A stretch of 63,753 nt of DNA, counting the filler, from Ministeria vibrans ATCC 50519 (taxonomy: Eukaryota > Protista > Filasterea), in assembly GCA_943704425.1 (NCBI GenBank). It is 5 parts of 5 records of this genome, joined end to end, with 100 filler letters (N's around TTAATTAATTAA, not from the genome) between each part and the next. Parts side by side here need not be neighbours in the genome. Positions count along the whole stretch, not along the records: positions 10,133 to 29,495 come from CALSCP010002452.1; 4 more parts are not named here. One strand, written 5' to 3'. Each line of letters opens with the position of its first letter. Positions within the stretch are counted from its first letter, which is position 1. Below, piece by piece: positions 1 to 63,753 of the stretch. A program made the translations under genes and the position numbers. Under the pieces are notes generated by a model. That model was not told where the DNA came from. It searched no databases and was given only the letters and a program-made list of their open reading frames with translations.

Positions 1-277
1 ACATCAGGCAAAATCACCAACGCGACAAAAAAAAAAAAAACGAATGAAATATTTTTCCTCGTGTCGTCTCGTCGGTGCGAAACGAGCTCACTATCGCCCT
101 CTGGTCGAGCCACCGCCTCAATGGTAAGCGATTAGCGTCCTTTGGATGCCGTAAAAGCCCGGCGATTTCGCAGTGTGGCAAAAAAAAAAAAAAACTTTTC
201 TCTCTCTCTTTCTGTTGCCCACGTTTTTGCGCCAATGCGGCGCAACGACGGCCTCTCCCTCCCCTCTCTCTTTACCT

Positions 278-365
278 GTGCAGTGATGGCAACGTCTATG
301 ATTAGAGTATCTGAACGGCGGGAACACCCCGTCCTCTGTTGTTAGCATACCAACGTTCTGAGCAC
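278..365 (+). ncRNA. Box C/D snoRNA, probable functional equivalent of yeast snR78 / human SNORD52
   Basis: Terminal stem GTGC(278-281)/GCAC(362-365), box C-like GTGATGG (283-289), D' CTGA (311-314), box D CTGA (358-361). Guide GATTAGAGTA (300-309) is complementary to this window's 28S (same 10-mer on the + strand at 26838-26847). The D'+5 rule points to the U in UAC[U]CUAAUC, the position equivalent to yeast Um2421. Confidence 0.75.
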
Positions 366-601
366 ATCCATGATTATCATTATTATTACTACCGTCTTTT
401 TACTATTATTCATTTTACTATGGTTGTCTGACTATTATTTCTCATTTCGCTCGTTTACCGTAGAAATCACCCTAGTGAAGCACGTGCCACCAGCATTACA
501 TGTGGTGATTTTGCGGTACTATGGCGAGGCGACTGATTGCACTGAGTGCCTTCCATTCAGGTGAGTCATATAGTATTACATAGAAAGTTTTTTTTATCGT
601 T

Positions 602-678
602 ATGATGATAAATTCATACACCTTTTCACCTTGGAGATCCTATTCACAACGTGAGGACCTTGTATGCAACATTTCTGA
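602..678 (+). ncRNA. Box C/D snoRNA targeting 28S UCUCCAAGGUGA (region of yeast Um1888/snR62)
   Basis: Box C ATGATGA (602-608), C'-like GTGAGGA (651-657), box D CTGA (675-678). The 12-nt guide TCACCTTGGAGA (626-637) is identical to the 28S antisense strand at 27408-27419. The D' box is degenerate, so the exact target nucleotide is uncertain. Confidence 0.75.
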
Positions 679-834
679 ACAAGCGAAAACCCCCCAGCTT
701 CTCATTTTGTTTCGCATTTATCGTATCCTGATTGTTTTAGTTGTTTGTGTAGGAAAACCACTCGATTGGCATTAAGTGTCGGAGAATGAAAAAAGTCTTT
801 GCAATAATAAAAGCTCATGTTTGATTTTCATTTT

Positions 835-2733
835 CTACTTCTTTCCCTTTCGCTTCTTCTTCCCTCCACCCCCACCACCTGCCGCTGGTGTACTCACAGA
901 CGCCGCCTCAATTTCAGTTTCAGGTACTGTCTCCGCCTCCGTCTCCGTCTCAGTCGCAGTCGCAGTCGTAGTCCCCGTCTCCGTCTCTGTCTCCGTCTCT
1001 GTCTCTGTCTCCGTCTGAGGTGCCGCCTCAGTCACCGTCTCAGTCACCGTCTCAGCCATTGTCTCAATGACACTTTCAGGCTCTCCATCGTTCTCCTCCT
1101 CATCATCATCAGTCTCATCCTGCTCCCCTTGCACCGCAGCCACCACAGCGCCCCTCTGTTCCGTTTCCTTCACTGTCTCCTTCACTGTCTCCTCCGTCTC
1201 GGTTTCCTCTCCACTGCTCTCCTCACTCTCACTCTCAGTTTCCCCATCAACATCAACCCCCTTCTTCAGTGCCTCCACATCCACATCCTCAATCCCCATC
1301 ACCTCCACCCCACCACCCTCCTCCTCATCCTCACTCCCACTACTGCTCACCCCACTCCCACTGCGCTCCTCTTTCCCTCCCCAAAATTCACTGAGCGATC
1401 CCGTCTCAACCAAATCGCGCACACTCACATTCCGCAGACTCACATCATCACCACCACCACTCTTCTCCTTCTTCTTCTTCTTTCCTTTCTTTCCTTTCTT
1501 CCCTTTTGTCTCCGCTTCCTCCGTCTCCCTTTCCTTCGTCTTCTTCTTCTTCTTCTTCTTCTGCTTCTTTTTTTCTCCGTCATCCACACTCGTTCCCGCC
1601 CCAATCGGAACTACACAAGACAAAAAAAACACATTCACATAAATACAGCGCTCACAATGCAATTCCTTACTCTCCGTGTTGACTCCGTGTCTCTTATACG
1701 CCTCAATCTGCGCCTTGAACTGCTCATCATACACTTTGCGCTTCTCCGACAGTACGCTCAGCTCCGCCTGCAGTCGTGCTGCATCCTGCTTTCGCCGCAC
1801 ACCCTCGAGTGAGTCGCGGTACTTCTTCAGCTCGTGTGACTTTGCACTGGCGTACGCTGCCTCAGCGTCTGTCTTTGTCTTGAGCTCCCGCGCCCGCTCG
1901 CCATCTTCACACGCCATCTCGAGCTCGTCCAGAAGCGTCTCAAGTTGACTGAACGAGCCACTCAATGTGCCCAGGTGCGATTTTGTGCTCTCCAGTTGTA
2001 TCAGGAGATCGGGCAGAAGCGATACATTCCGTTGCAGTGATTTGAGCGCAATCTGTCGTTGGCTAATGTCTTTGCTTGCCCGCGTCATCATCATGTCCGC
2101 TTTCTAACAATTCAAATGGAGTACAAAAAAAAAACGTTTCCATCAGCCGTCGCTAACGCCCCCATCATTCTGTCCCTACATTCGCCTGGATCGTTGCCTT
2201 CTGTGCGTTCGCTTCGAGCTCCTTCCATATCTGATCATAGCTATGACAAGAAAATTTAAGATTGTTAGTCATGACATTTTTCTGGACTGTTTCGTATCGT
2301 ACCGATCAACAAGACTGACGCCTGCGTCCAGCGCTACACCATCCACATCCACTCTGAAAGCACCAAAGAGAAGATCACACACACACACGCACACACATCT
2401 CATATCGTGTCAGTTTCAGTCTGTTTGAGCCACAAAGCGACTTCAACACAGTTCACATTATGAACCGTCTCTCTCCCAAAAGCATCCCTCTATATCTCAA
2501 CATGCATCACGTACGGCACTTCACTGGTGTTCAGCAAGGTGTCCAGGTCAGAGCGGAAGGCAGAGAGGCTACAGAGCGCACGGGAGAAAGAGTTAAATTG
2601 TCTCAAACAAAAATGGAGTCAGAAAAAAAGAAGAAAAAAAAACGTACCCTTTGGTCGCCTTGTCTCCAACTTTGCTCACCTCCTCCTTTGCTTTGCTCAA
2701 GAAGGATTGAAATGCTCCTTTCAATGTCGCCAT
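835..2733 (-). CDS. DTNBP1: Dysbindin (BLOC-1 subunit), multi-exon, long acidic/low-complexity C-terminus
   Basis: Spliced model MATLKGAFQSFLSK...ALDAGVSLVDR|YDQIWKELEANAQKA...LQRNVSLLPDLLIQLESTKSHLGTLSGSFSQLETLLDELEMACE...EKRKVYDEQFKAQIEAYKRHG follows the dysbindin coiled-coil pattern. GT-AG introns are in compatible phases. Confidence 0.8.
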
Positions 2734-2913
2734 CCAAAAATAATTGAAATTTTATTCATATAATTATTTTCATTTCAATTTTCACACAATTATTTCACTA
2801 CTTCTCCGTCACTCAACTACCCTCGCAGCATTGAACCCCCCCCCTAGATCAGTGAGACGTGTCTCCCATAGAATAGTTTTTGTTTTCTTTTCTTTTTCTG
2901 GGTTTGTGGTTCG

Positions 2914-8429
<5,516 letters not shown>

Positions 8430-8586
8430 CTTTTTTTGTTTTATTCGTGATTAAAAAAAATTTTTTTTGCTTTTTTTTCATATTATTATTTTCTGTTCTT
8501 TATTATTATTTTTAGTCAATATGAGTTAAAAGAAGAAATTGAAAGAGAGTAAAATGAAGGAGAAGGAGAGAATGCACAAGATTTGC

Positions 8587-9851
<1,265 letters not shown>

Positions 9852-9924
9852 CTGTTGAAATTGTGTATATTACATATGAGCATGTACACGCAGAAACATA
9901 TCGTCATACAGACAGAGAGACACA

Positions 9925-10032
<108 letters not shown>

Positions 10033-10132
10033 NNNNNNNNNNNNNNNNNNNNNNNNNNNNNNNNNNNNNNNNNNNNTTAATTAATTAANNNNNNNNNNNN
10101 NNNNNNNNNNNNNNNNNNNNNNNNNNNNNNNN
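10033..10132. other. Artificial contig spacer (Ns + TTAATTAATTAA + Ns)
   Basis: The same six-frame-stop linker recurs at 29540, 35134 and 62562. Confidence 0.97.
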
Positions 10133-10239
<107 letters not shown>

Positions 10240-12031
10240 TTAGTACTATTATTATTATAATTAAAAGAAGACGACAATATTAATTTTATTGTCTTTGTTA
10301 ATTACTCCTTCTTCTTCATTTTTCTCAACTTGGCTTCCAGCCCCTTCACACGCGCACTCAGTGCCTTCTCTCTTCCCTCAAACTCCTCTTTCAATGACTC
10401 GGCCATAATCTTTCTCTGCTCTTCCATAGTTTCCGCTAAAAGTCCCCTCAAAACCTCAAGTTCTCGTTTTTCCCTCAAATCTGCCACTTCTGCTTCCTTT
10501 CTTTCGTTCTTTCGCTCTTCTTCATCTTCTTCTTTGTCCTCTTCTTCTCTTTCTTCTTCTTCTCTTTTTTCTTCTCTCACCATTTCCACTTTGAATATCT
10601 CTTCCCGCTCAATTTCTCTCTCGTCCAGTTCTGTCTTGTCTTTTTCTTCTTCTTTCACATTCACTCGCAAAACTTTCTCTTCTCCATATGCACACAAAAT
10701 TAAATTAAAGTGCCTAAACGAAACAAATCAGTGAGCTTGTACATTATTAATTAATAATAATAATTATTATTAATGATTTTCTGGTTTTGCAAACCTTAAA
10801 TAGGAATCCACAAAATATTCCACCAAATCCGCACAACTGTTCGGCGTAAAAATCATATCGTAATTCGGAGGAGAAAAAACACTCTGGAGAATCATTCGAT
10901 CGCGAAACAACTCATAAGCCTAACATTAGCAGAGACCGTTTCATCACTTAATAATTAATAATAATGTTTGTTTTTGTTTTTGTTTTTTTGCATGTGGCTT
11001 TACTTTTTCGCGAGTGATCGAGTGACATTGATTGACACAATCTGTGTGTGTGTCGTAGAAAATAGAGAGAAAGGCGGAAGTTTCAAGCCAAGACAGATTC
11101 TTTTGGCGCGCAAACTAGAGCGAATGCAATAATATATTAATGTGAGAGGAAATGGTACATCGGAAACGATTGACTTCATACTTTGAGCGCATTTTGAAGA
11201 AGATCAATAAGAATGTCGTGTTGCGGTGCAAACCCAAGCCAACGACGTGCTACTGAGTTCTATTATGCGTATGTGTAAGACAGTATTACCTCCATTGTGG
11301 ATTACCGTTTGTGTTGGATCAGGCTCCGGGAGAAAACTCAGTTCATCGTTTGAGATGTCGGACTCATTGATTGCTAAACACAACAAATAATATTAATTAT
11401 TCAACAATAATTAATTTTTAACAATAGATCACAAAGTAATCACAACGAATTCGAAGGGATTGCCGTACATGGAGCACGTGAGATGCGTGGCTGTTCAACA
11501 AGCTCTAAAGGAGTAGCCGGAGTAGGAATGAGGACTTCTGCGGCGCGCGCACGGCTTCCTGGTCGAGAGCGAGGCTAAGTAGCACAGCAACGATGCACTT
11601 CATGTGAGACAATCGCTTACTGTGCACTACGTGTGTGTACAATAAGTTCAAAACAAACCTTTTTCGTGCTTGATTGACGCTTTTTGACAGCCGACGGTGG
11701 AGTCAGCGGCACAGGCTGGAGTGTGACAGCGACTGGGGGGCTCTCTCGAAGCGCATTATACTTAGTGGTTGCCGTGACAACGAGAGGGTCGTCAAAAAGA
11801 ACCGCCGCCACCTGCATTGCGGCTGATTTTGCGTCCAACTGAAGTCCACTGTCAATCACATCTCTCTCTTCAAGCATCGGTATCGAAAATGCCTCGGCCA
11901 AAATTTCTCGAGTCATTTTGTGTCTCCTATCTGTGCGACTGACAGAGTCAATCTGCAAAAGAACAAATCAATAATGACTTTTTTAAAATAATACACCCTT
12001 TAAGTGTTTCGACTACCTCTCGCATAGCCTC

Positions 12032-15000
12032 TAAGGCTCCAAATTACTATGTAAAGTAAATTGGGTAGTAAATGGTAAATGCGTTTTTACATATGTAAAT
12101 TGACTTTCACAACGAATATATTCGAGATTTATTTATCATCCAACTCTGATCCAGATAAAATATCGATAAAATATTTTTATCTTCTCCATTCCCTCCTCTA
12201 CGCATACCCGTGCCCTCCCAACTCTCAATATCCTCAACTACCCGAAAGTGAAGAGTGGCAAGACAAGAACAGCGTCCATACAGACAAAAAGAAAACATGT
12301 CCGATCGAGACCTCGAGAATGACAGTGATAATGACGAGATCGACACTAGCGACCGTGAGCAGGCGAGCTCCAACGACTCTGTCAGCAGCGATTCGAGCGA
12401 CGACGCCGCCGACGACGATGCCAACGACGACAGCGACGACGACAGCGATGACGACGACGAAAACGATATCATTGCAGTGCTGCGCCCTCCCGCGCGCGAG
12501 GATCTCGCCCACGAGCGCCTCTCCTACATGGACACTGTGGAGTTCCTCAACTCATTTGCTGACAAAAGCGGTCCGTACATGAGAGAAGGGTTCAAAATTG
12601 CAGTCAGACCAGACATCAGAAACCGCGCCAAAAAGGTAATAAAAGAACAAAGCGCGCCGAAGTAGCTGAAGTCTCTCTTCCACGCCAGGCCCCGCAATGG
12701 ACCTATTATTTGGAGCTCTTGTCTCAGCCTGCCACCTCCAAAAAGCCATTTACTCACGTGTGTGTCCTCTGTGGTCGCCTCCTACGCCTTCAGGTGACAC
12801 GCAACGCAGCCGTACACCTTCAAGGTCGTCACAGGTTCGACAAAGACACTCCGTTCGATCGCCACTTCTTCGCCGAAGAGAATGACGACCTCGCGGCAGC
12901 GAGAACCCCGGCCGGGGTCGTCTCGGTGCTGGACATGATTCGCAAGCAGGCTGTCGCCGACTCGGAGAAGAAGCGAAAGAAGCGCGATCTGCCCGTCGGC
13001 GGCAATACGGAGCAAGACACGCGCGATGTGTTCAGGTCGCGGTTCCCGCGCAGCAGCAACGACTCCACCAACTTGATACACGATGCGATTGCGCGGTTGG
13101 GGGTTGAGCATGATATGCCAATGTCCTTCGTGGAATGGCCGGCGTTCCGTGATTTGATTGACATCTGTACTCTCGTACCCAGAGCAAGCTACACTGTCGA
13201 ATCCGAGCCTTCCTACAGCGCGCGCCTCGACCGCACCTACCAGCACATGCGCAGCACCGTCGGCGCTGTCTTACTACATCAAATGATGAGCGCTGGGCAG
13301 GGGTCAATGTATCTGACCATGGACGGCGTTGTAACGGCGCGAGGCGAGCTCGTCCCAATCCTGCTCAATTGGCTTGACGAAGACCTCAACCGCCACTCCA
13401 TCACACTCGCCACTGTGTTTGAGCCTGGCAAATCGGCCGCCGACCTCGCTGCCGCTGCGTTCGCCTCACTCGCCGAGTTTCGACTGCTCGAGCTGCTCGA
13501 CACCAACCGCAACGACTTTGTCCACCTTCATGCCTATGAACACTTTATTCGCTACTGCGACGAGTACCGCAAGGAGCACGGCGACGAGACAGACGAGAGC
13601 ACCATGGTCGCCCTTTACGCCCTCGGCGGCGCGACGACGGACGGCGCGATGCTCAACCTCTTCTGTGAGATGTGCAACAACGACGAAGCCCATACGACAT
13701 GGTGCATTTCTCATCGCCTGAGCCTCGCGTTTCGATTTTCTTTTGGTACGAAAGATCAACAGTCAATCGTTCCGCCAGAACGCACCAGCCGCACGCTTCA
13801 GATCGCCTTTAACAACATGGCGGAGGAGCTGGTGACGCTTTATGCCGACTCGAGAAGCTTTTGGGAGCTCCAACTACTCGCCAAGCGCTTCAATCTCCAA
13901 CCTCCTGTGAAGATGAACTCTGCCACAGAGACGCGCTTCCTGTCCCAGCTGAACTTGTACACCGCGATCAACGACAACCTCAAACTCTTTCGCGCCATCT
14001 GCGACGACCCCGCCACCGACACGCCCGACACCATTGTCCGCCTCTTCAACCCACAGCCTCAAGGGGCTGATCCTCCTCCAGGCCAACCCGACAACCGAGT
14101 GACTCTCTCGTTTGCCAAGGAGCTCTCGAGCATCATGCCCATCATCTACGCCGCCAATGACCTGCAACTTGCGTCTGAGGGAGACAATGTCGATGCCCAG
14201 CGGTTCCAGTCGAATCTCGCGCTGTTCATCAATCAACTCGATGGGAAGCACCCGTTCAAGTCTGTCGGCGGCACGCATGTCTCGCTGCAACAACTTTGCA
14301 GCCACTCCCAACTCACCGCCGCTCTCGCTAACAACCTCAAGTATTCCATCTCGTTCTACTTCGACAAGGATTTGGAAAAAGACTGGTCCATGCTCTTGGC
14401 CACCATCCTGCACCCACGCAACAGCGGGCACCCCGCAACAGACGACCCAGAGCTCAACCTCGTCGCCAAGTCGGTTCGTTTCCTACGCTACCGATTCACC
14501 CATTTATGGAGCAAAGTGACCGGCCAAGGGCAACCGAGAATGGAGCAAGATGACCCGAAGGAGAAGATACAGGAGACGCACAAGATGATGATCAAGATTC
14601 TCTGTGAGGAGACATACCTACAGCTTCTCATCGACGGAAAGGGACACCTGCCGCGCGAGAAGCGTCCACGAGCGCATGACAATGGCAATGAAGGGCGTCT
14701 GACGACCAAGCGAGCACGGCGTGCACAGGAGAACCAGTCTGCTGTCGATGCCTTTATGGCCGTCTCGGAGGATGAAGAAGAAGAGGAGGAGGAAGAGGAG
14801 CTCGACGATGATGAAGGCGACGCCGAAGATGAGGAGCGCAGAGAAGATGCACGTATCCGACGGCTGGCGATGCCGACTCTTCTCCCGTGGCTCCGGCGCA
14901 AGCCTAAGGTCGGTGACGAGACGTTCACGTTGGTCGACTACTGGAGAAACGAACCGGACTCTGTTTTGCGCCGTGTTGTGCGTCGCATCGGTGCTTTCGT

Positions 15001-15333
15001 TCCGACACAGTGCGGGGTTGAGCGCGTCAACAAAGTCCCGAAACAAGCCTGGAAAGGTGACCGTAGCTCAATGCTTCCCAAGACTGTCATCCGCAACACA
15101 TTCCTCCACACCAATATCACGTACTTCCCACCCAGGGACTTCAACTGGACCATGTTCGACAATCCAAAGTGATAAACTATCTTGTAATTATCTACTCCAA
15201 ATTTACTATGTAAATAAATTGTAAATAAAAATAAAAGCCAATTTATTTTACTCAGTGCCCTTGGGAGGACCAATTTACTCTTTTATTTTTACTACCCTGG
15301 TCAAAACACTTTACATAGTAATTTGGAGCCTTA
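12032..15333 (+). mobile_element. Autonomous hAT-superfamily DNA transposon, 3302 bp
   Basis: Perfect 26-bp TIRs TAAGGCTCCAAATTACTATGTAAAGT (12032-12057; reverse complement at 15308-15333), a perfect 8-bp TSD ATAGCCTC (12024-12031 and 15334-15341), subterminal GTAAA motifs, and an internal transposase gene. Confidence 0.96.
12297..15172 (+). CDS. hAT transposase, about 940 aa, one 53-nt intron (12636-12688)
   Basis: A phase-0 splice joins NRAKK|APQWTYY. BED-type zinc finger (CVLC...HLQGRH), catalytic-region YLTMDG and TTDG, CxxH motif (WCISHRLSLA), ETRF, and a C-terminal dimerisation region LVDYWR...PTQCGVERVN. Confidence 0.88.
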
Positions 15334-15416
15334 ATAGCCTCTGACGAGAGATGGCGCCAAGCGTAAGACAGCATCACCAAAAAAAAAAAGATTGAAAAAG
15401 ATCAGTTATTTTATTC

Positions 15417-17967
15417 ATGGATTCGGATATATCTGCCACCGCGAGCACCGACAACCGCAGCAGCCTGGTCCGCGTCCTTTTGATCGACTTTGATCACTCC
15501 CAAGGGCCCATTGTCGAGCGCAGCTTTCCCGCAGTCGCTGAGGAAGATGGTATGCTGTCACCCCAACCACTGCAACGCCATCGCATCCTATGCGTTTTTC
15601 TTAACTTCTGCCATGACGCCGCTGCATCTTCAATGACAGTGTGGGTGTGTGTTTGTGTGTGTACATGTGTGCGTGTGTTGCAAAACACAAAAAACGTTTC
15701 ATGATTCTGTGTTTTTTGATACTTTTTCGTCTCAGACACGAACGATGCGTCTCCCGCTCGCGTAGCGCTACCGCCCGCCTGGAAACACCTGCCCTTCTAC
15801 TGCCTACCCGATGGCGCACACAACACCGACGCAGGCGTGGTGTTTTTCTCCCTGCCCGCTGCGCACGGCGGCGCAACGGTCTTCTGCGTCGCCGCTCATC
15901 GACAAATGCCCAGCACTGAACTTCGTGTGCGTCCGGCGCACGTGAGCCGTGCCACTGTCCACAAGAGCATTTGTGTCATCCTCCAACGGCCCCTGACGGG
16001 TCTTATCAAAGAACAGGTGCGGAGTGAAGACTCAACACACACAAATAAACGCACGATATGATTATTAAACGCACTATATGATTGTCTCTTGTACTTTTAG
16101 GTTGAGAAAGCTGCCAACGATTTGTTTGCGCAGCGCGACTTTACCAACTTGGATGTGCTTGAACAGCTGCTGGTGGACGTTTCACAGCGACTGAATCATG
16201 AGGAGGTGACGGCTGCCGACTTTAATGTGGGCTGGACACCGTCGAGACTGGTGCTGCGCTTTCGCCATCAAGCACTCACCCTATTCAAACTTCTCATGCT
16301 CCAAAAGCGCGTTCTTGCTGTGGGTACGGTTGGAAAAAAATTATATCCACACCCTCACTGTTTCACTCTTTTTTCTGTGCTAGGCTCGAATGCAGGCGAC
16401 GTGAGTGGCGGTCTCATGACCCTTGCGTCACTGTTTCCCTCTGTGCTTGGTGGCGATCCGACGGTCGAACCAGACTCGATTGATGCTCGATTGGGGATTC
16501 CTCTGTCTCTATTTGGCGAAGAAGGAGAAGGAGAGTTGGGTTTGACGGTGTTTCGGCCGTATTTGCCGTTGCAGGATACAGACACAGTGATGGAGAAGAC
16601 AAAGAAGAAGACGAAGAAACAGTCGTTTCTGGTGGGCTCCACCAATCAGTTGGTGTTGCGTGAGGGAAAGACGCGCGCCGATGTGGTGGTGGATTTTGAC
16701 AGAGACACGCTGACGGTGGTGGACCGAGAAGGGAAGGGAATGGAGGAGGAGGAGGAGAGAGGAGAGGGTGGGAAGGGACTGGCACGATTGGACACGATGC
16801 TGTCGCTGACGGTCGCTGATAGACGATTTATGGGGAGTGTATTGCATGGGATTGAGACGGAGGAGAGTGAATTGAGCAGTGAGAGTGGGGGCGAGAGAGA
16901 AGCGAAGAATGATGCGTTTGTGCGTCGAATGTTCCGAATCTACCAGAGTCGGTTTTTGGCTGTGGCGATGGGAGTGCGTGAGGCGGCACGAGTGGTGCGT
17001 GCTCGAGAGGAGCAGGGTCAGAGCAAGACGATGGAGGGAGAAAGGAAGACGGGTGTTGTTGCTGCTGCTGCTGCAGGTGGGGAAGAACGGAGTGTACGGA
17101 GTGCTGCTGAGCTGATGGATCGATTGGCGGGACAACGGAAGACGCGCGAGAAGCCAGGAAATACGGAAGAACGGGAGGATTTGTCATGGGATGTGCACGA
17201 TGAGGAATTGGTGGACGCAGAAGAGGATCGCGAGGAGAACGAACGGGATGCACGGACATTGGTGCGGGAAGAGATTGACCATAAGAGGGAAGTGGACGAT
17301 GACGAGGATGATAACAACAACGACGCTGATGAGGAGAAGGAAGAGACGATGGAGACCAATGTAGGAGCGGAGTCGCGCGAAGGGGCGTCACTGGCGCGTT
17401 TGTGTGGGTCGCTTGTGAGCGCACGATCACAACTGCGCGATTTTAATATGGAGTTTCATCGCGAGTGGATTCAGTTGGAGGTATATCGTCGTTGGAAAGC
17501 TCGCTACGACGCAAAAGTGTTGCTGTTGCCGCCACAGCAGAAAGTGCGACGGCAACAGGAAGGACAGGAGGAGGAGGAGGAGGAGGAGGAGAGTGTGGCG
17601 GAACAGGACGATCTGCGCGCACTGTTGCGATTGGGCCATCCCAATGCGGGTGCGTTGAACATGCGCGACCTGCGACTGCGCATGGAACAGGACGTAGAGC
17701 CAGTCATTGAGAAGGCGATTGGTACAATTAAGTGTATGTGTGTGGTGTGTTTGATTGATTGATTGTGTGTGTGGTGTAGACACGCTGTTTAATGGAATTG
17801 ATGCGGTTGTGGCAAACGTCACAGACTCATCGACTCCCGCCGGAAAGATCGTACAGAGCGGATGGGGCGCTTTCACTCGCTTCACAAGCTACTTGCAGAC
17901 TGATGCTACGATTCAGCGAATGATTGGGATGGGGGCAAAGCCAGAGGAGACCGAGACGAATGAATGA
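15417..17967 (+). CDS. AVL9: AVL9 late secretory pathway protein (DENN-related)
   Basis: VLLIDFDHSQGPIVE, WKHLPFYCLPDGAH, VSRATVHKSICVI, LFAQRDF, LVLRFRHQALTLFKLLMLQKRVL, PYLPLQ, FLVGSTN, LSLTVADRRF, DFNMEFHREW. Confidence 0.9.
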
Positions 17968-18002
17968 TAGTAAATAAAAAAACGCAATGTGAATTGTGTG
18001 TT

Positions 18003-18948
18003 TTAGTCGTCTGCGTGTGCAACAGCAAGAATATCGGCAATGGAGCCGAGAATGACATTGGGGCGGTAGTTGAATTCGCGTGTGCTTGCGACTGTGCGGG
18101 TCACGCCCGACAGAACAAGAATCTAAAGAAAGAGATGAGTTGAACTTTGAGCGAGAAAAATTAAAACGTCGCATTGAGAAAAAAAACAGACAGTCAAAAC
18201 AGAAAAAGGAATGCGAACAAAGTGATAGAGAGAGAAAATCCCAAAACAGAAAATCGCAAAGAAGCAGACATAGTTACGAGATACGTTCCTACCGTGTGCA
18301 TTCCTGCTTCCAATCCTCCAATAATATCGGTATCCATTCGATCTCCAATCACAACTGTATCAGATGATGCCACATTGAGTTTCTGTCGCGCCTATATTAA
18401 AAACGAATTAGAAGAAGACACACTAACAATCACAACAGGTAACACTTAAAGCACCACAACACGCGCCATCATAAAACATATAAGAGAGAGAAAGAGAAAC
18501 AAAGTAATAGAGAGAGAAAACACACACACACACATAAGACAAAAAATTGACACACAATGACACAGAGTTTTATAATAAATACACACACATAAGACAAGAA
18601 ATTGACACACAATGACATACAGTTCTCATCATGATCGGATTGGGTTTTCCCAAATAGTACGCCTTCTGGCCCGTCGCCACCTGAATAGGCTCCACAATAC
18701 ACGCAGTGCCTGGAAGCACGCCATCAGTCGACCGGTCAAATCTATCAATGAATATCATAGCATAGAGAGAGAGATAGTCAATTGGTCAACTTGTGACTAA
18801 CTAAAATTATCGAGAGGAAAAACAGCGAAAAGAAAAATGTGGTTACTTGTCAATGTTTGTTGCGATTAGTCTTGCGCCTCCGTAGACACAGTTAATTGCA
18901 ATCTATTTGAAATGATTTCCATTTTCGTTTGAGTTCTCTCTCTTTTTG

Positions 18949-18980
<32 letters not shown>

Positions 18981-19695
18981 CTCATATGTTCATAGCAAAA
19001 AGTTTGTGTTTCGCCAATGACAACGTAATCGGGATCAACAGCATTCATAGTAAAACCAACATCATGTAAAGCGGTAATGAGTCTAAGAGAGAGAAAAATA
19101 AGCAAACCCAAACCCTAACCCTAATGTTATGTTCATGTGATGTGTCTCTCTCTGCCACACAACACATAACTCTCTGATTTCTTACCCCGCATCTCCAATC
19201 GCATAGCACGTCCCATTGGGACACTGCTCCTTCAAGAAACTGGCAGTGCTCAGCGCAGACGTGTGCACCTGCTCAGCACTCACATGAATTCCCAATCGCG
19301 CTAGTTTTTGCACAATCTCTCGCGGTGTTCGCTCACTGCTGTTCGTCAGCAAAACAAACTCCTTCTTCTCAGTCTACACACACATACACACACACACAAT
19401 CACATACAGTCAGATCTTACTCTCACTCGGTCAGTATTACTTTGAGCCACTGAATAAAGTCTGCTGCGCCCGGAAGAAGCTTATTCTGATAGTACAGCAC
19501 TCCGTCGCAGTCAATAATCCACCCGCGTTTGGCCGTCATGTCCGTCTCAATGGCTCTCACTTGCATTCGCTCGTCTAAACACAACCCACACAGATACAAT
19601 GGTTACAAATCATCATAAATTTCTCAGCAACCGTTCGAATGGACGGCAATCAGGGATCGGTACGAGAGAGAGAGGGTTGCGATCCTCTCATTTCC

Positions 19696-19746
<51 letters not shown>

Positions 19747-19757
19747 CTTTGTTTCTT

Positions 19758-19789
<32 letters not shown>

Positions 19790-19804
19790 NNNNNNNNNCA
19801 CACA

Positions 19805-19876
<72 letters not shown>

Positions 19877-20618
19877 ATTTCAACCTCTTTTCAGAGCACT
19901 TTTCAACTGTTCTGTTGCAACGTGGATGTTGTCGCCACAGATAGCCTTGGCAAAGAGCGGCTCAAGCGTCGTTGCGAGCTGAGTGAGTTCCACTGCGTGT
20001 GCGTCGCTTGAGAAGGGCTTTGCCACAATACGACTGTGGATGCGCGCCACTGTCTCCTCCGAGGCGGACGCGCTGTCGCTGCTGCGTTTGCTGAGTTTCT
20101 TCATGAGCTTGGCAAAGCATTCGTCGTTGATCAGCGAGAATTTATCGAGAAGATGAACTTGCACGTAAGTGTCAATGAGGCGCAGACGAAGGTCCTGTGT
20201 TGCGCGCAGACACTCTGTCCAGGCCATGCGGTCGAGCGCATTCGCCTGCAAGCACACCGATCAGACGCACCGCATGAAGTGCTGTTGCCCGCGAACAGAG
20301 GCGTGGCGTACCTGTTGCTGCAGTCGTTTGATTTCGCTCGTGCAGTGTGCCACAGTGCGCACAAAGAAGTCCAGAGTGTGCGCCAGATCCTGGTCCACCG
20401 CGACCAGCCACGCGTCCATGTGCTCAGACGTCTCCGCTTCAGCCAGGGAGTGCTTCAAAACGCTGTAGCTGCAGTAGTACTGCGCCCTGTGAGTCCCAGA
20501 GAGAGAGTGAGACAGAGACAGAGAGAGAAAAGTGTTGGGATGACATGACAAAACGCCGAATTTTTCCCGTGTACCATTCAGGGTTTCGCTCGGCAAGCAG
20601 ACGGAATGCAAGACGCAT
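18003..20618 (-). CDS. Putative SPX-domain + NagD-like HAD-IIA phosphatase fusion
   Basis: SPX part: MRLAFRLLAERNPEW|AQYYCSYSVLKH...FSLINDECFAKLMKKLSKR...KPF...LEPLFAKAICGDNIHVATEQL. HAD part: WIIDCDGVL, LLTNSS, ARLIATNID, YLGKPNPIMMR, IGDRMDTDIIGGLEAG, ILVLSGVT...YRP. A phase-1 GT-AG intron (19884-19575) joins them in frame (KRD ERMQ). The domain calls are firmer than the fusion itself. Confidence 0.7.
19696..19873. repeat. (CT)n microsatellite inside the predicted SPX-HAD linking intron
   Basis: Direct inspection; small N gap at 19790-19798. Confidence 0.9.
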
Positions 20619-20856
20619 GGTTAAAATCAAAGGCGTCCAGATGAATTGGATGATCAAGAAACGAAAAAAAATTATATTATCAATCGCAAAAATTTATAAA
20701 ACTATCCTTCAAAAATCAAAATAATTATCAATTTATCATAATTATCCTTCTCTTTTCTGTCCACTGATCACCCTCTCCATTCGCCGTGTCTACCTCTGAT
20801 TCAACGCCGTCCGTCCGTCCTCCTCTCTTCTCCTCCGTGCGCCCACTGCGATCAGC

Positions 20857-23141
20857 ATGAGTTCATATCGGCTGTTGGATGACGACGCAGACGCCACTGT
20901 CGCCAGTGCGACCGGTACGACGCCCCACGAGTGCGCATGTGTGTGTGCGTGGCCATGTGTGCGTGTGTGTGTGTGTGTGTGTGTTAATTCATCTCTCTCT
21001 TCCCCTCTCACTTGTGACTTGCCCTGACTGTGTCCTGACCCCATACCCGCCCAATGCTCCCTTATCCGCGTGCCCTCGCACCCCCGCCCCCCTCCCTGTA
21101 GCCCCACCTGGCGCTGTGCATCCGCCCAAGAGCCACCGTGCCGTCGATGCGGACCTAGGGTACGTTCCGCCTGAGCTTGACAACCGCTATGTCATTCCAG
21201 ATCACTCTACAACCCACATGGACCGACACCTCATCTCGTCCAAGCCCTCTAAACCATGTACGTCTCCTTCTCCTCCAAAATAGCCCGACAACAACCCGTC
21301 AGTTTCTCACACCAGTCACATTTGTCATTTTGCTCCCTATTATTATTTTTTTTTGTCCTTTCCCTCTTTCCTTTTTTGCCTCTAGCCGTCTCCGATGAGG
21401 ACGTCTTCCTTGCCGCGACCCTCATTGGCGATGCTCAACACCACCACAAGTCGCGCTACAGCCGGGACATGGAACAACTCAAGTAAGATCACATTTGGTC
21501 ACTGTGTGTGTGACGCAACTCATTGTGAAACACACGCTCACACACACACACAAACCATATTATAGAGCCTATGCTGCGTACAACTCACAGCTCTACACGA
21601 TTGCCGTCGACATTGTCCTCATCCTCGACCTGTGCCTGGCTATCTTCGAGAACCCTGCACCCCGCCAGGTCCTTGCGCCCGCCTGGGTCACGTCTGTCAT
21701 CGAGCTCTTCTTCATTGCCTTCTTCTGCCTTCGTCTCCACTCGCGTCGCTGTTTCTACTCCTCCCAAAAGCGTTTTTGGCACGACAAGAAACATCGCTTT
21801 CTCATTGTCATTGTAGCCATTCAGGTGAAAACACAACAAAGGAAAGAGAGCAAAGGAGATTTTTGACTCATTCGTTCAAATCTGTGTGTGCGTGCGTCTC
21901 TCATTATAGTTGGTCGACATATTCATGTACTTTATTATGCTCAAGTTTGACCCTGACCATGCAGTGCGGTGGTCGCGTGTGCTACGGCCCACGTACATCA
22001 TCATATTCAAAGAACAGGTAACAGTGCGTGTAAATGTTCAATCGTGTCACTCACAGTCACTACCGAATCAGATCCGACGTGGATTCCGCAATATCCGACG
22101 AACAGTGCCGAAGACACTGCCCGTTGTGTGTTTGGTGTTGCTTAATGTGGGCATGTTCACAATGTTTGGAATGGTGCTCTATCAGGGCACAGAGGAGGGC
22201 CGGATGTACTTTAACACATTTCCAGATGGTACGCACACACACACACACATTTTCAGCGCATCCACTTAGTCGCCCGCCAAGCACACACCACACACATCAC
22301 ACACAATCACACACACACACAAGACAAAGACAGACAGACACACACACACACACACACACAACCACACAATTTGCGCTCATCCAATGCAAAAAATTCTCAA
22401 ACGAGTTACACACTCTCAAATTGTCTTAGGTTTTTGGAACCTGTATGTGCTTGTGACAACGGCCAACTTTCCTGACGTCATGATGCCAGCGTACTCGCAG
22501 AACCGCGCTAACGCACTGCTCTTTGTCGTGTTCCTCATCACATCACTCTTCGTGCTCATCAGTATCACTTTTGCCGTCATTTACAATCAGTACCGCTCAT
22601 TTCTCAAGGAAGAGCTGCGCCATGTCATCATCCGCCAACGCCATGCAATCCTCAAGGCCTTCAATATTCTGTGCACTGCGGACGCCACACTTGAAAAGGG
22701 TACTTTTTTGAGACTGATGCGCGTGCTCAGTCCGGAAGACACTGAAGAGAAGGTGAGACATACTATCATTTCCCTCTCACGCTTATTCTCACTCACTCAT
22801 GCATACACGTTTTATCCAGCGTCTGCTACACTGGCTTGTCCTTGACGTCGACAACAGTGGCACAGTGGGCTATGAGCGCTTCTCTCGCATTGTCGATCTG
22901 CTTAACATCCGCATTACTCAGATTCACGGCTCAGTGCACATCTTTGTGAAAATGTGTCCTGGGTTCTATTACTCTGCACCAAGTGTGTTGATCTGTCGTG
23001 CTGTGTCTCACAAGTGAGTGGTTTTGCACACATTACACACATTGCACACACACACACCACAAAGACACACACACATACACACCACAAAGACACCACAAAG
23101 ACACACACACATACACACCACAAAGACACACACATCACAAA

Positions 23142-23227
<86 letters not shown>

Positions 23228-25230
23228 AGCTGTCTAAAACGTAACTGTGTAGGTACTTTCGATGGCTGTTTGATGCACTGATTCTGACCAATGCCGTTTT
23301 GTCGCTTGTCATCTCATCCACTGACCCACGAAACCAAGCCGTTGACATTGTCTTTGTGTGTCTGTTCAACATGGAGCTTCTACTCAAGCTCTACGCAATG
23401 GGCCCTCGCGCGTTTATTCGCGACGTGTGGAATGTGTACGAGTGATGGACCGAGTGTGGCTGGGGTGTGTGTGTGTATGTGTTACTCTAATCTGTGGCTC
23501 TCTTTAAATTGTATTCTAGCTTTGATGTAATAGTCATGACTGTGGCGACTATTGCAGTGGTCGTTCAAGTGGCCCAAGACGCCGAGACAACCTCTCACGC
23601 ATTTGACTTTGTCTCCTTCTCCGTCCTTCTCCGTCTCTGTCGTCTCATCAAACTCATTTATCACATTCCAGTGTAAGATTAGATATTCATTCATTCACAC
23701 AAATATGATGGTTGTGTATATTAATGTGTGTTGTTATAGGTTCCACTTGACGCTAAAGACCATTGTGGAATTGAAACCGGCGTTTATGACGTATGGTGCC
23801 ATTGTCACATGCATTTACTACGTATTTGCCATTGTCGGTACGTTGAACAACCGTCGAGAGAGAGGAGGGAGAAAGAAACAAAGTGATAGAGAGAGGAGAG
23901 AATGTGACACGAAGACAGAGACAGAGAGAGTGCAAAAGATAGTGAGTCGAGTACTGCATGAGAGTGTGTGAGTGCATTACGGAAAGCGAGACACCCACTC
24001 ATCACTTTATGTCGTCTCTATTTACAGGAATGGAGATCTGGGGCAACATGATCTCAACGGGCTGTCCTAACCCACAGCAGTACAACTTCACCATACCCGT
24101 CTCATACGACGACACTTTCACCTGCGAGGTCAACAACAACCCAAAGCTCTACGATTCGGGCTTTGAAGCGGACAATTATTTTGCAAACAACTTCAATTCC
24201 ATTGGAGAGTCCTTTGTCACTCTCTTTGAGTGTACAGTCGTCAATCAATGTCAGTTCAAAACACACACACTCACATGCACAATCGTTTTTACCTGACTCA
24301 CATGTGTTTGTGTGCTTCTGTATGTGTGTGTGTTTAGGGCATGTGATTACGGAAGGGTTTGTTTTTCTCACTAGCAAATGGGCTCGTTTATACTTCTTCG
24401 TCTTTCATTTGAGTATGGTCGTGTTTCTTGTCAAGTAAGCGCGCTTAGCGACTCGCTGTCACTCTGACTAACTCACTCATTCACCCTGCTTTACTCTATC
24501 AGTATTGTTGTTGCGTTTATTGTTGAAGCATTCACCATGCAATTGGATTTGGACTCATCAAAGGTCGAAGATGACCTCATTAAACGCGTTGAGGAAATCG
24601 GAGTGTCAACAGAGTAAGCTTCCGAAATAAGAGTCACTCAATCACTGACATCCACTCACACTCACTCTCTCACTCACTTACTGTGGCAATCAAACAATCT
24701 CTTATATGCACTGCATAACTGACACTTTGGACAGGAGCTCTGAGTACACAATGGCGGATGAGCGACTGATGGAAGACCGCACAGACTTTACGGACGAAGA
24801 AGACGATTTCAGCGGCTCGCCCAACTCACAATCTTTATCCAATGTGGTCCGGAACCACTCTCAGTCCACCACCTCCCACTCTGAGTCTGATCCCGTGTCC
24901 AGTTCCACAGTGGCCTCATTGGCTCATCGCTATAGAGCTCTCTACAAGACCACTGCAGAAACTATCTTACAGCAGATTTTTGCCGCTGAGTTGACCGAAG
25001 AAGTATGATGCTTCTGATCACATTGAATAATGGACTAACTCATAGTTTTGCTCTTTCTCGTCTCTGTTTTTCTTCTTCTATCACGTGTTTCTTTCTTCTT
25101 CGTGTAGGAACTGATGAGTCTGGATGTGGAAGAACTCGACGAAGACACTGAGCGTGCTGTGCAGTCCGATTCTCTCAACTCGAATGTCTTTTCTCGCTTT
25201 TCTCGCATTTTTGCTGCCACTCACTCGTGA
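20857..25230 (+). CDS. Two-pore channel, TPC3-like
   Basis: Two 6-TM domains. Pore 1 LYVLVTTANFPDVMMPAY; pore 2 NNFNSIGESFVTLFECTVVNQ|WHVITEG (NQW as in TPC3). Also LAATLIGDA, LAIFENP, an N-terminal dileucine (YRLL), and a last exon ending FAATHS*. Confidence 0.88.
23050..23226. repeat. Compound (CA)n / CACCACAAAGACA minisatellite in a TPC intron
   Basis: Direct inspection. Confidence 0.85.
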
Positions 25231-25596
25231 TCCCACAACATTTCTTGTTTTTTTTTGTTTTTCTTCCTTTTTGTAATGAAGTTTATATTATTTGATTTGT
25301 TTTGTTCCACTCAATTCATGGTCACCATCAACGCCATCTAGTTCGTGACTCGCCCTTCAAGCGTGGACGCTCCTTCTCGATGTCTTTTGGAAAGGAGCGT
25401 CCATGCTGTTCGTGACTTGCCCTTCGATTGAGTGACACTGCATGAAGCTCGATCTATTTCAGCTGTTAAACCTTGCACACTTTTATCCCACTTTTGCAAT
25501 GCGATGCAGAAAAAACTCCCGGCGAGACAGCAGTGGACGGCGTACCAACACCGACCCATCCCACCGGTTAGCAAGCAAGAGAAAACAAGTCAGTTT

Positions 25597-25641
25597 TAAG
25601 TCACACCCAAGAAATACTAAACCATTGAAAAAAAAAGTGTG
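25597..25641 (-). terminator. Candidate RNA Pol I terminator T2 (T9 tract, then GGGTGTGACTTA)
   Basis: Second copy of the bipartite module at 25822-25866 with the same 17-nt spacer length, downstream of the 28S. Confidence 0.5.
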
Positions 25642-25821
25642 TGCTTTTGCAGCGCATCCACCAAATTCTCCTCGTACACCACTATGACGTGTCGAACCCC
25701 GACACACCTACAGTAAATCAGTCCTACACCCTCCCAGACGGCGGGCCCACACACGCACACCTCATTAGCCATGCAAGATAAAACATGGCGCTTGCGCGCC
25801 CACACACGCACACATCCCCCC

Positions 25822-25866
25822 TAAGTCACACCCTAAAAACCCACGCCACCTGAAAAAAAAAGTGTG
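25822..25866 (-). terminator. Candidate RNA Pol I terminator T1 (T9 tract, then GGGTGTGACTTA)
   Basis: On the rRNA sense strand it reads CACAC-T9-CA-N17-GGGTGTGACTTA, immediately after the 28S 3' end. Confidence 0.55.
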
Positions 25867-25884
25867 CCAAAATAGGCGGATAAC

Positions 25885-26273
25885 CAAGTGACCAGCGTGC
25901 GCTCAGCGGATCGACATAACAAAGATGTCTCTGCCGCTTACACGACGCGGTCAGCGTCCCCTCGTCTTGGAGCGGTTTGTGTCTGGCCAGCATTAAATTG
26001 TCATGGACGGGTTTCGAGGCGCGCGCTTCCGCCGCCCCGCCACACCGTGAAATGATTCAGACCGCTTGCGCGGCTATTTCTATACGTCTGTTGCCGTTGC
26101 CAGACTAAAAAGCTCTCGCGTTCTGGAGCGGATTCTGCCTTAGAGGCGTTCAGGCATATTCCAAGCACATGTTAGCTTCGCTGCATCGTCTTTTCAGGCG
26201 ACAGCTATGCCAATTATGTGAATCAGGAGTTCCTCTCGTACTGACCTGAATTACCATTGCGACAGCGTTTCGT

Positions 26274-26328
<55 letters not shown>

Positions 26329-26374
26329 GTTAGTGGGTGAACAATCCAACCATTGGCGACTTCTGCGTCGCAAG

Positions 26375-26408
<34 letters not shown>

Positions 26409-26431
26409 TACGTCGCTATGAACGCTTGGCA

Positions 26432-26474
<43 letters not shown>

Positions 26475-29093
26475 AGGCCCAGACTCCGGGCAACTAAAGG
26501 ATCGATAGGCCACGCTTTCGCGGTTTGTATTCACACTGAAAATCAAAATCAAGCGAGCTTTTACCCTTTTGTTCTACGAGAGATTTCTGTTCTCTCTGAG
26601 CTCGCCTTGGGACACCTGCGTTATTATTTTACAGATGTGCCGCCCCAGCCAAACTCCCCACCTGACAGTGTCTATAACCCGGATCACGCGCCCAAAGGCA
26701 CGCTTAAGGCAAGAAGATGGGCATTGCTGCCCGCTTCCGTTTAACTATATAAGTAAGAAGACGATGAAAGCAGTGGTATTTCACTGGCGCCGGAGCTCCC
26801 ACCTATTCTACATCTTCCATGTCTTTTCACACAGTCGGATTAGAGTAAAGCTCAACAGGGTCTTCTTTCCCCGCTGACTAGGCCAAGTCCGTTCCCTTGG
26901 CTGCGGTTTCGCTAGATGGTAGATAGGGACAGTAGGAACCTCGAAAACCAATTCATGCACGTCATTAGTTATATGACGAGGCATTTGGCTACCTTAAAAG
27001 AGTCATAGTTACTCCTGCTGTTTAGAATGGCTTAAGCTTGTCTCCAAACATTGACAAGAATTCCACTGAGCATGACTCACATTGTGTCAACACCGTCCAA
27101 CGGCCATCACAATGCTATGTTTTAATTAGACAGTCGGGTTCCCCTTGTCCGTTCCAGTTCTGAGCTGGAAGATGCCGTGGCAGGACGCCACGCAACCCGA
27201 AAGCTACGCAACTGGTGACGCCGTCCAGAGTCAACAGCGCACACGCCGCGCTCGCCCCCGAAAGAGCTCGCACAGCACGCACACCGTCAGACCCCTTCAA
27301 ACACGCCACCCCTAACCACCTTCCCTCAGAGCCAATCCTTCTCCCAAAGTTACGGATCCATTTTGCCGACTTCCCTTACCTACATTCTTCTATCGACTAG
27401 AGGCTGCTCACCTTGGAGACCTGATGCGGTTATCAGTACGGCCGAGCGCAAAGTCTACTTGCGTTGTGCTCACCTCAATTTTCACGGGTCGTTTCACATG
27501 CACCGGGCCGCGACAAGTGTCGCAGCTTTGCCAGCGCCAACACAGCTTCTCCGGCCAAACCGATTCCGCTGTCTTGCCCGCACAATGCGGTACGCTTGTC
27601 AAAAAGAAGAGATAATCCTTTCCGAGATGTGAACCGACGTCTTGAGGCTCGTTTACGTCGCCGTCTCAAAAAGACCTGCGTCTCGGTTGGGGAATATTAA
27701 CCCCATTCCCTTTCGGAGGCTGGAGTGTTTTACCACTCGCGTTAACTCGGCGTTTGCCTACTCCTTAGGACCGACTAACCCGCGTCCAATTGCTGTTCAC
27801 ACGGAACCTTGCTCCACTTCAGTCTTCAAAGTTCTCATTTGAATATTTGCTACTCCCACCAAGATCTGCACTAGCGGCCGTTCGACGCGGGCTCACGCCC
27901 AACGCTTTTTCACGACCGCCACGCCATCCTACTCGTAGACCAAAACAACTTGGATCTACGGCAGAGCATAGGCCCGACGCTTGAGCGCCATCCATTTTCA
28001 GGACTAACTGGTTTGGCAGGTGAGTCGTTACACACTCCTTAGCGGATTTCGACTTCCATGACCACCGTCCTGCTGTCTCGACCAGTCAATACCTTTTGTG
28101 GGTTCTGGAATGAGCGTCGAGTTTGGCGCCTTAGCCCTGCGTTCGGTTCATCCCGCATCGCCAGATCTGCTTACCAAATATGGCCCACTTGGAGCACGTC
28201 GCATTCTATGTCGGGCGAGTTCACTCAAGCAACTCACCCTTCCCACCCATTTAGAGTTTGAGAATAGGTTGAGGATGTTTCATCCCCAAGGCCTCTAATC
28301 ATTGTCTTTACCAGATGGAACTGCTTAATACTCCAACTATCCTGAGGGAAACTTCGGATGGAACCAGCTACTAGAGAGTTCGATTAGTCTTTCGCCCCTA
28401 TACCCAGGTCTAATGATCGATTTGCACGTCAGAACCACAGCGGACCTCCATCAGAGTTTCCTCTGACTTCATCCTGCCCAGGCATAGTTCACTCTCTTTC
28501 GGGTCGCCTCACCTGCGCTCTTACTCAGATCTTTCATGGCTAATCCAGACCGGCCGATTGTGCATGCGTTTGACCGCACTCCAACCTTGTTTGCTTTCAC
28601 TTCGCCTCGGGGTTTTTCCACCCAAAGACTCGCGCATGTGGTGCACTCCTTGGTCCGTGTTTCAAGACGGGTCGGTTGGCGTTATTCTCCTCAGGCATCC
28701 TTGGCGAGTTGGTCCTTCCTGCCACAGCACCACGACACGACAATGCACGCATTCCCGCACCGCTGCCACGACATGTTGGGCCGCATTGCTGCTCGCCGCG
28801 TGTTCCCACAGTCGCCGCCGACGTTCCACCGCGCGTCTATAAAGAGGCCAAAACGCAAGCGCTCGACCCCCACCTTCCGCACGGCTTTTTCCGCCCGCAC
28901 GCAACTGATGCTGAGTTGTACGACTTGCAAGTGCACAGGTGGACACCGCGCCTCTGCGCAACGAGGATTGCTCTCTCGTCCACGCACAGCCGCAGCGGCA
29001 TCCTGCTGATTACAGCCGCTCGTTCTCACGCCAATCGCTTCCCTTTTAACGGTTTCACGTACTGTTTCACTCTCTCTTCAGAGGGCTTTTCAT

Positions 29094-29127
<34 letters not shown>

Positions 29128-29389
29128 GTGCAAATATTTAGCTTTAGAAGGAGTCTACCTTCCACTTTGGGCTGCGATCTCAAGCAACCCGACTCTTCGA
29201 AGGCGCTTTGTAAGAGCTTAAAGCGCACGTCACACACGGGGCTCGCACCCTCTCTGGCCGGACATTCAAATCCAGTTTGACGCACGTCAGCTCAAAAGAC
29301 GCTTCTTGCAACTACAACTCGTCTTGGAAGACGATTTTCAAGTTGAGCTTTTCCCGCTTCACTCGCCGTTACTAGGGGAATCCCTGTTG

Positions 29390-29421
<32 letters not shown>

Positions 29422-29455
29422 GTTCAGCGGGTAGCCTTGCCTTATATGAGAGCAA
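25885..29455 (-). rRNA. 28S (LSU) rRNA gene, essentially full length, divergent; ends approximate
   Basis: ITS4 primer site TCCTCCGCTTATTGATATGC near 29400, ACCCGCTGAACTTAAGC, H69 GGAGTAACTATGACTCT, peptidyl-transferase centre sequences, and sarcin-ricin loop AGTACGAGAGGAAC near 26235. A short piece of ITS2 runs to 29495. Confidence 0.97.
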
Positions 29456-29495
29456 AAAAGAAGTGATGTTTTTCTTATGGGCTGCGTCGCAAGCT

Positions 29496-29595
29496 NNNNN
29501 NNNNNNNNNNNNNNNNNNNNNNNNNNNNNNNNNNNNNNNTTAATTAATTAANNNNNNNNNNNNNNNNNNNNNNNNNNNNNNNNNNNNNNNNNNNN
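29496..29595. other. Artificial contig spacer
   Basis: Ns + TTAATTAATTAA + Ns. Confidence 0.97.
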
Positions 29596-29674
29596 TTTGT
29601 TGTTGTTGTTGTTGTTGTTGTTGTGTGTATTATTTGATATGCTGACTGTGGTTTCACTTGTATCTTCGTTACAG

Positions 29675-31513
29675 GGTTGTGAGATTGCGCTGAACACAGC
29701 ATCAGAACGTCTCGAGGCCATCTCGGAGAGTAGTAATGTTGAGCGAAGAACCGTGTGTGATCTCACTGTGCACCTGCGTGTGCTTCAGTTGCTCTTCTGC
29801 CAGCAACAGGGTGCCTGTGCGCTTGCCTCTCAACACCTCAAAAAGCTCCAACATGTATAGTATCGATGTGTTTGATTCTGGGCTGACCTATATTTTGTAT
29901 CACGCAGGCAGTGAAGGAGAGCACAGCAACGCAGAGCCAACCAGGCACAAGCGCACACTATTTTGTGTCGCAGGGTGCTCTTTTTGCGCTCGTCTATCTG
30001 CTCTCTGTCTCAACCTATCTGCAAATCGGCAACATTGCCAGTGCCCGCAAGTACGTCGAAAAGGGACGCACCGTGTGCGACCGTCTTCTCGTACGTTCAA
30101 AACATTACTGTACAAGATCAATCTCATTATTACTTGATTGTGTAGGGGTCGCCTGAACTGACTGGTCCTTTCAGTGTAAGAAATGATGATTTGTAAACAT
30201 TCCACTAATAATTATTATTGTGTAGCCGGAGGAACTGGAAGGACGGGCCGTGGCAATGCACATCAAAATGGGGCTGGTGGAGCAAGAAGGACATATCCTG
30301 CTTATCGAGAGCAATTTAGCAGCAGTCGCTCAAGTGTGTGCCCAAGTAAGTGATTTAAAGAAGAGATTTTTTGGATGTTTTGTATTCAACTTTTATGTGT
30401 GTATGTGTGTGATGTGGGAACTTAGGGCACTGCGTTGCTTGCGTCTGCTCCTCGCGGCACTATCCACGGCTCATTCCATGCTGCTCTTCACCATCTTCTC
30501 AGCAACTACTACCAGCGCACCGCAGCAACCGACTCTGCTCTCAGACATGCCACTGCTCTTCTCACAGTCATTTCATCCGATTCTGGTATACATATTGTTG
30601 GGTTTTCATCATCTTTGTTGTGTTTCGCTAATGGGGCTCTTTTCCCCCTCTATAGTCCCTTCTGCGAGTGCCTCTGTGGCTGTTGCTGCGGCTCACTCAC
30701 AAATGCTTCTCATTGCGCGTGATTCTGCCAACTCAGAACAAGTCAATGCCATTCAGTCACTCCTCAAAAGTATGTCGAGTCGAGTATTTGTGCAGTACTG
30801 TATTGATTTATCTTTTTCAAGACGATCTTGAAGCGCATCTCACGTCCAAAGCTGTCCAAGGTGCAGTGCACACAATGTTGGGACTGTCTTTGATGATTGA
30901 AAAGAAACCAATGCTCGCAAAGTACGCTCAATGGGGAATTGTCCGAGTGCCTCTTTTTATCTTGCTGTTGTCTAGAGAGTCTTTTCGCACTGCTCTGACT
31001 TTGGCGTCGGACTGTGGGAGTGAGCCCTTGGAGTGTGTCATCAATGGTCTTTTGAGTGATGTTTTTTACTCGGAGGTGTGATTGCAAAGAAGCGAAGCGA
31101 TGTGTGCAATACTAACTATTTCTCTTAGCAACAAACAACACAAGCACTGTCGTTTGCAGAGGCAGCATCGTCAAGTGCACTTGCAATGGGCTATCATCAA
31201 GTCATGGAAATGCAGTCAGAGTCTTTGCATGGTACGCACTTAAAGAAGGAGAGTGAATATATATACGTATATATATAATATGTATATAATTATTTAGTTT
31301 CTCATCGTTGTTTGTGTCATTACAATGAAATTGCATGGACATTAATTGTTTTATTTATTTATAGCGCTATACACTGAGTTGGGCGATGGAAGCAAAGCAA
31401 TGAAGGCCATGGCGGAGCATGCAAATCACCAACGCACCTCACGCGCTCTTGCTCCTACTGACCCTAATCCTTCTTTTGAAGCGGCCTTTAATATTCCAAT
31501 GTCGACGTATTGA
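29675..31513 (+). CDS. MAU2: MAU2/Scc4-like cohesin loader subunit (TPR-like), 5' partial
   Basis: QHLKKLQ, FVSQGALFALVYLLSVSTYLQIGNIASARKYVEKG, FHAALHHLLSNY, AVHTMLGL...AK|ESFRTALTLA and LYTELGD parallel MAU2 blocks such as LVYLVTVMHSMQAGYLEKAQKY and HAAQLHTLLG. Confidence 0.62.
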
Positions 31514-31615
31514 AAATCAGCTGTTTCATTGTTTTATTTCTCATAATTTTTTTGTCAGGGGTCACAAGAATTGTTCTATTATCTCCAATTGGTCTTGGTG
31601 ATTGATTCTCCTTCC

Positions 31616-33926
31616 TCATTTTGCCGACGATGCCTGTCGACTCGCTGCTTTCTTGCTGCTTGGTCTTCGTTTGATCCCAGCTGCTTTTTTCTGAAGGGGA
31701 GAGGAAGGAAGCCATTAATTAATTAATAATATTTTTTTCTTCTTTTGTTGGTACGGCTGAGGAGTCGTCATTGACAAGAAGCCAAAGGGTTGCCGAGGCG
31801 TGTTTTTTGGCGTCATCAGTGGGACCGCCAGTGGCAACCTCAGCGAGGAAATCGCTGAGACCAAATTTGGAAATGTCAGACTGGACCGGAAGGTACGCGG
31901 CCAGCTGATAGAGTGCTTTGGTGGCCTGCTCTTTGGCTTTGGCTGGGGTTGTCGGCAACAACAGTGGCTTGTAGTGCTACGAAGTGCAAAGGAACAAGAT
32001 AAATACCAATATTCGGATTTGTTTCTACTCTTGCGGTACTTGAACAATACGGGCACGCACAACCGTCTCCTGGACCACCGAGTTGTGGTTGCTGAGGCAT
32101 CGAATGGCGTTTGCCAGATGGCCCAGAGTGTTGAGTTTGCTATTGGAGAGCGCCTTGCCTTCGGGAACTTCGATGCTAGCAATGCTTTCGACGGCCATGA
32201 GAAGAGCGGCGAGGGCGCCGCTATCGGACAAGTCGGCGCGCGCTGCCTCGTCGTTCTCGGCCAGGACGGCAACCAGTTCGGCAAAGCGGCCACGACCCGA
32301 ATTGGACGACGATTGCAGCAGCGAGACAATGGTTGGCGAAACCTTGGCGACGAGCATGGCAGCGCGACAGTCTTGGTCGTCGCGCGCGAGTGCTGACAGG
32401 GCGTCGCAGGCAGTGAAGCGAGCGGCGGGTTTGCTGGCACGGAGCATGGCCACCAGTGGCACAATGGCATCGCATTCCATCATACGCACGCGACACAGAC
32501 ACGAGCTGGCCAGCTGTGACAGAGCACCGGCGGCCGTCTCGGTACCTTGTTCGGACATGAGCTTGACGAGTGCGCTGATACCGTCCGCTTTAGACACGAG
32601 AGCATGAGCACGGCGTGACTTAGTGGCCAGTTTCCAAAGTGCTCCCGCAGCGTGCTCTTGTGCCTCGGGCGTGCCCATGCGCAACAGCGACACGAGCAGT
32701 CCAATGGGAGGCTCGCCCCCGCTGGTGGGCGTCGACAAGAGCACATCAAGGTTCTCGGCGTTACCCGCAAGCACGCACAGTGCTCCGGCAGCATTTTCCG
32801 CTGCCGTTGCATTGGCCAGCAGCTTGAGCAAGAACCCAATGGCGCCCTCACGACCAATGCTCTCGCAGAGCCTCTCGTCCAGCGCGAGGTTCCACAACAC
32901 ACCGGCAGCATAGCTTTGCGCCTCGGGACGACCCGTCGAGAGAAGCAGAATGAGCATGGGAATGGCACCGCTTTGCGCAATGAGTGTCTTGGCTGCTGGT
33001 TCCAACGCGAGGCTGTGCAGCGTCACGGCAGCGTATTCCTACAAAAATAATAATAATAATATTAATAATTTATAAGAGGGGTATGTTTACTATTGTTGTT
33101 TTTTTTATTACCTTGACTTGATCGTTGACATCTTCGCCAAGCCGAGCAACAAGAGGAGGAATAATGTTGCCGTCAATGAGTGCGTGGTGGTGCTCGGTGG
33201 TGATAGCGAGCGAATGCACGGCGGCAATGGTGCTTTCTTCATCAATGGGGTACTCACGGCTGCGAAGGGTGTCGACGAGCAGACGAACCACCGTCTGTAT
33301 CACCGACGAGTCTGCCAACAGCAGATTGTGCTGTTCGTCGTGAGACGAGAGCCAGCAGAGCGCCACAGCCGCATGCTGTCGTGCGCGAGGCAGTCCATTC
33401 TGCAGCACGTCCACCAGGCCTGCTGTAGCCCCCACACGACCCATTGCAGCCTAAGTCATTGTGTATTGGTTGCGATGGTTAGAGGATGGGATTCTACGTG
33501 TGTGTGTGTGTGTGTGGTGCACGTATGTGCTGCTGTTGTACCTGATTGTCAAAGTCTTCGGCAAGCACCGACAGGATTCCCGCGGACATTTCGAGTGCTT
33601 CGGGACTGGTGCGCTGCAGAAGAAGTCGCACGAGAGGCGACATGCCTTCCGATGTAATGATTTCCTTTGCCACATCCGGTCCAATTAGCGACAAACGCAA
33701 AAGAACCCCAAGAATTTGAGTCTAATAAAATTTGGGTTGTTTTTGTGAGTGTGTTTCGTGTTCATGTTTACATCATATCATACCTGACACTTTAGGGATG
33801 CTTGTTGTTTAAGCAGATACACAAGCAACGCAATGATGTTCTCTTTGACCATGACAACGCGGTTGTCTTCGTGTGTGGTCAATTCCCACAGCAAACTGAC
33901 AGCCTAGTGAGCAGAGGACAAAAAAG

Positions 33927-33965
<39 letters not shown>

Positions 33966-34962
33966 TTATTATATCAATCCTTCGGCGTATGTACCTTTTC
34001 TTGCGCTTCGGACTCACCATCACGAAGCATGTCGGCCAAGGGAGGAATGACATTGCACTGTGAGATCTGTTTGGCGCCTTCGGTGGTCTGGAGCAGACGG
34101 AAGAGAGTAACGGCAGCGTAGTCCTTGGAGTCGGCTGTGCCGGTGCGGAGTACGCGCACAATGTGAGGCACTGCGTTGGACGTAAGCATTTGCTGGAGAC
34201 CACGGTCGTACGCACTCAACGACCAGAATGCTCCCATGACATACTCGTTGAGTTCGGCTACCAGAATCAAGGTGGATTGGTGGGAAAAACAATTTTAATT
34301 ATTCAAGGGGTGGGCGCATAATCTGGTGTGGGCTTGTGCATACCGTGGCCCTCCTTGGCTTGCATTGCTGCAACGAGCGCTGGGATTGCGTCGACCTTGA
34401 CTGCCACTTGCTGGTTTCGGGCGACACCTTCGCACGCCATGCCAATGACACCGGCAGCCATCATTTGGGTGCTAGTGGAGAGACCGGTTGCGGGTAGAAC
34501 CTGTGGAAACAACCGAAGGTGAGTTCAACAACGCAAAATCCTGCTGAGATGCTCACCATGTCAACTAGATGAGGAATACATCCGCTGTCACCGACAGCAC
34601 GTTTCTCGTCCTCTCCTCGAAGTGCGATGTCCCTGAATAAGAGATGTAAGGTGTAAGTAAAGAACATGTTGTATGTGATAACAAGCAACAGACAGTCGTT
34701 AAGAGAGTTCACTTTGGCACTGATTTGTCGAGCACAAGAAAGAAAAAAAGACGGTGCGGGAGGGAACGCAACGCGCCAGAGAGTGATAGCGAGGAGAGAG
34801 AGCACGCGAGAGAAGTTCATTGCAGAGCGAGAAATGAGAGTCTATTGTCCCTTCTTTTGCGTTCTCATCTCGTTTAGGACATAAGATTCGACTCAATTTC
34901 ACATCGACACCGTGCACCAGCACGTCATTGGACGGTGGCGGGGCAAAGGAGGCCGCGTGCAT
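31616..34962 (-). CDS. Armadillo-repeat protein; 5' exons uncertain
   Basis: Many ARM repeats (IAQSGAIPMLILLLSTGRPEAQSYAAGVLWNLA, GTPEAQEHAAGALWKLA) and a basic last exon KKAAGIKRRPSSKK...*. Confidence 0.8.
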
Positions 34963-35089
34963 GGCGCGTTGCGGGCAAAAACACGATTTGAGCAGAGCTC
35001 TTTTTCTCGAGAAATTCGCAAGTTTTTTTTTTGTGGTACGTACATTTTTCAGGGTTACAACTTGCGGGGTTTGTCTACATATGGCTGGC

Positions 35090-35189
35090 NNNNNNNNNNN
35101 NNNNNNNNNNNNNNNNNNNNNNNNNNNNNNNNNTTAATTAATTAANNNNNNNNNNNNNNNNNNNNNNNNNNNNNNNNNNNNNNNNNNNN
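35090..35189. other. Artificial contig spacer
   Basis: Ns + TTAATTAATTAA + Ns. Confidence 0.97.
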
Positions 35190-35275
<86 letters not shown>

Positions 35276-35281
35276 TATTAC

Positions 35282-35316
<35 letters not shown>

Positions 35317-35319
35317 GTA

Positions 35320-35360
<41 letters not shown>

Positions 35361-35366
35361 GTATTA

Positions 35367-35420
<54 letters not shown>
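35190..35420. repeat. (ATT)n microsatellite, intronic, at contig start
   Basis: Direct inspection. Confidence 0.93.
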
Positions 35421-35425
<5 letters not shown>

Positions 35426-35465
35426 TATTATTAATCATTATTCTTTTTCTTTATATATTTTGTAG

Positions 35466-38400
35466 AGCCCTTCGCAGGCATCGGGCAACACGGATCCCGT
35501 TGGAAACTTTGTGGGCCAGTTTGCGAGCATGAAGCTGCTCACCGGTGTGTTCCCGCCCACGATTATCTCGTGTCCCTTTGAAACTTCCAACACAAACAAC
35601 ATGATGCGCACCTGCACTGGTTCGTCCCTGGGCGACATGTGTACTTTCAGTTGTACCACCGCCGGCTACTCTTTGGTTAATGTCGCGGGAGACACCTCGA
35701 CAAACACACGCACGTGTCAGGCGACCGGCACCTGGAGTGGCTCACCATTTTCCTGCCGCTCCTCCATGCCCTACATGTCGTTCAATGCTGCGTCATTGAC
35801 GACGTCAACTACTTGGAGCGCTAGCGCCGTTCAGTCACACAACACCCAGTTTACTTTTGAGTTTAACGCGCTACCCACCACCGCGACCGCCACGGCCGCC
35901 AACATGCCCTCCATCTCCAAGGCCATCATCTTTACTGGTAGCGCGAGCGAAGGGATGCGTTTCGCCTCCAACGGCGTCTCCACTTCCTTCTCGGCGCTCC
36001 CCGACATGCGCTCTTCGCAGTCCATCTCACTCGAGTTCTGGCTGCAATTGCCCGACTTTAATCGCGAGATGATTCTCTTTGAGACGGGCGACGCCACGTC
36101 GGGCCTGGCCATCATCTTTCAGGGTGACGTGCTCATTTTCGCCGCGACCACCGCCCAGGACACCCATGTGTTTGTTACGTCGCGTCTCAATGCGACCCTT
36201 CTCAACACCTTCTTCCAGCTCATCACCGTGGTCGACCGTGACACAAGCATGCTTCGTGTCTTCATCAACGGCATGCAAATTGGCGCGACTCCCTTTGGTG
36301 GCCCCGAGGCCTGCTCGACACTTGCGAGCAACAATGTTGCCACTTGCGGCGCCTGGTCTAGCCTCAATGTTGCCGGTATCGGTGCCGTGTTTAACTCGCT
36401 CGGTGGCTTCCCATCAGGCTTCATCATTGGCACCACTGCTGCACAGTTTATGAACACGTTCCAGGGTCAATTGGCCCTCTTCAATGTGTACGACTATGCT
36501 GTGTCGCCCAGCTGTGGCAATGTTGCGCGTGTCGCCTCCTCCACTGTGACACGCATGTGCACCGGCACCTCCGCCTACGACCACCAAACGTGCGCGCTCA
36601 GCTGCACCTTTGCCCCCGATGTGTTTTCGGGCTCCACCTCGCGCATGTGTCAGCTCACGGGAACCTTCTCGGGCTCGTTTGCCTCGTGTTCGCCGGCCAC
36701 AGGAGGGTGCTCTGCGCCGGGTGTTGCCCCAGGCGGCGGCTCTATCACCTGCTCTAATGGCCACGCTACGGGAAGCGTCTGTACCTACTCGAGCATTGTG
36801 TGTCCCAGCGGCCAGAGTGTCTCTGGTCTCACCACTTTGACGTGCATCAGTGGCAAGTGGACTGCAACTGCGCCGACGTGTGAGTCAAATCGTCGCCCTA
36901 CCTTTCAGGTGGGCCAACTCACGGGCGTTGGTTCGTCATGGCGAACTGTGACCACCGCCGCGGTGCCTCACCCGGCCGTGTTTGCGTTGCCCCAGGGTGT
37001 CCTTGTGTCGGGCCAGAGCGCTTCGACACGCCAGTGTGTGCCCCAGGTGCGCAACGTTGTCAAGGGCTCCTTTCAGATTCGTTGCCGTGCTCCCCAGGCC
37101 AGCCCGACCACAGTTGTGCCCAACGTGGTCTCGGTTCCTTTCATGGTGGCCGAACTCGGCACCCAAACAACTCCCGGCGGCCGTCGTCTGGAGGTGGGCA
37201 GTTCGATTCGCGCGGGCAGCAACATTGTCTACGATCCCCTCGTCAGCGTTCCCAACCCAGTTGTCTTCTCGCAAATGCAGACTCTCACCGCTGACGCTTG
37301 GGTTCACGCTCGTCAAGTGGTTTCGTCGTGCGGCAACAGCATTGGCGTGCGTTTGGAAGTTCCTGGCGGCGCTCCCGCCTACAGCACACCCGAACAAATT
37401 GTGTGGGTGGCACTCACGCAAAATTTTGCCACCGAGTTTACGCCAACTGGCCTCGCCGTTCTGAGTCGTGCTCGCCTCCCGTCGACACTCCTTGCGCACG
37501 GCACAGTCAACTACCCCTTCACGCTTACGCTCACCGAACCGCCCCTCATCTTTGCCCAGATGCAGAGTATCATGGGTGGCGATCCTGCTATTACTGCCAT
37601 GTCGGCCATCAGCACGACGCACGCAACGCTTCGCATTCAAGAGGAGCAAGTGAGCGACACCGAGACGGCGCACGTTCCTGAAAAAATGGGGTTCTTTTAC
37701 ATCCAATCTCCCGTCGTTGTTTACTCGCACGCGGTCGACTGCGGCGATCCATCCACCGCAGCGCTCGTGGGCGACGGTGTGCCCTGTTCGTCTTGGTCCT
37801 TTGGCACCAACTGCACCGACGCCTGTGGCGCAGGATTCTACCCAACTTCCGTGATGATGACCTCCACAATCACGTGCCAGCGAAACCCGCCCTTCTGGAC
37901 CAACTCTTCTCTCTTGTGTGGTCCTTGCACGCGTGTGACAGCGTGCAATGCGTCCGTCACCTGTACGTCGGCGACCTCCAGTCGTTGCCCCACCTGTTCG
38001 GCCGGTACCTACCTTATGGGTGCCGCGAGCGCAACCACCGCAGACTCGTGCCCTGCGTGCGCCACGTCGCTCACCTTCTGCGATATGCTCGACACCAACT
38101 GTGGACCCATGGCAGGTGCGACGGCAAACACACGTTGCAAGACGTGTCAGACGGGCCCACCCGGTGTGATGCTCAATCCGACAACGGGCCTGTGCGAGGA
38201 CGTCAACGTGCCCCCGTACGCTGTGACCCTGAGCGAGGTGTCAGTTGCCGAATCGGCTGCCATTGGCACCGTGGTCGGCACACTTTCGACTCAAGACTAC
38301 GATCCTGCCGACACCTCGTTCACCTACACACTTGATGCGCAAATTCCCGCTGGTCTGTTTGCCCTTGCATCGGGCAACCAGATTGTCGTGAATCAAACGC

Positions 38401-41400
38401 TTGACCACGAAGCGTCTATGCTTGCAAATTTGACCGTGACCTCCACCGACGCCGGCGGCCTCTCGCTCACCGTCGAGATTCCCATTGTGATTGGTAACGT
38501 CGAAGAGGCCCCCACCAATCTGATGTTGACCGCATCCAGCGTCGTCGATGGCCTCCCTCGCGTGCACATTGGTTCGCCAGTCGACACGGTCGTGGGCACG
38601 CTGTCGGCCACCGACAACTTTGGCAATGGTGGTCAGCTCAACTTTGCGGTGGTGTCCTCATCGGTGACAGGACTCTTTACGGTGCGTCAATTCAATGTGC
38701 TCATGCTTGCCCTGGTGCCACAGGCTTCGGATGCTGTCGAAGGATTCCTCACAGTAACCGTGCAGGCCACGGACGCGCAAGGCGACGTGTCACAACCACA
38801 GGCTTTCCGACTGTACGTTGACGAGACGGGTGTGCCCACACCTACCATTGCGTGGAATGCCGAGTCGATTAGCTCACCTATCTGGGCGCCCTCATCTCAG
38901 TCAAGCCTGCAACAGTTTGGTTTCAGCTGGGGCATCAGCGCACCGCCTCTGATGAACGCCTCGTCACCACTGAACGCCGACATCATCAAGGCCATCGACT
39001 GCAGCGCAACTAGTGGCATTTTTATGGACCGCAACACTGGCGGCTCTGTGCCATTCCAGGACACTGGGTTGGCCATGTCGGGTGTCACTTTTGAGGCGTT
39101 TATCAAGCCCAACTCTCTCAACACGCAACGCCAGGCCATCCTTGAGGCCGGTGGCGATGGTTATGGCATGAGCATTGTCCTCGATGGTGCAGTCTTATCG
39201 TTTCATCTGTCGCTCAATTTTGTTGATCAGCCCTCTATTAGCACCAGTCTCACCGCCGACGACATCCAGGACTTTGTCAAGATTGCGCTGGTGGTGGACA
39301 ACCGCGGTGCGGCGCCCTACAATCGTACCCTGTACGTCAATGGCCAGGTCGTTGGTGCGATGAGTGCAGCTGAGCCACAGTGGTCGGGTGGCGATGCCAG
39401 TCGAGTGTGTGGCACCTCGGCGAAGATTGGAGGCTTTGCAGTACCTCCTTCGCCGCCCTACTCCAACTTTGACGGTCAGCTGGCCCTTCTCAATTTTTAC
39501 AATCGCCCGCTCACCACCGACGAGGTGACGCGCAACTGTGGCTCTTTGCCCGTCAACTCGGCGCTCAGTGTGTCGTGTGTACCGGGCAATGGTTACGCCT
39601 CGCAGTGCTCGTTTGGGTGCTTCAACGTAGACGAGGAGCTTTCGGACGCGACAGAGTCTCGCTTGTGTACCAACACGCGCCTCTGGTCGGGGTTCACACC
39701 CGTGTGTCAGCCGATCACGTGCGACGTTATTCCTACGCCTTACCCCCTGACTAAGACGTGTACCAACGACATTGTTGGCGCCACTTGTACCATCTCGTGT
39801 GCTACAGGCATGGTCGCGACTGGGTCAACGACGCGCACTTGCGGCAACAGTGGCGCCTGGGATGGAACTCCCATGACTTGCGCGTTGCCCGTGGCCCGCT
39901 ACAATTGGAATGCGGCGGCGCCAGGTACGACGCCCATGACCGAGTGGCAAGAGACTCAGTCACCGAGCGTTGCCAGCTTTGTGTGGAGCGTTGGCAGCGG
40001 AAGTAAGCTCTACCTTGACGGCATCATTGATGACCCGATGGCGGTGGGTGTCACGCAGGCATTCTTTTTTGACGGCGGCATTGTGGGACGATTTGAGCTT
40101 GGTAGTGGCAGCGGCAGCCACTCGTTCTTTGATGTGACGGGCCTGGGCGTCACCTCCTCCACTCTCTCGATGTGGTTCCAGCCCTCGTGCCTGAGCGACG
40201 CATCGAAACAGTTGCTGTTCGAAACGGGTGGCACCGTTCACGGCACGTCCATTGTGTTGATGGGCCGCGACCTGTATGCAGCCTTTGTCGCCGACTCCAT
40301 CCCGGTCAGCCTCAAGTATACGCTTACGAACGAGATTGCTTCCCACATGATTCACGTGGTTCTGCATCTCAATGTCGCAGCGGGCACGCGTACTCTCTTT
40401 GTCAACGGTGTCAAGGCGGGTTCCGTCGCGCTCGTTGGCCCCGCCTGGACGGGTAATAATCTTGCCGGCCTGGGTGGCGTCAACACAAACGAAGCGACCC
40501 CCGATATTGGTGGGTTTCCTCCCACGGGACCCTCCGTCCCTGCTGGCTACACCGGTCCGTTGGAGTCGGCGTCCCTTGAAAATTTCCATGGTTACATTGC
40601 CGCTTTCTCAGTGGACCCTTCGATTGTGAGTGATGCCCAGGCACTTCTTCAGTGTGGCACCGAGCCCAGTGTCATCGCCAATGGTGTGCGTGTGTGCACC
40701 GGTACGGGCTACCGCGACACCTGCACACTGACGTGCAATACCGGCTTTTCGCTGGTCGGCAACGTCGGCAACAGCAATGTGCGTACCTGCCAAGCGAACC
40801 GCATGTGGAGTGGTAGCAATTTTGAGTGTCGCAGCAACATTCCTTATATGTTGTGGAATGCTTCGGCGCTGCATTCGAACGGCGTCGACTGGCCCGTCGA
40901 CTCTATTTCGCGCTACACTGCGGGACAGTACACTTTCAACAAGGCGGTGACTACCGTGCCCGTGAGCACGCCTGTGGACTCCGGTGTGACCCGTGCCATT
41001 GTGTTTGATGGTTCCTCCAGCGCCATCTTCAAGGTGAACACGGTTACCACTGGCTGGCTTAACATTCCCGGTCGTCTCACCGCCCAGTCGGCGTCTATCG
41101 AAATCTGGTTCCGCATAGCGTCGTCCAACCAACGCACTGTGTTCTTCGAGGTTGGCGGCAACGTCAACGGCCTCTCGCTTGCCATCGTCGAAGGCTACTT
41201 TGTTCTGTCGACTTCCGCCGGCCCAGGCAATGTCTTCCGCGAGCAGGTTCTTATTCGCCCCGAGTGGATGAACACACTTACTCAGGCACTGTTGGTGGTC
41301 GATGACAACGACGATCGTCGCGATCTCTACATTAACGGCGAGCGTGTCATTACGGGCTCTTTTGGAGGTCCATGGTAAGGGAGGAGGATGATTTTAATTA

Positions 41401-44400
41401 ATATAGAGAGTGAGAGAGAAAGATAGAGAGAGAGAGAGAGAGGGGGAGAAGAAGGAGGAGGAGGAGAGAATGTGTAGAGTTGAATTGCGGAGCGAAAAAA
41501 AACCCCCTTCCTCTCTAAATTCTGATGCATTCTGTTTGTTTGACAGGTGTAACAGTAACCCGACACGATGCGACACATGGGCAGGTACCGACCCCGTTGG
41601 CCTGGGCAACGATGCTGGCACTACAGGCGGCTACCCGACGGGCAAGCCACTTGCCTCGATTCTGCCTTACTCGCCGTTTGTGGGCGAGGTGGCTCTGATT
41701 CGCGTGTATGACTCGGTTTTGAGTTCGTGCACCCCCGAGCCGTCGGTCATCAATGCGCCCGGCACCAAGGTGTGCACCACGGGAGCGCCCTTTTACAACG
41801 GTCAGTCGTGTACCATGGCATGTCCGGCGGGTGCCGTGCTTGTCGGCAGCGCCTACCGCGAATGTCTGCCCAATGGTCAGTGGTCTGGCATGCCCGCGAG
41901 CTGCGAGCTTTCCTGCCCCGATCCGGGCATGTCTGCGTTTGGAACGCGTTCCTGCACCAACGCAGTTCTGGGCGAGGGTGTCTCGTGCACCTACACCGTC
42001 AATTGCACGGGTATTCCCAACACTGGTCCAACAGGTGTCCTGACCACAACCTGTGTTGGCGGCGCGTGGACCGCGCCTCCGCCTACGTGCGCGCCTCTGT
42101 CGCGCACCACTATTCAGATGGGCACTATTCACGCCGTGTCCAGCGCGTGGCAGACAGTGACCGTCTCAAGCAACATCCAAGACCCCATTGCCTTTGCCCA
42201 GCCTGCTCAAATCACTAGCACGGCCGCCACCGCAGTTTGTGTCCCTCAGGTTCTATTTCAAACCTTGAAAGAAATGTGTACTAATAATTATTCCTCTCCC
42301 TACTTTAGATCCGCAATGTCGCTGTGGGCTCGTTTGAGATTCGTTGTCAACCACCAACGGGCGCTTCGACGACTACGACGGCATCCATTGGCTGGCTGGT
42401 GGTTGAACAGGGCGTGCACACCACACCGGGTGGACTTAAGCTTATGGCAAGTCGTGAGCGCACCGATGCCGATGTACTTCGTTCCCAGTGGCCCACGGCC
42501 GACTTTAGTGCCGCCGGAATTCCTTCAACGGCTCTAGTTTTGTCGCAGACACAAACCTACGATAATGGCGTGCCGGGCTCGTCGGGTGTTCTTCACACAC
42601 GTCAACGCAATGTTGCAAAGTCGCGTCTCGCCTGCTCTTTCTCCGGCACCTTCCAGTTTGCCTTGGAGGAAACCGAGTCCACTACTCTCAGTGCGGGGGC
42701 TACCAACGGCTACGAATCCGTGGGATGGATGGCCGTGAGCGCTCAGACGCCCACCACGGAGTACACTTCGGCGACGACCTTTGCAACTCTCTTCTCTATT
42801 GTCACTGACAATGTCATCACGCACACTCCCGCCTCCTACCCCTACGGCATCGCTGGTCTTCAAGCTCCCCCCGTTGTTCTCGGCCAGATGCAAACGTACG
42901 ATGGAGTCGATCCGAGCTCAGTGCGCATTACCTCGCTTGACTCCTCTCAAGGTAAACCAAGAATTTAGTTCCGACCGCATTTCTTCTTCTTCTTCTTTTT
43001 TTTCTCTCTCTCTTTTTCTCTAAAAAATATATAATTATATATATGTATAATTATATAATATAATTAATTTTATCTTTTTTTTTTTTGTTGTTGTAGTGAC
43101 CATTATGGTGCAGGAAGATCAGACATTCGACACGGAAGTGGAGCATACCACGGAAGTGGTGGGTCTCTTTAGTGCGTCTGAGCCAGTGCAGTTGCAGACA
43201 CGTCTTGACTCGTGCGGTGACCCTGTCCGTGTGGGCATTGACACGACGACATGCTCATCGTTCTCGTTTGGCACCAACTGCACGCAGTCGTGTGCGGCCA
43301 CGTACTACGTTTCGATGGGATCGGCGTCGACGGGAACGATTGAGTGCAAGCGCAACCCACCCGGCTGGACTGCCAGCAGCATTACGTGTGCGCCCTGTCC
43401 CATTATTTCGGGATGTAATGTGGCTTACACATGCGAAAATGGTCTCGTATCGAAATGCAACGAGTGCTCTGCCGGATTCTACCGTGTTGCCGGCAACTCG
43501 ACTGTTTCGGACAAATGTGTGACATGCACTGTTGCGGCTGACATCGTGGGCTGTGTTGCTGTCGACACAACCTGTGACAAGGCAGGCTCGCAGGCAAACG
43601 CTCAATGCGCAAGCTGCACCTCGGGTGCACCCGGCTATGAGTTGCTCAATGGCAAGTGTGTCGATGTGAACAACCCACCGAGTGCTGTGAATCTTTTGGG
43701 TAATCATGATGTGGTCGAGGGTGCGCCGTCGGGTACGCTCGTGGGCCAGCTGATCACCGACGACCTTGACACCACACAGTCACACTTGTACGCCATTTCG
43801 GGTCAGTCTGTGTCGGGACTCTTCCAAGTGATACAAGTGGGTCCTCTGTTCTTCTTGGCGACCCTTGGCGTGCCCGACTTTGAGCCGACGAATGGCATGG
43901 CGACTGTGACAGTGGTATCAACCGACAGTGGAGTTCCGCCTCTGTTTATTTCGCAGCAGTTTACCATTGCCATCAACGACACCGACGATGCGCCCACAGC
44001 GGTACTGCTGAGTGCAAACAGTGTCCTTGAAAACCAACCGGCCAACACGGAAATTGGTGTGCTGAGCATCGAGGATGTAGATGACACATCCAACGCCTAC
44101 ACCTACACCATTGTGCCTGCTCAGAGTTACGCCTCCATTGGCTCGATTGTCGCCATCCAGACGATCGACTCTGGCGCGACGCTTCGCACTGTCGGCGCGG
44201 GCCCCAATTTTGAGGAAATGCCGACGGGTGGCTACCCCGTGGCGATCCAAGCGGTGAAGAAGAGCGACGCAACGAAACAGGCGACAACTGTTTTCATGGT
44301 GATTGCCCTCAACGCCAACGACGCGCCCACAGACATTTCACTGTCTCTGTCGGGTGTGCTCACGGAGAGTGCCTCCGTGGGCACACCTGTGGGTGTATTG

Positions 44401-47400
44401 CAAACCAAGGACGAGGACTCGTCACTCACCTTCACCTACACCATCACCAGTCAGTCGGTGCCTGGTGCCTTTGGCATCGAAGTTAACTCGCTTGTGGTAA
44501 TGGGCGCTCTTGACTTTGAGTCGACGAACGGCAACTACAGCGTGCGCGTGCGCTCCACAGACTCGGCGGGCGCCTTCTTCGAGAAGACTTTCTTCATCGG
44601 GGTGGGTGACAGCAACGACTTGCCCACGGACATCCTCTTTTCGACGACGACCGTGAGCGAGGCTGCCGTAGTCGGTTCGCTTGTGGGTACCCTCTCCACA
44701 GTGGACCCCGATCCTCTGCAGACTGTCTTCACCTACTCGCTTGTGGTGGCGAACGCCTTCCTTGATATCCCCTCGGGCACCAACGAGGTGCGTGTCAAGG
44801 CGGCCATTGACTACGAGTCTCTTTTGGCGCCTCAGCAACTCTCGATGCTTGTGCAGACAACCGACTCGTCAGGCGGTGCCTTCCAAAAAACCATTGTGGT
44901 GTCCGTACTGAATGCCAACGATCCGCCCACGAACATCCTACTGAGCAGCTCGACCGTGGACGAGGGCAAGCCCAGCGGTACTCTGGTAGGCACGCTTTCG
45001 TCAGTGGACCCCGAGCCCACCGACACATTCACCTACAGCATCGTGGCGGGCTCGGCGGCCTTCCAAATTGTCGGTGACCAGTTGTTGACCGCTCAAGTGC
45101 TCAGCTTTGCAGCGATGCCGTCGGCCATGCTGACCATTCAGACGACGGATGCTCAAGGCGGTTCGTTCCAGAAGACCTTCACCATCACGGTGAGCAACAC
45201 TAATGATGCTCCCACGGCCATTGTGCTCAGCGGCAGCCACACGATTGCGGAGAACACTGCAACGGGCACCACGATTGGAATGTTGAGCACCGTGGATCCC
45301 GACACAAGCGATGTTGTCTTCACCTATGCTGTGGTTGCATCCACCATTGCCGTGACTGTTCAAGGCAGTTTGTTGCTTATTGGCGCGCCCCCACCCAACT
45401 ATGAGTTGCTTCCCAACGGTCAGGCTCTGGTGACACTCTCGTCGACGGACGCTCTGGGTGCGTCTGTGACACAGTCGTTCAATATTAGCGTGACCAACGT
45501 GGCCGAGCCGCCCGTGTTTGCGTTCCCCACCTACACCTTTGCTGTTGACGAGAACACGCCTATTGGCAGCGGTGTTGGTGTGGTGCTGGCGATGGACTCG
45601 GATTTGGGCTCGGTTGTGATGGAGTCGATCACAAGCGACACCTCAAACGGCCTCTTTGTCATTGACTCGACTCTTGGACTTATTTCGGTGAATGGCGCGC
45701 TGGACGCCGAGACTGCGCCTAACTTTGGCTACAAGCTGACGGTGACGGCCACGTCGGATGGCATGACAACGACCGCTGCGGTGACGATTACAGTGACGGA
45801 CGTTAACGAGGCACCCATTGTGTACTACCGCGAACTGAGTGTGCGCGAGACGGCCGCTATCGGCACGGTGGTTGGTTCGATTCTTGCGGACGATCCCGAA
45901 AACCAGGCGCTCACCTACTCCATTGACCCGGCCACCAACGGCCCTGGCTACTTCAATTTGGCTTCGTCGTCGTCCAACTCGATTCTTGTGGCGTCGGCAC
46001 TTTCGTTCACGGCGACCCCCGTCATCAACATCACTGTTGTCGTGCGCGACACGGAGGGCTTCTCGACGCGACAGACAATCAAGATTGTGGTCACTGACGT
46101 GAACACATTGCCGATCTTTGTTGGCTCGCTTGTGCGTCGTGCCCCCGAGTCGCTGTTGCCCGGCGAGGCCTTCGACACGCCCGTGATGGTCTCCGACGCA
46201 GACGTGATGGAGACATTCCGCTTCTCGATTTCGGGTGGCGACGGTGCCTCCGTGTTTTCCATCAACGCTACGAGTGGTCAGCTGCATCTCAATGCCGTGT
46301 CGCAGCTTGATTACGAGACCAAGTCGACATACCGAGTGGGCATTGTTGTGATTGACAGTGGTGGTGTGCCCGTCTCCACGACATACACTATTGACGTGGT
46401 CGATCGCAACGACCCGCCCGTGTTCCCCGCCCAGTCGCGCACTATTTCCGAAAACTCTGCGATCGGTGCCGTTGTTGGTGCGCCGTTGACGGCCACGGAT
46501 AGTGATCTGCCACCTAACGCGATTACATTTTCAATTGCAAGTGGCAACGAGCAGGGTTACTTTAGCATCACGTCGGCAGGACAGCTGAAGGTGGCACGTG
46601 CAGGCCTCAACTATGAGTTTGAGGTGACCACGTACTATCTGACTGTGACAGCGACGGACGCGGCCAACCTACCCGGCGAGCGCAGCACCAACGCCACCAT
46701 CACCATTTCGGTGACCAACGTTGCCGAAGCACCCACAAGCATCTCACTGTCGCCCACAACGGTCAACGAGAACGAGCCCATTGGCACCATTGTCGGCGTG
46801 CTGTCTACTGTTGATCCTGACGATGCTCTCAGCAACTCGCCTGGTCTTTTCTCGTACGCCATTGTCGGTGGTACAGGCCAAAACTCCTTCCGTGTGTTCA
46901 TCTCGTCGGGTCTTTGGACTGTGCGTACAACGAAGGTCAGTATTTCAACGAAAACTCGAGTTGTTAAGTGATTTTTTCCCGTTGTTGTGTGTAGGTTCTC
47001 AACTTTGAGTCGGATGAGCCCACAATGACTCTGGACATTCAATCGACGGACACGACGGGTCTGCGCGTGACACAGACTGTCACGGTGACGTTGGTGGACG
47101 TGAACGAGGCGGGAGTGAGTGTGATTCTGAACGTGAATGGTCTTGCAACCTCCAAACCCAATGTGCCTTACCCCAGCAACTTGAATGCGGTCATCGGACA
47201 GGTATGGCCTTTTTTTTTTGTTGTTATTGATGCGTGTGTGTTTTGTCGATGCGTGTGGTGTTGATGCGTCTGTGAGTGTTGATGCGTCTTTTTGTGTTGC
47301 TGCGTCTCTCTGTGTTGGTGCGTCTGTGAGTGTTCATGCGTCTCTGTGTGTTTTGGTGTTTGGTAGGTGACTGCTGTGGGTGATCCGGACACGGGCGACA

Positions 47401-48705
47401 CGCACACGTGCAGTGTGACGAACACTGCTGCGAGCAAAGGAACGGGGGAGGAGGGCACTCTGTTCCGTGTCCTCAATGGCGTCACCAACGATCTTGTGAT
47501 TGCCCAGACACTGAGCAAGTCCAAGATGGCCATATACGATGTGACTGTGACATGTGTGGATGCCGGCTCGCCTGGTCTTACATCGGTGGGACTTCTGAGT
47601 GTATTTGTGCCCACCTCTGGAGCGGCCTTTGAATTCACTGTGGTGCCGTCGGGCTCGTTCAATCTGGGCACCACCATGCGTCAGTTGGCGGCGCTTGCTG
47701 GCGTGCCTGTCGACCAGCTGCAGGCCACTGGTGACGGGCAGACGTACGGCTCGACGCTCAACGGCGTGACTGTGGGTCGCCGGCGTGCAGTGACTGTAAG
47801 CGAGCGAGGCAAATGACGAATATATAATATTCATGTTTATTTTCTCCTTCGTTTTTTTTTTTTCTTCTTTCTCCGCAGGTGACTGGTACGGCTGGCGACT
47901 CGCGCAATGTGAGCGGAGTGGACATTGTGAATGCACTCGAGGATGCGATCCCTACCAACACACTGGGAATCACATCGTTTACCAACCCTGCCAGTGGCGT
48001 GGTGACGCGCCCGGCTGCGCAGAACAACAACGGCGGTGGCGGCACCAATGTCACTGTTGTTGTCATTGTTGTCATTGTGGTTGTGCTTATTGCTGCCATT
48101 ATCGTCTTTGCTGTGTGGCACACGATGAAGAAGAAGACTAGTCTCACGCTTGTGCACAATCAGGGTGCCTCTCAAGAGGAGATATTAGCCGGTATGCGAA
48201 GACAAGTTCGGACATAAAATCACGAGTGAAACTGATTTGTTTTTGTTTTTCTGCCCCCTTGTTGTTGTTGTAGCTGCTGATCTGATGGGATCGATGATGA
48301 TCAATCCACGCAGTAGCTTTACAATGCCCGGTACACTGGGAGAATCGGATACGTCGGGTGTGGAGGTGGATGCGGCCATTGTCACTGATTTTAACGTTGA
48401 CGAGAACATTTACTTTACGTAAGCTCTCGGAAAAAAGGAGGCGGAGGAGAGTGGAGGGAGGGAATAGAGATATGCATTCTTAACATCCTTGTATTTGTAG
48501 ACACGAAGCACCGACATACAAGAACCCATTGTTTGATGATGATGTGGAGGCAATGATGGCGGAAGAGATGGTGCAAAAACAGAGGGAGCGAGAGCAGCAG
48601 CCGCAGCCGCTGACGGTTGTGCAGGTTCGCGGCAAGGCCAGTGTGTACGACGATGTGGAAGGGAAAGCGCCACCTCAGTATGCCAAGCCATCCAGCAAAG
48701 TATAG
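35466..48705 (+). CDS. Giant single-pass cadherin-family receptor (>4,000 aa, 5' partial): Sushi/CCP, LamG-like, lectin-like triplets, Cys-rich segments, about 14 cadherin repeats, TM, Tyr-motif tail
   Basis: Sushi (RTCQATGTWSGSPFSC), LamG-like (SISLEFW...ILFETG...RVFING), cadherin Ca motifs (LDYE, DxNDxP, TVDPD, TDxGG), TM VTVVVIVVIVVVLIAAIIVFAVW-HTMKKK (about 48050-48137). The final spliced exon (48501-48705) ends SSKV*. Confidence 0.88.
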
Positions 48706-48903
48706 AGAGCGAGAGAGGAGAGGAAGGATAAGAGGGGGGCGTTGCGAGAGAAAGGTAGAAAGAGAGAAATACCTTTTTATTATGATTATTTTAGTATATT
48801 TTATTGTGACGTTGAGAGAAATTTGAATGAAAACATCGCACTTTTTTGATTTGATCGAGAAGACAAAAACTGAATTCGAATCTGTATTACGTACACGGGA
48901 ATA

Positions 48904-50486
48904 TCAGCGTGATACAACAACCGCCATGGGCTGACCAACACGTACAGTCTCGCCGGGACGCACCACAAACTCCAACACCTCCTGACACTGACACGCATCA
49001 TCACTATTGCTCTTCACAGGCACCGCTGCACTGACACTCGCACTGTTCTCATCACCATTCGTGCTCAATACAGTGCTTCCATCACCCACAGTGCTCGTAT
49101 CGCTCTCGTCACTCGCCCGTTGACACGCGCTGCAGACTGGTGGCCCTTCAAACACCATGACAATGGTGCTGCCCAAGCGGAAGCCTCCCACTCGGTCGCC
49201 TCGTCCCAGTGCCACCCCACCCTCCGTGTACCGTCGCTCTTCAAACTGTCCTCCAATAAACTTGTCTCGTCGGTTTGTCACAACATCCTAGAGAGCACAG
49301 TTTTTCAATTCGTGGTGTGCTTAGTGGGTGCTTCGTGTGTGCTTAGTGTGTGTATGTATGTGTGCATAGTGGGTTGTTCTTAGAGTTAGGGTTATGCTTA
49401 GTGTGATTAGTGTGATTAGTGTGGCAAGCAACAAGGATACGTACAGGGTCAAAGTCAATGGTCATCGAGCCGACGTTGGTTGCGCCAATGGCAGCGTACG
49501 CCATAAACCCATACTGCCACTGTCCCGTCAGCACCACTCGCTCATTGTACGAAAACAGTCCCTGCGTCAGAACCAAGCAAGTATGACAAAGAAAAAAAAA
49601 AACTCATTGTGTGTGTCGGAAACGCTGGAATGCTTTTCTCTTCTACCTTGAGAATTCTTGCAAGGCCTGGATTAACTGAAAAGAGTTCGCCTGTCGACGA
49701 TTATTTGATTTGTCAGGAAGAATGATTCGAGTTTTCTCCTGTAAAGTATATGACTGACCAGGAAAGTGCCGGCGTTTCTGAACGAACCATTCGGTGGGCG
49801 AGTGATAGTAGTGGTAGTCGCCGGGTGCGAGGTAGATGACAATTTGGTAGAGAGGACGCTGAGTGCGCGTCTCTTCGTCTGCCGCAGCACTCTCCGTGTG
49901 ATCTGCGCCCAGGAACGTTTTCAGGGAATACGTCACATTCTTCACCTACGCGTGATACAGTAGCGGGGCGTGTGAGGACGCTGATCGATTTCGATCGAGT
50001 AGAGCGAGTTGAGGAGGAACTGATTACCTGCGGAACTTGATCACCAACGACCTTCCCGAAATGCAGGACATGGCCATCGGAAGGGCACACGAGAGCGGCC
50101 GAGGCACACACGGGGCGTGCATTGGGCTTGAGTGTGCGCGTGAAGAAGTCCTGCAGGTGCGTGTAGGCGCGCAGGTCGGGCTCGACGCACTCGTCGAGGT
50201 TGCAGCCGAACACACGCGCATACGAGCCCAACAGGGGCTGCCGCATCCAGATGGGCAGCTGCAGCTCGTTGACGGCGCCCCAGGCCCGCGAAATGAGGCG
50301 CAGCGGCAGCGTCTGCAGCGCTTGGACGGTCGTGTCCGACAGCACCGGAATGGCTTCTCCGTTCGATTGCATATTTCGAATTTTCGACTCTTCTCGTCTT
50401 CTCACATACTTGTATTGCTGCGCTGCAATGACCCCCAATACAAGGCCAGCGGGAACAGCAAAGACGCGGTTCACAATAGATGCCAT
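48904..50486 (-). CDS. PISD: Phosphatidylserine decarboxylase, mitochondrial type
   Basis: [59 protein letters not shown], and the self-cleavage motif [10 protein letters not shown]. Confidence 0.95.
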
Positions 50487-50552
50487 GATCGAATAAAATA
50501 TACTTATTTTTCAATGATCAGAAATTCAGATTAATTTTTTTAATTCTTTGTC

Positions 50553-50682
50553 ATGCTTCGCAGTTTCCTGTTTGGGCGCGTGTCACTGGCCGGGCGTCTC
50601 ACGACGACGTGGGCAAGGCTAGCATCGAGTGGGCCTGCCCCCCCGGGAGCAAGTGGACCGGCCGCAGCGGCTGCAAACGGCG

Positions 50683-50714
<32 letters not shown>

Positions 50715-50863
50715 CCCCGTCCGCTGTCTGCCCCATTCCCAGCGCTCCTCTCTGGCTCTCCGCCCGACCTCATGCCCACCCCGAAGCGCAAGCGGCGTCC
50801 GAAGCGTGCCAAGCGCACCAGCAGGAGCATGCCCAGCGCAACGGTGTGTCTTGTGTGTGTGTG

Positions 50864-50894
<31 letters not shown>

Positions 50895-52330
50895 TTGTTG
50901 TGTGTGTTTGTGTGTCTTGTCAAACTCATTTTTTTTGTGTGTGTGTGTGTTTTTTTATGTCTGTCTGCCTGCATGCTGCTTTTACATGGTTGTTTTAGCT
51001 CATGTGCTGCGCGTACAGCACCGCCGAAGCCTACGATTTCAAGAAACTTGCCGTTCATCTCAAGACGTCCTTCCAAATCACCCAGTTCCTCCCTCACGAT
51101 CCCGACTTGCAAGGCGATTGCCTCCGCGTCGTACCCCTCGATGCAGACGGGTACATACGCCCAACAAGCAAAGCAACACCGGAATTCTTCTAATTCCTCC
51201 TAATCCCCCCTGTCCAACCCTTTCCCTCTGCAGGTTTGTCGTTGAGAACCATGGTGACGCACTGCTCTTTCGCGACGGTGCCTTTGTCTCATGGGGTCTT
51301 AGCGAGGATCGCATCCAACAACTCCGCAAACTTCTCTCTCCCGCCGAAATCAGTCCGCATCCCTCTGCCATTGTGTCGCGTCAACGTGAAGCAATTCCCT
51401 TTCACTTTTGCTCTGGGTACGGTTAAAATAATAATAATCATAATAATAATAAAATTAATTAATATAATTAATAGTACTAATAATAATAATAATATTACTA
51501 TTATTATTATTAACATAATTGTATTGTTGCGCAATATAGTCGACCCTCTTGTTACAATAACGACTCAATTGAGCTTCGTGAAGACTCTGGAAAATACTCG
51601 CTTGATCTCGACAAATTCACTCTTTCAGACGGTACAAAGTGCATCAGTGCCAATCAAACTGTGACTAATCTATGTGTGTGTGGGTGTATGTAGGAATCGC
51701 CAATTCAGTCACACTGGGCGTGTATGAAGTCATGTTAGACTCAGTCATTGATCAACTTGAAATGATTCCAAGAGTACAAAACATGCGTAAACAAACACAA
51801 AAAAACCTGACAGTTTTTTTTCGTAGGCTTTTATGGTTGGAAAAGAGCCGGAACTGTCGAAGCGGGAGACAATGCAGCGGATTGGACGACTGTTCCTGCT
51901 GCGTCATCGCATTACTCTTTCGGGTGATTTGAGCTCTCCCTCTGATTTTTACTGGGAGAAGCCCGACTGTGAGCTAATCTATCGCACGGTGGCCGAGTCA
52001 TTGGAAATGCAGTCCAGAGTGGTAAGTGCGGACAGCAACATGTATTTTTGTTGGGATTATTGCACTTTTTAATGTCTAATATCAGTGTTCCGTAACGCAA
52101 TTGTAAGCGTCTGACAATCATTTTTGGGTTGTGTTTAGGACACGTTCAACGACAAATTGAACCACTCACACGAACTATTGGGTCTCTTGCGCGACCACCA
52201 AACGGAAACTCACTCACACCGCCTTGAAAAAGCCATCATTGTGCTTATCATGGTTGAAGTTGTCATTGCTGTCGTCGCTCATTGGAGTGAATACCGCGCA
52301 AAACAGCACGAAAAACATATCAATGATTAG
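50553..52330 (+). CDS. RMND1: RMND1/Rmd1-Sif2 (DUF155) family protein
   Basis: Presequence-like N-terminus, CAYSTAEAYD, LFRDGAFVSWG, IGRLFLLRHRITL...DFYWEKP, HSHRLEKAIIVLIMVEV. Confidence 0.88.
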
Positions 52331-52439
52331 AAAACAAAAAAAAACAATATTAATGACAATGAGCAGTAAAATTTTTTTAGTATTAATGTTGTATACAAAA
52401 AAACACAAAAGCAAAAACAAAAACTTACATAATTACATG

Positions 52440-54941
52440 CTATATGGACTGCATTGCATTGACTGCGGCGGCAAAGGCCCGTTGACGTTCAGCCAATGTG
52501 TTTTCGAGCAAATTGATTCGCGCACGATTTTCTTGGCGCTCTTTCTCACGCTGGCTCATTATGTCGCGGATTCCGCGTTCGTTGTCACGCACCGCACTCA
52601 CAGCCGTGTTGAGTTGCGCTCGAGCGTGTTCCAGTTCGCTTTCCAGCGCCACTCTGAGCTGTTGTTCTTTGTCGCTTGTGCGCTCAGCGACTCTCAAACG
52701 CTTTTCCATCGCGTCCCTCTGCTGTCGCTCAGTTTCTTCACGCTCACCACACTCTCGGCGCAACCGCTCAATTTCCTCCTTGACAAACTCCACTGCCGCC
52801 TCACGTGCGCGCAGCGTCTCTTTCAGCTTCTCCACATCACTTGGCGCTTCGCGCACACCCAACTCTTTCAGTCGCTCCACCTCCGCTCGCACCTCATTCC
52901 GCTCGCGTCTTAGTCGCTCTCCTTCCGCCTCAGCGCGTCGCACTCGCTCGCCAAGCCCCTCCGTCTGCCCTATCCGCTCCCGCATCTCCCCGACTGCCCT
53001 CTGTGCCTCCTCTACCATAACTTCCTTCACCCGCACTGCATCCCGTAGCCCTTTCACCTCCATTTCCAGGGCCCCAATGCGTTCCCTCAGCGCATCTCGC
53101 TCTCGCTCCACCGTCCCATGATCTCGTGCCAGTGTCGCTCCCTGTACGGCTAGCTCACGACTCCACTGCGCTCGTTCCGCACGCAATCCTTCACATACAC
53201 TATCTTGTGCGACTAATCGTCGTTGGAGCTCTTCTTCGCGTCGTCGTGAGCTCGCCAGTTCTTCTTGAACGCTCCGCACTCGCTCACTCTGCTGCTCCGC
53301 TCTTCGCAGTCGTTCCTCCCCGAGCCGAATCTTCTCCGTTTGCGTCCGAATCTGTTCCTTCTGCTCACGCACCAACTCGCCCAGCTCACGCACTAGACCA
53401 GTGGCATGACGTGCACGCGTCAGCCCTTCCTCAAGCTGCACACGACGGTCAGCATCCACGGCCATCAGTCGCTCCGTTTCGGTTCGCAATCGACCAACCT
53501 GCTCGCGTTCCGTCTCAACACTCAGTCGCAGCTGATCACAGTCGCGCGTGCGCTCTCCCACCACCACACGCATAGCCGTCACTTCAGCGACAAGAGCCGC
53601 ACGCTCACTCTCACACACAGTCAACTTCCCTTCTAAGAATGCCTTGAGCTCCGAGTGCGCCCTCCGCTGTGCCTCCGCCTCCACTCCATATCGCTTCTCT
53701 ACCTCCCCTCCCCGCTCCACTGCCTCCCCAATCTCCCGTCGTGCCTCAATCAACTCTCGTCTGAGACGTCGCAGCTCCTCCTCAGTGCCTTCCTGTTGCT
53801 CCAGCATCACACGCGCCCGTTCCTCTGCGTTTTCACGCACTCTCCGCACTGCTCGCACCTGCTCCTCCCGCTCTCCTTGCAGCTCGCGTAGTTGCGCTCG
53901 AAGGCTGTCGCTTACCCGTGTCTCCTCGCGCGCCCTCTCATCTCCCGTCTCGTCTGTTTGCGTCGCTTCAGTCCGTCGAAACACACAGTCCATATCGTCC
54001 GTCTGTGTCGCATTTGCACTCACACGACGTTGCTCGGTTTCCGTTCCTTTCTCCTCCGTCCCCACATTGTTCGCCTCAGTCTGCACACACACACTCACCC
54101 CAACAACAATGGCAGCATCCTCCGGAGCACACTTTCGTTTGCCATCCAACACAGCGTCAATATGGGGCGTGTCAGTGGCCACACTCGGTTCGCGTCGTCG
54201 ACTGCTCCCGGACGCACATCCCTTGCCCTTTTTTCTCTGCGTCACGGCGAACACAACAAACGAAACCGAATTATAGAATTTTAAAAGCGTATTGTGTGCC
54301 ATACCGGTCTCGGCCGTCCATCAAGAACCTCAAGAGTGGACGAAGCATGCTGAAAAATGTCGTCACGATAAAGACGCAATGGTGTGTCGGACGCGAGAGG
54401 ACACCCGGCAAGCTCGAGCTGACGCAGAGTCGACGCCAACGCCAGTGGAGTCAAGTCGCACGATGGCGGCAGGGCGTTGCCGCGCAGACACACACTGACA
54501 AGGCTGTGTTGTGGGGTAACGTCCATGAAGAACGCAAGCGTGTCAAGACGGTTGTAGGACAGGTCCAGACGCTCGAGCAACACGAGAGGGCGCAGTCCGT
54601 CAAATGTGCTCAGGCGGTTGCTCGCCAGGCTGAGCGACACCAGGCCGGCGCACGCGGCAATTCCCAGACTCGACTCAATTCGGTTCGACGACAGATCCAA
54701 GTGCCGCAGTCTGGGCAGACTCGCGAGACACTCAATGCGCTCAATGCGATTGCTGTGCAAACTCAAACCTACAACACAACAACCAACGCCGTCCGCTTGA
54801 GAAGAAGCGCTCGCCCACGCACACCCTCTTACTCTGCAGATTGACAAACAAAGGAAGATCCTCCAGGGCCGCCAGCGAAGCAATGCCGGCGTCTACCAGA
54901 CACACATCGCGCACATCCTTCAAGTTCAAACCAGTTTCCAT
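52440..54941 (-). CDS. LRRCC1: LRRCC1/VFL1 centriolar LRR + coiled-coil protein
   Basis: N-terminal SDS22-like LRRs (LSLHSNRIERIECL, LDLSSNRI) with an LRR cap (YRDDIF...LEVLDG), TPHID, and a long coiled coil containing WSRELAVQGATLARDHG. Confidence 0.8.
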
Positions 54942-55388
54942 TGATTATTTTTGATTTTTGATTTTTGATTTTTTTTTGAAAAAGTTGGAATCGATTGTGG
55001 GCACTACATGACTCCCACAACGAAGCACACACTCCCATCAGATAGTGCACACCCCATGTCAAGTACAGACCAAGGCAACTTCCCTCAAAATTACCTCTGG
55101 GCGCCGTCTGGACGGTCGGTCGATGCGACTTGCCTCGCTGACCATTTCAAAATTTCGAATTAATTTTACGAAATAGACTTAATGGAAAAGCGCTGAAGCA
55201 GTTAATGGGGATAATACACTGTAAGATCACAAAGATGGTAGAATTTAGTGACAATATTGACGTTTTTTGAGGTCTGACGAGACTTTTTTTTACTTGCGAT
55301 TCAGTGATCAATCGAAGTGAACAACAATATCACTCGTTTTTCAAATATTTCTATTTTTTGCTTAATCCGCAGAGTAGCCTGCTGAAGA

Positions 55389-57524
55389 GTGATCAGTGAC
55401 ATGGATACGGCCATGGCATCGATTCTGCTGAGCAACGGCTCGGAACTGAGTGCAGACGAGCCGGTTTGTTTGAATGTGTTTGAATCGTCCGCCAGTCAAA
55501 CATCGCTCGTTGCCCACGCTGCGCTGCAAATGCGCCGTTCGGGGCTCACAGACGCGCGAAGCACCTTTTACGGACCGCAGCAGCAGCAAGCGGCGTTCAA
55601 GGCGGCGTGTTACGACGAGACTGGCGAGCGGGCGTTCTTCCGCGACACTTATGTGATCAAAGTTCAGTGCGCCCTCCAGAGCAACACGGTCGCAAGGCCC
55701 CTGTCGGCCTCGGCAAAGCATTGCGTGTCTCGCTACAACAGCGAGATGACCTCCAGTCGGGCCATTGATCCCGTAGATTTGCTCCTGATGGTGCGCGCAT
55801 GGGCGGCCGAGCCGGCATTTGAACCGCGCGCGCTCCGTCTCCACCTCGACCGGGACGCCATTCAGCACTGCGCCCCCGACTGGCACTGGTATATTGAGAC
55901 GCACTTGAGCGTGGTAGCGGCCATTGCGGATGTGCTCACTGGCCAACAGGGACCCACCGAGACACATCGAAACCTTTGTGCTCTCTCAGGCATCAGCTTT
56001 GCAGCTGCTGCTGCTGCTGCTGATACCGCCGCACCTCCACCTACAACACCACCCCGCACCCCTGTTGCACCCATGCGACATGTACCTGTATCAATAACAT
56101 CTGCGCCGCCCGAGTCACCCTTCTCCATCATGACTGCTGACGGGCTGTTGGTCGAGACCCCCGTGGTGCAGGCGTGGGTCGCGTCCCGTCGTCGCCTCTC
56201 ACCACCGCCTTCGCCTCAAGGCCGCCCACCATCCCCTCCTGTAAAACCTCAAGCAACAGCAATAAAGACAGAACCACTAGCGACAACGGACGTAGCAGCA
56301 CAGCAAGTCGGTGCGGCAGCCAGCAACCGGAGCCAGTCTCAGCTGGGCGACGACACAAGCAGCAATCCATCGGCGAGTCACAGCGTACGCCAGCTTCACT
56401 GGGGTCTCTCCAACGACGACGACTCACAAGGTCTCATGGGACTACTGTCGGGACACAACTTTGACGAGCCAGCTACGCCGGTCGTCGCAGCTGTCACAGT
56501 CGCCGAACCTCCCACAAAAGCCCTACCACGTCCCCTCCTCCCCCCACCTCCTAAACTTCCCTCTACTGTACCCACTGTTTCTTCCCAGACGCACGAAGAA
56601 CGCCTCATCGCCCAAGTGATATGTGTTATTGTGCAATACTTTTGTCTGCTCACCAACCAGGCGGACAATGCAGCACTCGCCGCGGTCCTCGACGCTCCCA
56701 ATCGCAGCCTTGGCGACGCCGCACTGACGGCACTGCGCCACGAACGCGATTCGCAGCTTGCTCAAAACCGCTTTTCTCTCTACCAGGTTGCCGTCACACA
56801 CGCACGACGCAGTGTACTTGCACACCACCAACAGCAACAGCAACAACAGCAACAACTCACGCACACCCATCCAAACAGTCTTCATCGGTTCACTGCCGGA
56901 CTGGTCTCTCTTGTCAACGACATGGACTCGCTTGCCGTTGCCGTCGCCGAACACACCGACCCAGTTAAGGGGCTCTGTGCGGCTGCCTTTCGCGTTGGCA
57001 CCATCCTCCAGCGCAATGTCCGTTTGCGCACGCTTGAGCAGCGCCAAACAGTCTCAGCGGCTGTGCGTCGCGTCCAGACACTCATTCAGTCTGTGCCCTC
57101 TTCTCCAGCAACGACAGACAAGAAATCACCCTTGCGCAAGCGGTCTATGGCACTCCATCCCGTCCTGGACGGCCTCGCCATCGCCCCTCAACTTGTCTTC
57201 TTCACAGCACCAGAACGAGTTCCGCCACCCGCCAAGAGCACAGAGGTCGCCACCACCGCAAAACAACGCAAAACGAAGCAACCAAAGAAGACACAGCCAC
57301 CACGACAACTCCCTCTCAAACGTCACAACGACAACACCATGGCCAGTCGCACCGACGCGGCTCAGCCACCTCCCACGAAACGCCGTCCACCCGCTCAGCC
57401 CATGCGAGCACCACCACAGCCCGCACCACAGCCACAGAGCAAGAGTGCGCGTCCTCCTAAGGCCAAAGCTATCAAAGTCCGTCCGCCTACTCAACCTGCA
57501 ATCACAAACTTCTTCCGAAAATAA
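55389..57524 (+). CDS. PARPBP: PARI/PARPBP-like PCNA-interacting anti-recombinase; start uncertain
   Basis: YFCLLTNQADNAALAAVLDAPNRSLGDAALTALRH...SLYQVA...GLVSLVNDMDSL...AEHTDP parallels the PARI core ([35 protein letters not shown]). C-terminal PIP box QPAITNFF. Confidence 0.75.
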   Translation: MISDMDTAMASILLSNGSELSADEPVCLNVFESSASQTSLVAHAALQMRRSGLTDARSTFYGPQQQQAAFKAACYDETGERAFFRDTYVIKVQCALQSNTVARPLSASAKHCVSRYNSEMTSSRAIDPVDLLLMVRAWAAEPAFEPRALRLHLDRDAIQHCAPDWHWYIETHLSVVAAIADVLTGQQGPTETHRNLCALSGISFAAAAAAADTAAPPPTTPPRTPVAPMRHVPVSITSAPPESPFSIMTADGLLVETPVVQAWVASRRRLSPPPSPQGRPPSPPVKPQATAIKTEPLATTDVAAQQVGAAASNRSQSQLGDDTSSNPSASHSVRQLHWGLSNDDDSQGLMGLLSGHNFDEPATPVVAAVTVAEPPTKALPRPLLPPPPKLPSTVPTVSSQTHEERLIAQVICVIVQYFCLLTNQADNAALAAVLDAPNRSLGDAALTALRHERDSQLAQNRFSLYQVAVTHARRSVLAHHQQQQQQQQQLTHTHPNSLHRFTAGLVSLVNDMDSLAVAVAEHTDPVKGLCAAAFRVGTILQRNVRLRTLEQRQTVSAAVRRVQTLIQSVPSSPATTDKKSPLRKRSMALHPVLDGLAIAPQLVFFTAPERVPPPAKSTEVATTAKQRKTKQPKKTQPPRQLPLKRHNDNTMASRTDAAQPPPTKRRPPAQPMRAPPQPAPQPQSKSARPPKAKAIKVRPPTQPAITNFFRK

Positions 57525-57701
57525 AATAAAATAATGATAATAATAAAAATAATTATAATTATAATAATACTAATAATAAGAAATTCATAAGACGTAGAAC
57601 CTCACAATAAAATAATAATAATAATAATAATGATAATAATAATAAAACAATAATAATAAGACGTTCATTATAAATTGATATCATTACTTCAATTGTTTTG
57701 G

Positions 57702-60700
57702 TTAAACCGTGTAAAGAAACACAAAGCGAACGGTGAAGTAAAGCACACAGAGGAAGAGGAAAGTAGAGATGAAATCAACAAAGGACATGGGCTCAAGGCA
57801 ACGAATGCGAGCGCCGCAGGGAGCACCGACAGACGGGCGCTCGGTGTGGAAAACACCGGTGGAGTGTAGGAGAGAGTCCGGGATGGCCATGGACAGATCG
57901 TTGAGACGCTGGAAAGGAAATTATTGATGTTAATTGATGCGTTGTTATGATTTTTTTTGACTGTCTGACTTTGATTGCATGTGAGTGTGAGTAGCAATCA
58001 AGGTAGGAGAGAGGACCGCCAATGTGGGGAGGATAGCCCATTGCCATGACCATCAGCGCATCAATAGACGCAGCATCATCAACAACACCTAGAGCCAATT
58101 GAAAAAACGAAAAGTTGCGTCCGTGTCAGTTATACAATAGCGTCATGTTGATAATGACCTTGATCAAGACAGCGCACTGCTTCAACCGACATTGCAAGCA
58201 TGAGAGCATCACACACGTCCGCATGCGTCCACACGCGACTCGCACGCCCGTTCTTCACCAGTGCCCGTAGCAGCGGATTCTCTTCTTTCTTCTTCTTGCT
58301 CTTTTTCTTGAGCTTGTCCGTCACATAAAATCCGCCTTTGTCACTCTGGTCGCCTGTGCATCCATTCTCAACCAACATTGTCAAAGCGCGACCCATCTCA
58401 CTCTCAACCATATCCTATCCACCCGAAAAATAATAAAGAAGGAAAAAACAAACAAAACAAACAACAAACAATGCAAACAAAGAAACAAAGAAACAAACAA
58501 TCCAGCAGACCATGAAAACATCAGTTAAAATGAAAACATCTGTTAAAATGTACGAATTGATGTACCGGATTAAAATTGCGCGCAACATCCGTTGCAACGA
58601 CCAACCCAATGCTATCGAGAATGCCAAACGGCCCTTGACCAAACCCAACTGAGCGCATTGCCTCATCCACTCGCACAATCCCCAACCCCTCACCAAACGC
58701 CAATTCAATTGCTATATACAACAATAACATACAAATGAATCAACCAATCAGTGACAGAGCAGCGACATGGCCGCAGATGGTACCTTTCTGATACCATTGT
58801 GACGCAATGCGGTTCACCACAAACCCTTTGTAGTCTCGACAGAGCACAGGTGTCTTCCCAATGCGCTCTGCAATCACTGCTGCACTCGCAATTGACTCAC
58901 TCACTCTCTCACTCATTCCTTCACTCTAATGGGTCGATTATTATTATTATTATTAGTATTAGTATTAATATTATAATATACCTTTGAGGGATTAACAACT
59001 TCGACAATGGGAGTAATGTTTCGGTTTGGATTGAAAAAGTGTAGTCCGACAATTTGATCTTTATGTTTTGCCTTCAAAACACCAAAACAAAAGAAAGTAT
59101 TAGTACTCCTTCGTAGTACCTTCGTGCTTAGTATAATAATAATTAAAGATAACCTTTGAAGCGATTTCGCGAATGGAAAGCGAGGAAGTATTTGAGGCAA
59201 TAACACGATGAGAAGAATTAGGAAGAGCCTGAAGTTGATCGACAACGCTCTGTTTGACCGAGAGAGACTCAGTGACACACTCAATGACAAGAGAGCACTG
59301 CTCCAGCGCACTCCACTCGTGTGCAATGGTCAGTCGAGTGCGGATCAGCTCGTCTGCTTCACTGCTGCTCATGCTCCGCTTCTTCACCACCAAGTAGTCA
59401 AAGAGACTGCGGATCAGCCCAATTGCATTCTCTCGGGCCTTTGCATTACAGTCAAACACTACCGAAAAAAGAAAAAGAAAAATCACACACAGACAGTCAC
59501 ACATCTCTCTCGCATCTCGTACACACAACATTGGTTTTGCGATGGATCAGTGCCTGTGCAATCCCACGGCCCATAAACCCTGCGCCCACAACTCCCACAC
59601 ACTCCAGTGCGCCCACTGTACCCTCACTCACTATCCCATTGGCTGTCACTGCCTGTCAAATACACGATTGTTATTATATAAATTGTGCAATGGAGCACAC
59701 ACCGCATCATGTACCTGTTTTTTAAGTTCGCGCGTTTTCAAAAAGAGCGAGGTGAACACTTTGCACTCGTGCGTGACACACACATCGCCAAAGGCGTCTG
59801 ACTCAATGCGAGCAGCAGCGTCGCGGTCAGGAGCAGCAAAAGCAGCAAGGGCTGTATCAAGGATGGCGTAGGGGGAGGGATAGCGCCCTTTGGTGGTGTG
59901 CCACAGCTGACGTTGCGTGAGCAGACGGATTGCTTGACGTTCCAACCTATGTAACGGGAGTAGAATCTTTTGTGGTGAGACATGTGTGGTGTGTATATGG
60001 TATTGTGTGTGTATAAGTCTCTGCTTATAATTTGGATTGGGTGTGCGGGCGATACCAGAGCTTTCCGGAGAGAAGTTGAGGGTATTTGTTGGCGGTGTTG
60101 AAGAAAAAGTGACGGGCAGAAGGATCGCGCCAAAAGGGCTCGACAAATGGAAGGTACCAGCCGGCGGTAGACTCGTCGGCGGCGTCTGCTTGTGATTTGG
60201 TGGGGACGTGGTCGATGATGCCCAGGCGTTGGCCCTTTTCGGCGTTGAAGGTCGAGCCAGCAAGGAGCAGGGGCAGTGCGCTGAGGAGACCGATGAGGCG
60301 CGGTAGACGCACACAGCCTCCGCCGCCGGGCAGGAGGCCAAGTTTCACTTCGGGCAGACCGATTTGAGTTGCGTGCGGCAGAGCGACGCGGTAGGTACAG
60401 GCGAGGGCGATCTCAAGGCCGCCTACACAAATGGCAATAATTAGTGCGTTGATCCGATCAAAGTCCAAAGAGAACAAGTGCAAAAGAAGAGGAGAAAAAG
60501 AGCAGCACCTCCAAGGCACACTCCATTGATGAGGGCCACGGAGGGCACGTCAAGCGTCTCAAAGCGGTCGAGGGCCTCCTTGAGGCGTGCTGAGTCGGTT
60601 GCAGCTGCGGTGCGATCAGTCAGCGCCATTTCCAGTGCAATGTCCGCTCCCGCCAGGAAACTCTGCCGTTTCGAGGACGTCACGACGACAAAGTCACGAC

Positions 60701-60875
60701 CCACTTCAACATGGGGCTCCAGGTGCTCCATGGCGTTGATCATGGCCTTCCCAAATGCTTCGTCGACAATGTTGTGCTGTGACGACGGATGGTGCATCAG
60801 GAGGGCCCACGCGCGCACGCCGTCGTCCAACTCGTGGCCCACCACGCTCACGTAATCGTCAGAATACGAGTACAT
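57702..60875 (-). CDS. Beta-oxidation multifunctional enzyme (enoyl-CoA hydratase + 3-hydroxyacyl-CoA dehydrogenase; FadJ/HADHA-like)
   Basis: FLAGADI, GGLEIALAC, IGLPEVKLGLLPGGGG, GRYPSP, VGVVGAQGFMGRGIA, VIECVTE, IASNTSSL, VGLHFFNP, MGYP..GGPL. Confidence 0.9.
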
Positions 60876-61003
60876 GGCAAAAACAACGATACTAAGTCTG
60901 GATTTATTATTTATTTGAGTGCGATCGATTACGTTGAAAGTTCATCAGTTCACTTTCAATTGAGTGACAAAAAATCAAAAAATTATTCATACTCAGTAGT
61001 TCG

Positions 61004-62408
61004 ATGGACCGCTTTACATGGGCGCACGTCCTTGAATCGGGTGATCTTGCGGTGGCATTTGAGGAGCGTGAACTGTGTCGTGCGACTCAGGTTGCGCTGT
61101 ACGACGGCGAAGTGAAGAGCCACTTTGAAGGAGGTATCTGCACGCTGACGACGCACCGGCTGTGCTGGATTGATGGCCCTGCTGTGCGTTTTGCCAAGCG
61201 TGCCCTCACCATGCCCCTGTCGATGATTAAAAGCGTCGAGAGCAAGGTAGAGAAGGGAGACGAAAAACGCAACAAGTGTACTAATGAGTGTCTGTCTTTG
61301 TGGTGTATGTGTGTGTGTGTGTCTGTCTGTCTTTGTGGTGTATGTGTGTGTGTGTGTGTGTGTCTGTCTTTGTGGTGTATGTATGTGTGTGTGTGTGTCT
61401 GTCTTTGTGGTGTATGTATGTGTGTGTGTGTCTGTCTTTGTGGTGTATGTGTGTGTGTGTGTGTGTCTGTCTTTGTGATGTATGTGTTTGTGTGTGTCTG
61501 TCTTTGTGATGTATGTGTGTGTGTCTGTCTTTGTGGTGTATGTGTGTGTGTGTGTCTGTCTTTGTGGTGTATGTGTATGTGTGTAGCCTGGCTTTCTCCG
61601 TTCTAGTCCCAAGCTGTTTCTCTTTCTGGGGCCTGTCAGCGACTCCCGTGCTCCCGGGCCGGTCGCGCCCAACAATTGCAACACACACATTCGCCTGTCG
61701 TTTCGCAACGGGGGCCATACGGCGTTTGAGGATGCTGTCCATCGGGCGCTCAACGCAGCCCAAGAGGCACGACAACAGCAACAACAACAGCAACAAGAAG
61801 CCGGACCAGTGCCAAGCGTATCTCGAACTCCGCAGCATCCCATGGTGGGTGTGGGTGTGGGTGCGATTATGCAGAACATGGCACAGCAGCGCGCCAAGAC
61901 GGACGCCACAATCGACGACGCCTTTCGGGATCTGGATGCACTCATGAAACACGCCCAGAAGATGGTCGAGCTAGCACAGCGGTTTACAACGAAACTAGAG
62001 CGCAGTAACAGTACAGCGGCGATGACATCATCAGCATCGTCATCAGGAGAGGGCGATCGAGTGAGCGACGCGGAAGCAGAGCTCTTTCGCGAGTACACAC
62101 TCAATCTGGGCATTGCGGAGCCAGTCACACGCGCCACACACGGTACACACAATTCACCACCACCACCACCACTATCACCATCATCATCATTATCATCCTC
62201 CTCATCATCGTCATCATCACTCATATCTGCCTGTTGGGGTGTCCTATTTGTAGGCACAGGAAAATCGTTTCACAGTGAGCTGTCCAAGCAACTGGCGAGT
62301 TTCCTGGCTGGGCCCCTCGAGCGAATGGGCGGACTGGTTGCGCTCACCGACGCGTACTGTCTCTTTAATCGCGCGCGCGGGACCGAACTCATTTCTCCTG
62401 AAGATCTG
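61004..62408 (+). CDS. VPS36: ESCRT-II subunit Vps36, 3' truncated
   Basis: GLUE domain (VALYDGE...LTTHRLCW, SSPKL, IRLSFRNGG), DAFRDLDALMKHAQKMV, LGIAEPVTR, GGLVALTDAYCLFNRARGTELISPEDL. Confidence 0.95.
61288..61585. repeat. Compound (TG)n / TGTCTTTGTGGTG minisatellite in a VPS36 intron
   Basis: About ten imperfect units seen directly. Confidence 0.88.
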
Positions 62409-62457
62409 GTAAGCAGAAAACATGAGAGAATTAATGCGAATACTGAATGAGTTATGA

Positions 62458-62517
<60 letters not shown>

Positions 62518-62617
62518 NNNNNNNNNNNNNNNNNNNNNNNNNNNNNNNNNNNNNNNNNNNNTTAATTAATTAANNNNNNNNNNNNNNNNNNNNNNNNNNN
62601 NNNNNNNNNNNNNNNNN
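62518..62617. other. Artificial contig spacer
   Basis: Ns + TTAATTAATTAA + Ns. Confidence 0.97.
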
Positions 62618-63753
62618 AGTGGATTTCGTGTAGGTACCAGCCGCACAATTCTTGCACGCGGACTGACCATATTGGTCCTGGTACTTGCCGGCACTGCATG
62701 CAACGCGGGTCTGCAAAATAAACAAGTTAAACAAGCAAAATCGCTCCTTTTGCTATAATTAATACCTTTCCGCCACCTTCACAGTAGTAACCCTTGGTGC
62801 ATTTGTCGCCGCTATCGTCGCAACTCTTCTCTCCATCAAAAGTGTACTTTCCTGTTGTAAAGACCAACCGAGGATCAGCAATGTTCGTAAAATATCTATA
62901 TAAGAAGGATTGTCGTCGCACCAGCTGAGCAGTCGGAGCAAGATGTCGAGCCGGTGTTCTTCTGATACTTTCCTGCCGGACAGTTCTTGCAAGACGATTG
63001 CTGCTTCTGATCAGTGTACTTTCCGGTGGGGCAAGCGTAAATGTTCTGGAAATAAGAGAGAAGAACTTTAAAACGACAGAAGTGCTGACAAATACGTAAG
63101 AGGCACATACATAGCCATAGCCAGGACAATACGAACCAGTAGGACACTGGTTGGCGGCGTTTTTGCACGACTTGTCACCCGACGAGGGTGTATAGTAGCC
63201 AGGCGAACAGTTGGAGCATCCAGTGGAGCCTGATGAAGACGCGTACTTGCCGGCGGGGCAATCCTTGCACGAAGAGTAGCCATAGCCCGAGGCATAGCGA
63301 CCTGAAAACGCAATGCAGTTGAGTGACATTGCTGACTTCATTCGTTCTTACCAGTTGGACAATAGCTACACGAGGTTCCAGCACTGCTACCTTGATACCG
63401 ACCAGTAGGGCACCATGGGCACGATGTCTGAGCGTATTTTCCGTTATACCGACCAGCCGGACAGTCCTTGCACGCGTATTGGCCGCCTGAGTTTTGGTAC
63501 TTTCCCTTGGTACAAGACGATCGCTACGGAAAAATACAGTAAATTATAGTGGAAAAACAGAAAGATGCACACAGACACAATGATACCCACTTTAACAAGC
63601 AAATGTAATATTACCGATCCTTTAGAGCCACCGTTACAGTAGTATCCGGAGGGACACTTGGAGCACCACCACTTCTTGGCGCCGCGATCTGACTTGCTGT
63701 TGTACCAGCCAGCGTAGTATCCTTTGTAGTCGTCGCACTTGTCACGCTGCAGG
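62618..63753 (-). CDS. Fragment of a Cys-rich repeat (GCC2/GCC3, ephrin-receptor-like) surface protein, multi-exon
   Basis: Repeats such as CKDCPAGKYASSSGSTGCSNCSPGYY, CPTGKYTDQKQQSSCKNCPAGKYQ and CTKGYYC, separated by short GT-AG introns. Confidence 0.75.

Follow-up and report, generated by a model that had tools for sequence, protein, structure and literature searches.

A single spliced gene of Ministeria vibrans joins an SPX domain to a NagD-like HAD-IIA phosphatase, a candidate phosphate-homeostasis enzyme

In eukaryotes, SPX domains act as the receptors of InsP7 and InsP8, the messengers that report phosphate status; their known partners are transporters, polyphosphate polymerase, ubiquitin ligase, CDK inhibitor and phosphodiesterase. 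Among the phosphatases that invite comparison with the gene described here, S6PP belongs to class HAD-IIB and yeast Phm8 to another HAD subclass different from HAD-IIA. The best-understood SPX-controlled enzyme is VTC4, a member of a membrane complex with a different chemistry, in which SPX is attached to a polyphosphate polymerase; it serves as the model of how inositol pyrophosphates (PP-InsP), once bound to SPX, switch the catalytic domain joined to it (PMC10167327). Fungal Gde1 (SPX-ankyrin-GDPD; SPX structure 5IJJ) is a soluble glycerophosphodiesterase with SPX at its N-terminus, and it recovers phosphate from metabolites inside the cell. Phm8, a nucleotidase of the yeast phosphate starvation response, frees Pi from nucleoside monophosphates, lacks SPX and is under transcriptional control. 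Closest to it among reported proteins is an SPX-S6PP fusion of Selaginella, predicted alongside an EIN3-S6PP one; as far as the available part of that report goes, it rests on domain scans, without transcript or biochemical support, and its S6PP moiety is of the sucrose-phosphate phosphatase type. On the catalytic side, NagD of E. coli (2c4n) and YutF/NPPase of Bacillus and Geobacillus are stand-alone proteins of ~250-265 aa with motif I ~10-26 residues from the start.

The window (the whole stretch of DNA that was analysed, 63,753 nucleotides long, filler included) contains on its minus strand, at 20618..18003, a ten-exon gene of 466 codons (1398 nt, TAA excluded), which was read directly and checked by script. 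In the same check all nine introns proved to be GT..AG. Each exon translation is free of stops, the mRNA has its first ATG at 20618 on the minus strand, and the coding part of exon 10 spans 18122-18006 (Table 1). One gene thus gives one spliced mRNA with a single open frame of 466 residues, laid out as an SPX domain (residues ~1-193), a linker of ~20 residues and a complete bacterial NagD/YutF-type HAD-IIA phosphatase. The fold class, the four motifs and the C2a-type cap are those of NagD and YutF/NPPase, from which the protein differs by its ~213 extra N-terminal residues (SPX and linker) and its nine spliceosomal introns. Like Gde1 it has SPX at the N-terminus of a soluble hydrolase, but the catalytic domain of Gde1 is a phosphodiesterase (GDPD), separated from SPX by ankyrin repeats; in the present protein only a ~20-residue tether leads to a HAD of the phosphomonoesterase type. 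The Selaginella gene model likewise combines SPX with a phosphatase domain of the HAD superfamily. The upstream scan of 20619-21100 contained no P1BS element (GNATATNC), and Rfam gave on the locus sub-threshold matches only, all on the microsatellite.

Table 1. Features of the SPX-HAD gene; positions count along the window.
Feature	Position	Strand	Content	Evidence
mRNA as assembled in run X5 (1476 nt)	17982..20672	-	54-nt 5' UTR, 466-codon ORF, short 3' UTR	
Exon 1	20575..20618	-	start codon and SPX N-terminus, MRLAFRLLAERNPE plus 2 bases of Trp codon	RNA piece 20574-20671
Exon 2	20312..20486	-	SPX helices with Y-x3-K (YSVLK, 20467-20453)	RNA piece 20311-20485
Exon 3	19885..20245	-	SPX C-terminal half, K-x2-KK-x2-K helix (FAKLMKKLSK, 20116-20087)	Pfam SPX
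Intron 3	19575..19884	-	GT..AG intron in phase 1 with GA microsatellites; length at least 310 nt	spliced out in X1, X5
Exon 4	19441..19574	-	~20-aa linker, Met 19566-19564, motif I DCDGV (19512-19498)	Hydrolase_6 5e-6, A1, tblastn
Exon 5	19186..19373	-	motif II LTNSS (19349-19335), cap begins	Hydrolase_6 8.7e-14
Exon 6	18980..19082	-	cap domain	PRK10444 (NagD) 4.7e-6; A1
Exon 7	18847..18902	-	cap domain (GARLIATNID)	A1; RNA piece in X6
Exon 8	18621..18741	-	motif III GKPNP (18650-18636)	TIGR01457 4e-5; A1
Exon 9	18293..18391	-	motif IV GDRMDTD (18346-18326)	Pfam Hydrolase_like 3e-10
Exon 10	18003..18122	-	C-terminal strand and helix; TAA at 18005-18003	direct reading, tblastn, A1

Two contigs from different studies, contig 1 of run X1 (P1; 1848 nt) and contig 10 of run X5 (P2; 1476 nt), match the exons without a single mismatch, lack all nine introns and join 19885 to 19574 in frame. 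As read from the coordinates of the aligned contig pieces, this joint is crossed without a break at contig positions 1201 to 1202 in X1 and 842 to 843 in X5. The 19885-19574 junction that had been predicted in the initial annotation was therefore seen in cDNA-like contigs from two separate studies, and the phase-1 intron over a microsatellite that was claimed there, with its splice sites and in-frame landing, agreed with the script: the donor AGAG/GTTGA ends exon 3 at 19885, the acceptor TTTAG/AC GAG CGA ATG opens exon 4 at 19574 and the split codon, g/ac, encodes Asp. That the transcript runs are RNA is our guess; cDNA is argued by contigs that lack introns and by a loose poly(A) end found in X5 at 18005, which stems from a convergent transcript of the plus strand. 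In the DNA run X13 the introns are retained, and the contigs are broken at 19689 and 19884, at the microsatellite.

These DNA breaks, together with a 9-N assembly gap at 19790-19798 within intron 3 that the initial annotation does not mention, would fit a scaffolding artefact in which two unrelated contigs had been joined across the Ns. However, the gap is bridged by independent RNA contigs of two studies that run from exon 3 to exon 4, in frame and over canonical GT..AG borders, and such an artefact seems to us hardly credible. The locus could also consist mainly of two genes, one with SPX alone, ending at the TGA at 19880, and one with HAD alone, starting at Met 19566, the fusion being one isoform among several. 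An in-frame TGA (19882-19880) does lie 2 nt inside the donor of intron 3, and the Met three codons past the acceptor is aligned in A1 with the bacterial start; in addition, contigs omit rare variants, and minor isoforms may escape a contig-level view. However, when the separate transcripts named in the initial annotation as the outcome that would contradict it were looked for, no contig starting in exon 4 was found in either RNA data set, and the fully spliced contig was in both the sole one over the locus. By bin arithmetic, RNA depth was zero on 19575-19605 and on 19882-19884; beside the intron, the depth of each bin is fully accounted for by its exon part, and both flanks are free of any contig. 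We therefore consider a mainly two-gene locus improbable.

All database searches were run exon by exon and the SPX scores are thus partial-domain scores. Exon 3 alone matched Pfam SPX (PF03105) with an E value of 7.9e-6 and 26.6 bits over model positions 288-333, the gathering score being 27.8; in the scan of the own genome it reached 24.7 bits, or 28.3 together with in-frame neighbours, flagged above the cut-off. It shares 32% identity with the SPX protein P0002 (BLASTP 6e-10), and the end of the SPX domain coincides with the end of this exon. Scored singly, exons 1 and 2 gave no significant profile match, and the PDB search with exons 2 and 3 reached SPX at an E value of 0.97 only. The N-terminal half was recognized as probable SPX by motif reading, without a significant profile score. 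The consensus of SPX N-termini is M-[KR]-[FL]...PEW-x3-Y-x2-Y-x2-LK, and the N-terminus MRLAFRLLAERNPEW/AQYYCSYSVLK, read directly, fits it with canonical spacing and with the domain beginning at residue 1. The Y-x3-K of exon 2 and the K-x2-KK-x2-K of exon 3 (20110-20087) are both intact, so the six canonical ligand positions are present at exact spacing. In AtSPX1 the phosphate-binding cluster is formed by Y25, K29 and K139 and the lysine surface cluster by K136, K140 and K143 (PMC7810988); the exon 2 motif is the counterpart of Y25/K29. The lysine helix also matches K158/K162/K165 of XPR1, as taken from reported XPR1 mutants.

Sequence relatives of this SPX part were scarce. An exhaustive HMMER search of 1.84 billion representatives with exon 3 yielded, apart from the exon itself, a single SPX fragment of plant-like type, and from the SPX side no fused relative could thus be traced. 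The same exon found nothing in JGI metagenome contigs and, in the ESM Atlas, irrelevant bacterial clusters with low recognition; a search meant to gather an SPX seed alignment, started from the SPX exon in the SPX-EXS gene of this genome, returned only itself. AlphaFold modelled exon 3 alone as all-helical (pLDDT 52.9). As the SPX part is very divergent and has no close relatives in the searched collections, it may have drifted from ligand binding. The fusion would then be real and its N-terminal domain blind to ligand: a NagD-like housekeeping phosphatase, constitutively active, would carry a degenerate helical extension that serves, for instance, in oligomerisation or localisation. The score just below the Pfam cut-off, the PDB value, exons 1 and 2 without a match of their own and the low-confidence exon 3 model all agree with this. 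However, six ligand positions kept at exact spacing are unexpected in a drifting helix bundle, and the organism has kinases that produce SPX ligands. A ligand-blind domain is thus unlikely in our view, although it deserves more weight than a two-gene locus.

In the phosphatase part, Pfam Hydrolase_6 matched exon 5 with 51.8 bits (8.7e-14; cut-off 27) and Hydrolase_like matched exon 9 with 40.3 bits (3e-10; cut-off 22). HAD-IIA proteins are defined by this pair of domains (TIGR01460) and by the motifs DxDGx, T/S, K and GDxxxTD; all four catalytic motifs, DCDGV, LTNSS, GKPNP and GDRMDTD, line up here with those of the bacterial sequences in the alignment A1. Exons 4-10 cover stand-alone bacterial NagD-type HAD-IIA proteins of ~260 aa from end to end, with an identity of about 48-58%, and tblastn of 45 prokaryotic ORFs gave 5-6 collinear segments that fit the exon borders, cap included, at 46-59% identity. 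The nearest solved structure to these bacterial relatives is 2c4n. The exon scores against the NagD equivalog PRK10444 sum to ~113 bits and do not reach its cut-off of 368, and the nearest bacterial relatives themselves have only 252-263 bits. On sequence grounds the HAD part is NagD-like and not a NagD orthologue, and with summed scores so far under the cut-off the substrate of NagD cannot be transferred to it. The eukaryotic phosphoglycolate/pyridoxal phosphatase model (TIGR01452) was discarded, as it scored below the NagD/TIGR01457 models on most exons.

HAD-IIA also includes LHPP, a pyrophosphate-cleaving enzyme. Conceivably, inositol phosphates or pyrophosphates, recruited by SPX, are themselves the substrates of the HAD domain; the protein would then feed back on the signal as a PP-InsP phosphatase of a fourth kind, as the logic of the architecture alone would allow. 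However, exons 4-10 score best with NagD/YutF-type models and poorly with the LHPP-type TIGR01458, and we know of no HAD-IIA enzyme with PP-InsP as substrate; this possibility is very remote. Three families of PP-InsP phosphatases are recognized in a review, none of them HAD.

The surroundings of intron 3 also bear on how the gene arose. The stop codon just within the intron and, just after it, the Met aligned with the bacterial start suggest that two neighbours were fused by conversion of their spacer into an intron. A bacterial-type HAD gene would have lain beside a stand-alone SPX gene, and the stretch that separated the two genes, with the stop codon of SPX in it, would have become intron 3. 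The identity of exon 5, 55-69% to the 45 prokaryotic loci against ~26% to the PGP-type paralogue of the same genome (on C986), was counted for a bacterial-type origin, which is nevertheless uncertain given that prokaryotes make up most of the collections searched. It is a tentative proposal, to which we give rather less than even weight, that a bacterial-type NagD gene, probably acquired horizontally, was joined to its SPX neighbour via an intron and that the product is the first phosphomonoesterase directly gated by inositol pyrophosphates.

The pairing of SPX with a NagD-type phosphatase was met in neither the literature, where no protein with SPX plus Hydrolase_6 or NagD was found, nor the searched collections, mostly prokaryotic, where no second species with an SPX-HAD fusion appeared. 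Surveys of the SPX family list other domain partners. All 45 exon 5 relatives are uninterrupted prokaryotic ORFs without an N-terminal domain. SPX was absent from the best 120 of more than 8000 bacterial proteins of ~260 aa in a profile search with A1, a weak negative given that fused proteins of up to ~490 aa were admitted but possibly crowded out. The earlier statement that no SPX-HAD-IIA protein has been characterised is consistent with the literature and collections searched. As for the SPX-HAD interpretation itself, its anatomy stood (one mRNA, the ligand residues of SPX and four HAD motifs), with the SPX N-terminal half by motif reading, while inositol pyrophosphate regulation and the substrate are inferred from sequence.

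The reading that we prefer, and judge somewhat better than even, is that of one spliced SPX-NagD-like gene that was born by fusion through a spacer-to-intron change and encodes a phosphatase tuned by PP-InsP. SPX would bind InsP6, InsP7 or InsP8 via the conserved Tyr/Lys cluster and, through the short tether, the ligand-bound domain would alter the access to, or the activity of, the HAD core or cap. The stripping of phosphate from small phosphomonoesters would in this way track the phosphate status of the cell; by analogy with NagD, nucleoside monophosphates or sugar phosphates are the likely substrates. High PP-InsP, under phosphate repletion, might restrain the enzyme and falling PP-InsP release it, a direction that is a guess and cannot be derived from sequence. 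The signalling context counted for this model comprises IPK kinases, a match to the PPIP5K N-domain and an SPX-EXS gene, all in the same genome; no VTC domain was found in it. The role so proposed resembles that of Phm8.

A review of the pathway calls "enigmatic" the tuning of the enzymes by which cells recover phosphate from their own metabolites. The SPX-NagD fusion may be a direct connection between the sensing of phosphate and its recycling. If this is true, it would be a new output of the SPX/inositol pyrophosphate pathway and a one-protein link from the phosphate signal to intracellular phosphate recycling. The traces of a former stop and a former start flanking intron 3 make the gene a clear candidate case of gene fusion by intron creation. 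Finally, a compact soluble protein with SPX and an easily assayed phosphatase would offer a model for SPX switching that lends itself to study far more easily than the membrane complexes.

The SPX-HAD gene codes for an SPX domain (exons 1–3) and a NagD-like HAD-IIA phosphatase (exons 4–10) in one mRNA and one frame, with the key residues kept in both domains. Its ten short exons on the minus strand (20618–18003) amount to 1398 nt, or 466 codons; no stop was found within any exon translation, and all nine introns (66–310 nt) are of the GT..AG type. The initial annotation had joined both domains over intron 3, and this junction was borne out: exon 3 ends with AGAG at 19885 before the donor GTTGA, exon 4 starts at 19574 with AC GAG CGA ATG, and the split codon is that of Asp. 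Intron 3 is chiefly a GA microsatellite and contains a 9-N assembly gap (19790–19798) absent from that annotation.

Exons of the SPX-HAD gene and neighbouring genes
Feature	Position	Strand	Evidence
Exon 1	20618-20575	-	sequence reading, script check
Exon 2	20486-20312	-	sequence reading, script check
Exon 3	20245-19885	-	sequence reading, script check
Exon 4	19574-19441	-	sequence reading, script check
Exon 5	19373-19186	-	sequence reading, script check
Exon 6	19082-18980	-	sequence reading, script check
Exon 7	18902-18847	-	sequence reading, script check
Exon 8	18741-18621	-	sequence reading, script check
Exon 9	18391-18293	-	sequence reading, script check
Exon 10	18122-18006, TAA stop 18005-18003	-	sequence reading, script check
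Avl9-like transport protein gene, convergent with SPX-HAD	16122-18005	+	Pfam Avl9 4.9e-30, 546-aa ORF
ORF with ion-transport (Ion_trans) domain piece, upstream of SPX-HAD	22384-22842	+	E 3.8e-6

A single transcript had also been proposed, separate transcripts for the two domains being the outcome that would speak against it, and the public reads agreed with the proposal, since X1 and X5, runs of two different studies taken as RNA, gave fully spliced contigs. In five runs from two studies, about 45% of the words sampled from the window were present, roughly the exon share, against about 95% in two DNA runs. One contig of 1848 nt from X1 and one of 1476 nt from X5 covered the exons with no mismatches and skipped all introns. 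Their coordinates are continuous over 19574/19885 with no letter between (1201 to 1202 in X1, 842 to 843 in X5), this joint being taken from the placements of the contig pieces and not from the listed joints. The DNA run X13 kept the introns, and therefore the intron-less form is cDNA and not genomic; its contigs ended at the microsatellite (19689 and 19884). In addition, mean depth in the bins beside intron 3 equalled the exon fraction exactly, both in X1 (191.9 x 61/92 = 127.2; 191.9 x 89/92 = 185.6) and in X5 (15.4 x 61/92 = 10.2), so that the flanks of this intron had no contig cover. Neither retention of intron 3 nor a transcript start inside it was seen at contig level, which leaves room for rare isoforms. 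The runs carry three organism labels, yet their sequences are identical and, as a consequence, they do not support conservation between species. The X5 contig extends over 17982–20672, and no ATG of the mRNA precedes that at 20618. The X1 contig runs past the apparent 5' end (20671–20672) with 14 extra A on the plus strand (T on the gene strand) that do not match the genome; they may be artefactual, or else represent an extension that is non-templated or of low complexity.

Some intronic stretches were also recorded. About 51 nt of intron 3 (19624–19674) have a 96% identical copy on contig C2206 of this genome (G000:C2206:61706-61756). RNA contigs of X1, X5 and X6, the last being another run taken as RNA, match 19624–19659 and continue on both sides into non-window sequence; they may derive from this second copy. 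Rfam gave only sub-threshold matches near 19624–19674. Intron 5 carries a telomere-like short run (19104–19124; TTAGGG TTAGGG TTTGGG TTT on the gene strand) and intron 6 a run of 29 A directly 3' of the donor (18949–18977), at which oligo-dT is likely to prime internally when cDNA libraries are made. The CT-rich low-complexity stretches of introns 8 (18483–18520) and 9 (18216–18238) are high-copy simple repeats of the genome, as judged from their many false joints and from a summed X13 depth that rises to ~20,000, versus ~240 elsewhere.

Regarding the phosphatase part, exons 4–5 match Pfam Hydrolase_6 and exon 9 Hydrolase_like, both over cut-offs; among NCBIfam models, NagD (PRK10444) and TIGR01457 were closest to the exons, the eukaryotic PGP and LHPP-type models lying further off. 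Exon 5 matched 45 loci in metagenome contigs at 34–69% identity (most at 55–69%). Nearly all are uninterrupted ORFs of ~260 aa on contigs with widely varying GC; motif I lies ~16–26 residues or fewer from the likely start, and an N-terminal domain was found at none of the 45. Aligned to the window, the prokaryotic ORFs gave 5–6 collinear segments ending on exon borders (46–59% identity overall), and in A1, the alignment of exons 4–10 with bacterial HAD-IIA relatives, the seven exons tile the bacterial proteins full length with DCDGV, LTNSS, GKPNP and GDRMDTD in register. Thousands of similar proteins from Lentisphaerae, Spirochaetes, Desulfosarcina and Firmicutes, some named NagD at source, were returned by a profile search. 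The best solved match of these relatives is E. coli NagD, which makes the label NagD-like a fair one; they score below the NagD equivalog cut-off and, therefore, the NagD substrate is not transferable to SPX-HAD.

One further Hydrolase_6 gene is present in the genome; it is of eukaryotic PGP type and only ~26% identical to exon 5. Because the HAD part is far nearer to bacterial proteins than to this paralogue, the comparison suggests its horizontal acquisition from bacteria, a hypothesis drawn from mostly prokaryotic collections. Bacterial contamination as its source was ruled out by the six introns of its own, which indicate a settled eukaryotic gene. The SPX frame reaches a TGA two bases inside the intron-3 donor, and a Met three codons past the acceptor is in register with the initiator Met of the bacterial proteins. 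These positions, together with an intron on the domain border, suggest that the fusion arose from neighbouring genes, SPX followed by HAD, whose spacer became intron 3.

Exon 3 alone just missed the Pfam SPX cut-off (26.6 bits, cut-off 27.8; E 7.9e-6; model positions 288–333) and was over it in a six-frame whole-genome scan when neighbouring pieces were counted in. An exhaustive HMMER search with this exon among 1.84 billion representatives found only its own ORF and one plant-like SPX protein of 246 aa, with 32% identity over helices 3–6 (pairwise E 6e-10); since this alignment stops at the end of exon 3, the SPX domain border falls at intron 3. In the helix FAKLMKKLSK, the lysines follow the K-x2-KK-x2-K arrangement of AtSPX1 K136/K139/K140/K143, which are ligand-surface residues as are Y25/K29 (PMC7810988); the helix also corresponds to XPR1 K158/K162/K165, whose mutation lowers phosphate export. 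Tested exon by exon, the N-terminal half (exons 1–2) gave no significant match. This putative half of the domain was identified by direct reading only, as MRLAFRLLAERNPEW joined to AQYYCSYSVLK, including the Y-x3-K pair (AtSPX1 Y25/K29), in the spacing canonical for the SPX N-terminus.

An SPX-EXS (XPR1/PHO1-type) gene, three or more IPK-family kinase loci and one PPIP5K N-domain match were found in the assembly (29.7 Mb, 2860 contigs). As IPK and PPIP5K-type loci are there, the machinery making SPX ligands seems to be present, judging from these matches. The VTC (polyphosphate polymerase) domain was not found in the whole-genome search of this fragmented assembly. The Avl9-like and Ion_trans neighbours look functionally unlinked to SPX-HAD; an X5 contig of the former ends in a poly(A) run after 18005 and, consequently, its 3' end overlaps the SPX-HAD stop codon (18003–18005) and 3' UTR.

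Neither SPX together with Hydrolase_6 or NagD nor the term SPX-HAD was found in the literature searched. Surveys in algae, diatoms and dinoflagellates give EXS, MFS, RING, VTC, SLC/CitMHS, DUF202 and a few other SPX partners. The closest reported case is a predicted SPX-S6PP of Selaginella, and the literature searched is consistent with the claim that no SPX-HAD-IIA protein has been characterised. In the proposed mechanism, SPX would bind InsP6, InsP7 or InsP8, and the ligand-bound domain would alter the phosphatase via a tether of ~20 residues to the strand bearing the catalytic Asp. Hydrolysis of small phosphomonoesters would then track phosphate status. Two analogues are VTC, whose polymerase is switched on by PP-InsP binding to SPX (PMC10167327), and Gde1, an SPX-bearing phosphodiesterase that serves phosphate recycling. 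In yeast, Phm8 recycles phosphate from nucleotides under transcriptional control, and phosphate sensing by recycling enzymes has been described as enigmatic. SPX-HAD would thus join the SPX-regulated proteins, its partner domain being of a class new to the literature searched.
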